Assembly: GCA_019689635.1 (NCBI GenBank)
Contig: JADGHB010000009.1
Location: 2,053 to 66,052 of the forward strand
Reading direction: 5' to 3'
Source of the DNA: Nevskia sp.
Lineage (GTDB): Bacteria > Pseudomonadota > Gammaproteobacteria > Nevskiales > Nevskiaceae
Length of the DNA: 64,000 bases
Shown: positions 1 through 64,000 of the stretch, piece by piece
Position numbering within the stretch: the first letter of the stretch is position 1
Layout of the letters: every line of letters starts with the position of its first letter
Notes under the pieces: generated by a model
Databases searched by the model: none
Told to the model about the DNA's origin: nothing
What the model saw: the letters and a program-made list of their open reading frames with translations, nothing else
Made by a program: the position numbers and the translations under genes

Positions 1-1
1 G

Positions 2-145
2 CGCTATTTCCGCGTGCCGCCGCGCGAGATCGTGTTCCTGCATCGCCGTCTGGCCGGCGTGTTCATCATGCTCGCGACACTGGGCGCGGAGCTGAATGCC
101 CGTTCGCGTTTGCTGCGCAGCCTGGATCCGGCGACGGGGCGTTGA
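2..145 (+). CDS. C-terminal fragment of a probable ABC1/AarF/UbiB-family kinase (runs off the window start)
   Basis: Open frame from position 2, RYFRVPPREIVFLHRRLAGVFIMLATLGAELNAR..., stop TGA at 143-145. It resembles the C-terminus of ABC1-kinase family proteins (recognised from memory). Confidence 0.5.
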   Translation, partial: RYFRVPPREIVFLHRRLAGVFIMLATLGAELNARSRLLRSLDPATGR

Positions 146-246
146 GGCTCCCTTGGCGCGGTTGCGGTTTTTTCGGTAGCATCGGCGAACCATCGCTGAC
201 CGGCGACCGCCGGCAGCCGCCATAACCCTGCGAGGAGAGCATCCGC

Positions 247-1602
247 ATGAAAAAAGCATTCTGGTTCCTTTGCGCTGCGGTTCTGGGCTTGTCCGCCCAG
301 CAGGCGGCGGCCAAGGTGTCGCCGGAGGAGGCGTCTCATCTGGGCAAGGATCTGACGCCGATCGGAGCCGAGAAGGCAGGCAGCAAGGACGGCGTCATTC
401 CCGCATGGACCGGCGGCATTCCCAGGCACGGCGCCTTGTCGGGCGAGTATCCCAACCAGCCGACAATCGACGGCGACAAGCCGCTGTTCACCATCACCCA
501 CGACAACTATCAGAAGTATGCCAACGAGCTCACCGCCGGCCACAAGGAACTGCTGCGGCGCTTCGCCGACTACAAGATGGTCGTCTATCCGACGCGCCGC
601 ACGGTGTCGTTCCCGGACTTCATCTACAAGGCGACTTTCGCCAATGCCGCCACCTGCACCCTGGAGGGCACCGATGTCCTGGACAATTGCAAGCTCGGCT
701 TTCCCTTTCCGATTCCGAAGACCGGCGCCGAGATCATCTGGAACCACAAGCTGAAATGGCGCGGCAACGCAGTGCAGCGCTACAACAACCAGTTCATCGT
801 GCAGCCGTCGGGTGATTATCAACACACCAAGATCCTGGAGCAGGTCAAGTTCTACTACGCCAACACCGAACATCCCGTGGAAATGAAGGCGGGCCAGGGC
901 GAGTATCTGCGCTACCTGTCGCAGACGTTGTCGCCGCCGCGACTGGCCGGCACCTTCATCCTGGTGCATGACAAGATTGGCACCGGCGACGCCGGGCGTC
1001 AGGCTTGGCTTTACAGCCCCGGCCTGAAGCGCATTCGCCGCGCGCCGACGGTGCAGTACGACAATCCCTACGAGGGCACCGACGGCAACCAGTTCTACGA
1101 TCAGGTGGACATATTCAACGGCGCGCTCGACCGTTACACCTGGAAGATCGTCGGCAAGAAGGAGATGTACCTGCCGTACAACTCCGACAAGATTGCCGGC
1201 AACACGATCCAATACAAAGATCTCATTCGCCCGCATCACTTGAACCAGGATCTGCCGCGCTACGAGCTGCACCGCTACTGGATCGTGGAGGCCGACCTCA
1301 AGCCCGGCATGAGCCACACCTTCAAGCGGCGCGTGTTCTACGTGGACGAGGACTCCTGGAACATCGAGGCGGTCGATTGTTACGACAATAAAGACCAGCT
1401 CTACAAGTTCCAGGAAGGTCACCTGATCACCGCCTCCAACATCCAGGCGGCGACCACGGTGCCGGAGGTGATCTACGACTTCTTCTCCGGCCGCTACTTC
1501 ATCACCGCGGCGTTCAACGAGGACAAGCCTTACGACCTCACCGTGAACTGGCCGGACGACTACTTCACCGCGGCCCAGGTGCAGAAGCGCACCACCCGCT
1601 AA
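247..1602 (+). CDS. DUF1329 domain-containing secreted protein (outer-membrane lipoprotein-sorting-like)
   Basis: 451 aa ORF with a signal peptide, the family motifs LTPIGAEKAG..IPAWTGG, YPTRR, AWLYSPGLKRIRRAP and YWIVEA, and a GAGGAG RBS. Confidence 0.9.
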   Translation: MKKAFWFLCAAVLGLSAQQAAAKVSPEEASHLGKDLTPIGAEKAGSKDGVIPAWTGGIPRHGALSGEYPNQPTIDGDKPLFTITHDNYQKYANELTAGHKELLRRFADYKMVVYPTRRTVSFPDFIYKATFANAATCTLEGTDVLDNCKLGFPFPIPKTGAEIIWNHKLKWRGNAVQRYNNQFIVQPSGDYQHTKILEQVKFYYANTEHPVEMKAGQGEYLRYLSQTLSPPRLAGTFILVHDKIGTGDAGRQAWLYSPGLKRIRRAPTVQYDNPYEGTDGNQFYDQVDIFNGALDRYTWKIVGKKEMYLPYNSDKIAGNTIQYKDLIRPHHLNQDLPRYELHRYWIVEADLKPGMSHTFKRRVFYVDEDSWNIEAVDCYDNKDQLYKFQEGHLITASNIQAATTVPEVIYDFFSGRYFITAAFNEDKPYDLTVNWPDDYFTAAQVQKRTTR

Positions 1603-1621
1603 GCGGCATGGGTTAAACTCG

Positions 1622-1658
1622 GCGGCCGCCGGAGCGATCCGGCGGCCGCTTTCTTTCT
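1622..1658 (+). terminator. Rho-independent terminator
   Basis: 12-bp stem GCGGCCGCCGGA/TCCGGCGGCCGC, GCGA tetraloop, followed by TTTCTTTCT. Confidence 0.85.
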
Positions 1659-1670
1659 GCGAGCGCGAGC

Positions 1671-1904
1671 GTGGACGAATCGAAAAACCCTCTTCCCGAC
1701 GATGATCGGCCGGTGAGCTGGTGGCAAACGATCGGCAGCGTGCTGTCCGCGTTCATGGGCGTGCAGAGCAGCAAGAACCGCGCGCGCGACTTTCAGCGCG
1801 GCAGCCCGATCCGCTTCATCGTCGTGGGCGTGGTGATGACGGCGCTATTCGTGCTGACGGTGTGGCTGGCGGTGAGATTCGCCCTGCACGCGGCTGGTGC
1901 GTAA
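1671..1904 (+). CDS. DUF2970 domain-containing small membrane protein
   Basis: Motif SVLSAFMGVQSSKNRARDF followed by a hydrophobic helix, typical of DUF2970. Confidence 0.85.
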   Translation: MDESKNPLPDDDRPVSWWQTIGSVLSAFMGVQSSKNRARDFQRGSPIRFIVVGVVMTALFVLTVWLAVRFALHAAGA

Positions 1905-1940
1905 GGCGTGACCGCGTGTCGCACGACGGCGGTCGCGCGC

Positions 1941-1972
1941 AAGAAAAAGGCGGCGGGTGTGCCCCCGCCGCC
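1941..1972 (-). terminator. Rho-independent terminator for the minus-strand transcript
   Basis: 9-bp stem GGCGGCGGG/CCCGCCGCC (1949-1957/1964-1972), then TTTTTCTT on the minus strand. Confidence 0.8.
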
Positions 1973-2057
1973 GAAGCCCCCAGTGTCCAACTCCCCTTGT
2001 ATCCCTTGTAACGAACCTGCCTGAAGAGACTCTATGGGCTGGTCAAACTCGCGCGGG

Positions 2058-2561
2058 TCAGTCTTGGTCTTTGCTGCAAGCCCCCAGCCACTTGCCGCTG
2101 ATCTGTCCTTCCATCACGTAATCGCCGCCGAGGCTAGGACTGCTGCCCTCGCTGTGTATCTTGCCGGCGTAGGCGCTATCGCCATTCATCACCACGTCGA
2201 TGGTGGTATGCGAGGTACCGCCTTTGTCCTTGCACAAGAATTCGCCGTGGAAGGTATTGCCCGACCAGTCCGATTTCTGCATCTGGCAGTTCTTGTCTTT
2301 GTCGAATTGCGGATGATCGTACTTGGCCGCCTGCTCGGGCGTCACGCAGTGCTTGTAAGTGTGCGGCGCGCTCCAGTCCGGTATTTTCATGCCGTGTTTT
2401 TGCATCTCGGCCAGCGCTTCCGGCGGGATCTGCGGCCCGCCCTTGGTGAAATTCATCTGGCTGGTGTCCTCCCACAAGCCGGGCTTGACATGAGTCCCCG
2501 CCGAGACGGCGAGGGGCAGGGTCACGGCGGAAACGGCGAACAATCCCATGAGTTTGCGCAT
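2058..2561 (-). CDS. DUF3617 domain-containing secreted protein
   Basis: Signal peptide, KPGLWE motif, conserved cysteines and a C-terminal GKWLGAC. Confidence 0.85.
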   Translation of the reverse strand: MRKLMGLFAVSAVTLPLAVSAGTHVKPGLWEDTSQMNFTKGGPQIPPEALAEMQKHGMKIPDWSAPHTYKHCVTPEQAAKYDHPQFDKDKNCQMQKSDWSGNTFHGEFLCKDKGGTSHTTIDVVMNGDSAYAGKIHSEGSSPSLGGDYVMEGQISGKWLGACSKDQD

Positions 2562-2655
2562 CGAAGACTCCCCGGTCGGTGTAAGCGCTGCCTAAGGATA
2601 CGGCAAGCGCGAGACAAAAGCGCCAACCGGGTCGCAGTCCGCACGCAAGCCCAAG

Positions 2656-5277
2656 TCACCGTTCGGTTTCGCGCAGTCGCTTGAGTTGGTAAATCATCTC
2701 CAACGCCTGGCGCGGGGTGAGTTCGTCCGGATCGACTTGATCCAGCACCCGCAAAGCCGGCGAGTCCAGAGGCGGGGTGAATAGCGGCAGCTCCGGTTGC
2801 GCGGGGTCGGGCCGCGTCGAGCGACCGCGCTCCAGTTCGGCGAGGACGGCGCGCGCACGGGCGATGACCGGCGCGGGCACGCCGGCGAGGCTGGCGACGT
2901 GCAGGCCGTAGCTGCGGTTGGCGGCGCCTTCCTGGACGCGATGCAGGAAGACGAGCCGCTCGCCGCGTTCGTCGCGGTATTCGGCGGCGTCGAGATGCAG
3001 ATTGGCCACGCCCTCCATTTCCTGCGCGAGCGCGGTCAGCTCGAAGTAGTGGGTGGCGAACAGCGTCAGCGCGCGGGTTTGCGTCGCCAGGTGTTCCACG
3101 ACGGCGCGCGCCAGCGCCAGGCCGTCGTAGGTCGAGGTGCCGCGACCGATCTCGTCGAGCAGCACCAGGCTGCGCGCGCTCGCGTTGTGCAGGATGTTGG
3201 CGGTCTCGCTCATCTCGACCATGAAGGTCGATTGCGCCCGGGCGAGATCGTCGGCGGCGCCGATGCGGGTGAAGATGCGGTCGAGCGCGCCGATGCGCGC
3301 TTCCTCGGCTGGCACGAAGCTGCCGGCCCAGGCCATGAGCGCGATCAACGCGGTCTGGCGCATGTAGGTGCTCTTGCCGCCCATGTTGGGCCCGGTGATC
3401 ACCAGCAGGCGGCGTTCGGGATTCAGCTCCAGGTCGTTGGGTACGAAGGGCTCGGAGCGGGTCTGCTCCACCACCGGATGACGGCCGCCGCGGATCGACA
3501 GGCCCGGCGTTGGGGCCAGTTGCGGCCGGCAATAGCGGCAGGTTTCCGCGCGCTCGGCGAAACAGGCCAGCACGTCCAGTTCGGCGATCGCCGAGGCCGT
3601 TTCCTGGAGCGGCGCGAGCTGTCCGATCAGCCGTTCGAGCAGGGCGTCGTAAAGCTGCTTTTCGCGCCAAGCGGCGCGTTCGCGCGCCGACAGCACCTGA
3701 TCCTCGAAGCGCTTGAGTTCCTCGGTGATGTAGCGCTCGGCGTGGGTCAGCGTCTGCCGGCGCGTGTAGTCCGCTGGAATCCTGGCGGCATGGGCTTTAC
3801 CCGCTTCGAGGTAATAGCCGTGCACGCGGTTGTAACCGACTTTGAGCGTGTCGATGCCGGTCCGGGCGCGTTCGCGCGCTTCCAGCTCGGCGAGAAAATC
3901 GTCGGCATGATTCGTCAGCCGGCGCAGCGCGTCGAGTTCGGGATCGAAGCCGTCGCGGAACACGCCGCCGTCCTTGAGCGCGAGCGGCGGCTCGTCGGCC
4001 AGCGCCTGACGCAGGTGGCCGGCGAGTTCACGGTGATCGCCGAGCCGCGCGCGCAATTCCAGCAACAGCGGCGCCGCCGTCTCCGCGAGCGCCGCCTGCA
4101 CGATGGGCAAAGCGGCAAGACTGTGGGCCAGCCCCGCGAGGTCGCGCGGCCGCGCCGAGCGCAGCGCCACGCGCGCCAGGATGCGTTCGATGTCCGCGAC
4201 ACCGCGCAGCGCTTCGCCCAGCGCCCGCCAGGCACCGCGGTCGATCAATTCGGCGACCGCATCGTGGCGGCGGCTCACGATGGCTGCGTCGCGTAGCGGC
4301 CGCGCCAGCCAGCGGCGGAGCTGGCGGCTGCCCATCGCGGTCGCGCAGCGATCGAGGACTGCGGCCAGCGAGTGCTCGGCGGCGCCGGACAGCGAGCGCT
4401 CGATTTCCAGATTGCGCCGCGTGGCCGGGTCCAGCAACAGCGCCTCGGACGTCGATTCCACGCGGATGCCGAACAGATGCGCCAGCGAAGTTTTCTGCGT
4501 CTCCTGCACGTACTGCAGCAGCGCGCCGGCCGCGCCCAGCGCGGCGGACAGCGCCTCGGCGCCGTAGCCGCGCAGATCGGCCACGCCGAACTGTTCGCAC
4601 AGCCGGTGTCGCGCCGATGCCGGATCGAACTGCCAGCGCGGCCGCGCCGGGCCGGGGAACGCACCGGGCGGCTCATAGTCTTCCGGTCGCAGCAGCTCGC
4701 TCGGCTGAAGCCGGTGCAGCTCGGCTTCCCAGTCGGCGCGCGATGCGGTTTCCAGCACCGCGAAGCGGCCCGAGGACAGTTCCAGCCACGCCAGGCCATA
4801 ACGGATGGCGTGCGCCTCGCCCAGCGTGCAGGTGGCGGCCAGCAGGTTCTGGCGGCGTGGATCGAGCAGGGCTTCGTCGGTGGCGGTGCCTGGCGTCACC
4901 ACGCGCACCACTTCGCGGCGCACCGGTCCCTTGTCGATGCCGACTTCGCCGATCTGCTCGGCGATCACCGCCGACTCGCCCGCCGCCAGCAGGCGCGCGA
5001 GGTATTGCTCCAGCGCATGATGCGGCACGCCCGCCATCGGGATCGGCGCGCCGGCGGATTCGCCGCGCCGGGTCAAGGTGATGTTGAGCAGCCGGGCAGC
5101 CTTGCGCGCGTCCTCGTAGAACAACTCGTAGAAATCGCCCATGCGGAACAGCACGAGCTGATCGGGGTATTGCGCCTTGATCGCCAGGTACTGCTGCATC
5201 AGCGGCGTGTGCGCGGAGAAATCCGCGCCTGCCGGCGGCGAGGGAGGACTGGCGGGGGGAATGCCGGCTGCGTGCAT
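2656..5277 (-). CDS. mutS: DNA mismatch repair protein MutS
   Basis: [19 protein letters not shown]-terminus, Walker [10 protein letters not shown], and [12 protein letters not shown]. The exact start codon is uncertain. Confidence 0.98.
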
Positions 5278-5335
5278 CGGAGTTTGGTGCGCCGAGCTTA
5301 TACTGAGCGCCTATTATCGCCGGTCGAGCATTTTC

Positions 5336-6679
5336 GTGAGCGCAGATTCCTCCGCGGACTGGACGCCCGAAAGCTGGCGCGCCAAGCCGGCCCTGCAGCA
5401 GCCCGAGTATCCGGATGCCGCGGCGCTCGCGGCCGCGCTGGACGAGCTGCGTCGCTTGCCGCCGCTGGTGACTTCCTGGGAGGTCAACGCGCTCAAGCGC
5501 GAGCTGGCCGAGGCGCAGGAAGGCCGTCGCTTCGTGCTCCAGGGCGGCGACTGCGCCGAGAGCTTCGCCGACTGCGAGCCGGACCATATCGCCGGACGGC
5601 TCAAAATCCTGCTGCAGATGAGCCTGGTGCTGGTGCACGGTCTCAAGCGGCGGGTGGTGCGCATCGGCCGCTTCGCCGGCCAGTACGCCAAGCCGCGCTC
5701 CTCCGACACCGAAACTCGCGCGGGCGTGACCTTGCCGAGCTATCGCGGCGATCTGGTCAACGCGCCGGAATTCACGCCGGCGGCGCGCGCGCCGGACCCG
5801 TGGCGCTTGCTGGAGGGGCACAAGCGCTCGGCGCTGACGCTCAACTTCGTACGCGGCTTGATCGACGGCGGCTTCGCCGACTTGCACCATCCCGAGTACT
5901 GGAATCTCGCCTGGGTGCAGCACTCCCCGCAGGCCGCGGAATACCAGCGGCGCGTCGCGGCCATCGGCGAGTCGCTGCGCTTCTTCGAGACGCTAGCCGG
6001 GCAGACCCTGGCGGACTTGACGCGCGTGGAGTTCTACACCGGGCACGAGGCGCTGCTGTTGTGCGCGGAGGCGGCGCAGACGCGCCAGGTGCCGCGTCAG
6101 TCCGGCTGGTGGAATCTTGCGACCCATTTCCCCTGGATCGGCATGCGCACCGCGCAACTCGAAGGCGCGCACGTGGAATACATGCGCGGCATCCGCAACC
6201 CGATCGGCATCAAGATCGGCCCGCAGATGACGCCGGACTGGTTGCTCGCGCTGTGCGAGGTCCTCAATCCGGACGACGAACCCGGCCGGCTGTGCTTGAT
6301 CCATCGCATGGGCGCGGCGCAGGTCGAGAGCCATCTGCCGCCCTTGCTCGAAGCGGTGCGCCGGGCCGGACGTCGCGTGCTGTGGGTGTGCGATCCCATG
6401 CACGGCAACACCCGCACCGTCGGCAACGGCTACAAGACACGCGCCTTTTCCGACATCTCGCGCGAGCTGGAGGCGTCCTTTGCCGTCCACGCCGCTTGCG
6501 GCACGCGACTCGGCGGCGTGCACCTGGAGCTGACCGCGGAGGATGTCACCGAATGCCTGGGCGGCGCGCGCGACCTCGGCGAGCAGGACCTGGCGCGCGC
6601 TTACCGCTCCACGGTCGATCCGCGCTTGAACTACGAGCAAGCCCTCGAACTGGCGTTGAAGATCGCCGCGATGGGATGA
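5336..6679 (+). CDS. Class II 3-deoxy-7-phosphoheptulonate (DAHP) synthase
   Basis: LQGGDCAESF, GRFAGQYAKPRS, YRGDLVN, HFPWIGMRT and DPMHGNT motifs. GTG start at 5336 chosen within the 5177 ORF. Confidence 0.95.
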   Translation: MSADSSADWTPESWRAKPALQQPEYPDAAALAAALDELRRLPPLVTSWEVNALKRELAEAQEGRRFVLQGGDCAESFADCEPDHIAGRLKILLQMSLVLVHGLKRRVVRIGRFAGQYAKPRSSDTETRAGVTLPSYRGDLVNAPEFTPAARAPDPWRLLEGHKRSALTLNFVRGLIDGGFADLHHPEYWNLAWVQHSPQAAEYQRRVAAIGESLRFFETLAGQTLADLTRVEFYTGHEALLLCAEAAQTRQVPRQSGWWNLATHFPWIGMRTAQLEGAHVEYMRGIRNPIGIKIGPQMTPDWLLALCEVLNPDDEPGRLCLIHRMGAAQVESHLPPLLEAVRRAGRRVLWVCDPMHGNTRTVGNGYKTRAFSDISRELEASFAVHAACGTRLGGVHLELTAEDVTECLGGARDLGEQDLARAYRSTVDPRLNYEQALELALKIAAMG

Positions 6680-6907
6680 GCGGGATGGCCGGCGCGCCTT
6701 GCCGAGCGCGCTGGCCCATGCTCCGCGCAGTCCCGCCATTCGTCCGCCATGAACTGCCGTTCACGGATGGTGTGGATCCTGGATATGTCGTCAGCTCTGC
6801 TGCCGGCTGCCGTTGGTCGGCGCGCACGGCTCCAGCCCATGGGATCGAATAGTTTTTCGGCCACGGGGCTTGAGCCCCAGAACCGGAAAAACTTCAGGAG
6901 TCCCTGC

Positions 6908-7405
6908 ATGCGTTCGATCCCGAAATCGATTTCCGCCGCCGGCCTTGCCGCCTGTCTGACGATGCCGGGGCTGGCTTTCGCCACGACTGCGACCGGAAGC
7001 CTCACGGTGACCGCCACCGTGACCACGGCCTGCAGCATCGTCGCGCTGCCGCTCGCGTTCGGCAATTACGACCCCACTTCGAGCACCGATCTCAACGGTT
7101 CGACCACCGCGACGTTGACGTGTACGCCCGGGACCGCGTACAAGATCGGCATGGACGCCGGTGCGGGCAGCGGGGCGACGGTCACGCTGCGCAAGATGAC
7201 CAGCGGCAGCAACACGCTCAATTACAAACTCTTCCGGGATTCTGCGCGGACCCTGAATTGGGGCAATACCCCCGGGACCGATACCCTGGATGGCACTGCC
7301 ACACTATTGACGACGCTCATCAACATTTACGGCACCATTCCGAACAGCCAGGCCGTCAGCGCGGGTGCCTATACGGACACCGTGACGGTCACCGTGACCT
7401 ATTGA
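6908..7405 (+). CDS. Spore-coat-U (SCPU)/CsuA/B-type major pilin
   Basis: Signal peptide, TATGSLTVTATVTTAC..LAFGNY, cysteine pair, C-terminal AGAYTDTVTVTVTY. AGGAG RBS before ATG 6908. Confidence 0.9.
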   Translation: MRSIPKSISAAGLAACLTMPGLAFATTATGSLTVTATVTTACSIVALPLAFGNYDPTSSTDLNGSTTATLTCTPGTAYKIGMDAGAGSGATVTLRKMTSGSNTLNYKLFRDSARTLNWGNTPGTDTLDGTATLLTTLINIYGTIPNSQAVSAGAYTDTVTVTVTY

Positions 7406-7421
7406 GGCCTGTGCCGGATTC

Positions 7422-8144
7422 ATGAACCTCGTTCGCACCTTCTTTTGCGGAGCCGCGCTGCTGGTGTGTGGCGCCGCGCCGGCCGGCGGGTTCAGCGTGG
7501 ACCCGGTTCACCTCGAATTGCAGGCCGGTGCGGCCACCACCTCGCTCAAGGTGACCAACAACGCGGATCAAGCCGAGCTGTTGCAGGTCACGGTCTTGCG
7601 CTGGGCGCGGCAAGACGGTTCGGACGTCTATCAGACGGAGCCGGGCGCCGTGGTGACGCCCCCGATGTTCCGCCTGGCGCCGCGGGGCGGCAGTCAGGTG
7701 GTGCGCATCGGGTTCAACCACCCGCCGGGGGATGGCATCGGCCGCGCCTGGCGCGTGATGGTGGAGGAGGTGCCGGAAAACTCGCCCGTTGCGCCGGTCT
7801 CGACCGTCAATCTGCGCCTGCGGATGAGTTTGCCGCTCGTTTTGCAGCCTTCCCGGCCAAAACACGCGCTGCACTGGGCCTTATGGCGAGGGGAGCGTTC
7901 TCTGCGACTGAGTGCCGACAACCAGGGTAATGTCGTCGAGCGTATCGACGAGCTGCCGCTGTCGGCCATCGCCGGCCAGCCGACCTACTGCGCGCAGGCC
8001 GGGCCGATTTACCTTTTCCCCGGGGAAACTCAAGAATTGACCTTGCCCGTCCACACCGATCACCCACCGTCCAGCGCGGTGAAACTGCTCGTCCAAGGCA
8101 CGCCGCCCGCGTCCGCCGCCGAGCTGGTGTTGCGTGCGCAATGA
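7422..8144 (+). CDS. Fimbrial chaperone (CsuC/PapD-like)
   Basis: FSVDPVHLEL, VTPPMFRLAP..SQVVRIG, WRVMVEEVP and LRLRMSLP motifs; operon position. Confidence 0.9.
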   Translation: MNLVRTFFCGAALLVCGAAPAGGFSVDPVHLELQAGAATTSLKVTNNADQAELLQVTVLRWARQDGSDVYQTEPGAVVTPPMFRLAPRGGSQVVRIGFNHPPGDGIGRAWRVMVEEVPENSPVAPVSTVNLRLRMSLPLVLQPSRPKHALHWALWRGERSLRLSADNQGNVVERIDELPLSAIAGQPTYCAQAGPIYLFPGETQELTLPVHTDHPPSSAVKLLVQGTPPASAAELVLRAQ

Positions 8145-10434
8145 GCGTTGGCTTTTTCTTGTCCTGCTCCTGATCTCCGCCTCCTCCTTCGGTCAGGAAG
8201 CCGGTGCCTGGTTTCCGGCCTCGCCTTGCTCCGCCGAAGCGCCGGCGGTGATCGCGCCCTTGGGCGGTCGCGCCGTGCTGTCCGTGCATTTCCAACCCGA
8301 CCAACCGCCACGCGAGGTCATGTTGTGGCGCGGCCTCGACGGCGTCTGGCGCGTGCCCCTTGCGGAATGGCAGCGCTGGACACGGCGCGCGCCGCCGCGC
8401 GTGGAAACGGGGCGCGATGGCAGCCGCTGGGTCCCGCTGGAACCCGGGCCCGAACTGGGGCTGCGTCTGGACGTGTGCACCTCCGAGCTGTGGGTGGATC
8501 CGGAGCCGCGCCGGCAGCAATCGATCGAGCTGACGCATCCTTATGCGCCGCCGCCGCTGAGCCGCGCCGGGTACGGGGGGTTCCTCAACCTCGACGCCGA
8601 ATATGGCGGGTACGGCGGCAGCGCTGATTACTCCAGCCTGTTCGATTTGGGAGCCTTCGTTCCCGGTGGCAGCGGTCGCAGCGGCTGGCTCATCGGTCGC
8701 CACGGCACGCGGCGGCTGGACAGTGCCTGGCTCGTGGACGAGCCGGGCGCAGCGCAACGGCTGCGGTTGGGCGATGCGATCACGCATGGCGCCGACTGGG
8801 AGTCCGCGGTGCGCTTTGGCGGTGTGCAGTGGGGGACGGATTTCAGCCTTCAGCCGGATCGCGTCACCTTCCCGCTGCCGACCCTGTCCGGGGCCGCAGC
8901 GTTGCCCAGCACCGCGCAACTCTATCTCAACGGCCAGCGACTGGCGCAGCAGTCGTTGCAGCCGGGGCAATTCCAGTTCGTCGGAGTGCCGGTCATCACC
9001 GGTGCCGGCGAGTTGAGCCTGACCGTGCGCGATTCCTTGGGGCGGCTGCAGACCGTGACTCAGCCGTTCTACGCCTCGCCGAGGCTTTTGGCGCCCGGCC
9101 TCGATGCTTACAGCCTCGAAGCGGGGTTCCTGCGCGAAAACTATGCGAGTGCGGGTGATCGCTATACGCAGCCCTTGGCAGGCGCGGTTTTCCAGCACGG
9201 TTTCAGCGGTAACCTGACCGGACTCGCGCGCGCTGCGGCGGCACCGCAGCGCCAGTTGCTCGGCACGGAAGCCGACGTCTTGCTCGGAACCTTCGGCGTG
9301 GTGACGCTCGCCACCGGTGCCGCGCGTACCGAGGCGGGTTGGGGCGGCATGGCGCTGTTGGCCTTCGAGCGCATCGCCGAGCCCTTCAGCTTTGCCCTGC
9401 GCCGCCAGTTCGCCAGCCGCAACTACGGCGATCTCGGTCGTGGTCCGGGTCTGCTGCACTTCTCCGATACGCTGCGGCTGTCCTACGACACGGGCCGTGC
9501 CGGGAGCGGGAGCCTGCTCTATATCTCCGAGCAACCGTGGGGCAGCGACGGAGCGCGCCTGCTCGGCCTGGCGTACGACGTGCAAGCCTGGCCGGGCATC
9601 CAGGCTTACGCGAGCTGGCTGCATCCGCTCAACCGCCTGGGCGGTGACAGCCTGGTGCTCGGACTGGCCTTCGCGCTGGGTCCCGGCAACACCGCCAGTG
9701 CGCAGTGGACCGAGGATGATCGTGGCGCTGGACCCCGCGCCTCCTTCCAACACGCCCCGCCAGGCCCGCTCGGTTGGTCCTGGTCCGCGGCGACCGATCA
9801 ACGTCCCGGGGGAACGCGCCAGGCGCAGGTGCAATAGGCAACGGAGCGCGGCACCCTGTCCGGTGGCTGGGTCGGCTATGCCGGTCATGGCGCAGCCGCG
9901 GCGGGCGTCCAGACCGGACTCGCGCTGCTCGACGGCCAGACCTACTGGACGCGACCGGTGCAGAACAGTTTCGCGGTCGTCGATGCCGGCGCGCCCGGTG
10001 TTCCGGTGTTCCGCGAGAATCAGCCGGTGGGTGCCACCGGCGCGGATGGCCGTCTGCTGGTGCCGGACTTGATCGCTTATAGTCCCAACCGGCTGAGCAT
10101 CGATGACCGGACCCTGCCGATCCGCGACCGCGTCGACGAAACGACGGTCAGCGTGGTGCCTCCCGCTGGCGCTGGCGTTCCACTGCGCTTTGCGGTCGAG
10201 ACGATCCCGGAGCTCGAACTGCACTTGCTCGACGCGCGGGGCCGACCGGTGCCGGCGGGCGCACGCCTGGCGCTCGACGGGCAGCCGTTGCCTCTGCCCG
10301 TCGGCTACGATGGTCTGGTGTACGCGCACATCGGCGAAGGTTGGCACCGCCTCGACGCCCGCTGGGCGGACGGCGCCTGTACCGCGCGGCTGCGTGTGGC
10401 CGGCGCCACCACCACGCTCGGACGCTGCCAGTGA
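8134..10434 (+). pseudogene. Fimbrial outer-membrane usher (CsuD-like) interrupted by an in-frame TAG at 9835-9837
   Basis: ORFs 8134..9837 and 9958..10434 are in the same frame, separated only by CAA TAG GCA. Usher motifs occur on both sides (RLGDAI, RFGGVQWGTDFSLQPD, SFAVVDAG.PGVPVFRENQ.VG.T...GRLLVPDL.AY..NRLSID). Confidence 0.85.
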
Positions 10435-10895
10435 TGGCCAAACGAGGGCGTGTGATGTTCCTGGCGGCCGGACTTGCCGCAAGCGCAGGCGCTTGGGGAC
10501 AGACTTGCGACGTGAGCAGTCCGACGCTTGCCTTTGGCGTTTACAGCCCGCTGGCGGTCACGCCTTCGAGAGTCAGCACCACGGTGACGGTGACTTGCCG
10601 CGCCACGCTGGCGCTTCTCATCAGTTACCGAATTCTCTTGTCGGCGGGCAACTCGGGCAACGTGCAGGACCGGTGGATGGCATCCGGCACGAACCGTCTC
10701 CGATACAACCTTTATACCGACCCGAGCTATAGCACGGTGTGGGACAACACCAACGGGGTCACCGGAACGATCCTGTTGACCTTGCTACTGCTCAACGGTT
10801 CGGACACGAAGATCATTTACGGGAATATCCCCGCCCAGCAATTCGTGCCAGCCGCGACTTACACCGATTCGCTCCTGATCACGATCAGTTATTGA
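10434..10895 (+). CDS. Second SCPU/Csu-type pilin subunit
   Basis: TGATG overlap with the usher stop; QTCDVSSPTLAFGVY, LRYNLYTD, and C-terminal AATYTDSLLITISY. Confidence 0.88.
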   Translation: MAKRGRVMFLAAGLAASAGAWGQTCDVSSPTLAFGVYSPLAVTPSRVSTTVTVTCRATLALLISYRILLSAGNSGNVQDRWMASGTNRLRYNLYTDPSYSTVWDNTNGVTGTILLTLLLLNGSDTKIIYGNIPAQQFVPAATYTDSLLITISY

Positions 10896-10995
10896 TCCGG
10901 CTCTGTGACGCCAGTCTGATTTCGCGCCTCCCGGTTCGGGCAAAGGCAACGGTGGTGGGTTAGCATGCGCGTGACCGTTGCCAGCGGGAGTAGCG

Positions 10996-11505
10996 ATGCG
11001 CAGTGGACTTAAGATCCTTGTCGCGTGCGCAGCATTCGGATTGTTGGCGATCGGCACTTGGCGTCTATGGATCGTGCGCGGTACGTCGATGGCGCAGGAC
11101 CGTTACGACTACGCCGCCGCGTTCGAAAACCTCAGGGCGGTGGACCGGACGCCCATCGTCGAAATCCCCGCCATCGCCGGCAAGACGCCGGAGGAGCTGC
11201 GCGCGCTGCTCGGCGCACCGGAGATCTGCGAGACCACGCGGTACTCCAGCCGCTGCCGCTATTCCCCAGGCCAGACCGAGGTAGTGTTCATCGACGGCAG
11301 GGCGGACTGGATCACGGTCGCCGACTTCGGCGAGACGCCGTTTGCACCGCAAGCCCTGATGCGCCTGGGCTTGCCGCAAGCGCCGCCCGTCGCGCGCGAC
11401 GCGGAACAGATGCAGTGGAGCGAGCTGGCCGGATTGAAGCGCGTGCAGCTCGTCGGCGACGGCAAACGCATCGAGTTCGCACGTGTCAAAGCGCGCACCG
11501 ATTGA
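10996..11505 (+). CDS. Hypothetical membrane-anchored protein
   Basis: N-terminal hydrophobic helix, GGAG RBS, and overlap with the macroglobulin start. No family recognised. Confidence 0.7.
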   Translation: MRSGLKILVACAAFGLLAIGTWRLWIVRGTSMAQDRYDYAAAFENLRAVDRTPIVEIPAIAGKTPEELRALLGAPEICETTRYSSRCRYSPGQTEVVFIDGRADWITVADFGETPFAPQALMRLGLPQAPPVARDAEQMQWSELAGLKRVQLVGDGKRIEFARVKARTD

Positions 11506-14500
11506 ACGGCTGGCCTTCGCCTGCGCGCTGGGCTGCGCCCTTGTCGGAGCGGCACCAGCCGCGACCGTCGGTGCCGCTGACGTTGACGCCCCTTTCACGA
11601 AAGCGTTCGGGCCCGGATTGCACCTGCTGCGCATCACGCCAGCCGGTGCGGACGTGACGCCGGGCAGCCAGATCGTGCTCGCTTTCGACCGGCCGGTGGT
11701 GTCGCTCGGTCGCATGGAGCGCAAAGCCGAGGAAATTCCGGTAACGGTCGCGCCCGCTGTGGACTGCGGCTGGCGCTGGCTCGATCCGCAGACGCTGGCC
11801 TGCCAGCTCCCGGAGGAACGTCCGTTGCAGCCGGCCACGCGCTACACGATCACGGTGCGGCCGGAGTTCGTCACCGAGAACGGCGAGAAGCTCGCGCGCG
11901 GGACGACGCACAGCTTCGTCACCCAGCGGCCGGTGTTGCAATATGCCGGCGTCTCGTCCTGGGCGGCGCCGGGCGTGCCAGTGTTGCGGCTGCATTTCAG
12001 CCAGCCGGTGACGGCGCCGTCGGTGGAGGCGAGCCTGGACTTCGACGGCCGCCCTGCACAAGCGCGAGCCGACGTGCATGACGAGCGGACGCCGTACTAC
12101 GTTCCTGGAAGCGGCGAAGCACGGCGCATGTGGCTGGTGCAGCCGCAGGAGGAGCTGCCCGCCGACCGCGAGGTCGCGCTGCGGGTCAAGCCCGGCCTCG
12201 TTTCCGCGCTGGGTACCGAGAGAAGCGTCGAACGCCGCGTCGCCGCCAGGCTCCACACGTTCGCGCCGCTCGAGTTTCTCGGCATCCGCTGCCGGCTCGC
12301 CGGCGGCGAAGGCAAAGCGCTGCTGATTGCGCCGGGGGAGCTGCCGCAGCAGAACTGCGATCCGCTGTCCGGTGCGAGCTTGTCGTTCTCCGCGCCGGTG
12401 CCGGTGGCTGAGATCAAGCGTGCGCTCAAGCTCACGCCCGATCCTTTCGCCGGCCGCAAGGACGATCCCTGGGCCGAGCTTTCCGATAACCTCGGCCTGG
12501 CCACCGACAACCGCGGCGGCGCGGTCTATGAAGTGCATCTGCCGTTCACGCCCAAGGCCAGCGCCGAATACCGCGTCACAGGCGAAGCCGGGTTGAAAGA
12601 CGTCTTCGGCCGTACCCTGAAGGAGCGCTGGCAGGCGAGCTTCCGCACCGGCCATCGCGCACCCGCGTTGCACCTCACGCACAAGGTGGCGGTGCTGGAG
12701 CAGGGCGTGGAATCCGAAGTGCCGGCGATCGTCACCAACCTGCCTTACCTCGATGCCGACTATGCTCGCCTCACGGCAGGCGGGGCGGAGCACGGCCACA
12801 CGCGCGTGCCGATCGCGTCGGTTCCCGATCTCGCCTACGCCGTGCCGCTGGGCGTGCGGCAGATGCTGGACGGCGCTTCGGGTGTCGTCGCGGGCACGCT
12901 GACCGCGCCGCTCAAGCTCGCGCGCGACGACGAGCAGGACGAAGGCGAGGACACCGGGGCCGAAGACAAAAGCGGTGCTAGGCATTTCTTCGCCGAGGTC
13001 ACGCCCTGGCAGGTGCACGTCAAGCTCGGCCACTACGACACGCTGGTGTGGGTGACCGAGTTCGCCACCGGCGCACCCGTGGCGGGCGCCCAAGTGCAGA
13101 TCTTTCCGGCAAAGCGCGGCGAATGGCAGGCGGTTTCCGAGCCGGCCGGCCCCGACCCTGCGCCCGCCGTCGCGCGAACCGACGCCGAGGGCCTGGCCGC
13201 GCTGCCCGGCACGGCCACGCTCGACCCCAAGCTTGAGCACGTCGGCTGGAACAAGCCGACGCCGCTGGCCGTGCGCGTGGTCAAAGGCGCCGATCTCGCC
13301 CTGCTGCCGCTGACCGACGATTTCAACGTGGACGTGTACCGCGCCTCGCATTACGCCGTGTCGAACTGGCAGCGGCCGCGCTACGGCCATCTCAAGAGCT
13401 GGGGGACGACCGCACAGGGCGTGTACCGCGCCGGCGACACCGTGCAGTACAAGATCTACGTGCGCAACGACGCCGCGCGCGGCCTTGCGCCGGCTCCGGC
13501 CGGGCCCTACCGCCTGCAAGTGTTCGATCCGGCCGACCAGGAAGTGTATCGCCGCGACGCCATCCAGCTTTCGGCCTTCGGCGCCTGCGATGGCCAGTTC
13601 GCCGTCGCCAAGCAGGGCAAGGTCGGCTGGTACCGCTTTGCGCTGACGCCGCTTTACGCGCGCACCGGCGAAGCGGGCAAGGAAACGGACGAGAGTGCGC
13701 AGGCGCTGGAGCCGTTGCGCGTGCTGGTGTCGGATTTCACGCCGGCACCGTTCAAGCTTTCTACGGAGCTGCGCACGAAACGCGCCTTTGCCGGCGACAC
13801 GGTCACGGCGGTCCTGCGCGCGATGCTTCACGCGGGCGGCGCCTATTCCAACGCGCCCGCACGGCTGACGGCACGGCTGGAGGCCGGAGATTTCGAGGCG
13901 GCCGATCCCGCCTACCAGGCGTTCCAGTTCGACACGCACACCGATCCGGCGCGCGACCGCCGCAACGTGCTGGAGCGCGAGGGTCGCACCGACGCCTCCG
14001 GCGAATTCGCCACCGGGATTGCGCTCCCCGAAAGTGACATCGCCTGGGGCCGGCTGACGGTGGAAGGCAGCGCGCAGGACGACCGCGGCCGCAGCGTCGC
14101 GGGCAGCGCCAGCATTCCTTACGCCGGCCGCGACCGCCTGATCGGCTTGCGCAGCCGCGACTGGTTGCTGACCCAGGGCAGAGCTGCGCAGGTCGAGACC
14201 GTGGTCGTGGACGCCGAGGGGCAGGCCGCAGCCGGCTCGCCCTATTACCTGAAGGTCGAATGGGACGAAGTGAAGATGGCGCGCGTCAAGGAGCTGGGGA
14301 ACGCCTACATCGCGCGCTACAGCGACGAATGGCACACGGTGCAGGTGTGCAAGGGCCGCTCGCGCGCTGGTGTCTCGGTGTGCGAGTTCACACCGCCGGC
14401 GGGCGGCAGCTATCGCGTCACCGCCATGACGCGCGACACGCGCGACCGCCTGCACACCACGGTGACGTGGCTGTGGGCTTCCGGCCAAAACGAATTCCTC

Positions 14501-17320
14501 TGGCAGACCGCCGACGACTATGGCCTTGAGCTGGTGCCGGACCGGGAGCGTTACAAGGTCGGCGACACGGCGCGCTTCCTGGTGAAGAACCCCTATCCCG
14601 GCGCGATCGCGCTGATCAGCGCCGAGCGCTACGGCGTGATCTGGCATCGCACGCAGAAGCTCGAGGGTTCCGCGCCGGTAGTCGAAGTACCGATCACGCC
14701 CGAGCTGCTGCCGGGCTTCTATCTGTCCGTGGTCGTGCAAGCGCCGCGCGTCGCCGCGCCGCCGCCGCAGGGCGACGTGGACCTCGGCAAGCCGACGTTT
14801 CGCATGGGTTACGCCAAGGTGACGGTAGACGATCCCTACAAGCAGCTCGCGGTGCAGGTGACGCCCGAGCGGACGGGCTACAAGCCGCGCGAGCGCGTGG
14901 CGGTGACCGTGGAAGCGGCATCACGTACAGCCGACGCGCACGAGCCGGTCGAGTTCGCGGTGGCGGTGCTGGACGAGGCGGTCTACGACCTGATCCGCGG
15001 CGGAGCGCGCTACTTCGATCCCCATCAGGGTTTCAACGGCTACGACGAGCTGGACCTCGCCAACTACAGCCTGCTCACGCGCCTGGTCGGCCGCCAGAAG
15101 TTCGAGAAGAAAGGCGCCACGCCGGGCGGCGACGGCGGCGTGGATCTCGCGATGCGCTCGATCGACAAGTATCTCGCCTACTGGAATCCCGCGTTGCCCG
15201 CCGACGCGCAGGGCCGCGCGCGCTTCGAGTTCGAGCTGCCGGATACTCTCACCGCCTGGAAGGTCCTGGTGCTGGCGGTGACCCCGGGCGACCGCCAGGG
15301 CCTGGGGCAGGGCCGCATCGTCGTGACCAAGGATACCGAGCTGCGGCCGCTGCTGCCCAATGCGCTGTCCGCCGGCGATCGCGTGCGCGCGGGCTTCTCC
15401 GTGCTCAACCGCGCGGCGCAGACCCGCACGCTGCAGGTGCAGTTGAAAGCCGACGGCGCGGCTCAAGGCGCGCACGCGGAAAGTCTCACGCTCAAGTCCT
15501 TCGGGCGCGGCAGCGTTTATTTCGACGTCCAGGCGCGGCAATCCGGCACAATCCGTTTTACCGCAACGGCAGGCGATGCGCAGGACCGCGACGCCCTGGC
15601 GCTAAGCGTGCCAGTGCGGCCGCAAAAACCGATCGTCACCGCCGCCGACTACGGCACGCTCGTTGCCGGCGGCCGCGCGCAGATTCCGATCCGGCTGCCG
15701 CCGCAAGCGGAACGCGGGGCGCTGGCCGTGAGTTTTGCACCCAGCGTGCTCGGCAATGTGGATGGCGCGTTCGAGTACCTGCGCGACTATCCGTACTGGT
15801 GCTGGGAGCAGCGGCTGTCCAAGGGCGCGATGGCTGCGTACTACCTCAAGCTCAGGCCCTACCTGGATCCCAAGCTCGACTGGCCGGAAGCGGAAGCTGT
15901 GATCGCGCAGATATACGCGGACGCACCTTCGTTTCAGGCGCCTTCCGGCGGCATGGCGTTCTGGGACGCGGACGAGTCCCACGTCAGCCCTTATCTGTCG
16001 GCATACACCGCGCTGGTCTTCGAGCAGTTGCGCGCGGCAGGCTATCCGCCGCCGGTGGCGGTAGTGGACCGGCTCGGGGTCTATCTCGACCGCGTACTCA
16101 AGCGCGAACTGCCAGACTACTCGCTGGACGCGAGCAGCGCGGTGCGTGCCGCGATCCTCGACGCCCGCGCGCTGCGCGGCGGATTGCCGTCTTCCGAGTT
16201 GCAGCGCTACGCGCCCCAGCTTCCGCGCATGGGCCTGTTCGGCCAGGCGCTGTTCCTGCAGGCGGCGCTGCATACGGACGGCGCGGAAACGCTGGCTGAA
16301 CGTGCGCTGGATCAGATCCTGGCGCGCGGCAGCGAAAGCGCGGGCAGCCTCGTGCTCAAGGAGACCCAGGACGATTTCTGGAGCGTTCTGCTCGGCAGTC
16401 CGCTGCGCTCTAACTGTGCGGCGCTGTCCGCGCTGGCGGACATCTCGGGCGCGAATCTCGAGGCCAATCCCGCGCTCGCCGAGCTGCCGTTCAAGCTGGT
16501 GCGCTCAGTCTCCCAGGCGCGCGGCGGACGCGATCACTGGGACAACACTCAGGAGAACGTCTACTGCATGGCCGCGTTGGCGGCTTACGCGCGGCGCTAC
16601 GAATCCGCTGCGCCGGCGGCGACGCTGCGCGCCACGCTGGACGGCCAGCCGCTGGGCGAAGCGCATCTGACCGATCTGCGCCAGCCGCCGGTCACGCTGA
16701 GCCACGCGCTGGGCGCGGCCGATGCGGGGCGCGAGGAGAAACTGGCGCTGCAGCATGAAGGGCAGGGCCGCGCCTATTTCGCGGCGCGTCTGTCCTACGC
16801 CGAGAGCGAGGCCGCCGCGCAGGCCGCCAGCGCGGGACTGGAGCTCACGCGCGAATACCGCGTGTGGCGCGACAATGTCTGGCAAAAGCTTTCCGCGCCG
16901 ATGAAGATCCGCCGCGGCGAAAAAGTACGTGTGGCGCTCACGCTGGCCGCGCCGGCCGAGCGTCATTACGTGGTGGTGGACGATCCGCTGCCCGGCGGCC
17001 TGGAGCCGATCAATCCCGATCTCGCCACCGCCAGCGGCGTTTCCGCCGAGCAGGCCGAACCCTCCGATTCCGCCTACCCGTATCCCTTTTATCACCGCGA
17101 GCTGCGCTTCGAGGCGGCGCGTTTCTTCGCCGACGACTTGCCGGCGGGCCGCTACACGCTGTACTGGATCGGCGAGGCGGTGGCCGCCGGCGAGTTCGCG
17201 GTACCGCCGCCGCACGCGGAGGAAATGTACGACCCCGAAGTGTTCGGCAACGACGTGCCCGCCCGGCTGATTGTCGAGGACGCGCCACCGGCCGGCGATG
17301 CGCAAACTCCGGCGCAGTGA
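11483..17320 (+). CDS. Bacterial alpha-2-macroglobulin family protein (YfhM-like)
   Basis: 1945 aa; MG2-type GVYRAGDTV motif, YWNP/LPDTLTAWKV, thioester motif YPYWCWEQ, C-terminal VDDPLPGGLE and EEMYDPE; adjacent to pbpC. Confidence 0.95.
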   Translation: MSKRAPIERLAFACALGCALVGAAPAATVGAADVDAPFTKAFGPGLHLLRITPAGADVTPGSQIVLAFDRPVVSLGRMERKAEEIPVTVAPAVDCGWRWLDPQTLACQLPEERPLQPATRYTITVRPEFVTENGEKLARGTTHSFVTQRPVLQYAGVSSWAAPGVPVLRLHFSQPVTAPSVEASLDFDGRPAQARADVHDERTPYYVPGSGEARRMWLVQPQEELPADREVALRVKPGLVSALGTERSVERRVAARLHTFAPLEFLGIRCRLAGGEGKALLIAPGELPQQNCDPLSGASLSFSAPVPVAEIKRALKLTPDPFAGRKDDPWAELSDNLGLATDNRGGAVYEVHLPFTPKASAEYRVTGEAGLKDVFGRTLKERWQASFRTGHRAPALHLTHKVAVLEQGVESEVPAIVTNLPYLDADYARLTAGGAEHGHTRVPIASVPDLAYAVPLGVRQMLDGASGVVAGTLTAPLKLARDDEQDEGEDTGAEDKSGARHFFAEVTPWQVHVKLGHYDTLVWVTEFATGAPVAGAQVQIFPAKRGEWQAVSEPAGPDPAPAVARTDAEGLAALPGTATLDPKLEHVGWNKPTPLAVRVVKGADLALLPLTDDFNVDVYRASHYAVSNWQRPRYGHLKSWGTTAQGVYRAGDTVQYKIYVRNDAARGLAPAPAGPYRLQVFDPADQEVYRRDAIQLSAFGACDGQFAVAKQGKVGWYRFALTPLYARTGEAGKETDESAQALEPLRVLVSDFTPAPFKLSTELRTKRAFAGDTVTAVLRAMLHAGGAYSNAPARLTARLEAGDFEAADPAYQAFQFDTHTDPARDRRNVLEREGRTDASGEFATGIALPESDIAWGRLTVEGSAQDDRGRSVAGSASIPYAGRDRLIGLRSRDWLLTQGRAAQVETVVVDAEGQAAAGSPYYLKVEWDEVKMARVKELGNAYIARYSDEWHTVQVCKGRSRAGVSVCEFTPPAGGSYRVTAMTRDTRDRLHTTVTWLWASGQNEFLWQTADDYGLELVPDRERYKVGDTARFLVKNPYPGAIALISAERYGVIWHRTQKLEGSAPVVEVPITPELLPGFYLSVVVQAPRVAAPPPQGDVDLGKPTFRMGYAKVTVDDPYKQLAVQVTPERTGYKPRERVAVTVEAASRTADAHEPVEFAVAVLDEAVYDLIRGGARYFDPHQGFNGYDELDLANYSLLTRLVGRQKFEKKGATPGGDGGVDLAMRSIDKYLAYWNPALPADAQGRARFEFELPDTLTAWKVLVLAVTPGDRQGLGQGRIVVTKDTELRPLLPNALSAGDRVRAGFSVLNRAAQTRTLQVQLKADGAAQGAHAESLTLKSFGRGSVYFDVQARQSGTIRFTATAGDAQDRDALALSVPVRPQKPIVTAADYGTLVAGGRAQIPIRLPPQAERGALAVSFAPSVLGNVDGAFEYLRDYPYWCWEQRLSKGAMAAYYLKLRPYLDPKLDWPEAEAVIAQIYADAPSFQAPSGGMAFWDADESHVSPYLSAYTALVFEQLRAAGYPPPVAVVDRLGVYLDRVLKRELPDYSLDASSAVRAAILDARALRGGLPSSELQRYAPQLPRMGLFGQALFLQAALHTDGAETLAERALDQILARGSESAGSLVLKETQDDFWSVLLGSPLRSNCAALSALADISGANLEANPALAELPFKLVRSVSQARGGRDHWDNTQENVYCMAALAAYARRYESAAPAATLRATLDGQPLGEAHLTDLRQPPVTLSHALGAADAGREEKLALQHEGQGRAYFAARLSYAESEAAAQAASAGLELTREYRVWRDNVWQKLSAPMKIRRGEKVRVALTLAAPAERHYVVVDDPLPGGLEPINPDLATASGVSAEQAEPSDSAYPYPFYHRELRFEAARFFADDLPAGRYTLYWIGEAVAAGEFAVPPPHAEEMYDPEVFGNDVPARLIVEDAPPAGDAQTPAQ

Positions 17321-19490
17321 AATCCTCGTCGCGGCCGGCATGATACCGGTCGTGCTGGCGCTCGCCACGCTGCTGGCGCAGCGTCCGCTGCCGCGAACGC
17401 TCGGGCCGCAAGCGGGCGCCGAGGCCCTCGCGCCGGTGCTCGACCGCCGCGGCGAACGACTCACCGCTTCGTATCAGAGCCGCTGGAATCTCGACGACCG
17501 GCTGGCGCTCGAACGCGTTCCGTTTTTCCTGCGCACGGCGGTGATCGAAGCGGAAGACCGCCGCTTCTGGACGCATCGCGGCGTCGACTGGCGCGCGCGG
17601 CTGTCCGCGCTGTGGCAGAACCTGCGCGCCGGCCGCGCGGTGCGCGGCGCCTCGACCATCACCGAGCAGGTCGTGCGCCTGCTGCATCCGCGGCCGCGCA
17701 CCTTATGGTCGCGCTGGGTCGAGGGCTTCGAGGCCATGCGCCTGGAGAGGCGCTTCTCCAAGTCCGAGATCCTCGAGTTCTATCTCAACCAGGTGCCTTA
17801 CGGCGCCAACCGCCGCGGCGTGGTGCAGGCCGCGCGCTATTACTTCGGACGCGAACCGGAAACCTTGAGCCGCGAGGAAATGCTGGCGCTGGCGGTCTTG
17901 CCGCGCGCCCCGGCACGGCTCGATCCCTGGCGCACGCGCCAAGGCCTCGCTGCGCCGCTGCGGCGGCTGGCGCGGCGCATGCGCGACGACGGGCTGCTCA
18001 GTGCACAGGACCTGGCGGCACTCGGCTCCCCGCCGCCCGTGCGCGAAGAGGACGACGCCGTCCCTGCGGCGCATTTCCTCGCCGCGCTGCGCGCCCGGGC
18101 CGTCGAGCGGTACGGGGGTGCGCCGCCTGCCGTCCTGCGTTCGAGCCTCGACGCGCAATGGCAGCGGGCGATGCAGCGACTTCTGGACAACCGTCTCCGC
18201 GAGTTGGCCTCCGCCGGCGCGCGCCAGGCCGCGCTGCTAGTGGTCGATCTGCACGGGCGTAAAGTGCGCGTGTGGGCGACCGCGGCGCTCGGCACGGAAG
18301 CGGACGAAATCGGCCTCGATCCGGTGCTCGTCCCGCGCCAGCCCGGGTCCGCCCTCAAACCCCTGCTGTACGCGCTGGCGCTGACGCCGTCTTGCGCTGC
18401 TGCGCCACCTACCGACCTCCGCTGCGGCTTGGGCTGGAGTGCGGCCACGCGCATCGAAGACGACGCGCTCGCGGCGCACGTCGGCGGAGGCCTGCATCCC
18501 TACCGCAACTACAGCCGCCTGCACTACGGCACGGTCAGCGTACGCGAGGCGTTGGGCAATTCGCTCAACATTCCGGCGGTGAAGACGCTGCAAGCGGTCG
18601 GCGGGGCACGCTTCCTCGCCCTGCTGCGTGCGCTGGGCATGAAAGGGCTGACGCGCTCCTCGGACTGGTACGGCGACGGTCTGGCGCTGGGCAATGGCGA
18701 AGTCACGCTGGACCAGATGGTGCAGGCCTATGCCGCTCTCGCCGACCGCGGCCGCTTCCAGCCACTGACGTTATTCGAGGACGAGCCCGCGCCACGGCCG
18801 CTGAATCTGCTCGATCCTGAAGCGAGCTCCATCGTCGCCGACATCCTGTCCGATCCCCAGGCGCGGCTGCTCGAGTTCGGTGCCGGCGGCCTGCTGCGTT
18901 TTCCGGGCGAGACTGCGGTCAAGACCGGCACCTCCAGCGACTACCGTGACGCCTGGTGCCTCGCCTACGACGCGCGCTACGTCGCCGGCGCCTGGTTCGG
19001 CAATCTCGACGGCGGCCCGATGGATGGCGTCACCGGCGCCATCGGTCCCGCGCTGCTGTTGCGCTCCGTATTCGCGATGCTGGATCGCGAAACGCCGCCG
19101 CAGCCCTTGTGGCGCAGCCCACGGCTGGTGCGTCTGCCGGTGCACGACGAAGATGGCGGGCAGCGCATGGAATGGTTCGCGCCCGGAACCGCGCCGCCGG
19201 TACAAGCGACCTCCATTCGGGTTCGGGCGCCGCAGCTCACGCAGCCTTTCGACGGTTTACGGCTGGCCTTCGATCCGCGCGTGCCGAGCCAACTACAGGC
19301 GCTGCCTTTCGAGCTCGATGACGCGCCACCCGGCGGCGTGCGCTGGTACGTGGACGGACAGCCGGTCGCGCAGACCGAAACCCCACGCTATCTCTGGCCG
19401 CTGGTGCGCGGCGCGCATCGCGCCTACGCCGCGTTCGACGAACATGGTATCGAGCAGCGTACCGCCGAGGTTCGTTTCGAAGTGCGTTAG
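17298..19490 (+). CDS. pbpC: Penicillin-binding protein 1C
   Basis: Transglycosylase motifs EDRRFWTHRGVD and RGASTITEQ; transpeptidase motifs PGSALKP, NSLN and KTGTS; C-terminal BiPBP domain; linked to the macroglobulin. Start codon approximate. Confidence 0.93.
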   Translation: MRKLRRSEILVAAGMIPVVLALATLLAQRPLPRTLGPQAGAEALAPVLDRRGERLTASYQSRWNLDDRLALERVPFFLRTAVIEAEDRRFWTHRGVDWRARLSALWQNLRAGRAVRGASTITEQVVRLLHPRPRTLWSRWVEGFEAMRLERRFSKSEILEFYLNQVPYGANRRGVVQAARYYFGREPETLSREEMLALAVLPRAPARLDPWRTRQGLAAPLRRLARRMRDDGLLSAQDLAALGSPPPVREEDDAVPAAHFLAALRARAVERYGGAPPAVLRSSLDAQWQRAMQRLLDNRLRELASAGARQAALLVVDLHGRKVRVWATAALGTEADEIGLDPVLVPRQPGSALKPLLYALALTPSCAAAPPTDLRCGLGWSAATRIEDDALAAHVGGGLHPYRNYSRLHYGTVSVREALGNSLNIPAVKTLQAVGGARFLALLRALGMKGLTRSSDWYGDGLALGNGEVTLDQMVQAYAALADRGRFQPLTLFEDEPAPRPLNLLDPEASSIVADILSDPQARLLEFGAGGLLRFPGETAVKTGTSSDYRDAWCLAYDARYVAGAWFGNLDGGPMDGVTGAIGPALLLRSVFAMLDRETPPQPLWRSPRLVRLPVHDEDGGQRMEWFAPGTAPPVQATSIRVRAPQLTQPFDGLRLAFDPRVPSQLQALPFELDDAPPGGVRWYVDGQPVAQTETPRYLWPLVRGAHRAYAAFDEHGIEQRTAEVRFEVR

Positions 19491-21049
19491 TGGCCCATCC
19501 CCGCCCCACCCATACCCTTGCCCGGCTTCACCCAGAGCAACAGCGGCAGCAACCCGAAGAACAACAGGGCCAGGACCTTGAAGTCGTCGAGATAAGCCAG
19601 CAGGGTGGCCTGCTGCACCACGCCCTGATAGATGCTGGCCAGCGTGGCCGGGGCGTGGCCGTCGGCGCCGAGCAGGCCGCCGAGCTGGCGGGCGTAGTCG
19701 GGATAGGCGGGATCGAGGTTCTGCAGATGCTCCACCAGCCGGCTCTGGTGAAACTGCTCGCGCCGCGCCAGCAGCGTCGAGGCGAAAGCGATGCCGATGC
19801 TGCCGCCGAAGTTGCGCGCCAGGTTGACTAGCGCCGAGGCGTTGTTGGTCTGCTCCGTGGTGATGCTGCGGAACGCCACGGCGTTGATGGGAATGAACAG
19901 GAACGGCAGCGCCGCCGCCTGCGCCATGCGCACCAGCATGATGAACTCGAACGAAATGCCCAGATAGAAACGGGTCATCCACAGCAGACTCGCGCCGCCG
20001 AGGATCAGGCCGATGGCGACCAGCACGCGCAGGTCGAGCGTATTCGTCAGGCGCCCCACGATCGGCAGCATCAACATGGTCGCCAGCCCGCCGGGCGTCA
20101 GCACCATGCCCGCGTCGATGGCGCGGTAGCCCATCAGGCTCTGCACGTAAGCCGGCACCAGGTAGGTGCTGCCCAGCAGCATGAAGCCCAGCATCAGCAT
20201 CATCGCGAAGGAGACCGCAAAATCGGGATCGCGCATCAGGCGCACATCCACCATCGGGTGGGGATGGCGCAGCTCGCGCCAGACCAGCAGCACGAAGGCC
20301 ACGGCCGAGGTCAGCGCCAGGCCAGTGATGAAGGGGGAGTTGAACCAGTCCTCCTGCTGTCCGCGGTCCATCACGATCTGCAGACAGCCCAGGCTCAACG
20401 CGACGAAGCCGAAACCCAGCCAGTCGACCGAGAAGTCCTTGCGGCGCAGCGCGCTTGTCGCACGCGGCTCGTGGATCAGCGCGGTGACCAGGAAGAACAG
20501 CGCCACGCCCACCGGCACATTGATCAGGAAGATCCAGCGCCAGTTGTAGCTGTCGGTGATCCAGCCGCCGAGCGTGGGGCCGATGGTCGGCGCGAACACC
20601 GCCGAGATGCCGTAGATCGCCGTCGCCATGCCCTGTCTTTCGGGCGGGAAGCTGTCCGCCAGGATCGCCTGGCCGGCGGGTTGCAAACCGCCGCCGGTGG
20701 CACCCTGGATGGCGCGCAGCAGGATCAGCGTGGTCAGGTTCGGCGCCAGCCCGCACAGCAGAGAGCTCGCCGTGAAGCCGGCGATACAGCTCAGGAAGAA
20801 GCGCTTGCGGCCGAAAGTGTTCGACAGCCAGCCCGAGATCGGCATGATCACCGCGTTGGTGACCAGGTAGCTGGTGAGCACCCAGGTGGATTCGTCGCGG
20901 CTGGCGGACAAGTTGCCCGCGATGTGCGGCAGCGACACATTGGCGATGGAGATGTCCATGATCTCCATGAACGCCGCCAGCGCCACCACCGGTGCGATGA
21001 ACCAGGGGCTGGCGGGACGTGCGGGGCTCACAGCCGCTACGGAATTCAT
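19487..21049 (-). CDS. DHA2-family MFS efflux permease (EmrB-like)
   Basis: AFMEIMDISIANVSLPHIAGNL, WVLTSYLVTNA and GRKRF motifs with 14 TM-like segments. ATG at 21049 inside the 19487..21499 ORF. Confidence 0.95.
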   Translation of the reverse strand: MNSVAAVSPARPASPWFIAPVVALAAFMEIMDISIANVSLPHIAGNLSASRDESTWVLTSYLVTNAVIMPISGWLSNTFGRKRFFLSCIAGFTASSLLCGLAPNLTTLILLRAIQGATGGGLQPAGQAILADSFPPERQGMATAIYGISAVFAPTIGPTLGGWITDSYNWRWIFLINVPVGVALFFLVTALIHEPRATSALRRKDFSVDWLGFGFVALSLGCLQIVMDRGQQEDWFNSPFITGLALTSAVAFVLLVWRELRHPHPMVDVRLMRDPDFAVSFAMMLMLGFMLLGSTYLVPAYVQSLMGYRAIDAGMVLTPGGLATMLMLPIVGRLTNTLDLRVLVAIGLILGGASLLWMTRFYLGISFEFIMLVRMAQAAALPFLFIPINAVAFRSITTEQTNNASALVNLARNFGGSIGIAFASTLLARREQFHQSRLVEHLQNLDPAYPDYARQLGGLLGADGHAPATLASIYQGVVQQATLLAYLDDFKVLALLFFGLLPLLLWVKPGKGMGGAGMGH

Positions 21050-22272
21050 GGATCGCCCACGGGGGCCCCGGCGGGCGACGGACGGCCCAGGTTGGCGGCA
21101 AGGATCTCGCGGATCGCCGCCTCCACGCCCTCGTCCTGCGCGGAGTACACCTCGGTGTCCAGATTCGTCGGCCAGGCCGGCTGCTGGGACAACACCAGGC
21201 CGCTGCGATCGTGGACGTCGACATCCACTCGCGTGGACAAACCCAGGAACAACGGGTGCTGTCGCAGCTCCGCGGGATCCAGACCGATGCGCACCGGCAG
21301 GCGCTGCACGATCTTGATCCAGTTGCCCGCGGCGTTCTGCGCCGGCAACACCGCCAGCGCGCTGCCGGTGCCGGCGGTCAGGCCCAGCACCTTGCCATGA
21401 AACTCCACGCGCGAGCCGTACATGTCCGCAGTCACGCGGACCGGCTGGCCGATGCGCAGGTCGGCGAGCTGCGTTTCCTTGAAGTTGGCGTCGATCCACA
21501 CCGAGTCCACCGGTACCAGCGCCAGCATTTCGGTGGCTGGCGTGACCTGCTGGCCCAGCTGCACCGCGCGTCGCACCACGAATCCCGACGCCGGCGCCAG
21601 CACCCGCGTGCGGGCCGCGGCCAGCCAGGCGGTGCGCAGCCGGGCCTCGGCCTGCTGCACGCGCGGATGGGTTTCGGGCGTGGTGCCACCGATCAGGGCG
21701 CGCGTGGCGTCCAGTGCCGCCGTGGCTTGATCCAGCGCCGCGCGGGCGCTGCGCACCGCGTCCTGATCGTGCTGCAGGGTTTCCTCAGATACGCCGTGCA
21801 CCGCGATCAGGCTGCGGTCACGGGCGTAGTCCTGCAGGGCCTGGTCGAGCCTTGCCTGTTGCGCGCGCACGCTGGCGGCGTCGCGCCGTTCCTCGGCGAA
21901 CAGCTGCGCCACGTCGCGCACGGTCTCGGCCAGGCTGGCCTTGGCTTGCGCCAGCGCCACCTCGGCATCGGCGGGATCGAGCTGCACCAGCAACTGGCCT
22001 TTGCGCACGTACTGCGTCTCGTCGGCCTTGATGGCAACCACGGTGCCGCTGATCTGCGGCGTCACCCGCATCAGGTTGCCGTCGACGTAGGCGTCGTCGG
22101 TTTCCACGTGGTAACGGCCGACCAGCACATGCCACGCCGCCACGCCGAGTCCAATCACGGCCAGGGTCGCGAACAGGATCGGCGGCAGCCGGCGTGAATA
22201 GCCATTTCCGCCGGTGCCGTCGGCAGTGGCCGCGACGGCGGATGCCTGATCGTGTGGTGAGTGTTCAGTCAT
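21046..22272 (-). CDS. HlyD-family membrane fusion protein (EmrA-like)
   Basis: ETDDAYV, PQISGTV, WIDANFKETQL and GNWIKIVQRLPVRI motifs. Confidence 0.95.
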   Translation of the reverse strand: MTEHSPHDQASAVAATADGTGGNGYSRRLPPILFATLAVIGLGVAAWHVLVGRYHVETDDAYVDGNLMRVTPQISGTVVAIKADETQYVRKGQLLVQLDPADAEVALAQAKASLAETVRDVAQLFAEERRDAASVRAQQARLDQALQDYARDRSLIAVHGVSEETLQHDQDAVRSARAALDQATAALDATRALIGGTTPETHPRVQQAEARLRTAWLAAARTRVLAPASGFVVRRAVQLGQQVTPATEMLALVPVDSVWIDANFKETQLADLRIGQPVRVTADMYGSRVEFHGKVLGLTAGTGSALAVLPAQNAAGNWIKIVQRLPVRIGLDPAELRQHPLFLGLSTRVDVDVHDRSGLVLSQQPAWPTNLDTEVYSAQDEGVEAAIREILAANLGRPSPAGAPVGDP

Positions 22273-23746
22273 GGACCTGCTCCTGCGTGGCGCTGGCGAG
22301 CGCGGCGGGGTCCTGCGGCGCGTTCCACCAGCCGCCGCCGAGCGCGCGGAACAGCGCGGCGGTGTCAGCGAAGCGCTGCGCGTCGGCCTGCACCTGGCTC
22401 AAGGCGGCGTTCTGATACTGCTGCTGCGCGGCGAGCACCTGCAGCTCGTTGTACTTGCCGGCCCGGTACTGCGCGACCGCCAGGTCGCGGTTGGCGGCGG
22501 CGGATTCCAGCGCGCGGCGGTGCGCGGCCTCGCTGTCGGCGTCGTGCTGCAGCGCCTGCAAGGCATCGGCCACTTCGACGAAGGCGGCGATCACGGTGCT
22601 GCGGTAGCGGGCTTGGGCCTGGCGATAGCGTTCCTTGGCTTCGTCGGCGCGGGCGGCCAGCGTTCCGCCGTCGAAGATCGGCGCGGACCAGTCGGCGCCG
22701 ATCGACCAGATGCCGCCGGGCCGAGTGAACATCTCGTTGAGCCGGCTGCCCTGCTGCGCGTACTGGCCGGAGAGGGACAGCGACGGCAAGCGCGCCGCCT
22801 CGGCCACGCCGATCGCGGCACTGGCCTGGTGCAGCTCGTCTTCTGCCGCCAGGATGTCGGGACGCTGGCGGACGAGCTGCGAAGGCAGCGACAGGGGCAG
22901 TTGGCGCGGCAGCTCGAAATCCTTGAGGCTCGGCAACGGCATGCGGAATTCGTCCGGCGTGCGGCCGGTCAGTTGCGCGAGCGCATTGCGATAAACGTCG
23001 CGCTGGCGCTCCAGCTCGGGCAGCGTCGCGGCCGTGTTCTCCAGCTGGGTCTGCGCTTGCAGGGTGTCGGCGCGCGTGATCTTGCCGGCGGCTTCCAATG
23101 CGCGCGTCAGCTCCAGTTGCCGCTGCAGATCCTTCACCAGCGATCGCGTCACCTCGACCTGCGCCGCAGCGGCGGCATAGTCGAACGCGGTGACGACCAC
23201 CTGATCGACCAGGGTCACATAAGTGTCGAGCGCTTGCGCCCGGGCCCGTTCGGTCGCCGCCGTCTGCGCCTCGATCGTGCGGCGGACGCCACCGAACACG
23301 TCGAGCCGGTAGGCCAGGGTGGGGCCGATGGAAAACTGGTTGCCGGTGACGGACAGCGCGCCGGCCGGTTCGTACAGGAAGCTGCCGTTGATGTGCGCGC
23401 GGCTGATGCCGCCGCGGGCGTCGATCTGAGGGAGAGTGCCACCAGATACCGCCTGGAGTTCGTACTGCGCCGCGCGCAGACCGTGACGCGCCGCTTCCAG
23501 GTCTGGGTTGCGGGCGAGCGCTTCTTGCACCAGGCGGTTCAGCGCATCCGAGTGGAACAGCGCATACCAGTCCGCCGCTACCTTGCCGCCGTAGACGACG
23601 CTCTGTGGCGCCCCCGGCGTCGGCACCGCCTGCGTGTAACCCATCGTGACGGAGGGTGCCGGGCGGGTGAAGTCGGGGCCCAGGGTACAGGCCGCGAGCG
23701 CGACGACGATCAACGCGAGCGCCCCGGATTTGAGCGCAGGCTTCAT
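22265..23746 (-). CDS. Efflux outer-membrane factor lipoprotein (NodT/TolC family)
   Basis: Lipobox ALAAC, NPDLEAA, LPSQLVRQRPDI and LFRALGGGW motifs. Confidence 0.95.
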   Translation of the reverse strand: MKPALKSGALALIVVALAACTLGPDFTRPAPSVTMGYTQAVPTPGAPQSVVYGGKVAADWYALFHSDALNRLVQEALARNPDLEAARHGLRAAQYELQAVSGGTLPQIDARGGISRAHINGSFLYEPAGALSVTGNQFSIGPTLAYRLDVFGGVRRTIEAQTAATERARAQALDTYVTLVDQVVVTAFDYAAAAAQVEVTRSLVKDLQRQLELTRALEAAGKITRADTLQAQTQLENTAATLPELERQRDVYRNALAQLTGRTPDEFRMPLPSLKDFELPRQLPLSLPSQLVRQRPDILAAEDELHQASAAIGVAEAARLPSLSLSGQYAQQGSRLNEMFTRPGGIWSIGADWSAPIFDGGTLAARADEAKERYRQAQARYRSTVIAAFVEVADALQALQHDADSEAAHRRALESAAANRDLAVAQYRAGKYNELQVLAAQQQYQNAALSQVQADAQRFADTAALFRALGGGWWNAPQDPAALASATQEQVHD

Positions 23747-24321
23747 GACGTGCCGCCTCGGATCTTGCCACGAATCCGGCGTTGCACCGCGGGCTTCACT
23801 CGAATGGCTGGATGCAGCCGCGCCGGCGAGGCGGTCGCGCGCGCGGGGCGCCGTGCACCCTCGGTCAGGAAGAATTCGAGCCGCGCGAGCAGCCGCTGCA
23901 GTAGCGCGATCAGGGCCTCGATCTCCTGCCTTGCGAAAGGCTCGACCAGCCGGTTGAGCAGATTCGCGATGAAGGGCAGGGTGCGCCCCGCCACGCGCCG
24001 GCCCCGCGGCGTGATGGCGATCTCCACGGCCCGGCGGTCGCGCCGGCTGCGCTGGCGCCGTACTAGGCCGGCGCGCTCCAGAGAGTCCACCACCCGGGTG
24101 AGCGCGCCCAGGTCGTGCCCCATGTCTTCGCTCAGTTGCGTCGCCGTCAGGGATTCACACCAGCGCAGTCGGATCAGCACCAGCCACTGCGTGAAAGACA
24201 TGCCGTGCGCCTCGAACTCGCGCTCGGCGAGTTGCGACATCAACACGCCGCAGCGCTTGATCAAAAAGCCGATGCTTTTGCTCGGCTCCAGAGTCCTGGT
24301 GTCGTAGTAGGCCGGCCCCAC
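23743..24321 (-). CDS. MarR-family transcriptional regulator
   Basis: TQWLVL..L, ALTRVVDSLERAGLVRR..DRR.V.IAITPRG winged helix; heads the efflux operon. Confidence 0.93.
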   Translation of the reverse strand: MGPAYYDTRTLEPSKSIGFLIKRCGVLMSQLAEREFEAHGMSFTQWLVLIRLRWCESLTATQLSEDMGHDLGALTRVVDSLERAGLVRRQRSRRDRRAVEIAITPRGRRVAGRTLPFIANLLNRLVEPFARQEIEALIALLQRLLARLEFFLTEGARRPARATASPARLHPAIRVKPAVQRRIRGKIRGGTS

Positions 24322-24334
24322 GCTTGCTCCAGCA

Positions 24335-24369
24335 ATATCTGTTTGAGCACTTTTTGCTCAGGCAAATAT
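24335..24369. promoter_or_regulatory. Putative MarR operator (imperfect inverted repeat)
   Basis: ATATCTGTTTGAGCA-N5-TGCTCAGGCAAATAT (12/15 symmetric) directly upstream of marR. The minus strand contains TTGCCTGAGCAA. Confidence 0.65.
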
Positions 24370-24458
24370 AGTCGCGCAGAATCATCCTGGCAACCGCGCA
24401 AACCGATCGTCGGGAAAACAGATGATGGACGGTACTGGGATCGAATTGATGGCCCGGG

Positions 24459-24641
24459 GTGGCGCCTGCCACGGGCATCTCGCGACCCACGCTGACGCGC
24501 ATAGCCAACGTTCCCGGTTACAACACCAACACGGACACGCTCGCAGCGCTGTGCGAGTATCTCGATTGCACTCCCGGCGAGCTATTGGAGCTGGTCGAGG
24601 AGTCCCCGCGTGGTCGCAAGGGCAGGGGTCGAAAAAGCTGA
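24459..24641 (+). pseudogene. Truncated XRE/Cro-type HTH regulator remnant
   Basis: ATGISRPTLTRIAN..GYNTNTDTLAALCEYLDCTPGELL is a typical small XRE HTH. The upstream part of the frame contains TGA stops. Confidence 0.65.
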
Positions 24642-24657
24642 AACGGGTGACAGGCGT

Positions 24658-24706
24658 GGTCCCGGATGGTCCCCAGATGGTCTCAAATTGGTCTCAGCAC
24701 GGTCTG
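24658..24706 (+). repeat. Five phased GGTCYS repeats at 10-11 bp spacing
   Basis: GGTC starts at 24658, 24668, 24679, 24690 and 24701 (GGTCCC, GGTCCC, GGTCTC, GGTCTC, GGTCTG). Confidence 0.75.
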
Positions 24707-24834
24707 AGACGACGTGGCTTGGAGTGTCAATCAGTCTTTCGCGGCGTGCGATGAGCCTGCCACGACCCGCTCAACCGGCCGAAAACAAAAGAATATCCGC
24801 CCGCTTGCTGCGGGGGCGTCGTTGGGGTAAAGGG

Positions 24835-24909
24835 TGGTGGACGGTGCAGGGATTGAACCTGCGACCCCCGCCGTGTGAAAGCGGTGCTCTACCGCTGAGC
24901 TAACCGTCC
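24835..24909 (-). tRNA. tRNA-Val(CAC)
   Basis: GGACGGT acceptor stem, loop TTCACAC, T-arm GCAGG-TTCAATC-CCTGC, encoded CCA end. Confidence 0.97.
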
Positions 24910-24953
24910 GTGGGCGCGAATTTTACGTCGCGTCGAACGTCCTGCGCAATGCG

Positions 24954-26288
24954 TCAGACGTTTTCGGTTTCGGGTTCCACCAGGCTGAAGGACTCGGTGG
25001 CGTCGTCGTAGGTGAAGATCTCGGCGTAGCGGCCCCAGTTGGTGACCGCGCGCAGGGTCTGCTCGGCGGCATTGTCGGTGAGGTAGTCCTCCAGTTCCGA
25101 CAGGAAGCGCACCGCCGGGGCGCGGTGGCCGGGACGCTCGTCGAGCACGCTCTTGATGTGGGCCGCAAGTGGAATGCGGGTGACGAGCTGGCGCGCGAAG
25201 ATCTTTTTGCGCGCCTGGGTATCGGCTTCGGCGAACTCGCGGCCCAGCGGCGTCAGGTGCACGTCGCCGGCGGCGACTTCGGCGAAGCCCAGCATTTGCA
25301 GCGATTCCGCGATTGGGAACAGCTCGTCCACCTCCAGCGCCAGGGACTGTGCGAGGGCCGGCATGTCGGCATGGCCTTTGTAGGGCTCGGAGGCGAGCGC
25401 CTCGATCAGGCCGGCCAGCAGGTTGGTGGAGATTTCCGGCAGGCGCTCGCCGATGGACAGCACCTGCGCCTTGCCCGCTTCGCGGCGTACCGTCATGCGC
25501 GCGTAGATATCGTCCACCAGCTGGCGGAAGCGCGGGTCCAGACGGTTGCGCGGATGTTTGAACGGCACGCGGATCTCGGCGACCACGCGGCCGGGATTGG
25601 AGGAGAACAACAGCACGCGGTCGCACATCAGGACCGCCTCCTCGATGTTGTGAGTGACCAGCAGCACCGACTGGATCGGCAGCTTGTTTTCCATCCACAG
25701 GTCGAGGAAGTCGGTACGCAGGGTTTCGGCGGTGAGCACGTCGAGTGCCGAGAACGGTTCGTCCATCAGCAGCAGGGTGGGATTGAGCACCAGCGCGCGG
25801 GCGAAGCCGACCCGCTGGCGCATGCCGCCGGAGAGCTCGCGCGGGTAAGCGTTCTGGAAGCCGTCCAGGCCGATGATGTCGATGGCGCGCAGCGCGCGTG
25901 CGCGGCGTTCCTCGGGATCGAGGTCCTGCGCTTCCAGTCCCACCTCGACGTTCTGCAACACGGTGAGCCAGGGAAACAGCGCGAAGGACTGGAACACCAT
26001 GGCCACGCCGGGGGGCGGTCCCTCGATCGGTCGGCCGAGATATTTGACGCTGCCAGCGGAGGGCCGAATCAAGCCAGCGACGATGCGCAGCAAGGTGGAC
26101 TTGCCGGACCCGGAACGGCCCAGCAGGCCGACGATCTCGCCGCGGTACAGGGTCAGGTCCACCGCCTCGAGGACTTTCAGCGGTTCGCCGTGCGGCCGCG
26201 CGAAGGCGCGCGACACCCCGCGCGCCTCCAGCACTGGCGTCGCGTTCTGGACCGGGGCCTGCGCGAGCGCGCTCTCCGTTTCGCCCAT
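24954..26288 (-). CDS. NitT/TauT-family ABC transporter ATP-binding protein with C-terminal AAA-associated domain
   Basis: Walker A GRSGSGKST, signature LSGGMRQR, DEPF, and an approximately 170-aa C-terminal extension. Confidence 0.93.
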   Translation of the reverse strand: MGETESALAQAPVQNATPVLEARGVSRAFARPHGEPLKVLEAVDLTLYRGEIVGLLGRSGSGKSTLLRIVAGLIRPSAGSVKYLGRPIEGPPPGVAMVFQSFALFPWLTVLQNVEVGLEAQDLDPEERRARALRAIDIIGLDGFQNAYPRELSGGMRQRVGFARALVLNPTLLLMDEPFSALDVLTAETLRTDFLDLWMENKLPIQSVLLVTHNIEEAVLMCDRVLLFSSNPGRVVAEIRVPFKHPRNRLDPRFRQLVDDIYARMTVRREAGKAQVLSIGERLPEISTNLLAGLIEALASEPYKGHADMPALAQSLALEVDELFPIAESLQMLGFAEVAAGDVHLTPLGREFAEADTQARKKIFARQLVTRIPLAAHIKSVLDERPGHRAPAVRFLSELEDYLTDNAAEQTLRAVTNWGRYAEIFTYDDATESFSLVEPETENV

Positions 26289-26297
26289 GTCGATTCC

Positions 26298-28118
26298 TCA
26301 ATCCTCCAGGCCGACCAGCCGCTCGGCGCGCCGGTACAGCGGTCGCCACAGCAAGCGGTTGAACGCCACCACGAACAAAGACATCACCGCCACGCCCAGC
26401 ACGATGCGCGGGTAGTCGCCGTCGGCCGTGGCCTGCGCGATGTAACTGCCCAGCCCGTGCGCCTGCAGGTGGGTATGGCCCCAGTCCACGAACTCGGCGA
26501 CGATGCTGGCGTTCCAGGATCCACCCGCCGCGGTCATCGCGCCAGTGACGTAGTACGGCAGGATGCCGGGCAGCAGCACGCGCTTCCACCACAGTCTGCC
26601 GCCGATGCGCAAGTGCCTGGCCGCGTCGAGCAAGTCGCGCGGGTACACGCTGGCGCCGGCGATGACGTTGAACAGAATGTACCATTGCGTGCCCAGGATC
26701 ATCAGCGGACTGAGGAATACGTCCTCGTTGAGACCGAAGCGCACGATGAGGAACACCGCCACCGGGAAGAGCAGGTTGGCGGGGAAGGCGGCCAGGAACT
26801 GCGCCAGCGGCTGCGCCACGGCGGCCAGCCGCGGGCGCAAGCCGATCTGCACGCCGATCGGGACCCAGATCAGGCTGGCTAAGCCGACCAGCACGACCAC
26901 GCGCAGCATGGTGATGCAGGCCAGTTCCACCGCCCGCAGCACTTCGCTCCAGTCCAGGGTGCTGGAAATGTAATGCACCGTGAGCCAGCTGCCATAGGTT
27001 GCGCAGGCGATCACCGCGCTGTACCAAACCAGGTCCAGCGCCGGCGCGGTCCAGGCGGGTAGTTCGCGCGGCGGCTTTTTCTCCCGAACTGGCTTCGCGG
27101 TGCGACGCAGGCGGGAAAAACCGCCGAGCCACAACGTCTGCAGCCACTGGATCAGCCGCGAGCGTTCGAGCATGCGCAGCACCCAGGATTCCGGTTCGAC
27201 GGCGGGGGGCAGCTCATCCATGCGGAAGCGCTCGCCGTAGGCGATCAGCGGGCGGAACAGGAGTTGGTCGTAGAGCAGGATCACCACCAGCATCGCCAGG
27301 ATCGCCCAGCCGATGGCGCCCAGATCGCGGTGCTCGATCGCTGTTGCCACATAGGAGCCGATCCCCGGCAGGGTGATGGTCTGATTGCCGACGGTGATCG
27401 CCTCCGAGGCGACCACGAAGAACCAGCCCCCGGACATCGACATCATCATGTTCCAGATCAGGCCCGGCATGGCGTAGGGCAGTTCCAACGTGCGGAAGCG
27501 CTGCCACGCGGTGAAGCGCAGGCTGCGGCTGACTTCCGTCAGATCCTCGGGCACCGTGCGCAGAGACTGGTACACGGAAAACGTCATGTTCCAGGCCTGG
27601 CTGGTGAAGATGGCGAAGATCGAGGCCAGCTCCGCGCCCAGGACCTTGCCTGGAAACAGGCCCAGGAAGAAGGTCACGGTGAACGAGAGGAAGCCGAGGA
27701 TGGGCACCGACTGCAAGATGTCCAGCACCGGGATCAGCACGCGTTCGGCGCGGCGGCTGTAGGCGCACACGTAGGCGTAGCCCAGGCTGAAGACCAGCGA
27801 GAGGGCCATCGCCGCCATCATGCGCAGGGTGGTGCGCAGCGCGTACCAAGGCAGGATCGAAGGATGCAGGTCGATGCCCGCCCGCTCGATGGTGGCCAGT
27901 GGCGCGTTGAACTGACCAAAGGCCAGCGCGATCAGGGTGAAGGCCCCGAACAGCAGGACGAAGGCGGCGAGATCCCAGTGGCTGGGCAGCGCGCTGCGCG
28001 CCAGTCCGCGCACCGCCAGATAAGGATGTGCGACCAGCGTCCGCGCGATCTCGGTGGGCTGCTGGGCCAGTTCGCGCAAGGTGAACTGCGTTGGATCTCG
28101 GCCGCCGGACTCTGCCAT
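26298..28118 (-). CDS. ABC transporter permease (NitT/TauT family, duplicated TM module)
   Basis: LDILQSVPILGFL, WNMTFSVYQS, MMSMSGGWFF and GGSWNASIVAE motifs. ATG 28118 chosen. Confidence 0.92.
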   Translation of the reverse strand: MAESGGRDPTQFTLRELAQQPTEIARTLVAHPYLAVRGLARSALPSHWDLAAFVLLFGAFTLIALAFGQFNAPLATIERAGIDLHPSILPWYALRTTLRMMAAMALSLVFSLGYAYVCAYSRRAERVLIPVLDILQSVPILGFLSFTVTFFLGLFPGKVLGAELASIFAIFTSQAWNMTFSVYQSLRTVPEDLTEVSRSLRFTAWQRFRTLELPYAMPGLIWNMMMSMSGGWFFVVASEAITVGNQTITLPGIGSYVATAIEHRDLGAIGWAILAMLVVILLYDQLLFRPLIAYGERFRMDELPPAVEPESWVLRMLERSRLIQWLQTLWLGGFSRLRRTAKPVREKKPPRELPAWTAPALDLVWYSAVIACATYGSWLTVHYISSTLDWSEVLRAVELACITMLRVVVLVGLASLIWVPIGVQIGLRPRLAAVAQPLAQFLAAFPANLLFPVAVFLIVRFGLNEDVFLSPLMILGTQWYILFNVIAGASVYPRDLLDAARHLRIGGRLWWKRVLLPGILPYYVTGAMTAAGGSWNASIVAEFVDWGHTHLQAHGLGSYIAQATADGDYPRIVLGVAVMSLFVVAFNRLLWRPLYRRAERLVGLED

Positions 28119-28299
28119 GCTCGCACGTGAGGGTCGTGGATGCGCGCACCGGCGCGCCGGCGCGCGCGTAGTGTAGCGATGCGCGCCTGCGGCGTCACCG
28201 CTGCGGGCGTGAATTTTCAGTGACGCAAGGACCGTCGTCTTGTGCCCCTGTTCCGCGCGCGCCGCGGCGGGATAATGACGAGACGGGTCGGGAGCAACG

Positions 28300-28719
28300 A
28301 TGTCCTTGAGGGTTCCCAAAAACGTGCTGGAAGCCGCTCTCGGCGGTGCGCCGGTCAAGCGCTACCGCGAGTTCGCCCTGGTGGTCTTCGAAGGCGAGGG
28401 CGCGATCTGCGTGCCCAACGACGTCTGGCTACCCGCCGCCTCGTGGGCGGCTTCGCGCACCCCCTCCGGCAACCGGCTGCGCGACCGCGGTTTGTTGCTG
28501 CAGCGCCTGGACGTGCTGGTCACGCGCCGCGGCACCGCCATCGTTACCACCACCGGCGCCCACCGCCGCCTGGCGCGCCTGCGCGAGGCCATGAAGGCCG
28601 AGGGCCTGGACCTCAAGGAATGGAACTTCCCGCCGCAGGAGGTGCTCGACCAGGCGCTGAATCCCGAAGCGGCGCGCCCGGAACGGGAGTCCAAGCCCGA
28701 CGAGCCGGAAGACGGCTGA
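28300..28719 (+). CDS. Hypothetical protein (139 aa)
   Basis: GGGAG RBS, coding-like GC3 bias, fills the gap between divergent and convergent genes. Confidence 0.75.
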   Translation: MSLRVPKNVLEAALGGAPVKRYREFALVVFEGEGAICVPNDVWLPAASWAASRTPSGNRLRDRGLLLQRLDVLVTRRGTAIVTTTGAHRRLARLREAMKAEGLDLKEWNFPPQEVLDQALNPEAARPERESKPDEPEDG

Positions 28720-28758
28720 AGGCGCCGGACGTCCGGCGCTCGTCGCCGGAGGCCGCTT

Positions 28759-30078
28759 TCACGGCCGGCCCACGCAGTCGTAAGTCCAGCCCTCGCCGCG
28801 CAGCCAGGCGGGATCGTAGAGATTGCGGCCGTCCACGATCAGCGGGCGTTTCAGCAGGCGCTTGAGCCGCGTGAAGTCCGGACTGTGGAACACTTTCCAC
28901 TCGGTCACCACGGCCAGCGCGTCGGCGTCTTCGGCCGCGGCCAGGGGCGAATCGACCAGCACGAAATCGGAGCGCTCGCCGTACAAGCGGCGCGCTTCGT
29001 TCATGGCGACGGGATCGTAGGCGCGCACGCATCCGCCGTCGGCCCACACCGCCTCGATCAACGCGCGGCTCGGCGCCTCGCGCATGTCGTCGGTGCGCGG
29101 TTTGAAGGCCAGGCCCCACACGGCGATGGTCTTGCCGTGGAGCGTACCGAGATGTTTTTTGAGCTTGCGGTACAGCACGGTCTTCTGGTGCGCGTTGACC
29201 GCCTCCACCGACTTGAGCACGCGGGCCTCGTAGCCCACTTCCTCGGCGCTGCGCACCAGCGCCTTGACGTCCTTGGGGAAACACGAGCCGCCGTAGCCGG
29301 CGCCGGGATAGATGAAGTGATAGCCGATGCGCGGGTCGGCGCCGATGCCGATGCGCACTTTCTCGATGTCCGCGCCGATGTGCTCGGCGAGGCCGGCCAG
29401 CTCGTTCATGAAACTGATCTTGGTCGCCAGCATGGCGTTGGCGGCGTACTTGGTCAGCTCGGCGGAGCGCACGTCCATCACGATCACGCGGTCGTGGTTG
29501 CGGTTGAACGGCGCGTAGAGCATCTGCATGCGCCGCGCCGCGCTCGGATGGTCGGCACCCACGATGATGCGGTCGGGCTTGTTGAAATCGTTGATCGCGT
29601 CGCCTTCCTTGAGGAACTCCGGATTGGAGACCACGTCGAAATCGACCTGCGCGCCGCGTTCGGCCAGCGCCGCGCGCAGGGTTTCGCGCACCCGGTCCGC
29701 GGTGCCGACCGGCACGGTGGACTTGGACACCACGACGCGGTATTCGGACAGATGCGCGCCGATGGTGCGGGCGACCGCCAGCACGTGGGAGAGATCGGCC
29801 GAGCCGTCCTCGTTGGGCGGCGTGCCCACCGCGATGAACAGGTACAGGCCGTGCGCCACGCCGGCGGCCGCGTCGGTGGTGAAGGCGAGCCGCCCCTCCG
29901 CGGCGTTCTTGCGCACCAGCTCGGTCAGACCCGGTTCGTAGATCGGTACTTCGCCGGCCTTGAGCCGTGCGACCTTGGCGGCGTCCACGTCCACGCACAG
30001 CACGTCGTTGCCGACGTCGGCGAAACAGGCGGCCGTGACCAGGCCCACGTAGCCGGAACCGAAGATGGTGATGTTCAT
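28759..30078 (-). CDS. ugd: UDP-glucose 6-dehydrogenase
   Basis: [30 protein letters not shown] and [10 protein letters not shown] motifs. Confidence 0.95.
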
Positions 30079-30186
30079 GGATCGTCAGCGGGGCTGCGGC
30101 GCGAAATGGTAACACCGCGGCCTGCGCCCACGCTCGCGGTTGTCCTGCCGGAAACCTTACGCGACCATACGCGCTCCAAGGCGAGG

Positions 30187-31713
30187 ATGATCACTTTGAA
30201 CCGACGCGTGCGCGAATGCCGGCAGGCCATGCGCCATGCCGAAAACTACGCGACCTGGCGTGAGGCGGCTGCCGAGCTGGATCGCCTGGAAGGCCGCGAC
30301 CGATGGCAGCACGAGGAGGCCAGCGAAGACTACGACTGGCGGCTGATCAAAAGCCGCTTGCAGGAACTGCGCCGCTGTCGCGCGCAGGGCCAGACCCTGC
30401 GCCTGCTGTATCACCTGCGCCAGGGATTGCACTGGAATCTCGCCAACATCGGCAACCCGGCGCTCTACGCCCACGCGCGCGTCGGTACCAAAAAACTGGT
30501 GCAGGACTATCTCGACGAAGTGGTGTCCGCGCTGGAATTCCTGTGCGAGGCGCCCGTGCCCGGACTGAGCGAGGCCGAACGGCTGCGGTTCTTCCGCGAG
30601 ACGGCGCAGTCCTATGGCCGCTCCGCGCTGATGCTGTCCGGCGGCGCCACGCTGGGGCTGTTCCATGTCGGCGTGGTCAAGGCGCTGGTGCTCGAGGACC
30701 TGCTGCCGCAGGTGATCTCCGGCTCCAGCGCCGGGGCGGTGGTGGCCGCGACCCTCGGCACCCGCACGCCGGCCGAGCTGCCGGACCTGCTCGATCCGCG
30801 CCAGGCCTACTATCATTTCTGGAAGCCGCTCAAGCTGCGCGAGATGTGGAGGCGCGGCCTGCTGATGGACCAGCGCCAGATCCGGCGCGCCATCGCCGCC
30901 AACGTCCGCGACTGGACCTTCGAGGAGTCGTACCGGACTTCCGGCCGCATCGTCAATATCACCGTCTCGCCCGCAGGCACCAACCAGCCGCCGCGGCTGC
31001 TCAACTATCTGACGTTTCCCTTCCTGTTTCTGCGCGAGGCCGTGCTGGCGTCCTGCGCGGTGCCGCTGTTGTTCGAACCGGTGCTGCTGATGACGCGCGA
31101 CGAGCACGGTCGCCGCGCGCCCTACATGCCCTCGCTGCGCTGGATCGACGGTTCGCTCAAATCCGATCTGCCCACGCTGCGCCTGCGGCGTTTGTACAAC
31201 GTCAATCATTTCATCGTCAGCCAGACCAATCCGCACATCCTTCCCTTCCTCCACACCGGCGCGGCGCGGCCCAACCTGATCGGCCTGGCGCGCGACTACG
31301 TTTATTCCACGGTGCGCGAATCCGCCCGGCATCTCATCGGCCTGGGCCGGCTCTCCCTGCCGGTGCCGCGCCTGCGCAAGACGCTGGACTACGCCTCGTG
31401 GATCCTGGAGCAGGATTACCGCGGCGACATCACCATCCATCCCAAGGTGACGGTATGGCGCTACGCCCACGTCACCGCCAACCCGCAGCTCGACTCGGTG
31501 CAGCGTTTCATTTTCGAAGGCGAGCGCGCGACCTGGCCGCGGCTGGCGATGATCCGCAACCAGACCGCCATCGCGCGAACCCTGGAACGTTGCCTGCAGC
31601 GGCTGGAAGGAGGGGAGGAATCGCGCCCTGCGAGCGCAGGCGCGCGCGGCGTTTCCGAACGCACGGCCACCCCGGAAGGCGCGCCGTCCTTGCGCCTGGT
31701 GAGACGGCGCTGA
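30187..31713 (+). CDS. DUF3336-domain patatin-like phospholipase/triacylglycerol lipase
   Basis: YGRSALMLSGGATLG, GSSAG nucleophile motif, ASCAVP and WIDGS. ATG 30187 inside the 28885 ORF. Confidence 0.9.
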   Translation: MITLNRRVRECRQAMRHAENYATWREAAAELDRLEGRDRWQHEEASEDYDWRLIKSRLQELRRCRAQGQTLRLLYHLRQGLHWNLANIGNPALYAHARVGTKKLVQDYLDEVVSALEFLCEAPVPGLSEAERLRFFRETAQSYGRSALMLSGGATLGLFHVGVVKALVLEDLLPQVISGSSAGAVVAATLGTRTPAELPDLLDPRQAYYHFWKPLKLREMWRRGLLMDQRQIRRAIAANVRDWTFEESYRTSGRIVNITVSPAGTNQPPRLLNYLTFPFLFLREAVLASCAVPLLFEPVLLMTRDEHGRRAPYMPSLRWIDGSLKSDLPTLRLRRLYNVNHFIVSQTNPHILPFLHTGAARPNLIGLARDYVYSTVRESARHLIGLGRLSLPVPRLRKTLDYASWILEQDYRGDITIHPKVTVWRYAHVTANPQLDSVQRFIFEGERATWPRLAMIRNQTAIARTLERCLQRLEGGEESRPASAGARGVSERTATPEGAPSLRLVRRR

Positions 31714-31716
31714 GGA

Positions 31717-34563
31717 TCACAGCGCGGCGATACGCTCGCGCTGCGCACGCAAGGCCGCCAGATCCTGGCGCAGCTTGTCGCCGAGCGCCCGGGTCTGTTG
31801 CCGCACCGTCTCCGGCGCCTTGACGAAGTTCGGATTGGCGAGCCGCGCTTCCACCCCGGCCAGCTCCTGCTCGGCCTTGGCGATCTGCCGGCCGAGGCGG
31901 GCCAGCTCGGCGTCTTTGTCGATCAGCCCGGCCATCGGCACCAGCAGTTTCAGGCTGCCGCACAAGGCGGTGGCCGAGGGGGGCGCGACTTCGTCCTCGG
32001 CGAGGAATTGCGGCGTGTCCACGCGGGCCAGGAAGCGGATGCTGTCCAGCAGCCGCGCCACGTTCGCGCGGTCGGCGGCCGAGGCGTTCTGCAACAGCAG
32101 GGGGAGCACCTTGCCCGGCGGGAGGTCCATGCCGCTGCGGATCTGGCGCACGCCGAGGATGAAGCGCTTGAGCCATTCCACGCCGGCCTCCGCGTCCGCG
32201 TCGATGCGCTCCTGCCGTGCGCTCGGGTAGGGCTGGAGCATGATCGTCTCGCCCGACTTGCCGGCCAGCGGCGCCACTTTCTGCCACAGTTCCTCGGTGA
32301 TGAAGGGCATGAGCGGATGCAGCAGGCGCAGCACCGCCTCCAGCACGCGCACCAGCGTGCGGCGCGTGCCGCGCTGCTGTTCGGCGCTGCCGGTCTGCAG
32401 CGCCGGTTTGGAGAGCTCGAGATACCAGTCGCAGTACTCGTTCCACACGAACTCGTAGAGCGTTTTCGCCAGCAGGTCGAAGCGGTAGGCGGCGAAGTGC
32501 TCTGCGGCCTCGGCTTCCACGCGCTGCAGGCGCGAGACGATCCAGCGATCGGCCTCGCTGAACGCGCAGGGCGCGGCCGGGTCGAGCCCGGTGTCGCATC
32601 CCGCGCAGTTCATCGCCACGTAGCGCGCCGCGTTCCACAGTTTGTTGCAGAAGTTGCGGTAGCCCTCGGCGCGGCTGAAGTCGAAGCGGATGTCGCGGCC
32701 GGGGCTGGCCAGCGCGGCGAAAGTGAAGCGCAGCGCGTCCGCGCCCACGGCCTGGATGCCGTTGGGATACTCGCGGCGCGTGGCTTTCTCGATCTGCGGC
32801 GCGGTTTCCGGCTTCATCAGACCGGTGGTGCGCTTGCGCACCAGCGCCTCGAGCGAGATGCCGTCGATCAGGTCCAGCGGATCGAGCACGTTACCCTTGG
32901 ACTTGCTCATCTTCTGGCCTTCGCTGTCGCGGATCAGGCCGTGGATGTAGACTTCGCGGAACGGCACCTGCTCGTGTGGCGGTTGGTCGCGGCGCAGGTA
33001 CATCCCCATCATCACCATGCGCGCCACCCAGAAGAAGATGATGTCGAAGCCGGTCACCAGCACGCTGGTGGGATAGAACTTGCGCAGTTCGGGCGTCTCC
33101 TGCGGCCAGCCGAGCGTGGCCAGCGGCCAGATGTCGGACGAAAACCAGGTGTCGAACACGTCCTCGTCCTGCCTCAAGGCGTGCTCCGCGCCCAGGCGGT
33201 AGCGGGCGCGCACCTCCGCCTCGCTGCGGCCGACGTAGACCTTGCCGGTCTCGTCATACCAGGCGGGGATGCGATGGCCCCACCATAGCTGGCGGCTGAT
33301 GCACCAGTCCTGGATGTTGCCGAGCCATTGGTTGTAGGTGTTGATCCAGTTCTCGGGCACGAAGCGGATGCGGCCGTCGGCGAAGGCGTCCAGCGCGGGC
33401 TTCGTGATCGCGGTCCAGCCGCCGGGACGGCCGTCGGGCAGCTCCTTGCGCGTGAGATCGACGAACCACTGGTCGGTGAGATAAGGCTCCAGCACCGCGC
33501 CGGTGCGATCGCCGCGCGGCACCTTGAGCTTGTGGTCCTCGATTCTCTCGATCAGGCCGGCGGCCTTGAGGTCGGCCACGATACGGCGGCGCGCCTCGAA
33601 GCGGTCCAGCCCGCGGTACGCCGCCGGAGCCGCGTCGTTGATCGCCGCGCGCGGCGTGAAGATGTTGAGCAATGGCAACTGGTGTCGCTGTCCCACCACG
33701 TAGTCGTTGAAGTCGTGCGCCGGCGTGATCTTGACGCAGCCGGTGCCGAATTCGCGGTCCACGGAGTCGTCGGCGATGATGGGAATCTCGCGATCGCACA
33801 GCGGCAGTAGCACGCGCTTGCCGATCAATTCCCGGTAGCGCTCGTCGTCCGGATGCACCGCCACCGCGACGTCGCCGAGCAGGGTTTCGGGGCGCGTGGT
33901 GGCCACGACGATGTAGCTCTTCCGGGCGCCATCCGCAGCGACGTACGTCGCGCCGCCGGCGAGCGGATAGCGGATGTGCCAGAGCTGGCCGTGTTCCTCC
34001 TGCTGGACGACTTCCAGGTCGGAGATCGCGGTCTGCAAGACCGGGTCCCAGTTCACCAAGCGCTGGCCGCGGTAGATCAGGCCGTCTTCGTACAAGCGCA
34101 CGAAGTGCTCGATCACCGCTTTCGAGTACTCCTCGTCCATGGTGAACTTGGCGCGCGACCAGTCCACCGAGCTGCCCATCCGGCGGATGCCTTGCTCGAT
34201 GGTGCCGCCGGAGTAGCGCTTCCACTCCCAGACTTTCTCGATGAATTTTTCGCGGCCGAGCTCGATGCGCGAGGTGCCTTCGAGCTTGAGGTTGCGCTCC
34301 ACCACCATCTGCGTGGCGATGCCGGCGTGGTCGGTGCCGGGCTGCCACAGCGTGTCGCGACCACGCATGCGGTGGTAGCGGACCAGCGCGTCCATGAGGG
34401 TGTGCTGGAACGCGTGGCCCATGTGCAGCGTGCCGGTCACGTTGGGCGGCGGCAGCATGATGCAGTAAGGCTCGCCGCGGCCCGACGGCGCGAACCAGCC
34501 GCGGCGTTCCCACTGCTCGCGCCAGCGCGCCTCGACGGCGCGGGGATCGTAGGTTTTTTCCAT
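31717..34563 (-). CDS. valS: Valine--tRNA ligase
   Basis: MEKTYDP start, [25 protein letters not shown] and KMSKS motifs. Confidence 0.98.
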
Positions 34564-34641
34564 GTCGCTGAAGGAATCCGTCGCGCGCGGCGCCGGGACG
34601 GGTGGTGTTCGCAAGCTTATTTTAGTGGCGCCGGAGGCAGG

Positions 34642-35064
34642 TTATTTGGCGGAGTTGGGCGGCATGGCCCGGGTGTCCGGCTGGTCGCAGTTGGGGCCGC
34701 GCACGGCGTCGACTTCGTCCACGATGCCGTCCTTCACCACGACCACGACTTCGTCACGGTTTTCGCAGGCGAAACTCCAGCGACCGGGCTTGGCCACGCA
34801 GGCGAGGAAGCGCGCGGCACTGCGCTGGTTGCCGGATTCGTCCACGAAATTGCCCTGCCGCGGGGTGCAGCCATAACCGAGCCCGGACAGCTTCGCCTCG
34901 GCTTCGTCGCTCGAGATCCCCACCGGCACCGCGGCGTGGATGCGCTCGCGCTCGCGCGGGTCCACGCTCTGACCGAAGCCTTGCCCGATCCAGCCCAGTC
35001 CGCTACAAGCGCCGACCAGGAGCGCCGCGCAGCCCGCCGCAATCGCAAGGAGAGGGGTTTTCAT
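34642..35064 (-). CDS. Hypothetical lipoprotein
   Basis: Lipobox LVGAC after a short signal peptide; several cysteines. Confidence 0.7.
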   Translation of the reverse strand: MKTPLLAIAAGCAALLVGACSGLGWIGQGFGQSVDPRERERIHAAVPVGISSDEAEAKLSGLGYGCTPRQGNFVDESGNQRSAARFLACVAKPGRWSFACENRDEVVVVVKDGIVDEVDAVRGPNCDQPDTRAMPPNSAK

Positions 35065-35075
35065 GAGGGCGGCAC

Positions 35076-35498
35076 TCAAAGTTTGTGGCTGGTCAGTTGG
35101 TAGCCGCGGTCGCGGTAAAACTTGTAGCGGCCGCGCGAAGCGGCGCGGCTTTCCGCATCGCCGGCGACGATCTCCAGCACGCGCTCGAAATGGCTGAAGA
35201 ACGCCGGCACTTCGGCGTTAAGGTTGATCATCACGTCATGATAGTCGGCCGGCGGCTCGGCGCTGCCGATCAGCACGGCGGGCAGCGGCGGTTCGAGGGT
35301 CGCGCCGGCCCGCTCGTGGCTGATGAAGCTGCCCTGGCGGAAACTCCAGAGCAGGTCCTCCAGTGCGGCGGCGGTTTCCTCCGGCGCATGCAGGTAGATG
35401 CGATGGCCGACGGCGACCGCCTTGTCGCACAGCTTGCAGGCGGTCAGCGCGCCGTCGCGCTCGGTTTCGGGCAGCACGTAGAAGTCGATGCGGGTCAT
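35076..35498 (-). CDS. holC: DNA polymerase III chi subunit
   Basis: MTRIDFYVL, LLWSF...SFISH and R.RYKFYRDRGY motifs; canonical pepA-holC-valS order. Confidence 0.95.
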   Translation of the reverse strand: MTRIDFYVLPETERDGALTACKLCDKAVAVGHRIYLHAPEETAAALEDLLWSFRQGSFISHERAGATLEPPLPAVLIGSAEPPADYHDVMINLNAEVPAFFSHFERVLEIVAGDAESRAASRGRYKFYRDRGYQLTSHKL

Positions 35499-37003
35499 GA
35501 CTCCCGCTTCGCGGCATGGTTCAGCAGATATTGCACCAGCAGCGGGACCGGGCGACCGGTCGCCTTCTTGCCATGCCAGGCGGTGCCGGCGATGTCCAGG
35601 TGCGCCCACTTCATCTTCTTGGTGAATTTGTGCAAGAAGGTGGCGCCGATGATGGCACCGGCCTCGCGTCCGCCGACGGTGGCGATGTTGGCGATGTCCG
35701 CGAACTCGCTCTTGATCTGCGGTTCGTACTCCGGCCACAACGGCAGCTCCCAGGCGCGGTCGCCGATCTGCTCGCCGGCGGCGAGCAGCGCCCGGCCCAG
35801 CGCCGGGGTATTGGTGAACAGGCCCGAGGCATGGCTGCCCAGAGCGACGACGCAGGCGCCGGTGAGCGTGGCCATGTCGATGCATACCGTGGGCTGGTAG
35901 TTTTTCTCCACGTAGGTCAGCGCGTCGCACAGGATGAGCCGGCCCTCGGCGTCGGTGTTGAGCACCTCGATGGTGATGCCGGCCATGGACTTGACGATGT
36001 CGCCGGGCTTGTTGGCCTGGCCGTCGGGCAGGTTTTCCGAGGCGGGGATGGCGCCGACCAGATTCAGCGGCAGCTTGAGCGCCGCGGCGGCCGCGAAGGC
36101 GCCGAGCACCGCGGCGCCGCCGCACATGTCGAATTTCATCTCGTCCATCTTGTCCGCCGGCTTGAGGCTGATGCCGCCGGCGTCGAAGGTGAGCCCCTTG
36201 CCGACCAGGGCGATGGGCTTTTCCTCCTTGGCGCCCGCGAGGTATTCGAGCAGGATCAACTTGGGCGGCTGGCGGCTGCCGCGCGCCACGGAGAGCAGCG
36301 CGCCCATGCCGAGCTTTTCCATGTCGGCCTGCTCCAGCACCTTGACCGCGATGGTCTTGTGCCGCCGCGCCAGCGCCTGCGCCTGTTCGGCGAGATAAGT
36401 CGGGGTGCACACGTTGCCCGGCAAGTTGCCCAGCGTTTTGGCGAGATTGACGCCTTCGACGATCGCCAGCGCCTCGCTCAGACCGCGTTCCCCCTCGGGC
36501 AGGTCGCTGCGGCGCGGGACGTCGATCGCCACGCGCGCGAGCTTGGGCTGCGGCAACTCCTTGCGTGCCTGCTCACCGCGCAGCGCGTCGAGGCGATAGA
36601 ACGCGTCCTCGAAGCTCAGCACGGCCTGCTGCACGTTCCAGCGCCAGTCGCGGCCCTTGACCGGCTGGTGGCTGAGATAGCTCACCGCGTCGACCGCGCC
36701 GGTCGCGCGCAGCGCCTTGGCCGCGGCCGCATGCGCTTTGCGGTACGCGGCTTCGTCGAAGTCGCGTTCGCGGCCTAAGCCCACCAGCAGGACGCGATCG
36801 CACAACACGCCCGCAGGCTTGTGCAAGAGCAGGGTGGTGCCGAGCTTGCCGTCCATGTCGCCGCGGCGCATGATGCTGGCCACGGTGCCGGAGGCGTCGA
36901 GCGCGGCTGCCGCCGCGCTGGGCTTGCGGCGCTCGAAAATGCCGACCACGACGCAGGCCGCGCGCTGTTTTTCCGGGCTACCGCTTTTGACCGAATATTC
37001 CAT
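35495..37003 (-). CDS. pepA: Leucyl aminopeptidase PepA
   Basis: VGKGLTFDAGGISLKP, MKFDMCG, NTDAEGRL and HLDIAG motifs. Confidence 0.97.
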   Translation of the reverse strand: MEYSVKSGSPEKQRAACVVVGIFERRKPSAAAAALDASGTVASIMRRGDMDGKLGTTLLLHKPAGVLCDRVLLVGLGRERDFDEAAYRKAHAAAAKALRATGAVDAVSYLSHQPVKGRDWRWNVQQAVLSFEDAFYRLDALRGEQARKELPQPKLARVAIDVPRRSDLPEGERGLSEALAIVEGVNLAKTLGNLPGNVCTPTYLAEQAQALARRHKTIAVKVLEQADMEKLGMGALLSVARGSRQPPKLILLEYLAGAKEEKPIALVGKGLTFDAGGISLKPADKMDEMKFDMCGGAAVLGAFAAAAALKLPLNLVGAIPASENLPDGQANKPGDIVKSMAGITIEVLNTDAEGRLILCDALTYVEKNYQPTVCIDMATLTGACVVALGSHASGLFTNTPALGRALLAAGEQIGDRAWELPLWPEYEPQIKSEFADIANIATVGGREAGAIIGATFLHKFTKKMKWAHLDIAGTAWHGKKATGRPVPLLVQYLLNHAAKRES

Positions 37004-37233
37004 TTTTCTCCTTCCATGCCGAGCGCCGAATCCCCGACGTTGCCGAGTTCGATGTGCGAGCGCGGATCGCCGATGCGCCGTGCGAGCGCGCCGCCGTTTG
37101 GGACCAGACGTGGCGCGGGTTTCCAGGTGGGTGGACGAAACGGAAGTTTAAAACATCCGGCGCCGGCCGCCATCCTGCGTCCGCCGCGCCGGGAAAATCC
37201 CGCTTTTCGGGCGCCGCGGGCGCGCGCACGGCC

Positions 37234-38310
37234 ATGAACCGGCGTCTGCTCGACCGCTATCTGCTGCGCGAAACCGCCGCCGCCTGGCTGGCGGTGACCG
37301 TGGTGCTGCTGGCGATCATGCTGTCCACGCGCTTCGCCAGCGTGCTCAACTTCGCCGCCAAGGGCGAGATCCCGCGCGATCTGCTGTTCGACGTGGCCAT
37401 GCTCTCGACCCTGCGTTATCTGGTGATCCTGATCCCGGCCTCGCTGCTGCTGGCGATCATGATCGCGCTCGGACGGCTGTATAGCGACAACGAGATCACC
37501 GCGATGAGCGCCTGCGGGATGAGTCCGCGCCAGCTTTACCGGCCATTCCTGAGCCTCGCCGTGCTGCTGATGCTGCTGACCGCGGCACTGGCCTTCCAGA
37601 TCGGACCGTGGGCGGGGCGGCAGGCGGACTACCTGGTCAAGGACGCCAAGCGCATGTTGCAGCTCATGCCTTTGGAAGCGGGCCAGTTCCGCAGCCTCGC
37701 CGGCGGCCGCGCGGTGTTCTACACCGCGGCCATGGATCCCGGCGGCGAGCGCTTCGGACAGGTTTTCGCGCACCTCGAGCCGGAGCGCGGCCAACCCAGC
37801 GTGGTGGTCGCCGATCACGGCCGGCAGCGCATCGATCCGTCGAGTGGCGACCGCGTGGTGGTGCTGGAGGACGGCTACCGTTATGTCGGCACCCCGGGCA
37901 GCGCCGACTACGACGTGGTCAAGTTCCGCGAGCTGACGCTGCGCCTGTCGCCGCCGCCGTTCATCTATTTCAACGACCAGCGCGTGCTGGCGCCCACCCA
38001 GGCGCTGCTCGGCTCGCGCGACCCGCGCGATCAGGCCGAGTTGCAGGCGCGTCTGGCGGCGCCGCTGTCGGTGCTGTTGCTCGCGCTGCTCGCGGTGCCG
38101 CTGTCCCATCTCAAGCCGCGCGAGGGGCGCTACGGCAAGCTGGTGCTGGGCATACTCGCCTATCTGGTCTATGCCAACCTCATCAGCCTCGGCCAGAGCT
38201 GGATCGGCAAGGGACTGATCCCCGCGGGCGTCGGCCTGTGGTGGGTGCATGGCGTGGTGCTGTCCGCGACGCTGTGGTTGATGGCGCGCCGCCAGAGCTT
38301 CGTGCGATGA
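37234..38310 (+). CDS. lptF: LPS export ABC transporter permease LptF
   Basis: LLDRYLLRE start, LGRLYSDNEI, and PREGRYGKL; divergent from pepA. Confidence 0.95.
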   Translation: MNRRLLDRYLLRETAAAWLAVTVVLLAIMLSTRFASVLNFAAKGEIPRDLLFDVAMLSTLRYLVILIPASLLLAIMIALGRLYSDNEITAMSACGMSPRQLYRPFLSLAVLLMLLTAALAFQIGPWAGRQADYLVKDAKRMLQLMPLEAGQFRSLAGGRAVFYTAAMDPGGERFGQVFAHLEPERGQPSVVVADHGRQRIDPSSGDRVVVLEDGYRYVGTPGSADYDVVKFRELTLRLSPPPFIYFNDQRVLAPTQALLGSRDPRDQAELQARLAAPLSVLLLALLAVPLSHLKPREGRYGKLVLGILAYLVYANLISLGQSWIGKGLIPAGVGLWWVHGVVLSATLWLMARRQSFVR

Positions 38311-39365
38311 ACCGCCTCGACCGCTACGTGTTGCGCCACGTCCTGGAGCTGACCGCGGTGGTGGGACTGGCGCTGGTGGCGATCTACACCGTGGTCAATT
38401 TCCTCGCCGGACTCGGGGAAACCGGTCAAGGCGATCTCGGCGTCGGCGCGGTGATCGAGTACAGCCTGTTGCTGGTGCCAAGCAGCCTTTACATCCTCAT
38501 GCCGATCGTCGCCCTGCTCGGCACGCTGCTGGGCATCGGTCAGCTCGCGCGCCACGGCGAACTGACCGCGCTGCGTTGCGCCGGCGTCTCGCTCGCGCGC
38601 ATCGGCGGCGCGACGCTGGCGGCGGGCCTGCTGCTCGCGGTCTTGACCTACGCGCTCGGCGACTGGCTGGGCCCCATGGGCGAGCGCCTCGCCGCCGAGT
38701 TGCACGAGTCCGGACACGGCAAGGGGGCCGACGTCGGCAAATCGCGCTGGCTGCGCGATGCCGACCGGGTGGTGCGCATCCGTCAGCTCGACGCCGCCGA
38801 TCACATCCGCGAGGTCACGGTCTATCAGCTCGGCCCCGACGGGCGCCTGCAGGCGGCGCTGGCGGTGGACGAAGGCCGTTACGTGGACGGCCACTGGCAG
38901 CTTTCCGGCGTACGACGCAGCGACTTTGGCGCCGATCGCATCCAGGTCAGTCGGCAGGCCGAGGTGCAGATCGACGGCGGCATCAGCCCCAAGGTCCTGC
39001 AACTGTTCATTCTCGAGGCCGGCAGCCTGTCGGTGCCGGGTCTGCTGAGACTGATCGCTTACATGGACGACAACCATCTCGACGCGGGCAAGTACCGCCT
39101 GCTGTTGTGGCGGCGCCTGGTCGAACCGTTCACCGTGATGGTGATGATGCTGTTCGCGGTGCCTTTCGTCACCGGTCAGCTGCGCGACGTCGGCACCGGC
39201 CAGAAGCTCCTGGCCGGCGCCTTGGTCGGCATCGTGTTTTACGTGGTCAACAAAGTCTCGGTCAGCCTGGGCGATCTCTACCAGTGGCCGGCACCGCTGG
39301 CCGCCGGCGTACCCACCGTGCTGCTCGCGCTCTACGCCGGGTGGCGTCTGCGACGTGCGAGCTGA
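38307..39365 (+). CDS. lptG: LPS export ABC transporter permease LptG
   Basis: ATGA overlap with lptF; LDRYVLR and LGQLA..GEL motifs. Confidence 0.95.
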   Translation: MNRLDRYVLRHVLELTAVVGLALVAIYTVVNFLAGLGETGQGDLGVGAVIEYSLLLVPSSLYILMPIVALLGTLLGIGQLARHGELTALRCAGVSLARIGGATLAAGLLLAVLTYALGDWLGPMGERLAAELHESGHGKGADVGKSRWLRDADRVVRIRQLDAADHIREVTVYQLGPDGRLQAALAVDEGRYVDGHWQLSGVRRSDFGADRIQVSRQAEVQIDGGISPKVLQLFILEAGSLSVPGLLRLIAYMDDNHLDAGKYRLLLWRRLVEPFTVMVMMLFAVPFVTGQLRDVGTGQKLLAGALVGIVFYVVNKVSVSLGDLYQWPAPLAAGVPTVLLALYAGWRLRRAS

Positions 39366-39442
39366 ATTGGACAGGGATTGGCGGTTCGCGGTCGGAACTA
39401 GCGGTCGCAGGCCGGTCCCCAACGGAAGTGACGACCGTATCG

Positions 39443-39955
39443 TCAGGCTTTCGGCAGCAACACCAGCTCGGTGCCGGCGATCCGGTCCTGTGGCGCGCGG
39501 CGGCGACGATCCAGCAGGACACTGCCCCAGCCCGCAAGGGCGGCGAGCGCGGTGACGCAAAGCGCGGCTTCGCGATGCGGCAGCGGCGCCTGCGTCGGCA
39601 GCGCCGCGATCAAGAACGGCGCCAGCGTCAGGCCCCAGGCGCACAGCATGGCGCCGTAACGCACGATCGCCACGGGCCAGCGCAAGGATGAGCCATCCGT
39701 GCGACGCAGCTTGAGTCGCCAGGTGCGCATGCCGAGCGTCTGGCCGCCGCGGGTCCATGACAGGCCAAAGTACGTCAGGCCCGCCAGGAACAGGTACAGC
39801 CGCAGCAGCGTCCAGTTACGTTCGAGCCCCAGCGACTGTCGCAGCAGGAGATCGAGGGACAGCCCGGCGAGCCAGATCGCGGCGAGCAGCAGGCCGTCGT
39901 AGAGGGCAGCGGCGAGCCGCCGCCAGATCGGCGCGGGCAAGACCAGGGAGGTCAT
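39443..39955 (-). CDS. RDD-family membrane protein
   Basis: WRRLAAALYD, GQTLGMRTWRL and QDRIAGT motifs. Confidence 0.9.
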   Translation of the reverse strand: MTSLVLPAPIWRRLAAALYDGLLLAAIWLAGLSLDLLLRQSLGLERNWTLLRLYLFLAGLTYFGLSWTRGGQTLGMRTWRLKLRRTDGSSLRWPVAIVRYGAMLCAWGLTLAPFLIAALPTQAPLPHREAALCVTALAALAGWGSVLLDRRRRAPQDRIAGTELVLLPKA

Positions 39956-39965
39956 GAAAGCGAGC

Positions 39966-40130
39966 TGGCGTCTGTGTGACCGCAGATTCGAACAGCGAAC
40001 AGTGTTCAAGCCTTGGCTGACCCGCGGCGCCGGACCTACAGCAAAGGCTTGGCGCTCCTACCGGGATTCGAACAGCGAACGGTGTTCAAGCCTTCGTTGA
40101 CCACGCGGCGCCGGATTCGTAGCAAAGATT
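39966..40130 (-). repeat. Two approximately 80-bp tandem units, each ending in a copy of the tRNA-Glu 3' end
   Basis: TGGCGCTCCTACCGGGATTCGAAC occurs at 40131-40154 (the tRNA) and 40050-40073, with a degenerate copy at 39966-39993. The intervening spacers are also homologous. Confidence 0.9.
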
Positions 40131-40206
40131 TGGCGCTCCTACCGGGATTCGAACCCGGGTTTAAGCCTTGAGAGGGCTCCGTCCTAGGCCTCTAGACGAT
40201 AGGAGC
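40131..40206 (-). tRNA. tRNA-Glu(CTC)
   Basis: GCTCCTA acceptor stem, D-arm GTCTAGAGGCCTAGGAC, loop CTCTCAA, GGTTCGAATCC, CCA end. Confidence 0.97.
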
Positions 40207-40265
40207 GCGGTGCGGGAGTGCGTATTATACGGATCGCGCGTGCCGAACGCGCACTCCAAACAAAA

Positions 40266-41594
40266 ATGGATTCTACCCACATTCAGGCTCTACGCATCCC
40301 CCGCGACCAGCACCCGATCTCGCGCAGCCAGATTTCCCCCGGCACGCTGAAAGTGTTGTACACGCTCAAGGATGCCGGTTTCGAGGCCTACATGGTCGGC
40401 GGAGGGGTGCGCGATCTGCTGGCCGGACTCAAGCCCAAGGATTTCGACGTCGCCACCAGCGCGCGGCCCGAGGAGGTCAAGCGCCTGTTCCGGTCCTGCC
40501 GGCTGGTGGGCCGGCGCTTCCTGATCGCGCATGTGCGCATGGGGTCGGAGATCGTCGAGGTCACCACTTTTCGCGGCGCGATCACCGACAGCCACGAACG
40601 CGACGAGACCGGCCGCATCCTGTCCGACAACGTCTACGGCACGCTGGAGACGGACGCCTTCCGCCGCGACTTCAGCATCAACGCCTTGTACTACGACATC
40701 CGCGACTACTCGATCGTGGACTTCGCCGGCGGCATGGAGGACTTGAAGCGCGGCGTGCTGCGCCTGATCGGCGAACCGGAACTACGGCTGCGTGAGGATC
40801 CGGTGCGCATGCTGCGCGCGGTGCGCATCGCCAACAAGCTCGGCTTCCAGATCGATCCGGCGACCGCGGCGCCGATTCCGCAGCTGGCCTATCTGCTGCG
40901 CGAGATCCCGCCGGCGCGGCTGTTCGACGAGGTGCTGAAGCTGTTCTTGTCGCGCGAGGCCGTTGCCAACCTCGAGGGTCTGCGCCGCTTCGGCCTGTTC
41001 GCGCACCTGCTGCCGCTGACCGACGAGGCGCTGGAGGCCGACGACCCGACGGCGGCCGCGCTGGTGCGCCAGGCGCTGGCCAACACCGCCGAGCGCGTGG
41101 CTAAGGAGCAGCCGGTGACGCCGGCTTTTCTGTTCGCGGCGATGCTGTGGCCGGCTTACGCCAAACGCGTCGAGCAGCTCCAGCGCGAACAGGGCCATGT
41201 GCCGGTCGTGGCGCAGAACCAGGCGGCGGAGGAAGCGATCGCCGCGCAGCAGTTGCGCATCGCCATCCCCAAGCGCTTTTCGGTGCCGATGCGCGAGATC
41301 TGGGCGCTGCAGCCGCGCTTCCTCAATCGCCAGGGCGCGCGCGTCAAGCGCCTGCTGGCGCATCCGCGCTTCCGCGCCGCCTACGATTTCCTGCTGCTGC
41401 GCGCGCAGGCCGGCGAACCCGGCACCGGCGAGCTCGCGGCATGGTGGACGCAGGCGCAAAGCGGGCAACTCCCGCCGCCGCCCGAGGCGCCGCCGGCGAC
41501 GCAAGAGACGGCCCCGCCCAAAAAGCGCCGGCGGCGGCGCCGCGGCGGTCGCGGGCGCCGGCGCGAATCGGGCGATGGCCCCGGCGTTTCGTAA
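40266..41594 (+). CDS. pcnB: Poly(A) polymerase PcnB
   Basis: VGGGVRDLL...[23 protein letters not shown] and EDPVRMLRA motifs with an Arg-rich tail. Confidence 0.96.
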
Positions 41595-42066
41595 GGCCTA
41601 CGTCGCGCTGGGCGCCAACCTCGGCGATCCGCCGACCGCGTTACGCACGGCGCTCCAGGCGCTGGCGCAAACGCCCGGCGTTCGCGCGCTCGAGGTTTCG
41701 AGTTTCTATCGCAGCGCTCCCGTCGGTCCCGAAGGCCAGCCCGACTACTGCAACGCGGTCTGCGCCTTCGAGACCGAGCTCACCCCCGAAGCCCTGCTCG
41801 AACGCCTGCAGGCGCTCGAGGCGGCGGCCGGACGCCAGCGCGGCGTGCGCTGGGGGCCGCGCACGCTCGATCTCGATCTGCTGCACGTGGAAGGCGAGAC
41901 CCGCGACACCCCCGCGCTGCAACTGCCGCATCCGCGCCTGCACGAGCGGGCCTTCGTGCTGGTGCCGCTGGCCGAGCTCGCGCCGCAGCTTGCCATTCCC
42001 GGGCGGGGGCGCGTGGCGGCGCTGGCGGCGGCGATCGACCGCTCGACCGTGCGGCGCTGGACTTAA
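41575..42066 (+). CDS. folK: 2-amino-4-hydroxy-6-hydroxymethyldihydropteridine diphosphokinase
   Basis: [31 protein letters not shown] and [16 protein letters not shown] motifs. Confidence 0.97.
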
Positions 42067-42113
42067 GGGACAGAAGTTTTTTCTCGGCGCTGGCTGCGCA
42101 GGAAGACCGACGG

Positions 42114-42142
42114 TTGGCGATCGCGCGGCCGGCGATTACACT
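42114..42142 (+). promoter_or_regulatory. Sigma70-like promoter of panB
   Basis: TTGGCG (42114-42119), N17, TACACT (42137-42142). Confidence 0.7.
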
Positions 42143-42151
42143 GCCCCCGGC

Positions 42152-42223
42152 GGGCGCATGCCTCAGTGGGCCGCCCTGATTTCGAATCGCCGGTGCCGGG
42201 CGTATGTCTCGTTGGGCCGCCCG
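42152..42223 (+). promoter_or_regulatory. Tandem bulged-hairpin leader RNA upstream of panB
   Basis: GGGCG-CAT-GCCT-CAGT-GGGC-CGCCC (42152-42176) and GGGCG-TAT-GTCT-CGTT-GGGC-CGCCC (42198-42222). Confidence 0.75.
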
Positions 42224-42311
42224 CCGCCATCCACCGGGAATTTCCCATGCAAGCGACTGAGTATCCGTGCGGGCCGTGGTGTCCTGGCCTCCCGTCGGCC
42301 GGAGGCCGCCG

Positions 42312-43226
42312 GTGAGCGCGCCGGCGCCGAGCGTGCAGCTCGCCGAGCTGCGGCGCATGCGCGAGGCCGGCGAGAAGATCGCCTGTCTGACCTGCTACGA
42401 CGCGAGCTTCGCGCTGCTGGAGGATCGTGCCGGCGTGGATCTGGTCCTGATCGGCGACTCCCTGGGCATGGTCATCCACGGCGGGACCACGACCACGCCG
42501 GTCACCGTGGAGCACATCGTCTATCACAGCCGTTGCGTGGCGCCGCACCTCAAGCGCGCCTTCCTCGTCGCCGACCTGCCGTTTTTGTCCTTCGCCACGC
42601 GCGAGCGCGCGCTGGACGCCGCGCAGCGGGTGATGCAGCAAGGCGGGGCCAAAATGGTCAAACTCGAAGGCGGACGCGAACAGGCCGACATCGTCGAATA
42701 CCTCGCGGTGCGCGGCGTGCCGGTGTGCGCGCATCTCGGTCTGCAGCCGCAGCTCATCCACAAGATGGGCGCTTTCAAGGTGCAGGGCCGCGACGAGGCC
42801 GCCGCCGAGGCCATGCTGCACGACGCGCAAGTCCTGCAGGACGCCGGCGCCGATCTGCTGCTGCTGGAGTGCATCCCCGCCGCGCTGGGCCGGCGCATCG
42901 CCGAACGTTCGCGTGTGCCGGTGATCGGCATCGGGGCGGGGCCGGACGTGGACGGGCAGATCCTGGTGCTGCACGACATGCTGGGCATTTCCCCGCTCGT
43001 GACGCTGGGCCGCAAGCCACGCTTCGTGAAAAACTTCATGGAGGGCGCGCCGGACATCGAGTCGGCCATCCGCGCCTATGTGCAGGCGGTGAAGCGCAAA
43101 GCCTATCCCACCGCGGAGCACTGCTTCGAAACGCAGACGGCGCCGGCCCTCGCCGGCGTCAAGACGGAGGCCAAGGCCAGCGCGGCTGTGCAAGGCCGAG
43201 CGCGGCTTCCCGCTTCGGATTCCTGA
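42312..43226 (+). CDS. panB: 3-methyl-2-oxobutanoate hydroxymethyltransferase
   Basis: EKIACLTCYDAS, LIGDSLGM, VADLPF, KLEGG and AHLGLQPQ motifs. GTG 42312 with GGAGG RBS at 42301-42305. Confidence 0.97.
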   Translation: MSAPAPSVQLAELRRMREAGEKIACLTCYDASFALLEDRAGVDLVLIGDSLGMVIHGGTTTTPVTVEHIVYHSRCVAPHLKRAFLVADLPFLSFATRERALDAAQRVMQQGGAKMVKLEGGREQADIVEYLAVRGVPVCAHLGLQPQLIHKMGAFKVQGRDEAAAEAMLHDAQVLQDAGADLLLLECIPAALGRRIAERSRVPVIGIGAGPDVDGQILVLHDMLGISPLVTLGRKPRFVKNFMEGAPDIESAIRAYVQAVKRKAYPTAEHCFETQTAPALAGVKTEAKASAAVQGRARLPASDS

Positions 43227-43245
43227 TTTCCGGGACGCCTTACGC

Positions 43246-44097
43246 ATGCGCACCGTCCGATCGGTCGGCGAACTGCACGCCGCGCTCGCCGCATGGCGCG
43301 CCGCCCGCGAGCCGGTGGCGCTGGTGCCGACCATGGGCAATCTGCACGAAGGTCATCTCGCCTTGGTGCGTCGCGCCCGCGAACTCGCCGCGCACGTCGT
43401 GGTCAGCGTCTTCGTCAATCCCTTGCAGTTCGGGCCGAGCGAGGACTACGCGCGCTATCCGCGCACCCTGGACGCCGACGCGCGCTTGCTGGAAGGCGAG
43501 GGCGTCGAGCTGCTGTGGGCGCCCGCGGTGGAGGACGTCTATCCGGGCGGATACCCGCCGGCGACCACGGTGCGCCTCGCCGGGGCGCTGGCCGAGCAGC
43601 TCGAGGGCGCGCACCGCCCCGGTCACTTCGAGGGCGTGGCGACGGTGGTCAGCATCCTGTTCAACCGCGTGCGGCCGGAGCTGGCGGTGTTCGGCGAGAA
43701 GGACTGGCAGCAGCTCGCCGTGATCCGCCGCATGGTGACCGATCTCGGTTGGGACGTGCGCATCGTCGGCGTGCCGACCTGCCGCGCCGCCGACGGCCTG
43801 GCGCTGTCCTCGCGCAATCAATATCTGTCGGACGAGGAACGTGCGCGCGCGCCGGCGCTCCACGCGGCGCTGCAGGCGATCGCCGCGCAACTGCGCGCCG
43901 GGCACCGCGACTTCGACACGCTGTGTGCGCAACAACGCGCCCGGCTGGAAGCGCGGGGGTTTCGTCCCCAATATCTGGAAGTGCGCTCGCCCGATCTGTC
44001 GCCGCCGCAGGCGAACGCGCGGGAATTCGTGGTGCTGGCCGCCGCTTATCTCGGCACCACGCGGCTCATCGACAACCTGCCGGTGCGCCTCGAGTAA
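43246..44097 (+). CDS. panC: Pantoate--beta-alanine ligase
   Basis: VPTMGNLHEGH, FVNPLQF, RPGHF.GV, GEKD.QQL and LALSSRN motifs. Confidence 0.97.
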   Translation: MRTVRSVGELHAALAAWRAAREPVALVPTMGNLHEGHLALVRRARELAAHVVVSVFVNPLQFGPSEDYARYPRTLDADARLLEGEGVELLWAPAVEDVYPGGYPPATTVRLAGALAEQLEGAHRPGHFEGVATVVSILFNRVRPELAVFGEKDWQQLAVIRRMVTDLGWDVRIVGVPTCRAADGLALSSRNQYLSDEERARAPALHAALQAIAAQLRAGHRDFDTLCAQQRARLEARGFRPQYLEVRSPDLSPPQANAREFVVLAAAYLGTTRLIDNLPVRLE

Positions 44098-44143
44098 GCG
44101 CGCGCCGTTCGTCGGGTTTCGCGGGCGGAACCGGAACGAACGC

Positions 44144-44172
44144 TTGGCGGAGACGGATCGCGGGGTTACACT
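44144..44172 (+). promoter_or_regulatory. Sigma70-like promoter of panD
   Basis: TTGGCG (44144-44149), N17, TACACT (44167-44172); both hexamers are identical to the panB promoter. Confidence 0.7.
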
Positions 44173-44207
44173 TCGGTGACGCCGCCGTGAGCGAAATCCA
44201 CGGCCAC

Positions 44208-44281
44208 GGGCGCATGCCTTAGGGGGCCGCCCTCGTAGTCAAAACCTCGATGCCGGGTGCATGTCTTGGTGGGCCGCCCGG
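44208..44281 (+). promoter_or_regulatory. Tandem bulged-hairpin leader RNA upstream of panD
   Basis: GGGCG-CAT-GCCT-TAGG-GGGC-CGCCC (44208-44232) and GGGTG-CAT-GTCT-TGGT-GGGC-CGCCC (44255-44279). Confidence 0.75.
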
Positions 44282-44306
44282 GGTCGCCAGTCGAAGGCAT
44301 TTCACC

Positions 44307-44687
44307 ATGCAACTGACGATGCTCAAGTGCAAGCTGCACCGCGCGCGCGTGACCCACGCCGAACTCGATTACGAGGGTTCCTGCGCGATCGACGGCCGTC
44401 TGCTCGATCTCGCCGGTATCCAGGAGTACGAGCAGATCCAGATCTACAACGTCGGCAACGGCGAACGCTTCACCACCTACGCCATCCGCGCCGAAAACGG
44501 CAGCGGCGTGATCTCGGTCAACGGCGCGGCCGCGCACAAGGCGCGCGTCGGCGACCGCGTGATCATCTGCAGCTACTGCACGCTGGATGCGCGCGAAGCC
44601 CGCAACCACAAGCCCAAGCTGGTCTATCTGGACGAGGCCAACCGCGTCATCCGGACCGCCAACGCCATTCCCGTTCAGGCCGCCTGA
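44307..44687 (+). CDS. panD: Aspartate 1-decarboxylase
   Basis: [17 protein letters not shown] cleavage site, [10 protein letters not shown] and NGAAAH motifs. Confidence 0.97.
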
Positions 44688-44778
44688 GCGTCGCGGGCGG
44701 AAGCGAAGCGGCTGAAGTCGGCTGGAAATGGCGGGCGCGCGCCCGCTAAGCTTTGCGCGTCCGCGTTTCACCCGCCTC

Positions 44779-46416
44779 ATGTCCGAACTCACCGACAGTC
44801 CCGCCTGGCGCGCCCTGCAAGCACAGGCCGCGCGCCTGCGCGTGCGGCGGATCGCAGCGCTGTTCGCGGACGACGCGCAGCGCGCAACGCGCTTCACCGC
44901 GCAGGCCGCGGGCTTGTATCTGGATTATTCCAAGCAGCGCCTGGACGCCGCGGCGTTCGCCGGGTTGTTGGAACTCGCCCGCCAGCAGGATCTCGGCGGC
45001 TGGATCGCGCGCATGTTCGCCGGCGAGCGGATCAACGCCACCGAAGACCGCGCGGCCTTGCACGTGGCCCTGCGCGCGCCGCGCACGGCCCGCATCGCCG
45101 TCGATGGCCGCGACGTGATGCCGGCGGTGCACGCGGAACTCGAGCGCGTGTGCAGCTTCGCCGAGCAAGTGCGCGATGGCCGCGTGCGCGGCCTGGGCGA
45201 AGCGCCGTTCACCGACGTCCTCAGCCTCGGCATCGGCGGTTCGGATGCCGGCCCCCGGCTGGTGTGCGACGCACTGGCGCACCAAGCCGACGGACCGCGG
45301 GTGCATTTCGTCGCCAACGTCGATCCCGCGCCGCTCGCCCGGCTGCTGCGAAACCTCGATCCCGCGCGCACGCTGGTGGTGGTCATCTCGAAAACCTTCA
45401 CCACCCAGGAGACCATGACCAATGCGCGCGCCGCGCGGGCCTGGCTGGTCGCGCGGCTGGGCGAGGCGGCGGTGGCCCGGCACTGCGCGGCGGTCTCGAC
45501 GCATCTGGCCGAAGTGCGCCGCTTCGGCATCGGGGAAGAGCGCATCTTCGGGTTCTGGGACTGGGTCGGCGGTCGCTATTCGCTGTGGTCGGCGGTCGGT
45601 CTGCCCATCGCTCTGGCGCTGGGGGCGGCACGCTTCCGCGAACTGCTCGCCGGCGCCCACGCGATGGACGAGCATTTCCGTTGCGCGCCCTTCAGCGAGA
45701 ACCTGCCGGCGATCCTCGGCCTGCTCGGCGTGTGGAACAACAACTTCCTGGGCCTGGCCAGCCAGGTGGTGATTCCCTACGCCCAAAACCTCGAACGCCT
45801 GCTGCCCTGGCTGCAACAACTGGAGATGGAATCCAACGGCAAGCGCGTGGACCGCGATGGACACGCGGTGGACTACGCCACCACGCCGGCGCTGTGGGGC
45901 GACGTGGGCACCAACGCCCAGCACGCCTTTTTCCAGATGCTGCATCAAGGACCGGCGGTCCATGCGCTGGATTTCATCCTTCCGCTCGCGCCCTCCGATC
46001 CGGCACTCGCCGCGCAGCACCGGCTACTCGTCGCCCATGGCCTGGCGCAGAGCGCGGCGCTGATGCGCGGCAAAAGCGAGGAGGAAGTGCGCGCGGAATT
46101 GCGTTCGCGCGGGATCGAGGGCGCGGCCCTGGAGGCGGCGCTGCCGCACCGCGTGTTCCCGGGCGACCGGCCGAGCAATACCCTGCTGTTGCCGCGGCTG
46201 GATGCTTTCCACCTCGGCGCGCTGCTGGCGCTGTACGAACATCGCACCTTCGTGCAGAGCGTGATCTGGAACGTCAACGCCTTCGACCAGTGGGGCGTGG
46301 AGCTGGGCAAGCAGCTGGCCGGCAAGGTGCTCGAGGCGCTCGAAGGACGGGGAACGCCGCCCGATCCGTCCACCGCGAACCTGATCGAGCGCGTGCGCGA
46401 TGCCCAGGCTCGCTGA
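44779..46416 (+). CDS. pgi: Glucose-6-phosphate isomerase
   Basis: DYSKQ, LGIGGS, SKTFTTQET, FWDWVGGRYSLWS, LQQLEMESNGK and FDQWGVELGK motifs. Confidence 0.97.
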   Translation: MSELTDSPAWRALQAQAARLRVRRIAALFADDAQRATRFTAQAAGLYLDYSKQRLDAAAFAGLLELARQQDLGGWIARMFAGERINATEDRAALHVALRAPRTARIAVDGRDVMPAVHAELERVCSFAEQVRDGRVRGLGEAPFTDVLSLGIGGSDAGPRLVCDALAHQADGPRVHFVANVDPAPLARLLRNLDPARTLVVVISKTFTTQETMTNARAARAWLVARLGEAAVARHCAAVSTHLAEVRRFGIGEERIFGFWDWVGGRYSLWSAVGLPIALALGAARFRELLAGAHAMDEHFRCAPFSENLPAILGLLGVWNNNFLGLASQVVIPYAQNLERLLPWLQQLEMESNGKRVDRDGHAVDYATTPALWGDVGTNAQHAFFQMLHQGPAVHALDFILPLAPSDPALAAQHRLLVAHGLAQSAALMRGKSEEEVRAELRSRGIEGAALEAALPHRVFPGDRPSNTLLLPRLDAFHLGALLALYEHRTFVQSVIWNVNAFDQWGVELGKQLAGKVLEALEGRGTPPDPSTANLIERVRDAQAR

Positions 46417-47284
46417 GCGCGCTGCGCTGCTGACGGCGGCCTTGGTTGCCGGGCTTGCCGGCTGTGTCGCGGCGCGAACGCCCCTGAGCCGTTTCGACAC
46501 GGGTTCCGCGGCGGTGGAAATCGGTACGCCGGAATTCGTGCCCCAGGCGCGTTATCCGAGCGTAGAAGCGCTGCGCGCCGAAATCCGCGGACGCGGCCTG
46601 CTGCCCCTCGTCCTGCAGTCGGTGCGACCGCAACCCGAGGCCATCGCGCAACTCCGCGCGGGACAGCCGGTGCTGGTGCGGCTTTCGCGCGGGCTGCCGT
46701 TTTTTGCCCATCTCGACTACGCCGCGTGGGTGGGCGTGGATCCGGCGAACGATCGCGTACTGTTGCGCTCGGCAGGCCAATCCGCGCAGTGGATGAATTT
46801 CGCCGATTTCAACACGGCCTGGCGCGCCGCCGGATCCTGGGCGCTCGTGGCCGCGCCGCCGCAACGCATTCCCTCTTTCGCCACGCCGGACGATTGGCTG
46901 TCCGAAGCGGCGTCGCTGGCCGCCACGCAGCCGGCGGCCGCTGGACAGGCTTACCTCGCGGCTAGCCGTCGCTGGCCGCAGTCGCCTGCGGTCTGGTTGG
47001 CGCTGGCGCGCTGGCGCGAAGCGCACGACGATCTGCCCGGCGCCATGCTCGCGTATGCCGCGGCCGCGCGCGTCGAGCCGTCGAACGCGGCGACGCACGC
47101 ACGCCTGGCGCAACTGCTGCTGCTGCGCCAGTGCGCCGACCAGGCCGAGGACGAAATCGAACTCGCCTTGCGTTACGAAACCGATCCGCAACGACGCGCG
47201 GAAGACCAAGGCGTGCTCGCCCAGATTCGCGATCGCGGCGGACCATCGGTGGTCTGCGCGCTCGAACCGAATGACGGCGGCTGA
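46400..47284 (+). CDS. PA2778-like C39-peptidase-fold lipoprotein with TPR tail, apparently lacking the catalytic Cys/His
   Basis: Lipobox LAGC; VEI...FVPQ, AGQPVLV, LLRS, F...W...G.WA and AY..A..RWP match the family layout (from memory); the QCGP and WHY motifs are absent. Confidence 0.7.
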   Translation: MPRLAERAALLTAALVAGLAGCVAARTPLSRFDTGSAAVEIGTPEFVPQARYPSVEALRAEIRGRGLLPLVLQSVRPQPEAIAQLRAGQPVLVRLSRGLPFFAHLDYAAWVGVDPANDRVLLRSAGQSAQWMNFADFNTAWRAAGSWALVAAPPQRIPSFATPDDWLSEAASLAATQPAAAGQAYLAASRRWPQSPAVWLALARWREAHDDLPGAMLAYAAAARVEPSNAATHARLAQLLLLRQCADQAEDEIELALRYETDPQRRAEDQGVLAQIRDRGGPSVVCALEPNDGG

Positions 47285-47396
47285 GGACGCGCCGGCCGAG
47301 GCGACGCGCCCGACTGGCGGCGGGGCGAAAGCGAGGTTCGTCGCAGGCGCTAGACTTGCGACCTTGCCCGTGACAGGGGCATCGGGGGAACGCAGG

Positions 47397-49337
47397 ATGA
47401 ACAAGATTCAGCTCGGCTTGATCGGCGCGGTGATGCTGTGCGCGGGCTGCAGCGGCAGTTCTTCGCCGGCCGGCACCGCCGTCGATCGCGGACCGGCGCA
47501 ATGGACCACGCTGGGCACGCGCGCGGCCCCGAGCGCGCCGGAAACCGTCATCGCGCCCCAGGCGGCAGCGACGTGGAGCGATTACGATCCGCCGGCGCTG
47601 TACCCCAAGACGGCGCAGCAGAGCCTGCAATACATCGCCATGCCGGACGGCACGCGGCTCGCCGCGTACGTCACTTTGCCAGCCGACGCGAACGGCCAGG
47701 TGATTGCCGGGAGTTTCCCGACCGTTTTGATCCAGACGGCTTACAACGGCGGCGATGCGCAGTTCTCCAGCGCCATCGCGGCGCTGGGCGGCGCGGATCC
47801 CTACATCGTGGAGCACGGCTACGCCGAGGTGGTGGTGGACGTGCGCGGCACCGGTCAGTCGCAGGGTTCGTGGGATGCCTTCGGCCCCGACGAGCAGGCG
47901 GATTACGGCCACGTCGTGGACTGGGTGCTGCAGCAACCCTGGTGCAACGGCACCATCGGCGTTTACGGGGTGTCCTATCTGGGCATCACGGCCATCCTCA
48001 CCGCCGCACAGGATCATCCGGCGGTGAAAGCCGCGTTTCCCATCGTGCCCATCGGCGACGGCTACCGGGACATCGTCTTCACCGGCGGCCAGGTCAACCC
48101 CACCTTCATCCCGACCTGGCTGGCGCTGGTTTCGGTGCTGAGCCTGACCGATCCCATCCTGCTGACCAGCCCGCAGGTCGGCGTGGCGACCGTGCTGCAG
48201 CACTTGTCGAGCGCGGTGACCACCTTCCAGGTGCCCACTTTGCTGCGGGGTGTGGCCGGCGATCCGGCGACGGCCTACGACGGCGATTTCTGGACAGTGC
48301 GTTCGCCGCTGGAGGTGGACGGCAACATCCGCGTGCCGACCTTCGTCGTCGGCGGGCTGCACGATTTGTTCCAGCGCAGCGAGCCCATGAGCTACGAAGC
48401 CGTCAAGACGCATGCCCCGGCCAAGCTGCTGATCGGCCCCTGGACCCACATCCAGGCCGCGCTCGGTCAAGGCTTGCCGGCCGACGGCGTGCCGGCGCTC
48501 AACCACATCGAGCTGCGCTGGTTCGACCAATATTTGAAGGGGATGGACGTGGGCGCGGACCGGCTGCCCAACGTCACTCAGTACGTGCTCGGCTACGGTC
48601 ACTACGTGACGGCCAGCGACTGGCCGCATCCTCAGGCGCATGCGTTGCGCCTGTACCTGCACGCGGACAAGAGCCTGTCGGATCGGCCACCGGCCGCGGA
48701 CGAGGCGCCGAACACGGCGCTCCAGGAGCCGCTCAACGGCCTGTGCTCGATCAGCACCGATCAGTGGACCGCGGGTCTGGTGGGCCTGATCCCGCTGCCC
48801 TGTTTCAGCAACGCGGAGCTCGCCGAGACTTTCGACGTGAAATACGAGACCGCGCCGCTCGACGAGGACACTTACATCAACGGCCCGATCGAGGCGGACG
48901 TGTGGATTTCCACCACCGCGCAGGATGCCGGCGTGTCGGTGCGCATCGACGACGTCGATCCCAGCGGCAGCGCCACGCCCTTGACCAACGGCATCCAGAC
49001 CGCCTCGTTGCGCGCGGTGGACGCAGCTCGCTCGCGCACGCTCGACGGCCAGCGTATCCAGCCCTGGCATCCCTATACCCAAACGTCGGTGCAGCCGCTG
49101 ACGCCGGGGCAGGTCGTCGAGATTCCGGTGGAGATTTTCCAGACCAGCGCGCTGATCGCCAAGGGACATCGCCTGCGCGTGGCGATCGGCGCGAGCGATC
49201 TGCCGCAGGGCGTGCCGCCGCTGCCGACTTTGCTTCAATCGCTCGCTGGCGTGCTCAGCCTGCACAGCGACGCCGCGCATCCCTCCAGCGTCGTGCTGCC
49301 GGTGGTGCCGGCCAGCGCGCTGCAGGCGCCGCACTGA
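47397..49337 (+). CDS. CocE/NonD-family hydrolase (lipoprotein)
   Basis: Lipobox CAGC, DVRGTGQSQG, nucleophile GVSYLG, LLIGPWTH, and a C-terminal PepX_C-like domain (GHRLRVAI). Confidence 0.92.
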   Translation: MNKIQLGLIGAVMLCAGCSGSSSPAGTAVDRGPAQWTTLGTRAAPSAPETVIAPQAAATWSDYDPPALYPKTAQQSLQYIAMPDGTRLAAYVTLPADANGQVIAGSFPTVLIQTAYNGGDAQFSSAIAALGGADPYIVEHGYAEVVVDVRGTGQSQGSWDAFGPDEQADYGHVVDWVLQQPWCNGTIGVYGVSYLGITAILTAAQDHPAVKAAFPIVPIGDGYRDIVFTGGQVNPTFIPTWLALVSVLSLTDPILLTSPQVGVATVLQHLSSAVTTFQVPTLLRGVAGDPATAYDGDFWTVRSPLEVDGNIRVPTFVVGGLHDLFQRSEPMSYEAVKTHAPAKLLIGPWTHIQAALGQGLPADGVPALNHIELRWFDQYLKGMDVGADRLPNVTQYVLGYGHYVTASDWPHPQAHALRLYLHADKSLSDRPPAADEAPNTALQEPLNGLCSISTDQWTAGLVGLIPLPCFSNAELAETFDVKYETAPLDEDTYINGPIEADVWISTTAQDAGVSVRIDDVDPSGSATPLTNGIQTASLRAVDAARSRTLDGQRIQPWHPYTQTSVQPLTPGQVVEIPVEIFQTSALIAKGHRLRVAIGASDLPQGVPPLPTLLQSLAGVLSLHSDAAHPSSVVLPVVPASALQAPH

Positions 49338-49346
49338 GGCCGTCGA

Positions 49347-51119
49347 TCAATTCGGCGCCTCCTCCATCAGCGCTTCGATGGTCGCAACCGGCGCACTGCC
49401 GTAGGAGAGGAAGCGTTCGTTGAAACGCTTGAGCGAAAATGCATCGCCCAGTTTCTGCCGCCGTGCCTCGCGGAAGCGGTAGATTTCGGAGAAGCCGGCG
49501 AAGTAACGCGTGAGCTGCACGCTGGAAAGCTGTACCCGGCGCCACTTGCCGACCGCCTCCTTGCGCGACTGGAAGGCTTCGCGCGTGAGCAGGTGCAGCG
49601 CCGCATCCTCGCTCATGCCCTGGGTGTGCACGCCGTAGTCGAGCAGGGTGTTGGTCACCGAGCGCAAATACCATTTCCAGTACATCAGCCACAGCTCCGG
49701 CGCGCCGCCGCCGTAGCCCGACTCCATCATCATGCGCTCGCTGTAAACGGCCCAACCTTCGATCATGCTGCCGTTGCCGAACACGCTCTTGATCTTGCTC
49801 GGCGACTTGTTGGCGTAGAGCAGCTGCACGTAGTGGCCGGGAATCGCCTCGTGGATGATGAAGATCGGCAGCATCCAGTCGTTGTACTCGCGCAGGAAAC
49901 TCTCGGCTTGTGCCGGCGACAGATCGTCGAGGGGGTCGACGTTGAAATACGTCCGCGCGGTGGGATCGTAGGGCCCCGGTGCCTCGATCCCGGCGACGGC
50001 CACCCCGCGTTCGTAGGGTGGCGTCACCCGCACCTGTAGCGGGCGGCTGGGGTCGAGATCGATCAAGTCGTGGCTCGTCACCCAATGCTCGAGCTGCGGG
50101 ATCAGTGCCTCGACCGCGGCGACGTAATGTTGCGGCGTGGTGTGCCGTTCCGAGATCTTCTCGATCACGCGCGCGATGCGCGTCTCGCGGTCTTCCGGCA
50201 GGGTCTCGGCGTTCAGGTATTTCGGCCACAGCTGCCGCGCCAGCGCGTCCATCCTGGCCAGGACACGTTCTTTTTCCGCCTGCGCGCGGCGATACAGCGC
50301 CTGCGCGCCGTCGCTTCCCGGGTTGTCGCAGGCGAATTTCTCCTCGTAGAGTCCTCGACCCAAGCGGAACGAGCGCGCGCCGTGGCGCAGCCGCTTGCGC
50401 TCGAGCGCCTCCAGCCAGGCGACGTGACCACGAATGGCGTTGCGGGCGTCGTACAGCCGGTCCAGAAAGACGGCGCGCTCTTGCGCCGACAGTCCGGAGC
50501 CGGCGAGTTGTTTTTCCAATTCCGGTCCGAACACGGACAACGCGCCCCGGTTCTGCTCGATGGCCAGTTCGGTGTGCTCGCGCGTGGGGTCGTGAATGTT
50601 CGCCCGCGCCGCGCGATAGTAGGCGGGCACGGCGGCCAGGCGCGCGGAAACCGTGCGCAGGCGCTGGTCCAGCGGCGCATAGGGCGTGTTCAGGAGCAAG
50701 GCGAAGGCGGAGGCGACGTTGTAAGTGGCGGGATTCCATTGCCACTCGCGCAGGCTGCGCCACTGCCAGCGCTCGCAGGCCAGCGCGTTGTCCAGCACCG
50801 CCCAGTCGGCGCGATGGCTGGGATCGAGCCGCCGCGGGTCCACCGCATGCAAACGCGCGCGCCATTGGTCGAGGAAGCGCAGGTACTCGGCGCGGTAGGC
50901 CGCATCCGGCACCGCCAGGCGCTCGGCCACACGGTAATAGCCCTCGGCGATCGCCGCATCCGGATTGCGTTGCCAGTATTCCTCGAGAAAGCGCTCTCCG
51001 AATTCGCGGTCAAAGCCGAGGTTTGCGTCGAGCGTGTCCGCGATGCCCGCCGCCGGTAGCAGGGCCAAGGACAAGAGCAATGGTCGCAGGCCTGGATGAC
51101 GGATCGCTCGAATAAACAC
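49347..51119 (-). CDS. DUF885 domain-containing protein
   Basis: HEAIPGHYVQL, IEGWAVYSE and LRSVTNTLLD.GVH motifs with a signal peptide. Confidence 0.93.
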   Translation of the reverse strand: MFIRAIRHPGLRPLLLSLALLPAAGIADTLDANLGFDREFGERFLEEYWQRNPDAAIAEGYYRVAERLAVPDAAYRAEYLRFLDQWRARLHAVDPRRLDPSHRADWAVLDNALACERWQWRSLREWQWNPATYNVASAFALLLNTPYAPLDQRLRTVSARLAAVPAYYRAARANIHDPTREHTELAIEQNRGALSVFGPELEKQLAGSGLSAQERAVFLDRLYDARNAIRGHVAWLEALERKRLRHGARSFRLGRGLYEEKFACDNPGSDGAQALYRRAQAEKERVLARMDALARQLWPKYLNAETLPEDRETRIARVIEKISERHTTPQHYVAAVEALIPQLEHWVTSHDLIDLDPSRPLQVRVTPPYERGVAVAGIEAPGPYDPTARTYFNVDPLDDLSPAQAESFLREYNDWMLPIFIIHEAIPGHYVQLLYANKSPSKIKSVFGNGSMIEGWAVYSERMMMESGYGGGAPELWLMYWKWYLRSVTNTLLDYGVHTQGMSEDAALHLLTREAFQSRKEAVGKWRRVQLSSVQLTRYFAGFSEIYRFREARRQKLGDAFSLKRFNERFLSYGSAPVATIEALMEEAPN

Positions 51120-51181
51120 GGAACCCCCTCGTTCTTGGCGTTGGCGCAGCGCATGCCCGCGCTTAAGCGGCGTGGGTTTTC

Positions 51182-51210
51182 TTGCCTGCGTATGGCGACG
51201 ACGTTACAAT
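51182..51210 (+). promoter_or_regulatory. Sigma70 promoter of tRNA-fMet
   Basis: TTGCCT, N17, TACAAT just upstream of the tRNA. Confidence 0.75.
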
Positions 51211-51224
51211 AAAAAACTCAGCGG

Positions 51225-51416
<192 letters not shown>

Positions 51417-51518
51417 AAAATCCCGCGCGACGTTTTCGCTAAAGTATCCTACCGCCGCGGCCGTAAGCGGCGTGAAGTCCATTGGATTTGCAAGCGACCC
51501 CATCGCGAGTACGCAAGG

Positions 51519-52280
51519 ATGAATCTGAAAGATGTCGCCGCCGTCATCACCGGCGGAGCTTCGGGTCTGGGTGCCGCCACCGCCGAGCTGCTGGCGCGCG
51601 AAGGTGCGCGCGTGACGATCTTCGACATGAACGAGGAGGCCGGCCGCGCGCTGGCCGCGAAACTCGGCGGTTTGTCTTTCAAGGTCGACGTCGTCGATCC
51701 GGCCAGCGTGGCCGAGGCGCTGGATGTTGCGCAGGCGAAGCTGGGTGTGGCGCGCGTGCTGGTCAACTGCGCCGGGATCGCGCTCGGCATGAAGACCGTC
51801 GGCAAGGAGTTCAAACCTCACCCTCTGGATCAATTTCGCAAGGTCGTCGAGGTCAATCTGATCGGCACCTTCAACGTCATCGCCCAGTTCGCCGCGCGGC
51901 TGGCGAAAGCCGAGCCTCTCGGCGAGGAGCGCGGCGTGATCGTCAATACCGCCTCGGTGGCCGCTTTCGAAGGACAGATCGGCCAGGCCGCCTACGCCGC
52001 ATCCAAGGCTGGCGTGGTCGGCATGACCTTACCCATCGCGCGCGACCTGGCGCTGCTCGGCATCCGCGTCGTCACCATCGCGCCGGGCATCTTCGCCACG
52101 CCGATGATGGCCAGCCTGCCCAAGGACGTGCAGGACTCGCTGGGCAAGCAAGTGCCCTTCCCCAGCCGCCTCGGCAAACCCGAGGAATACGCGCGGATGG
52201 TGCACAGCATCGTCACCAATCCCATGCTCAACGGCGAAACCATCCGCCTCGACGGCGCCATCCGAATGCCGCCGAAATAA
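51519..52280 (+). CDS. SDR, 3-hydroxyacyl-CoA dehydrogenase type II (HSD17B10-like)
   Basis: [42 protein letters not shown] and [13 protein letters not shown] motifs. Confidence 0.95.
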
Positions 52281-52387
52281 GCGCCGCCCCGGCGTGGGCC
52301 GGCCTCATCGGCGTCCATTGTGGTGGCATGCGGTATGCTGGAGCAGAGTCTAATGCGGCCCTTTGGCTGCCCCCGGTCCCGAATTCC

Positions 52388-53425
52388 ATGAGTATTTCCC
52401 GCCTGCCGCCGCTGAACGCGCTCCGGGCCTTCGAGGCGGTCGCCCGCCATCGCAGTTTTCGCAAGGCAGCCGAGGAGTTATTCGTCACGCCCGCGGCGGT
52501 CACCCATCAGATCAAGGCGCTGGAGGAGCAGCTCGGAGTCGTCTTGTTTCAGCGCTTGAACCGCCGCATCGAGCTAACGCCTGCGGCCCTGGCCGCGCTG
52601 CCGCGGTTTCGCGATGCGTTCGAAGCGCTGGCGCAAGGGGTCGCGCAGTTGCGCGATCATGGCAAGAAGCCGCGCCTGACCGTGCGCTCCACGCCGACCT
52701 TCGTTTCGCGCTGGATGATGCCGCGCCTGCATCGCTTTCTATCGGCGCATCCGGACACCGACGTGCGCCTGTTGGCCAGCGGCCAGTTGATCAGCCCCTT
52801 GGCTCAGCAGCTCTTGACCGAAGAAGTGGGCGAGTCCGCACCGGAGCCGGACATCCACATCCAGTTCAGCAACGGCCGACCCGAAGGCGACGTCGTCGAC
52901 TTGCTGTTTGCGGTCGAGGTGGTTCCGATGGGTCATCCCCGTCTCCTGCGGGGGGCGCATCCGCTGCGCGAACCCGACGACCTGCGTCATCACACCCTGT
53001 TGCACGGCGATGGTGCCTTGAGCGATCGCAGCCGTTCGGCTTGGGCACGCTGGCTCGCGCACGCCGGGGCCACGCAGGTCGATCCCGAGCGCGGCCTCCA
53101 ATTCGATCATTCCACGCTGGCCTTGGAGGCGGCGGCGGATGGGCTGGGCGTCACTTTGGCCATGCCGCTGCTGGCGGAGGCGGAGCTCAAGCGCGGCGAT
53201 GTCGAGGTGGCATTTACCATCGCCCTGCCATTGGACAAGGCTTACTACGCGGTGACCACTTCTGCCGCGTTGGCGCGGCCGGAAGTGGCGGCGTTCCGGC
53301 AATGGCTGCTGACGGAAGCGGCAGCCGGTACCTCGACCGGCGAAGAGCCGGCAAAAAAAAGGGCCGCGAAGCAGCGCGGCCCGAAGGATCCCATGCGGGA
53401 TCTGGAGGAGACGGTACGGAACTAA
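52388..53425 (+). CDS. LysR-family regulator (GcvA-like)
   Basis: RLPPLNALRAFEAVARH.SF..AAEELFVTPAAV.HQIKALEE motif. Confidence 0.93.
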   Translation: MSISRLPPLNALRAFEAVARHRSFRKAAEELFVTPAAVTHQIKALEEQLGVVLFQRLNRRIELTPAALAALPRFRDAFEALAQGVAQLRDHGKKPRLTVRSTPTFVSRWMMPRLHRFLSAHPDTDVRLLASGQLISPLAQQLLTEEVGESAPEPDIHIQFSNGRPEGDVVDLLFAVEVVPMGHPRLLRGAHPLREPDDLRHHTLLHGDGALSDRSRSAWARWLAHAGATQVDPERGLQFDHSTLALEAAADGLGVTLAMPLLAEAELKRGDVEVAFTIALPLDKAYYAVTTSAALARPEVAAFRQWLLTEAAAGTSTGEEPAKKRAAKQRGPKDPMRDLEETVRN

Positions 53426-53427
53426 GC

Positions 53428-53673
53428 TCAGGCCGCCTTGGCGCGCTTGGACGGGAGGGAGAACTCACACCGGGGGAGGGCCGCCTTGGCAGGCTGAGGC
53501 TGGCCTAGACCAGGGTGCGCGTCGCCTCGAACCGGAAGCGACGCGGTCTCAGTGCAAGCCCGCTCGCGCCGCTGGCGCAAACTGTCGACGAAGATCAGGG
53601 CTAGCAACAGCGCAACGGCGAATACGAACGAACCGATCACGGCATCGAGAAACGGTACGGCCAAGCCATCCAT
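53428..53673 (-). CDS. Small membrane-anchored hypothetical protein (81 aa)
   Basis: AGGAG RBS and a single N-terminal hydrophobic helix. Confidence 0.6.
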   Translation of the reverse strand: MDGLAVPFLDAVIGSFVFAVALLLALIFVDSLRQRRERACTETASLPVRGDAHPGLGQPQPAKAALPRCEFSLPSKRAKAA

Positions 53674-53994
53674 CGGTTTGCTCCTGGTGGGGTCGCCGCG
53701 AGCTGCGGCGACTCGACGCCATGAAATTTACGGGGCGCTACTGCACTGCAACAATTGATATTTCATGCAGCCTGTGTTTAGGAAAGCTAAAGCGTTGGCA
53801 GGGCGGCATCTCCACACTGCGGTCGGCCTCGAAGGCCAAAAAAGCAGGGGCCTCATCCCCAGCCCGCGCGGGGCACTACGGGAAGGATTGGTCCGAGTGA
53901 TCGAGTTCCGGACGGCCGGGCGAGGGAAGGCGGTCACTGTGGAGCGAGCTGGAAAAGACCACGAAGTTTTTTGATGACCCGCTGGAGACGAAAC

Positions 53995-54696
53995 ATGAAG
54001 AACCAACCCACGGTACTGATCACCGGCGCGGCTGGGGCCTTGGGACGTGCGGTGGCCACGGCGTTTCACGACGAGGGTTGGCGGCTGGCTTTGCTCGACC
54101 TCAGCGAACGGGCGCTCGCGGCGACCTATCCCGCCGAGGACGCCGGTTACCTGCTGTTGCCTGCCGATTTGCTCGATGAGGCCGCCACCGCCCGCGCGGT
54201 GGAGCAGGCAGTCGCCCGCTTTGGCTGCATGGAGGCCTTGTGCAACCTCGCCGGCGGTTTCGATATGGGCCCCCCGGTGCACGAAACCACGCCCGCCCAG
54301 TGGCAGAAGATGCAGGATCTCAACGTCCACACCCTGCTCAACAGCGTGCGCGCGGTGGTGCCGAAGATGCTCGCCGCCGGCGGCGGGCGGATCGTCAACG
54401 TGGCTGCCATGGGCGGACTCGTCGGGCGCCCGTACCAGGGGGCCTACGGCGCTTCCAAGAGCGCGGTGATCCGCTTGACCGAGGCCATGGCCGCCGAACT
54501 GCGCGAAAAATGCATCAACGTGAATTGCGTGCTGCCCAGCATCCTCGATACTCCGGCCAACCGCGCGGCCATGCCCGATGCGGACTTCGGCAAATGGGTC
54601 GCACCGGCCGATCTGGCCCGCGTGATCCTGTTTTTGTGCTCCGAGGCGGCGCGTGCCATCCATGGCGCGGCGATTCCCGTCGTCGGGCTGAGTTAA
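53995..54696 (+). CDS. SDR-family NAD(P)-dependent oxidoreductase
   Basis: TGAAGALG, NLAGG, YGASK and NVNCVLPSILDTPANR motifs. Confidence 0.92.
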   Translation: MKNQPTVLITGAAGALGRAVATAFHDEGWRLALLDLSERALAATYPAEDAGYLLLPADLLDEAATARAVEQAVARFGCMEALCNLAGGFDMGPPVHETTPAQWQKMQDLNVHTLLNSVRAVVPKMLAAGGGRIVNVAAMGGLVGRPYQGAYGASKSAVIRLTEAMAAELREKCINVNCVLPSILDTPANRAAMPDADFGKWVAPADLARVILFLCSEAARAIHGAAIPVVGLS

Positions 54697-54892
54697 CCGC
54701 GGCGAGCCGCGCGTCTGTGGCCCGATACAGGCGGGGTTCCCGGGGCGGGCGGGGCCAGGCCGACCCCTAGCGCCAGGCGCCCTCGCCGTGTATCATTCAC
54801 GACCCGCAGAAATGCGGATGCGGATGGTGGCTGGAGGGGCAGTCGTCGCACGCGGTGCACCTCCGCCAACCAACGACTGGTCTTGGTGTGCC

Positions 54893-54914
54893 AGGCCCCT
54901 CGCGGGCCTTTTTT
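54893..54914 (+). terminator. Terminator-like hairpin in the rimP leader
   Basis: AGGCCC-CTCGC-GGGCCT followed by a T-run, about 45 nt upstream of rimP. Confidence 0.7.
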
Positions 54915-54957
54915 ATTGGTGTGCCCTTGTGGCGCGGAATGGTTTGAAGTCGAAGTC

Positions 54958-55482
54958 ATGGCAGCACTGAGCGAGCGCTTGACGCAGCTGTTGGAGCCGG
55001 TGGTGAACGCCCTCGGCTACGAGCTCGTGCTGCTCGAATTCAGCCCGCATCGCGGGCATGCGAACCTGCGCCTGTACATCGACCGTCTGAGCGGCGGCGA
55101 CGGGATCGGGCTCGACGACTGCGAGAAGGTCAGCCGCGAAGTGGCGGCGGCCCTCGACGTGGCGGATCCGATTCCGCACAGCTACCGGTTGGAAGTGTCC
55201 TCGCCGGGGCTCGACCGGCCGCTGGTCAAGCCGGTGCACTTCCGCCGTTTCCGCGGTGCGCAGGTCCGCGTGCAGACGCTCGCTCCGCTGGCCGGTCGCC
55301 GCCGTTTCCTGGGCGAGCTGGTGGATGCGGACGACACCACGGTGACCTTGCGCACGGCCGAAGGCAGCCTGCGCTTGCCGTTCGCCGACATCGAGCGCGC
55401 GCGCCTGGTGCCGGACTACGCTGCCGCCGGCGCGCCTCGCTGGGAGCCGTCTATGAATTCGGATGGAGCATCGGACCGATGA
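54958..55482 (+). CDS. rimP: Ribosome maturation factor RimP
   Basis: LRLYID, DDCEKVSR...LDVADPI and Y.LEVSSPGLDRPL motifs. Confidence 0.96.
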   Translation: MAALSERLTQLLEPVVNALGYELVLLEFSPHRGHANLRLYIDRLSGGDGIGLDDCEKVSREVAAALDVADPIPHSYRLEVSSPGLDRPLVKPVHFRRFRGAQVRVQTLAPLAGRRRFLGELVDADDTTVTLRTAEGSLRLPFADIERARLVPDYAAAGAPRWEPSMNSDGASDR

Positions 55483-56975
55483 ACAAGAACGTGCTGTTGA
55501 TGGTGGACGCGGTGTCCAACGAGAAAGGCGTGGACCGCGAAGTCATCTTTGAAGCGCTGGAAGCGGCGCTGGCCTCGGCCAGCAAGGAACACTACGGTGC
55601 CGACTGGGACATCCGCGTCTCGATCGACCGTACCACCGGCGACTACAGCACCTACCGCCGCTGGACCGTGGTCGACGACGAGGACGAAAACTTCGAGTCG
55701 CCGGCCCGGCAGATCCTGCTGGCGCGCGCCCGGGAGACCGATCCCGACGCCCAGCCCGGCGACGTGCGCGAAGAGCCGCTGCCCTCCATCGAGTTCGGGC
55801 GCATCGGCGCACAGAAGGCCAAGCAGGTGATCTTCCAGCGGGTGCGCGACGCCGAGCGCGCGCGCGTGGTGGAAGCCTACAAGGACCGGGTCGGTGAGTT
55901 GATGACCGGTCTGGTCAAGCGCCTGGAGCGCGGCGCGGTGATCGTGGATCTCGGCGGGACCACCGAGGCGATCATCCCGCGCGAGCACCTGATCCCGCGC
56001 GAACCGGTGCGGATCGGCGACCGGGTGCGCGGTTATCTGTACGAAGTCAGCGCGCAGACGCGCGGACCGCAGCTGTTCTTGTCGCGCACCTCGCCGAAAT
56101 TCCTGATCGAGCTGTTCAAGCTCGAGGTGCCGGAGATCGCTCAGGGCCTGATCGAGATCAAGGGCGCGGCGCGCGATCCCGGCCTGCGCGCAAAGATCGC
56201 GGTGCAGGCCAAGGACAAACGCATCGACCCGGTCGGGGCCTGCGTGGGCATGCGTGGTTCCCGCGTGCAAAGCGTGTCCAACGAACTTGCCGGCGAGCGC
56301 ATCGACATCGTGCCCTGGGACGAGAACCCGGCGCAGTTCGTGATCAACGCCATGGCCCCCGCCGAAGTCGAGTCCATCGTCGTCGACGAGGAATCCCATT
56401 CCATGGCGATCGCGGTGGCCGAGGACAAGCTCGCTCAGGCGATCGGCCGCGGCGGCCAGAACGTACGCCTGGCTTCCGAGTTGACCGGCTGGGTTTTGAA
56501 CGTGATGACGACGGCCGAAGCCGAATCGAGGAAGGAGCAGGAGAACCAGGCTCTGCAGAAGCTGTTCATGGAGCAACTCGATGTCGATGCCGACATCGCC
56601 AACATCTTGGTGCAGGAAGGCTTCGCCTCGATCGAGGAGGTGGCCTACGTGCCCGAGGCCGAGCTGCTCGGCATCCAGGAATTCGACGAGGAGATCGTCC
56701 ACGAGCTGCGCAACCGCGCTCGCGACCGGCTGCTGAGCAAGGCCCTGGCCAAGGCCGAGGAGGCGGCTTCGGTCAAGCCGGCCGAGGATCTCTTGGCGGT
56801 CGAAGGCGTGGATGAAGAACTCGCCTACCAACTGGCCGCGGTGGGCGTGGTCAGCCGCGAGGATCTGGCCGATCTCGCCACCGACGAGTTGCTGGAAAAG
56901 TTGCCGGCGCTGGAAGAATCACGCGCTGCGCAATTGATCATGAGTGCGCGTGGATTTAGCCCGCAGCAGGCTTAA
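55479..56975 (+). CDS. nusA: Transcription termination/antitermination factor NusA
   Basis: NEKGV, FGRIGAQKAKQVI.QRVRDAER, ARDPG.RAKIAV and AIGRGGQNVRLAS motifs. Confidence 0.98.
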   Translation: MNKNVLLMVDAVSNEKGVDREVIFEALEAALASASKEHYGADWDIRVSIDRTTGDYSTYRRWTVVDDEDENFESPARQILLARARETDPDAQPGDVREEPLPSIEFGRIGAQKAKQVIFQRVRDAERARVVEAYKDRVGELMTGLVKRLERGAVIVDLGGTTEAIIPREHLIPREPVRIGDRVRGYLYEVSAQTRGPQLFLSRTSPKFLIELFKLEVPEIAQGLIEIKGAARDPGLRAKIAVQAKDKRIDPVGACVGMRGSRVQSVSNELAGERIDIVPWDENPAQFVINAMAPAEVESIVVDEESHSMAIAVAEDKLAQAIGRGGQNVRLASELTGWVLNVMTTAEAESRKEQENQALQKLFMEQLDVDADIANILVQEGFASIEEVAYVPEAELLGIQEFDEEIVHELRNRARDRLLSKALAKAEEAASVKPAEDLLAVEGVDEELAYQLAAVGVVSREDLADLATDELLEKLPALEESRAAQLIMSARGFSPQQA

Positions 56976-57002
56976 GGTCACGCACCACCGGAGTCCGCCA
57001 TC

Positions 57003-59579
57003 ATGAGCAGCACCCTCACCGTATCCGATCTCGCCAGCGAGCTGCACAAGCCGGTGGACGAGATGCTGGCGCAGCTCAAGGAAGCCGGCGTCGCGGTCGA
57101 AAACGAAAAATCACCGCTCAAGCCGGCGGACAAACTCGCGCTGCTCAACCACCTGCAGAAAACCAGCCGCGCCGCCGCGCTCGGCACCGTCGAGCCACGG
57201 CGCATCACGCTCAAGCGCAAGGAGACCACCGAGCTCAAGCTCGGCGGTGGCCGTGGGTTGCCTTCCAAGACGGTCAGCATCGAGGTCCGCAAACGCCGCA
57301 CCTACGTCAAGCGCGACGCGCTGTCCGAGACCGACGCGGTCACGCCGGATGCCGCCGATGCCGTCGAGGCGCAGGCGCAGGCCCAACGCGAGGCGGAAGC
57401 GCGCGCGGCTGCCGAGGCTGAAGCTCGCCGCCATCAGGAAGACCTCGAGCGCAAGCTACGCGAGGAGGAGGCCGCCCGCGCGCGGCAGGCCGAGGAGGAG
57501 GCGCAGCGCAAGCAGGCCGAGGAGGCCGAGCGTCTCAAGAACGATCCCATCTACCGCGCGCGGATGGAGGCGGAGGCGGCGCGCAAACGCGCGGAGGAAA
57601 ACCTGCGCCGTGCCTCCGAGGTGCGGCCGGCGCCGGCCGCACCGCCGCCGGCCAAGAAACCGGAACGCGAACGCGGCGGTGCGCACCGCAACGAGCTGCA
57701 TCTCGCCGAGGGCCGCAGTGGGCGGCGCGAGAAGCGCTCCAAGAAACCCAGTGGCCAGATCCGGGTCGAGAACGTACACGTATTCGAAAAGCCGGTGGCG
57801 CCGATCGTGCGCGAGGTGGAAGTGCCGGAGGCGATCACCGTCGCCGAGCTCGCCAACCGCATGGCGATCAAGGCCACCGAACTGATCAAGGCGCTGATGA
57901 AGAACGGCGTGCTGGCCACCATCAACCAGACGCTGGATCAAGACACCGCCGCGATCATGGTCGAGGAGCTCGGCCACAAGGCCAAGCTGGTCAAGGCGAC
58001 CGACGCCGAGGAGGCGCTGGTCCAGGCTGCCACCGGAGAGACCCGCGAGCTGCCTCTGCTGCCGCGGCCGCCGGTGGTCACCATCATGGGCCATGTGGAC
58101 CACGGTAAGACCAGTCTGCTCGATTACATCCGCAAGACCCGCGTGGCCGCCGGCGAGGCCGGGGGCATCACCCAGCACATCGGGGCTTATCACGTGAAGA
58201 CGGCCAAGGGCGTGATCACGTTTCTCGACACGCCGGGCCACGCGGCGTTTACGCGCATGCGCGCGCGCGGCGCCCAAGTCACCGACGTGGTGGTGCTGGT
58301 GGTGGCGGGCGACGACAGCGTGATGCCGCAGACGCGCGAGGCGATCCAGCATGCGCGCGCGGCCAAGGCGCCGATCGTGGTCGCCGTGACCAAGATGGAC
58401 AAGCCGCAGGCCAGCCTCGAACGAGTCAAGAACGATCTGCTCAAGGAAGAGGTGGTCGCCGAGGAATACGGCGGCGACGTGCAGTTCGTCGGGGTGTCTT
58501 CGTTCACCGGCCAGGGCGTGGACGAGCTGCTCGACGCGATCCTGTTGCAAGCCGAGGTGCTGGAGCTAAAAGCGCCAGTGGAAGGCCCGGCGCGCGGCAC
58601 CATCGTGGAGTCCTCGCTCGAAAAAGGTCGCGGACCGGTGGCCACGGTCCTGGTGCGCGCGGGCACCTTGCGGCCCGGCGACGTGATCTTAAGCGGTCCT
58701 TACTTCGGTCGCGTGCGCGCGATGTTCGACGAAAACGGGCGCCCCGTGAAGGAGGCCGGCCCTTCGATTCCGGTGCAGGTGCTGGGTCTGTCCGGCGTGC
58801 CCGACGCGGGCGACGAGGTGGTGGTGGTCGCCGACGAGCGCAAGGCGCGCGAACTCGCGCTGCTGCGCGAAACCAAGCAGCGCGAAGCGAAGCTGGCTTC
58901 CACCCAGGCGGTGCGCATGGATCAGGTGTTCGCCCGCATGGGCGAGGGCGAACAGAAGACGCTCAACCTGATGATCAAGGCCGATGTGCAGGGTAGCGTC
59001 GAGGCCTTGACCGAAGCCTTGCGCAAGCTGCCCAGCGCCGAGGTCAAGGTCAACGTCGTGTCGGCGAGCCTCGGCGGCATCAGCGAATCCGATGTCGATC
59101 TGGCGCTGGCTTCGCGCGCCATCATCATCGGTTTCAACGTGCGCGCCGACGCGGTCGCCCGCCGGCGCATCCAGGAAACCGGCGTGGACGTGCGCTATTA
59201 CTCGATCATCTACGAGGTCATCGACGACGTGCAGGACGCCATCGGCGGCCTGCTCGGCACCGAAGTGCGCGAGCAGATCGTCGGCATCGCCGAAGTGCGC
59301 GAGGTGTTTCGCTCCAGCAAGTTCGGCAACATCGCCGGCTGCCTGGTGGTGGAGGGCGAGGTACGCAAGGGCCTGCCGATCCGCGTGCTGCGCAACCAGA
59401 CGGTGATCTACGAGGGCGAGCTGGAATCGCTGCGCCGGCACAAGGACGACGTCGCCAAAGTCGCCGCCGGCACCGAGTGCGGCATCGGCGTCAAGAACTA
59501 CAACGACGTCAAGATCGGCGACCAGATCGAGTGCTACGAGCGCGTGGAAGTGCGCCGTACGGTCAAGGCCGAGGCCTAG
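57003..59579 (+). CDS. infB: Translation initiation factor IF-2
   Basis: [28 protein letters not shown] and [11 protein letters not shown] motifs. Confidence 0.98.
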
Positions 59580-59671
59580 GAACGGTTTGCGGTGCCCGGT
59601 CCGAGTTGCGGGAGCGCGTCGTTGCCCAGCGTGTCTGGCTGGCCGCTGGGCAAGCAAAACTGGACCTCGCC

Positions 59672-60067
59672 ATGAAAGATTACCCCCGTTCTGCGCGGCT
59701 CAACGCGCAGTTGCAGCAGGAGCTGTCCGCGCTGTTGCGCGCCGACGTGCTGCGCGACCCGCGGCTCTATCAGGCCGTACTCACCGTCACCGCTGTGGAA
59801 GTGAGCGCCGATCTCGGCAGTGCGCGCGTGCGCGTGAGCTGGTTGGGCGAGGACCGACGTCTGGAGGAATGCGTGGCGACCCTCAATCATGCCGCCGGCA
59901 AGCTGCGCCACGAACTGGGCTTGCGTTTGCATCTGCGCCATGTGCCGACGCTGCGCTTCGTCGCCGATACCGCATTGCGCGAAGGCGATCGCATCGGCGG
60001 TCTGATCCGCGCCGCGATCCAGGAAGACCACCGGCACGCCATTGAAAGAGGCGATGACGAAAGTTGA
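59672..60067 (+). CDS. rbfA: Ribosome-binding factor A
   Basis: R..RL..QLQQEL, RDPRL, VEVSADL..ARV and LR.VP.LRF..D motifs. Confidence 0.95.
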   Translation: MKDYPRSARLNAQLQQELSALLRADVLRDPRLYQAVLTVTAVEVSADLGSARVRVSWLGEDRRLEECVATLNHAAGKLRHELGLRLHLRHVPTLRFVADTALREGDRIGGLIRAAIQEDHRHAIERGDDES

Positions 60068-60974
60068 GCGCCGCGACCTCGACGGCATCCTGCTGCTCGA
60101 CAAGCCGGCGGGCATGAGTTCGAACGCCGCGGTGCAGGCGGTCAAACGCCTGTTGCGCGCGCGCAAGGCCGGCCACACCGGCAGCCTCGACCCGCTCGCC
60201 ACCGGCCTGCTGCCGATCTGTCTAGGGCAGGCGACCAAGCTCAGCGCCTATCTGCTGGACACCGACAAGCGTTACCGCGCACGAGCGCGGCTGGGTGCCA
60301 GCACGACCACCGGCGACGCCGAAGGCGAGGTGAGCGAGACTTCCGATCCGGCCGCGATCCGTCGCGATCGGCTGGAATCCGCGATTCCGGATCTTTTGGG
60401 CGCAATCGATCAGGTGCCGCCGATGTATTCGGCGCTCAAACGAGACGGTCAGCCGCTGTACCGGCTTGCCCGCACCGGGCAAACGGTGGCGCGTGCGCCG
60501 CGAACGGTCCTGATCCATGAGCTGCGCTTGCTCGAGTTCGACGCCGAGCGCGGCGAGTTCGAGTTCGAAGTGCGCTGCTCTAAAGGCACCTATGTGCGCA
60601 CCCTGGCCGAGGACTGGGCGGCCGCCGTCGGCCAGCGGGCGCACCTGGTCGCGCTGCGGCGCATCGGTCTGGGGAGTTTCACCGCACAAGCGCTGGTGAC
60701 GCTGGAGCAGCTTTCCCTCGCGGCCAAGGCCGGTGAGGCAGAGCATTTCCTCCTGCCCGCGGCGGCGGCTCTCAGCGGCTGGCCGCGCGTTCAGGTCGAT
60801 GCGCCAGCGGCGCGCCGGCTCGCGCAGGGCCAGACGGTCGCCGTGGACGGCGTCGAAGCCGGTCGTGGGGTCGCGATATTCGACCGGCAGGAGCGCCTGC
60901 TCGGCATCGCTCAGGTGACTGCCGATGGATGCCTGCAGCCCCGACGTTGGCTGGCCCCCGCGTCGGCGGCGTGA
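60054..60974 (+). CDS. truB: tRNA pseudouridine(55) synthase TruB
   Basis: DGILLLDKP.G.SSN, KAGHTGSLDPLATG, VPPMYSALK and CSKGTYVRTL motifs. Confidence 0.97.
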   Translation: MTKVERRDLDGILLLDKPAGMSSNAAVQAVKRLLRARKAGHTGSLDPLATGLLPICLGQATKLSAYLLDTDKRYRARARLGASTTTGDAEGEVSETSDPAAIRRDRLESAIPDLLGAIDQVPPMYSALKRDGQPLYRLARTGQTVARAPRTVLIHELRLLEFDAERGEFEFEVRCSKGTYVRTLAEDWAAAVGQRAHLVALRRIGLGSFTAQALVTLEQLSLAAKAGEAEHFLLPAAAALSGWPRVQVDAPAARRLAQGQTVAVDGVEAGRGVAIFDRQERLLGIAQVTADGCLQPRRWLAPASAA

Positions 60975-61062
60975 AGCCGCGGATTGCTTGTGAGAATGCC
61001 ACGGTTCGGCGTAAAATACTTCGTTCACCGAACGAAAGAATAGAGTCTGGAGTCAGTTACTC

Positions 61063-61332
61063 ATGCCGTTGTCTAGCGAACAGAAGCGCGCGGTCGTGGA
61101 AAAATTCCAGCGTGCGCGGGGCGACACAGGTTCTCCGGAAGTGCAGATCGCGCTGTTGTCCGAGCGCATCAACAGCCTCGCCGGCCACTTCGAAACCCAC
61201 AAGAAGGATAACCACTCGCGGCGCGGACTGATCAAGATGGTCAACCAGCGTCGCAATCTGCTCGATTACCTCAAGCGGGAAGACGAGAGCCGCTACAACA
61301 AGCTCATCGCCGACCTCGGCCTGCGCCGTTAA
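61063..61332 (+). CDS. rpsO: 30S ribosomal protein S15
   Basis: [13 protein letters not shown] and [22 protein letters not shown] motifs. Confidence 0.98.
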
Positions 61333-61374
61333 ACGCAGGCTTTTTTCTTTTCCGCTGACCGAATCGAGACCGCC

Positions 61375-63474
61375 ATGGTTTATCCCGTCACGCCCATCAA
61401 GAAATCCTTCCGCTACGGCGCCCATACCGTTACCTTCGAGACCGGAGCCATCGCCCGCCAGGCCACGGCCGCGGTGCTCGTGTCCATCGACCAGACGGTC
61501 GTTCTGGTCACCGTGGTGGCCAAGAAAGAGGTCAAGGAGGGCCAGGAGTTCTTCCCGCTGACCGTGGATTATCTCGAGCGCACTTATGCGGGTGGCCGTA
61601 TCCCCGGCGGGTTTTTCAAGCGCGAAGGCCGGCCTACTGAAAAAGAGACGCTCACCTCGCGCCTGATCGATCGCCCGCTGCGGCCGCTGTTCCCGGAAGG
61701 GTTTTACAACGAGATTCAGGTAGTGGCCACGGTGCTGTCCGCCAATCCCGAGATCGATGGCGACATTCCGGCGATGTTGGGCGCTTCTTGCGCGATGGCC
61801 TTGTCCGGCGTGCCGTTCCAGGGCCCGATCGGGGCCGCCAAAGTGGGCTACGCCAACGGTCAATACATTCTCAATCCGACGGCCACGCAACTTGAAACCT
61901 CGGAGCTCGAGCTGGTCGTCGCGGGCACCAAAGACGCGGTGCTGATGGTGGAGTCGGAAGCCAAGCAATTGCCGGAAGACGTGATGCTCGGCGCCGTGCT
62001 GTTCGGGCATCAACAGATGCAGGTGGCGATCCAGGCGATCAACGAACTGGTCGCCGAGGCCGGCAAGCCCAAGTGGGACTGGCAGCCCCCCGAGTCCGCC
62101 AAGGAACTGGTCGCGGCGATCAATGCTTACGAGCCGCAGGTGGCCGAAGCTTACGGCATCGCCGACAAACAGCAACGGCGCGAGGCGCTCGACGCCTTGC
62201 GCAAGCGCGCGCTCGAGTCGCTCGCCGCCGGAGAAACACCGAAGTTTTCGCCCAATGCCGTCAAGACCGCCTTCGGCGAGCTGGAGGCCCGCGTGGTGCG
62301 CCAGCGCATTCTCGACGGCAAGCCGCGCATCGACGGTCGCGACACGAAGACCGTGCGGCCGCTGGCGATCGGCGTCGGCATCCTGCCGCGCACCCACGGC
62401 TCGGCGCTGTTCACGCGCGGCGAAACCCAGGTGCTGGCGACGGTCACGCTGGGTACCGGCAAGGACGCCCAGCTCATCGACGGCATGGAGGGCGAGTGGC
62501 GCGAACCCTTCATGTTGCACTACAATTTTCCGCCATACTGCGTGGGCGAGACCGGTCGGCTCAATGCGCCCAAGCGGCGCGAAATCGGTCATGGCCGCCT
62601 GGCCAAGCGCGGCATCGCCGCGGTGATGCCGGATCTCGAGAAAGAGTTTCCTTACGTGGTGCGCGTGGTGGCCGAGGTGACCGAGTCCAACGGCTCCTCG
62701 TCGATGGCCAGCACCTGCGCCGCCAGCCTGGCGTTGATGGATGCCGGTGTGCCGATCAAGGCCCAGGTGGCAGGCGTGGCCATGGGACTGATCAAAGAAG
62801 GCGAGCGCTGGGCGGTGCTCACCGACATCCTCGGCGACGAAGACCATCTCGGCGACATGGATTTCAAGGTGACGGGCACCGCCGCGGGCGTCACCGCCCT
62901 GCAGATGGACATCAAGATCACCGGCATCACCGGCGAGATCATGAAGCAGGCACTGGAGCAGGCCAAGGCCGGACGGCTGCACATCCTGGCGGCCATGAAC
63001 CAGGTGATCGACCGTCCGCGTGCCCAGATGTCGGAATACGCGCCGCGCATCACCACCATCAAGATCAACCCGGACAAGATCCGCGACGTCATCGGCAAGG
63101 GTGGCGTGACCATCCGCAGCATCACCGAAGAAACCGGTACCACGATCGATATCGAAGACGATGGAACGGTCAAGATCGCCGCGGTGGACGGAGAGGCTGC
63201 CAAAGCGGCGATCTCGCGCATCGAGGCGCTCACCCGCGAGGTGCAGGTGGGCGAAGTCTACGAAGGCAAGGTGGCCAAGCTCATGGACTTCGGCGCTTTC
63301 GTGACCATCCTTCCGGGCAAGGACGGCCTGGTGCACATCTCGCAAATTTCCGACAAGCGTGTCGAGAACGTGGCGGATGAGCTGAGCGAGGGGCAGACTG
63401 TTCGGGTCAAGGTGCTCGAGATCGACAAACAAGGGCGCATCCGCCTGTCGATGAAAGCGGTTGACGTGACTTAG
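61375..63474 (+). CDS. pnp: Polyribonucleotide nucleotidyltransferase
   Basis: [42 protein letters not shown] and GDMDFKV motifs with KH and S1 domains. Confidence 0.98.
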
Positions 63475-63575
63475 CCGTGCGCGGATGGCACAATCCCGGC
63501 TTGATCTAAGCTGAAGATTTGTTGAGAATCAGCGGGACGCACCGTTCCAAGCCGCGGTCCTGAAAGTACGCGAGC

Positions 63576-63602
63576 AAAAAAAACCCCCTACTCGGTAGGG
63601 GG
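63576..63602 (-). terminator. Rho-independent terminator
   Basis: 8-bp stem CCCCCTAC/GTAGGGGG (63584-63591/63595-63602) followed by U8 on the minus strand. Confidence 0.85.
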
Positions 63603-63702
63603 CAAGGTGCGAGAAAGGCGCAAGGCCTTTCTGGAGGAGACTCTTGCAGCGTTCATACAATCAAGTTTCATACCAAACGCTGCTTTTCGAAACTCATTGC
63701 TG
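63576..63702 (-). ncRNA. Candidate trans-acting sRNA with an exposed CUCCUCC (anti-SD) motif
   Basis: Flanked by a TTGACG-N18-TATACT promoter and a U8 terminator; two internal hairpins; no convincing ORF. Confidence 0.6.
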
Positions 63703-63708
63703 CATTGC

Positions 63709-63738
63709 AGTATAGATGCCGCGGGTACCAGCCGTCAA
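63709..63738 (-). promoter_or_regulatory. Sigma70 promoter with AT-rich upstream element
   Basis: Minus strand TTGACG (63738-63733), N18, TATACT (63714-63709), with an A/T tract at about 63746-63787. Confidence 0.7.
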
Positions 63739-63908
63739 GTGCGGCAATTTAATAAAAACATTAAAAATCAATAATATAAAAATATCTCCCCGACATCTGT
63801 GATGGCCGTCTCGGTGGCGCCCCTGCCATCCGATGGCGTCGATTGCGGGCTTGAAGCCTTCAGGATCGGCGCACGCCCAAGGAGCACGGGTCCTAAACGC
63901 GACGGATC

Positions 63909-63998
63909 TTAGGGTTTGAGGGAGCTGTCGCCGCGGTCGATCAGGGGCTTGATGACTTTGGCGCGGGAGAGGTTTTTCAGGAACTCGCGGCGCACCGA
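63909..63998 (-). CDS. C-terminal fragment of an unidentified protein (runs off the window end)
   Basis: Open minus frame SVRREFLKNLSRAKVIKPLIDRGDSSLKP*, with TAA at 63909-63911. Confidence 0.45.
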   Translation of the reverse strand, partial: SVRREFLKNLSRAKVIKPLIDRGDSSLKP

Positions 63999-64000
63999 AC

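Follow-up and report, generated by a model that had tools for sequence, protein, structure and literature searches.

Tandem-hairpin leader RNAs in front of panD and panB in the Nevskiales

The pantothenate genes of Nevskia sp. are served by leader RNAs that carry two small hairpins in tandem, P1 and P2, one such pair standing in front of panD and another in the leader of panB. The tandem hairpins are a real RNA structure, the element is restricted to the Nevskiales, and it is uncatalogued, in the sense that it lies outside both Rfam 15 and the literature searched. It is built like the pan motif of other bacteria and is not a member of it. What the element does can be stated only tentatively, and the reading preferred here, held with somewhat less than even confidence, is that it is a Nevskiales-specific cis-acting leader RNA in which P1 and P2 are putative sites for a trans-acting factor that exerts translational feedback on panD and on panB-panC.

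Hairpin copies at the pan locus

The window analysed is a stretch of 64,000 nucleotides from a genome of 2.81 Mb in 101 contigs. The gene order at the locus, pcnB-folK-panB-panC-panD-pgi, is a conserved one and its flanking members, pcnB-folK upstream and pgi downstream of the pan genes, were assigned with Pfam. Between panD and pgi, other genera show a single variable insert, which encodes a protein of approximately 205 aa that is oxygenase-like by eye. The start of panB was placed by alignment with relatives (MSA...AELRRMR). The features of the locus are as follows.

42114-42142, plus strand: promoter-like site of the panB leader, TTGGCG (42114-42119), 17-nt spacer, TACACT (42137-42142), read from the sequence
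42152-42176, plus strand: P1 of the panB/uORF leader, GGGCG-CAU-GCCU-CAGU-GGGC-CGCCC (R3 score 40.5 bits)
42198-42222, plus strand: P2 of the panB/uORF leader, GGGCG-UAU-GUCU-CGUU-GGGC-CGCCC
42247-42315, plus strand: uORF of 22 codons (MQATEYPCGPWCPGLPSAGGRR)
42286-42307, plus strand: hairpin within the uORF, GGCCUCC (42286-42292) pairing with the panB Shine-Dalgarno (SD) GGAGGCC (42301-42307)
42312-43226, plus strand: panB, ketopantoate hydroxymethyltransferase, GTG start (Pfam PF02548, E = 8e-98)
43246-44097, plus strand: panC, pantoate-beta-alanine ligase (Pfam PF02569, E = 1e-100)
44144-44172, plus strand: promoter-like site of the panD leader, TTGGCG (44144-44149), 17-nt spacer, TACACT (44167-44172)
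44184-44204, plus strand: P0 of the panD leader, a 5'-proximal hairpin of variable sequence, GCCGUG-N9-CACGGC
44208-44232, plus strand: P1 of the panD leader, GGGCG-CAU-GCCU-UAGG-GGGC-CGCCC
44253-44281, plus strand: P2 of the panD leader, CC-GGGUG-CAU-GUCU-UGGU-GGGC-CGCCC-GG, with a 7-bp lower stem
44293-44312, plus strand: panD translation initiation region, SD GAAGG (44293-44297), conserved context ACC-AUG-CAA
44307-44687, plus strand: panD, aspartate 1-decarboxylase (Pfam PF02261, E = 1.5e-49)

A preliminary description had reported four copies of a 25-nt element in two tandem pairs, and the copies are exact (GGGYGYATGYCT-N4-GGGCCGCCC at 42152-42176, 42198-42222, 44208-44232 and 44255-44279, all on the plus strand), with spacings of 46 and 47 nt within the pairs as reported. 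A pattern search allowing up to three mismatches yielded no additional match in the window, again in agreement; 0.08 matches are expected in shuffled sequence, and four copies were reached in none of 100 shuffles. Each copy folded alone gives the proposed 5-bp stem, 3-nt 5' bulge, 4-bp stem and 4-nt loop, with a predicted folding energy of between -8.7 and -12.6 kcal/mol, and the P2 stem of the panB leader has one additional pair (42197/42223). The claim that the G·U pairs form on the sense strand only also holds, and the reverse complements of the copies lose the upper stem. The z-scores of minimum free energy for the whole leaders (+0.56 and -0.58) are uninformative at approximately 70% G+C. 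One statement needed amendment: the pair said to stand before panB is indeed located in the panB leader, but what it directly precedes is the 22-codon uORF, which overlaps the panB GTG.

Distribution and covariation

A pattern search, a structure-aware regular expression and a single-hairpin covariance model each recovered the same four copies from the whole genome and no others, and the pattern search, extended to the reverse strand for an antisense partner RNA, found no copy there. A covariance-model search, of the kind that the preliminary description had proposed, recovered the tandem pair with compensatory changes in approximately 100 distinct Nevskiales leaders, each immediately 5' of panD or panB. 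Strong matches numbered 53 in 42 of 61 related genomes, 39 of them 5' of panD and 14 5' of panB. With the single-hairpin model all matches of at least 30.8 bits lay in tandem pairs at pan loci, the next best scoring 24.7 bits, and the hairpins never occurred singly. Some weak matches in relatives (L057-L064) were rejected, having neither a neighbouring pan gene nor a convincing structure. It had been allowed at the outset that the element might be a REP-like repeat scattered through the genome, or might lack conservation in orthologous leaders. The occurrence of four near-identical copies within 2.1 kb could suggest a dispersed or mobile repeat that lies near pan genes by chance, but this explanation is refuted and retains a negligible probability: all four genomic copies are in pan leaders, every good hairpin match in 40 related genomes is at a pan locus, and the element keeps its orthologous position across genera.

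Outside the order the motif was absent from 400 genomes sampled across the Gammaproteobacteria, a survey of limited sensitivity in which 11 candidates were scored per genome and which gave two weak matches, neither of them near pan genes or carrying the motif. When 185,579 species genomes were scanned for the exact pattern, true matches came from Nevskiales-type records only. Within the Nevskiales the motif occurs in the Nevskiaceae and two small families, and five sister families are without it. The sister families that lack it have long panC-panD spacers with promoter-like boxes and different leaders, which likewise gave no Rfam match.

Evidence for an RNA structure comes from the lower stems, which show changes on both sides while more than 99% of cells remain paired in alignments of 49 and 73 distinct sequences. 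The pair at position 4 of P2 is UA in 30 cases, CG in 27 and UG in 14, with one non-pair, and at positions 1 and 2 of P2 GC, CG and AU interchange. Intermediates are of the U·G rather than the C·A kind, by 14 to 1 at position 4 of P2 and by 16 to 0 at position 4 of P1. The covariation score of the real alignment was reached by none of 500 shuffles, pairing fell to 40-60% in slid registers, and RNAalifold predicted exactly P1 and P2 from 33 diverse panD leaders that had been aligned independently with MAFFT. Lower-stem covariation through U·G intermediates, with almost no C·A, identifies the structure as one of the sense-strand RNA. The same figures bear on a DNA operator, in which the 25-bp units would be tandem transcription-factor sites just downstream of the promoter. 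The units do lie 10-90 bp downstream of the promoter-like -10 box and the outer part of each is partly palindromic (GGGYG...CRCCC), but the arms covary so as to keep pairing, with T·G prevailing over C·A in the proportions just given, the inner part is non-palindromic, the opposite strand loses the structure and the uORF arrangement described below points to translation, so that an operator in the DNA is very improbable.

Conservation of a different kind is seen in the upper part of each hairpin. YAU in the bulge, GYCU/GGGC in the upper stem and the ends of the loop are near-invariant, the loops being UNNU with free central bases, and some 15 invariant nucleotides are grouped in the region of the bulge and of the upper stem, which is rich in U·G. 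The 3' strand GGGC-CRCCC is continuous, and the 3-nt YAU on the 5' strand is the sole bulge. Across 73 sequences the upper stem is invariant except for U/C at one position, with both-sided changes absent, and its pairing is therefore predicted from energy only; it includes two invariant U·G pairs, which would be C·A on the opposite strand. A coding role for the AUG of the bulge was considered, since many copies read AUG-UCU-UAG, and was rejected as the alignments contain no conserved ORF.

Leader architecture and the panB uORF

The promoter-like sites of the two leaders have identical hexamers and identical spacing, and that of the panB leader was not called by a strict consensus scan. Transcription is predicted to begin about 7 nt past the TACACT boxes. 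In most of 99 related leaders a TTGnnn-17-TAnAnT site is found 31-41 nt upstream of P1, and most carry the hairpin P0, unrelated in sequence, ending 3-6 nt before P1. In 86% of the 99 leaders the 40 nt preceding P1 fold better than shuffled versions of themselves, and P0 is conserved in its fold and free in its sequence. In the panB leader studied here the promoter-like site is just 9 nt upstream of P1, so that P0 is missing. The start-to-start distance from P1 to P2 is 46-54 nt (46-51 nt in 95 of the 99 leaders) with a divergent linker sequence. No terminator-like site was found in the leaders. Downstream, the panD AUG follows P2 by 21-40 nt, with a mode of 27, in 74 panD leaders, and its context in these is C at -1 (95%), C at -2 (86%), C at +4 (96%) and A at +5 (90%).

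It is conceivable that such a leader senses nothing and is a constitutive structural element that stabilises or processes the mRNA or fixes a rate of translation, for instance as a 5' protective structure or as an RNase site by which panD is uncoupled from panBC. In favour of this are the stability and high GC content of the hairpins, the location of the panD copy between panC and panD, a place at which processing might be of consequence, and the resemblance of P0 to a generic 5' stabiliser. None of this, however, would need the invariant nucleotides and invariant bulge, the strict tandem and the fixed spacing across an order, nor would it lead one to expect confinement to panD and panB or the copying of a leader together with a start codon to bring panB under the same leader. 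P0 itself exemplifies what a merely structural hairpin looks like here, and a purely constitutive role is considered improbable.

The uORF in front of panB starts 24 nt past P2, and its TGA stop overlaps the panB start (GTGA). An equivalent of 20-38 codons is present in 14 of 14 Nevskia-type panB leaders, with the frame kept despite the variation in length. In 13 of them the uORF stop shares bases with the start of panB (ATGA or GTGA), the fourteenth ending 10 nt inside panB. In all 14 the uORF begins at the position that corresponds to the panD AUG, and its first codons are similar to those of panD (MQLTMLKCK). The uORF is apparently derived from the first panD codons, a relic of the panD N-terminus, and it seems to serve only to relay panD-type control to panB. 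In the Solimonas-type panB leaders the uORFs are weak or ambiguous, so that coupling is clear in the Nevskia-type clade only. The panB SD has a predicted unpaired probability of 0.17 and the panB start one of 0.10; where the two SDs are compared, the predicted values are 0.28 for panB and 0.49 for the uORF. A masked panB SD would fit translational coupling, in which translation of the uORF unmasks it. As in other translationally coupled leader ORFs, the uORF stop lies on the start of the next gene, whose SD is inside the uORF and predicted to be paired; the difference is that the Nevskia-type uORF would be a relic of the N-terminus of a paralogous regulated gene, panD. There was no sign of codon-specific attenuation in the uORF.

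Mode of action and relation to known RNA elements

In the mechanism proposed, each leader would be transcribed from its own sigma-70-like promoter and would run from P0 through P1 and P2 to a ribosome-binding site, with the AUG about 27 nt past P2. P1 and P2 would be the paired recognition sites of a single trans-acting factor which, bound beside the ribosome-binding site, would obstruct loading of the 30S subunit and thereby provide feedback on pantothenate/CoA synthesis. Control of panD would be direct, and that of panB-panC indirect, with panB translation dependent on the regulated translation of the uORF, the panB leader being in origin an old copy of the panD leader that included the first panD codons, which now open the uORF. 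The evidence points to translation rather than termination, given the absence of a terminator, the constrained distance from P2 to the AUG, the uORF arrangement and the more strongly paired SD of panB relative to that of the uORF. Control would be exercised at initiation, as the uORF geometry suggests, and repression is a guess at its direction. That one factor touches both hairpins and acts sterically is argued by the lack of single hairpins, by the tight spacing with a divergent linker and by the lack of pairing with the SD or with a conserved expression platform.

As to the nature of the factor, a dimeric or multimeric RNA-binding protein, possibly a pathway enzyme itself, is slightly favoured over a small molecule. 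A stem, a bulge, a short stem and a loop with conserved ends are typical of protein operators such as those of the MS2 and PP7 coat proteins, the IRE and the thrS operator, and by this analogy P1 and P2 may be protein sites. In the thrS operator of E. coli two hairpins are bound by dimeric ThrRS, which competes with the 30S subunit, and the MS2/PP7 hairpins with their bulged A and the CsrA sites are likewise protein-bound translational operators. Bulged stem-loops just upstream of or at the ribosome-binding site are common to these and to the Nevskiales leaders, whose tight spacing and apparent lack of an RNA expression platform fit that mode, although the sequences are unrelated and the Nevskiales hairpins stop some 27 nt short of the AUG, which they leave uncovered. 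No candidate regulator gene was found in the conserved pcnB-folK-panB-panC-panD-pgi neighbourhood, and the single-hairpin model placed no hairpin before any further gene that might be an autoregulated regulator. A riboswitch would need no regulator gene. The upper stem, with its two U·G pairs beside the bulge, could moreover be a ligand pocket, which counts against a protein.

A possible explanation, to be entertained with some reserve, is a tandem riboswitch, with beta-alanine, pantoate, pantothenate, 4'-phosphopantetheine, CoA or acyl-CoA as candidate ligands. Each hairpin, or the two jointly, would directly bind one such small molecule from pantothenate/CoA metabolism, and the fold stabilised in this way would alter 30S access to the start. 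Pantothenate/CoA is the major cofactor pathway for which no validated riboswitch is known. A conserved, covarying leader structure confined to the genes of one pathway, here to its two entry steps, is what is generally looked for in a riboswitch, and the cluster of invariant nucleotides around bulge and upper stem would suit one. When P1 and P2 were forced to form, predicted accessibility rose modestly, from 0.34 to 0.49 for the SD and from 0.45 to 0.56 for the AUG. The P2 5' strand UGCAUG is also complementary to the conserved CAUGCA of the start codon, so that 6 bp could form, and in one clade a G at +5 co-occurs with C at position 4 of P2 in five of five sequences. In a bolder variant the switch would include an anticodon-like pairing of the bulged CAU/UAU triplets with the AUG start. 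Guanidine-II (mini-ykkC) and NAD+-I (nadA) offer precedents by analogy, being tandem hairpins that turned out to bind small molecules after an initial suspicion that proteins bind them. Against a riboswitch, an aptamer of 25 nt would have very little room for a ligand as large as pantothenate or CoA, and no conserved alternative pairing with the SD was found, pairing of P1/P2 strands or linker giving nothing above shuffled controls except a small gain for the 5' strands. The start-codon covariation is limited to a single clade, and the context GCC-AUG-CA is found in the hairpin-less sister families too.

What is shared with guanidine-II and NAD+-I is a 5' leader that carries a tandem of two small hairpins resembling each other; the conservation of the Nevskiales element, however, sits in the bulge and upper stem, the gene context differs, and there was no Rfam match to either family. 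Guanidine-II has conserved kissing ACGR tetraloops, whereas in the UNNU loops of the Nevskiales the central dinucleotides of P1 and P2 are complementary in only two of 99 leaders; kissing between P1 and P2 was rejected on this count, and with it a dimer of the guanidine-II type. That the element is a new class of riboswitch, with a pantothenate/CoA metabolite as ligand, that arose independently of pan and converged with it in tandem design, is on the whole rather unlikely; if it were true, the two motifs might sense the same ligand through two cooperating sites.

The closest comparison is with the pan motif (RF01749), which consists of tandem small hairpins in panB, panC and panD leaders of Firmicutes, Chloroflexi and delta-proteobacteria and for which a dimeric protein site has been proposed (PMC2864571; Weinberg et al. 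2010, Genome Biol 11:R31). The preliminary description had given an accurate account of this motif (PMC2864571) and had suggested either a gammaproteobacterial variant of it or a new element. The second alternative, a new element analogous to pan, is the better supported, RF01749 giving no match and its two bulged A being missing. The search of Rfam that had been recommended found no family that matches the leaders: Rfam 15 at gathering thresholds returned three tRNAs only from the whole window, cmscan at E values of up to 10 returned no match in windows of 2.4 kb (42000-44400) and 121 nt (44195-44315), and RF01749 (gathering threshold 36.2 bits), which did detect the B. subtilis control, had no match at E up to 10 anywhere in the genome. 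Both elements are small hairpins with an A-containing conserved bulge, usually in tandem, in the 5' leaders of panB, panC or panD operons, and beyond this there is no similarity of sequence or model. The pan hairpin, as read from the seed alignment, has two single bulged A, one on each strand, and an upper stem and loop that vary in sequence and length and covary; in the Nevskiales element the 5' strand bulges by three nucleotides, YAU, the 3' strand does not bulge and the upper stem is invariant, and the element is found in a different set of lineages, the Nevskiales only. It is without a terminator and appears to act on translation. When pan RNA was probed with pantothenate, CoA and beta-alanine at 1 mM no hit was reported (PMC2864571 supplement), which by analogy counts against a riboswitch in the Nevskiales as well. 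The literature searched contained no description of the Nevskiales element nor of an effector of pan.

How bacterial pantothenate/CoA status is sensed at the level of RNA is a question that has stood since the description of the pan motif in 2010. The Nevskiales element, which genome annotation of the order currently misses, is a second pantothenate motif. It comes from another phylum-level lineage and is unrelated to pan in sequence but shares its gene context and tandem architecture, and the existence of two unrelated tandem motifs argues that the tandem design is functionally required, either as two cooperating sites or for a dimeric partner. Pull-down or ligand screening thereby gains an independent RNA. 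The panB leader amounts to a natural experiment in which control would have been transferred by copying the leader together with its start codon, with the resulting uORF coupled to panB, and this history points to translation initiation at a fixed distance from P2 as the regulated step.

Tandem hairpins at the pan locus

The preliminary description had claimed four 25-nt hairpins, in which stems of 5 bp (lower) and 4 bp (upper) are separated by a 3-nt 5' bulge, CAU or UAU, and capped by a 4-nt loop, and both the copies and their fold were recovered. Exact matches of the pattern GGGYGYATGYCT-N4-GGGCCGCCC stood on the + strand at 42152, 42198, 44208 and 44255; the chance expectation in the shuffled window was 0.08 matches, and four or more were obtained in none of 100 shuffles. 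No further copies had been noticed in the window, and none was gained even when three mismatches were permitted. Single 25-mers had predicted energies of -8.7 to -12.6 kcal/mol, and on folding the reverse strand of each the upper stem was gone. A dispersed, REP-like repeat is ruled out, as the same four copies were all that the assembly (2.81 Mb, 101 contigs) contained, whether it was searched by pattern, by structure with variable lower stem or with a covariance model of the single hairpin. Pfam confirms pcnB, folK, panB, panC, panD, pgi as the gene order. The hairpins form one tandem pair before panB and one before panD, the first and second members being termed P1 and P2.

Features of the pan region
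40134-40206, - strand: tRNA gene adjoining the pcnB start
Before both hairpin pairs: promoter-like sites, TTGGCG-17-TACACT
42247-42315, + strand: short upstream ORF (uORF) in the panB leader
42312, + strand: panB start codon, GTG
44184-44204: P0, a hairpin of variable sequence, in the panD leader between the -10 box and P1

With R1, a covariance model built on the tandem pair, matches were obtained in 42 of 61 related genomes, including 36 of 37 Nevskiaceae; two more families of the order were sampled with three genomes, and each of these had the pair. The sole member of the family without it, a 91% complete genome from the window's genus, also had no detectable panD, the pan locus being either absent from the assembly or lost. 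The remaining five families of the order gave only three weak R1 matches (E near 0.1 or 0.006), and those inspected had no pan genes nearby. Among relatives the element stood in the pan leaders, where the preliminary description had proposed to look: of all 53 strong matches, 39 lay directly 5' of panD and the other 14 in the folK-panB interval. R2, a rebuilt model, gave no genuine match among 400 genomes sampled across the class, only 11 candidates being scored per genome. A scan with the exact pattern covered 185,579 species, one genome each, and its named records were Nevskia, Solimonas, Hydrocarboniphaga, Fontimonas, Sinimarinibacterium, Panacagrimonas, Stenotrophobium, Stagnimonas, Algiphilus, Nevskiaceae and Nevskiales; true model matches were also present in a few records labelled just Gammaproteobacteria or Pseudomonadota. 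Over 40 genomes the single-hairpin model gave cleanly bimodal scores, in which every match of at least 30.8 bits was half of a pan-locus tandem pair and the next best match below that class reached 24.7 bits, and because of this split the hairpins are taken never to occur singly and the regulon to consist of panD and panB only.

Full-scoring copies beside panD were also seen in two contigs labelled Verrucomicrobiia (DATLBT010000137.1) and Rhodospirillales (CAJCJH010000085.1). By genome-based placement the latter belongs to the window's own genus, and mislabelling or mis-binning of MAG contigs is the probable cause in both. The leftover exact-pattern records had no model match and were rejected as chance matches.

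Conservation of the hairpins and their leaders

In both alignments derived from the models, of 49 and of 73 distinct sequences, paired cells exceeded 99%. Position 4 was occupied by CG (51), UG (16) or UA (6) in P1 and by UA (30), CG (27), UG (14) or, once, a non-pair in P2, in which positions 1 and 2 alternated among GC, CG and AU. The observed covariation score was equalled in none of 500 column shuffles, slid registers brought pairing down to 40-60%, and exactly the two bulged hairpins, with nothing more, were predicted by RNAalifold from 33 diverse panD leaders with flanks that had been aligned independently with MAFFT. Since U·G exceeds C·A and each upper stem has two invariant U·G pairs, the fold exists on the sense strand only, which, as had been argued, favours action as RNA rather than as a DNA operator. 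The bulge, both end bases of the loop and the upper stem (G-Y-C-U with G-G-G-C) hardly vary, show no covariation and are probably read by sequence. The identities of P1 (mostly GGGCG-UAU) and P2 (mostly GGGUG-CAU) are kept across genera, P2 having the longer lower stem (7-11 bp), and the distance between their starts is 46-54 nt (mode 49) despite divergent linkers. The P2 bulge is CAU or UAU throughout, one AAU excepted. In an alignment of 55 distinct hairpins the rare bulges CAC, UAC and UCU occurred only in P1 and always with upper-stem GCCU, not GUCU, so that a deviant P1 bulge adjoins a stronger C-G pair.

Ahead of every leader stands a TTGnnn-17-TAnAnT promoter-like site, its -10 box ending 31-41 nt before P1 in most. 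Most leaders (loci L007, L070, L108 and L125 among them), though not the window's panB leader, which has lost it, have P0 between the predicted transcription start and P1, its fold kept and its sequence not. P0 takes the form GTGR-N6-YCAC in 24 of 99 leaders, resembling the CRP/Clp-type palindrome TGTGA-N6-TCACA; an RNA element is favoured over a DNA site because in other lineages the hairpin persists although its sequence is unrelated and its loop differs in length. The panD AUG follows P2 by 21-40 nt (mode 27) in the conserved context GCC-AUG-CA, and no terminator-like site was found 3' of the hairpins.

The panC-panD spacers of five sister families (L188-L197), without tandem hairpins, are about 80-200 nt long with promoter-like boxes before panD. 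Their panD leaders are unlike the tandem-hairpin leader, kept within genus and without Rfam match, and panD there may have other, undescribed leaders; several share the GCC-AUG-CA start context. Several other genera (L010, L021, L045, L049-L051, L054-L056) have between panD and pgi a gene, not in the window, whose product of about 205 aa has the motifs HLHP...SGTYY...FESWLRHEV...SFNY, by eye 2OG-Fe(II)-oxygenase-like.

The panB leader and the proposed mode of action

All 14 Nevskia-type panB leaders have an ORF start 24-28 nt after P2, the place that the panD AUG takes in panD leaders. The first codons of this uORF (MQPTxLQ...) are like the PanD N-terminus (MQLTMLKCK); its sequences diverge past about nine codons and its length varies from 20 to 38 codons, but its frame is kept, with stop and panB start overlapping in an ATGA or GTGA in 13 of 14. 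The panB Shine-Dalgarno sequence (SD) GGAGGCC (42301-42307) is predicted to pair with GGCCUCC (42286-42292) within the uORF. We infer that the panB leader arose from a duplicated panD leader with its start codon, and that translation of the regulated uORF is needed for that of panB-panC. The Solimonas-type panB leaders are more ambiguous, as they show in-frame extensions, weak start codons or no uORF.

The RNA structure occurs in just two leaders, both of one pathway, stands a fixed distance ahead of a start codon and is not followed by a terminator. The hairpins would bind an effector, and binding would control initiation. No conserved anti-SD was found in the leaders, and forced hairpin formation raised predicted SD and AUG accessibility only modestly. 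The P2 5' strand UGCAUG could pair with CAUGCA at the start, and a +5 G accompanies P2 position 4 C in five of five sequences, all from one clade; on the other hand, this start context is also found in sister families that have no hairpins. Tandem hairpins in mini-ykkC and nadA turned out to be riboswitches, precedents for a small-molecule riboswitch here, and with it would agree that no regulator gene was found nearby and that the hairpins occur nowhere else; we consider it a serious rival, only a little less likely than a dimeric protein acting sterically. The latter is slightly, and only tentatively, favoured as the effector because of the tight spacing, the operator-like hairpin shape and the lack of an RNA expression platform.

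Relation to the pan motif

The nearest known element is the pan motif (RF01749), which has in common with the Nevskiales element its gene context, tandem arrangement and A-containing bulge. It had been proposed that the hairpins were either a gammaproteobacterial pan variant or a new element; the latter is favoured, and membership of pan falls, RF01749 giving no match. The two single bulged A residues of pan are both absent from the Nevskiales hairpin, and the upper stem covaries in the pan seed alignment whereas here it is invariant. For pan, pantothenate, CoA and beta-alanine were probed at 1 mM on Geobacter RNA, and a dimeric protein site was proposed (Weinberg et al., PMC2864571). In the literature searched there was neither a later paper naming a pan effector nor any account of the Nevskiales element, which has no entry in Rfam. 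The element is genuine and conserved, a cis-regulatory RNA that is analogous in function to the pan motif but structurally distinct from it; its copy in the panB leader would use an unusual uORF relay.

Follow-up and report, generated by a model that had tools for sequence, protein, structure and literature searches.

We analysed a window of 64,000 nucleotides (C80:2053-66052) from the 2.81-Mb assembly of Nevskia sp. (98.5% complete, G+C content 68%), for which the gene calls were made by scripts within the analysis and are crude. Close to its right-hand end, the window carries on the minus strand a small RNA (sRNA) gene located between phaR and the convergent gene pnp. The gene ending at 63909, left unnamed in a preliminary description of this DNA, is by its protein family matches phaR itself: the full ORF, read from the contig (C80:65961-66506), encodes a product starting with MNDIRIIKKYPNRRLYD and matching Pfam PF07879 (97 bits) and PF05233 (51 bits) as well as the NCBIfam equivalog TIGR01848 with 145 bits compared to a cut-off of 109. 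The locus is composed of the following features:

61375 to 63474, plus strand: pnp (polynucleotide phosphorylase), ORF of 699 amino acids, convergent with the sRNA gene
63575 to 63611, minus strand: linker CGCACCUUG and intrinsic terminator (stem 63603-63583) with U8 tail (63582-63575)
63612 to 63632, minus strand: hairpin 2, AGAAAGGC-CUUGC-GCCUUUCU
63633 to 63645, minus strand: unpaired seed AAGAGUCUCCUCC with the anti-Shine-Dalgarno core CUCCUCC at 63640-63634
63642 to 63634, minus strand: GUCUCCUCC, unpaired in the single-sequence fold
63646 to 63701, minus strand: 5' part of the RNA, consisting of an A-rich unpaired leader (63701-63684) and the variable hairpin 1 (63683-63646)
63683 to 63676 with 63653 to 63646, minus strand: stem of hairpin 1, GCAGCGUU pairing with AACGCUGC
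63695 to 63715, minus strand: predicted PhaR-type operator, core TGCAATGCA at 63709-63701, overlapping the -10 element and the predicted start at about 63703-63701
63709 to 63738, minus strand: sigma-70-type promoter, -35 element TTGACG (63738-63733), spacer of 18 nt, -10 element TATACT (63714-63709)
about 63745 to 63800, minus strand: AT-rich, UP-element-like upstream tract of about 55 bp, directly 5' of the -35 element
63909 to 64000, minus strand: 3' end of phaR (PHA synthesis repressor), stop codon 63911-63909, the gene extending past the window end

All features of the sRNA gene set out in the preliminary description were found again at their positions on the minus strand, including the near-consensus promoter and the AT-rich tract upstream of it, as judged by the sequence and a promoter scan. 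In a consensus scan of 63000-64000 this promoter is the sole promoter-like site (one found versus 0.3 expected from shuffles). The terminator was detected by a terminator scan with the U8 tract directly following the stem, and the predicted RNA of approximately 126 nt reaches roughly from 63701 to 63575 on the minus strand. The fold of a 131-nt RNA has an energy of -44.2 kcal/mol with z = -2.64 compared to shuffles and matches the arrangement of hairpins and single-stranded stretch described before. The claim of an independent, unannotated sRNA gene with an exposed anti-Shine-Dalgarno motif, convergent with pnp, is supported. A small peptide as gene product was ruled out: the 43-codon TTG ORF (63529-63660) runs through the terminator and is not conserved, the 9-codon AUG ORF within the variable 5' part is not conserved either, no conserved reading frame was found among the homologues, and the lengths of the homologous predicted RNAs (102-152 nt), with differences not being multiples of three, argue against a coding peptide. 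A sigma-54 promoter was ruled out as well, with no GG-N10-GC fit in the spacer, a part which is not conserved.

Homologues, which the preliminary description proposed to look for in relatives, are widespread. By BLAST of a 176-nt query against 60 relatives, the 3' 70 nt are present in 60 of 61 genomes with 75-94% identity and in up to three copies per genome, and a covariance model built on the 3' module of the sRNA (R1) matches 175 of 187 Nevskiales genomes, 145 of the 150 genomes of good quality and 30 of 32 genera, with 1-5 matches per Nevskiales genome. An exact scan of named genomes for CTCCTCCAGAAAGGC-N3-8-GCCTTTCTCGCACCTT yielded 68 stretches, nearly all of them from Nevskiales-type bacteria, the carriers being Nevskia, Solimonas, Hydrocarboniphaga, Sinimarinibacterium, Fontimonas, Polycyclovorans, Abyssibacter, Oceanococcus and Stenotrophobium. 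The same scan also returned a few oddly labelled MAGs. About 50 of the 68 named loci show the order phaR-sRNA-pnp, with phaR upstream on the same strand and/or pnp convergent downstream; the remaining ones are extra copies elsewhere, for example after an IcmF-like mutase gene. In some lineages two or three copies stand in tandem between phaR and pnp. While the neighbouring Pnp proteins are 71-88% identical, the sRNA core is invariant. Both phaR and the sRNA occur in 169 genomes, neither in 8 and one alone in 4 and 6, a strong co-occurrence which is not independent support because the two are physically linked on one contig. Outside Nevskiales, eleven genomes from a spread of 400 genomes of the class match R1. 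One of these loci (L108) has kept both the phaR-sRNA-pnp order and the box, in another (L107) the sRNA is located after phaR and a small ORF, and other matches lie in genomes without PhaR and without the box and have different promoters. Conservation is the strongest sign against a chance arrangement, and on the basis of these sequence comparisons we regard the unit as a real, strongly conserved and uncatalogued gene for a regulatory RNA of about 126 bases.

The conservation includes the promoter as well as the architecture of the RNA. All 64 boxed homologues, spanning eight families, carry the promoter TTGAC(A)-N17/18-TATACT followed at once by GCAyyGCAACA, with spacer and flanks varying. In the alignment of these 64 promoters the AT content is 0.7-0.9 at -60 to -35, and the AT-rich tract of the homologues carries a YAA-N4-TTGAW motif, recurrent as AAG-N4-TTGAT, which resembles an IHF site and may represent one. 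The predicted homologous RNAs have in common an A-rich unpaired leader, a lineage-variable 5' hairpin, an unpaired (A/G)AGUCUCCUCC, hairpin 2, the linker and the terminator. CUCCUCC is invariant in all R1 matches including those outside the order, the only exception being the weakest match (L111). Within Nevskiales the linker and the stem of hairpin 2 are invariant and the hairpin loop is variable; hairpin 2 covaries only in the relatives outside the order (GAAAGGAC/GUCCUUUC, GAGAGAC/GUCUCUC). The invariance of this stem within the order hints at a sequence-specific partner beyond a simple structural role.

The predicted structure is supported by covariation. In an unbiased MAFFT/RNAalifold analysis of 19 genus members, hairpin 1 shows double compensatory changes in 7 of 8 pairs and the seed sits in an unpaired gap of the consensus fold; 5' hairpins are predicted in other genera, too. 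The terminator stem has compensatory changes in all four modelled pairs; of the 19 genus members, 10 have GC as its inner pair and 8 have AU. A model-fitted alignment of 94 matches, which leans towards the model, has 97.8% of the cells pairing, and within the 3' module double changes affect 10 of 12 pairs; the observed covariation values were not attained in any of 500 shuffles and no slid register comes near.

We compared the TGC-rich box overlapping the -10 element and the start site, for which the preliminary description had suggested PhaR, with known and predicted PhaR sites. The PhaR motif of S. meliloti, WNWD2NYGCRNYGCRNH2WNW, was deduced from the regulon, and EMSA with point mutants confirmed it at phaP1, phaP2, phaZ, SMa1961 and mmgR (PMC12542648). 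Both the box of the sRNA (T-GCA-A-T-GCA) and the family consensus TGCAyyGCA fit the core of this motif, YGCRNYGCR. The AT-flanked TGCAnYGCA sites with the strongest context in the genome are the one in the sRNA promoter and a double site preceding a phasin-like gene on contig C39. The promoter of the latter reads TTGACA-N16-TATGA[TGCACTGCA]caaattgc[TGCGATGCA], compared to TTGACG-N18-TATAC[TGCAATGCA] for the sRNA, and the first phasin box abuts the -10 element exactly as does the box of the sRNA promoter. The double box precedes the orthologue of the phasin-like gene at the same position in 30 of 30 relatives across the order. The phasin-like protein has a weak match to Phasin_2 (19.7 bits against a cut-off of 24.9) and none to an NCBIfam model, and its gene is located about 1.1 kb from phaC in two relatives. 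A position matrix was built from 42 unique boxes of foreign phasin promoters, containing no sRNA promoter, and used to scan both genome strands. Ranks 1-3 are occupied by the genome's own phasin boxes and rank 4 (25.1 bits) by the sRNA promoter, the sRNA box being for this phasin-trained matrix the best non-phasin site in the 2.8-Mb genome. A second box next to the -35 element of the sRNA promoter is present in some lineages. By every available comparative test the TGC-rich box is thus a PhaR-type operator, in line with the early suggestion, and PhaR is the protein we infer to bind it. The adjacent gene being phaR itself strengthens the link between the sRNA and PhaR.

Two diverged sibling modules are encoded in the genome, in which the seed GUCUCCUCCAGA is unchanged and is followed by another hairpin (GAUCCC/GGGAUC) and by a terminator. 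The genome has three copies of the twelve-mer GTCTCCTCCAGA, one in the sRNA and one in each sibling, all of them located 60-330 nt downstream of PhaR-type boxes. One of the siblings and its box lie within the window:

53352 to 53418, minus strand: sibling module with GUCUCCUCCAGA, hairpin GAUCCC/GGGAUC, terminator and U8
53736 to 53756, minus strand: PhaR-type box TTGTTGCAGTGCAGTAGCG (matrix score 16.7 bits), upstream of a small ORF and of the sibling module

The window sibling begins 10 nt past the stop of this ORF, encoding a small membrane protein of 81 codons (53428-53673, minus strand), and reaches an R1 score of 15.3 bits (E = 3.7e-4) with filters off, a setting at which the siblings score 15-18 bits. 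The box in the window and the box-bearing promoter belonging to the second sibling, on contig C20, are homologous; this second sibling is located downstream of the matrix site of rank 5 (C20:51272). Both siblings fold into an unpaired seed, a hairpin and a terminator with z = -3.95 for the window sibling and z = -4.56 for the other one. Other Nevskia have a standard family module at loci homologous to the window sibling (L063, L091), and metagenome contigs of close relatives contain both sibling loci again, box and module being intact.

A cmscan of 60000-64000 against Rfam yielded no family at gathering level and a single alignment at E <= 1, anti-hemB. The preliminary description had compared the element with MmgR/SuhB-type sRNAs; we found no relatedness by sequence or structure and no suhB or alpha-r8 match at E <= 1. 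The literature searched contained no paper on small RNAs of Nevskiales and no PhaR-linked sRNA except MmgR. The likeness to MmgR (alpha-r8) of S. meliloti is in the design: it is a small, terminator-ended, sigma-70-transcribed RNA with an unpaired anti-Shine-Dalgarno motif (PMC12542648, PMC8401924, PMC7143759), for which pairing with ribosome-binding sites was proposed (PMC7143759), and it has a PhaR (AniA) site YGCRNYGCR near the start site and a regulon in common with phasin genes (PMC12542648). MmgR differs in having 77 nt compared to 126 nt for the Nevskiales sRNA, and only the latter is physically linked to phaR and has sibling or tandem copies; in contrast to MmgR, phasin mRNA is not a predicted partner of the Nevskiales sRNA and many of its carriers are without a recognisable PHA synthase.

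Similarities extend to RNAs of other lineages. The RF02278 family of betaproteobacterial 'toxic' or double-hairpin sRNAs (ncS03, ncS05, ncS27 and ncS62 of B. cenocepacia) has CU-rich, unpaired stretches complementary to ribosome-binding sites next to hairpins and a terminator, and several dispersed homologues per genome with an upstream motif common among the copies (PMC5688073). RNAs of this type are predicted to act on carbon-metabolism mRNAs, and for the Burkholderia double-hairpin RNAs pairing with ribosome-binding sites is the presumed mode of action, an antisense of the CU-rich region reversing the overexpression phenotype (PMC5688073). Several copies are found here as well, 1-5 per genome in the order and in this genome one main copy and two siblings. 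The RF02278 model gave no match in the window and 28 bits for L107 outside the order, compared to a gathering threshold of 50. The Nevskiales sRNA has one CU-rich stretch and three hairpins versus two CU-rich stretches and two hairpins in RF02278, whose host lineage is different and for which a link to phaR is not described. Anti-hemB (RF02837, Burkholderia RNA 7, ncS04), the sole aligning Rfam model, aligns through UCUCCUCC, a short hairpin and the C-rich terminator, scoring 19.6 bits (E = 0.28) in the window and up to 27 bits with a gathering threshold of 49.5; the context is phaR/pnp in Nevskiales versus hemB for anti-hemB, and the resemblance is confined to generic anti-Shine-Dalgarno and terminator features. 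NmsR/RcoF of Neisseria are, according to PMC5688073, tandem siblings with CU-rich unpaired regions complementary to the ribosome-binding sites of central-metabolism genes; their regulator and targets are not those of the Nevskiales sRNA. From these comparisons the sRNA appears as a new, order-wide family of a known kind of RNA.

Phasin mRNA, named as a target candidate in the preliminary description, did not emerge as a direct target: the mean predicted duplex energy of the seed with 30 phasin-like translation-initiation regions is -11.4 kcal/mol compared to -11.2 kcal/mol for shuffled sequences. Phasin offers just a generic Shine-Dalgarno match of 5-6 bp, which is no better than shuffles across 30 genomes. 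The best match to a ribosome-binding site in the genome is that of acs with 10 nt (CUGGAGGAGA-N5-AUG). It was ruled out as a conserved target, since the relatives carry GAGGA alone and the 10-nt match is specific to this genome. The pattern CTGGAGGAGA-N2-10-ATG gave 137 matches in 40 relatives, and among 30 loci examined no ortholog recurs downstream of it across the order; the downstream genes are unrelated, save two pairs from close relatives (L157/L168 and L158/L167). An energy ranking of translation-initiation regions brought up as candidates an alpha/beta-hydrolase-like gene, acs, an NAD-glutamate dehydrogenase-like gene, an EthD-like gene, a porin and an acyl-CoA synthetase. A CCUCC seed would fit many ribosome-binding sites.

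We consider it probable, with moderate confidence, that the locus is a stand-alone gene for a trans-acting sRNA of about 126 nt, which is repressed by PhaR and the seed of which pairs with ribosome-binding sites. The most likely reading is that of a PhaR-repressed, trans-acting anti-Shine-Dalgarno sRNA resembling MmgR in its working without being homologous to it. According to this reading, the sRNA would be transcribed from its own sigma-70 promoter, and PhaR, the product of the gene directly upstream, most likely occupies the TGCAATGCA box over the -10 element and the start site and thereby represses the promoter; the position of the box over -10 and +1 suggests repression by promoter occlusion. 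PhaR is classically drawn off the DNA onto nascent PHA granules. By analogy with this biology, titration of PhaR away from the DNA would allow the sRNA to be made together with the phasin-like protein. Within the RNA, the variable 5' hairpin may serve as a protective part, and hairpin 2, the linker and the U-tailed terminator probably form an Hfq-binding body. Hfq binding would agree with the U8 tail and the A-rich leader, and hfq is encoded in the genome with 87% identity to E. coli Hfq over 68 amino acids. The never-paired and nearly unchanging CUCCUCC with its flanks, found even in distant relatives and siblings, points to base-pairing with GGAGG-type sites: in a set of mRNAs, the unpaired GUCUCCUCCAGA seed would pair with ribosome-binding sites of this type and block translation initiation, and the two siblings with the same seed, behind PhaR-type boxes, would hit the same targets. 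That related RNAs exist outside the order in genomes lacking both PhaR and the box counts against this explanation.

Four other explanations were weighed against the PhaR-repressed, trans-acting sRNA. The terminator scan found no terminator-like site between the phaR stop (63909) and the hexamers of the sRNA promoter, so that phaR transcripts probably end at the sRNA terminator and part of the sRNA may derive from read-through. Some extra copies (L048, L063, L091) and the sibling at 53352-53418 moreover lack a promoter directly upstream and follow an ORF. The sRNA as a mere 3' untranslated tail of the phaR mRNA, maybe processed and with the promoter-like hexamers unused, is nevertheless very unlikely in our view, as hexamers, spacing and box are kept in all 64 boxed homologues from the eight families and other intergenic sequence is not, extra copies far from phaR keep the same promoter, and tandem copies (L038, L040) each own one. 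An element serving the convergent pnp, either as terminator or roadblock or as an antisense partner of pnp read-through in a mutual control, would be in agreement with the convergence kept across the order and in L108 outside of it, and with the weak terminator-like site of pnp itself (63497-63513 in the terminator scan). We judge this highly improbable: on the plus strand the hairpin is followed by CAAGGUG and no U tract, making it a poor pnp terminator, copies elsewhere in the genomes do not adjoin pnp, and the conservation of promoter, operator and seed would be left unaccounted for.

That the invariant core of 35 nt is instead a protein-recognition surface, by which the RNA titrates Hfq, a ribosomal component or another RNA-binding protein, is unlikely, even though within the order neither the stem of hairpin 2 nor the linker CGCACCUUG varies, a conservation beyond what structure needs, and the search for a conserved mRNA target came up empty. 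A CsrA-type sponge was ruled out by the lack of GGA motifs in the loops, the sole element invariant in nearly all relatives and siblings is the unpaired CUCCUCC while the siblings swap hairpin 2, and known RNAs of similar build act via the CU-rich region (PMC5688073). A spreading intergenic repeat of the REP or MITE kind, merely containing a terminator hairpin, would account for the 1-5 copies per genome being in tandem at times. It is extremely improbable given the low copy number, the main copy being syntenic throughout the order, the invariance of the core next to Pnp proteins of 71-88% identity, a promoter and a regulator site on almost every copy, and no terminal inverted repeats or target duplications seen. 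Taken together, the conservation of promoter, operator and seed is explained by none of these four.

The preliminary description had proposed a functional analogue of carbon-storage sRNAs tied to PHB control. The type of element proposed and its connection with PhaR stood up in our analysis, and the label of PHB control may be too narrow, since the PhaR/sRNA module is distributed more widely than recognisable PHA synthesis. The set of PhaR, phasin-like protein and sRNA is nearly universal in Nevskiales, PhaR being present in 173 and the sRNA in 175 of 187 genomes, and among 61 relatives PhaC_N, indicative of a class I/II synthase, was found in 28. Most relatives have a class-III-like hydrolase below the family cut-off, and Nevskia soli shows no synthase of any class. 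The genome analysed here has no PHA synthase detectable by PF07167 (PhaC_N) or TIGR01836 (class-III-like); tblastn with an approximate class I PhaC query sequence found nothing in this genome, and a lipase-box scan for a PHA synthase returned a wrong-frame ORF and nothing else. With no detectable PHA synthase, the classical signal releasing PhaR may be missing here. Nevskiales are hydrocarbon-associated bacteria. PhaR might here sense a hydrophobic storage body other than PHA, e.g. wax-ester or triacylglycerol droplets, or be repurposed, with the sibling sRNAs acting as the translational arm, a proposal we put forward as speculative and regard as doubtful. If true, the sibling sRNAs with the GUCUCCUCCAGA seed would be the translational arm of a general response to the presence of lipid inclusions.

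As a summary, we describe an RNA family which is unrelated to MmgR, appears to be wired alike and is coupled to phaR across a gammaproteobacterial order. The family is missing from Rfam, and adding it would improve the annotation of Nevskiales genomes. It provides an experimentally tractable case through its clean and invariant seed of 12 nt, its sibling copies and the predicted operator, the order having cultured strains such as Nevskia soli, Hydrocarboniphaga effusa, Solimonas, Fontimonas and Sinimarinibacterium. Since the family also occurs in genomes lacking a PHA synthase, the question arises which signal PhaR responds to in these bacteria. With the proposed mechanism, a rhizobial control scheme would extend to an entire gammaproteobacterial order, and this suggests an RNA arm as a recurrent, independently evolved part of the carbon-storage regulon.

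PhaR, a phasin-like gene and the sRNA are near-universal across the order Nevskiales, in contrast to the PhaC_N domain, which we found in only 28 of 61 relatives. In the Nevskia genome itself a PHA synthase was not detectable, neither with PF07167 (PhaC_N) nor with the class-III-like synthase model TIGR01836. The phasin-like gene is located on another contig:

C39:15380-15930, plus strand: phasin-like gene (locus L112) with a weak Phasin_2 match and a lysine/alanine-rich tail

The PhaR-type box is doubled in its promoter, being present at the -10 element and just 3' of it, and this double-box layout recurs in 30 of 30 relatives.

The window contains a diverged sibling of the sRNA, together with a PhaR-type box and a small reading frame:

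53352-53418, minus strand: diverged sibling RNA module with the GUCUCCUCCAGA seed, a GAUCCC/GGGAUC hairpin and a terminator with U8
53428-53673, minus strand: small membrane ORF of 81 codons
53736-53756: PhaR-type box preceding the 81-codon membrane ORF

The sibling module lies 10 nt 3' of the membrane ORF and is antisense to the C-terminal tail of a plus-strand LysR/GcvA-like ORF, with which it overlaps. Contig C20 encodes another sibling, which shares seed and hairpin with the first:

C20:51260-51420 (L204:360-520), plus strand: second sibling RNA

This RNA has a TATAAAT -10 element and a separate PhaR-type box, which ranks fifth in the matrix scan of the whole genome (23.3 bits); it is conserved in a metagenome contig (L206). 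A CCCCUCCCCC stretch is present within this sibling as well.

The interval between phaR and pnp holds two to three tandem sRNA genes in loci L040, L061, L084 and L021 (Abyssibacter-type lineage) as well as in L038, L051 and L057, each copy having a separate boxed promoter and the third copy being diverged (~44 bits). An AT-rich tract containing a recurrent, IHF-like YAA-N4-TTGAW motif, ~80-95 nt 5' of the start, is conserved upstream of the main sRNA promoter (63745-63800, minus strand) and of homologous promoters. In non-Nevskia genera a GT(A/C)AGT sequence is conserved in the promoter spacer; together with the -35 element it makes up an imperfect inverted repeat (e.g. TTGACCGATCGGTCAA), which may be the site of a second regulator. 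Several Nevskia promoters show a candidate inverted repeat bracketing the -35 element, its sequence varying between promoters; in the window this is:

63716-63745, minus strand: candidate inverted repeat TGCCGC ... GCGGCA around the -35 element

Related RNA modules with UCUCCUCC, a covarying hairpin and a terminator are present in other gammaproteobacterial families (L103, L104, L109 and L110 in genomes G288, G470, G406 and G203), the linker being (A/C)GCACUUG or GAGUACUUG in L103, L104 and L109. In these four carriers PhaR is absent from the genome and the box is absent. The RNA core thus predates its link to PhaR or is distributed more widely than that link.
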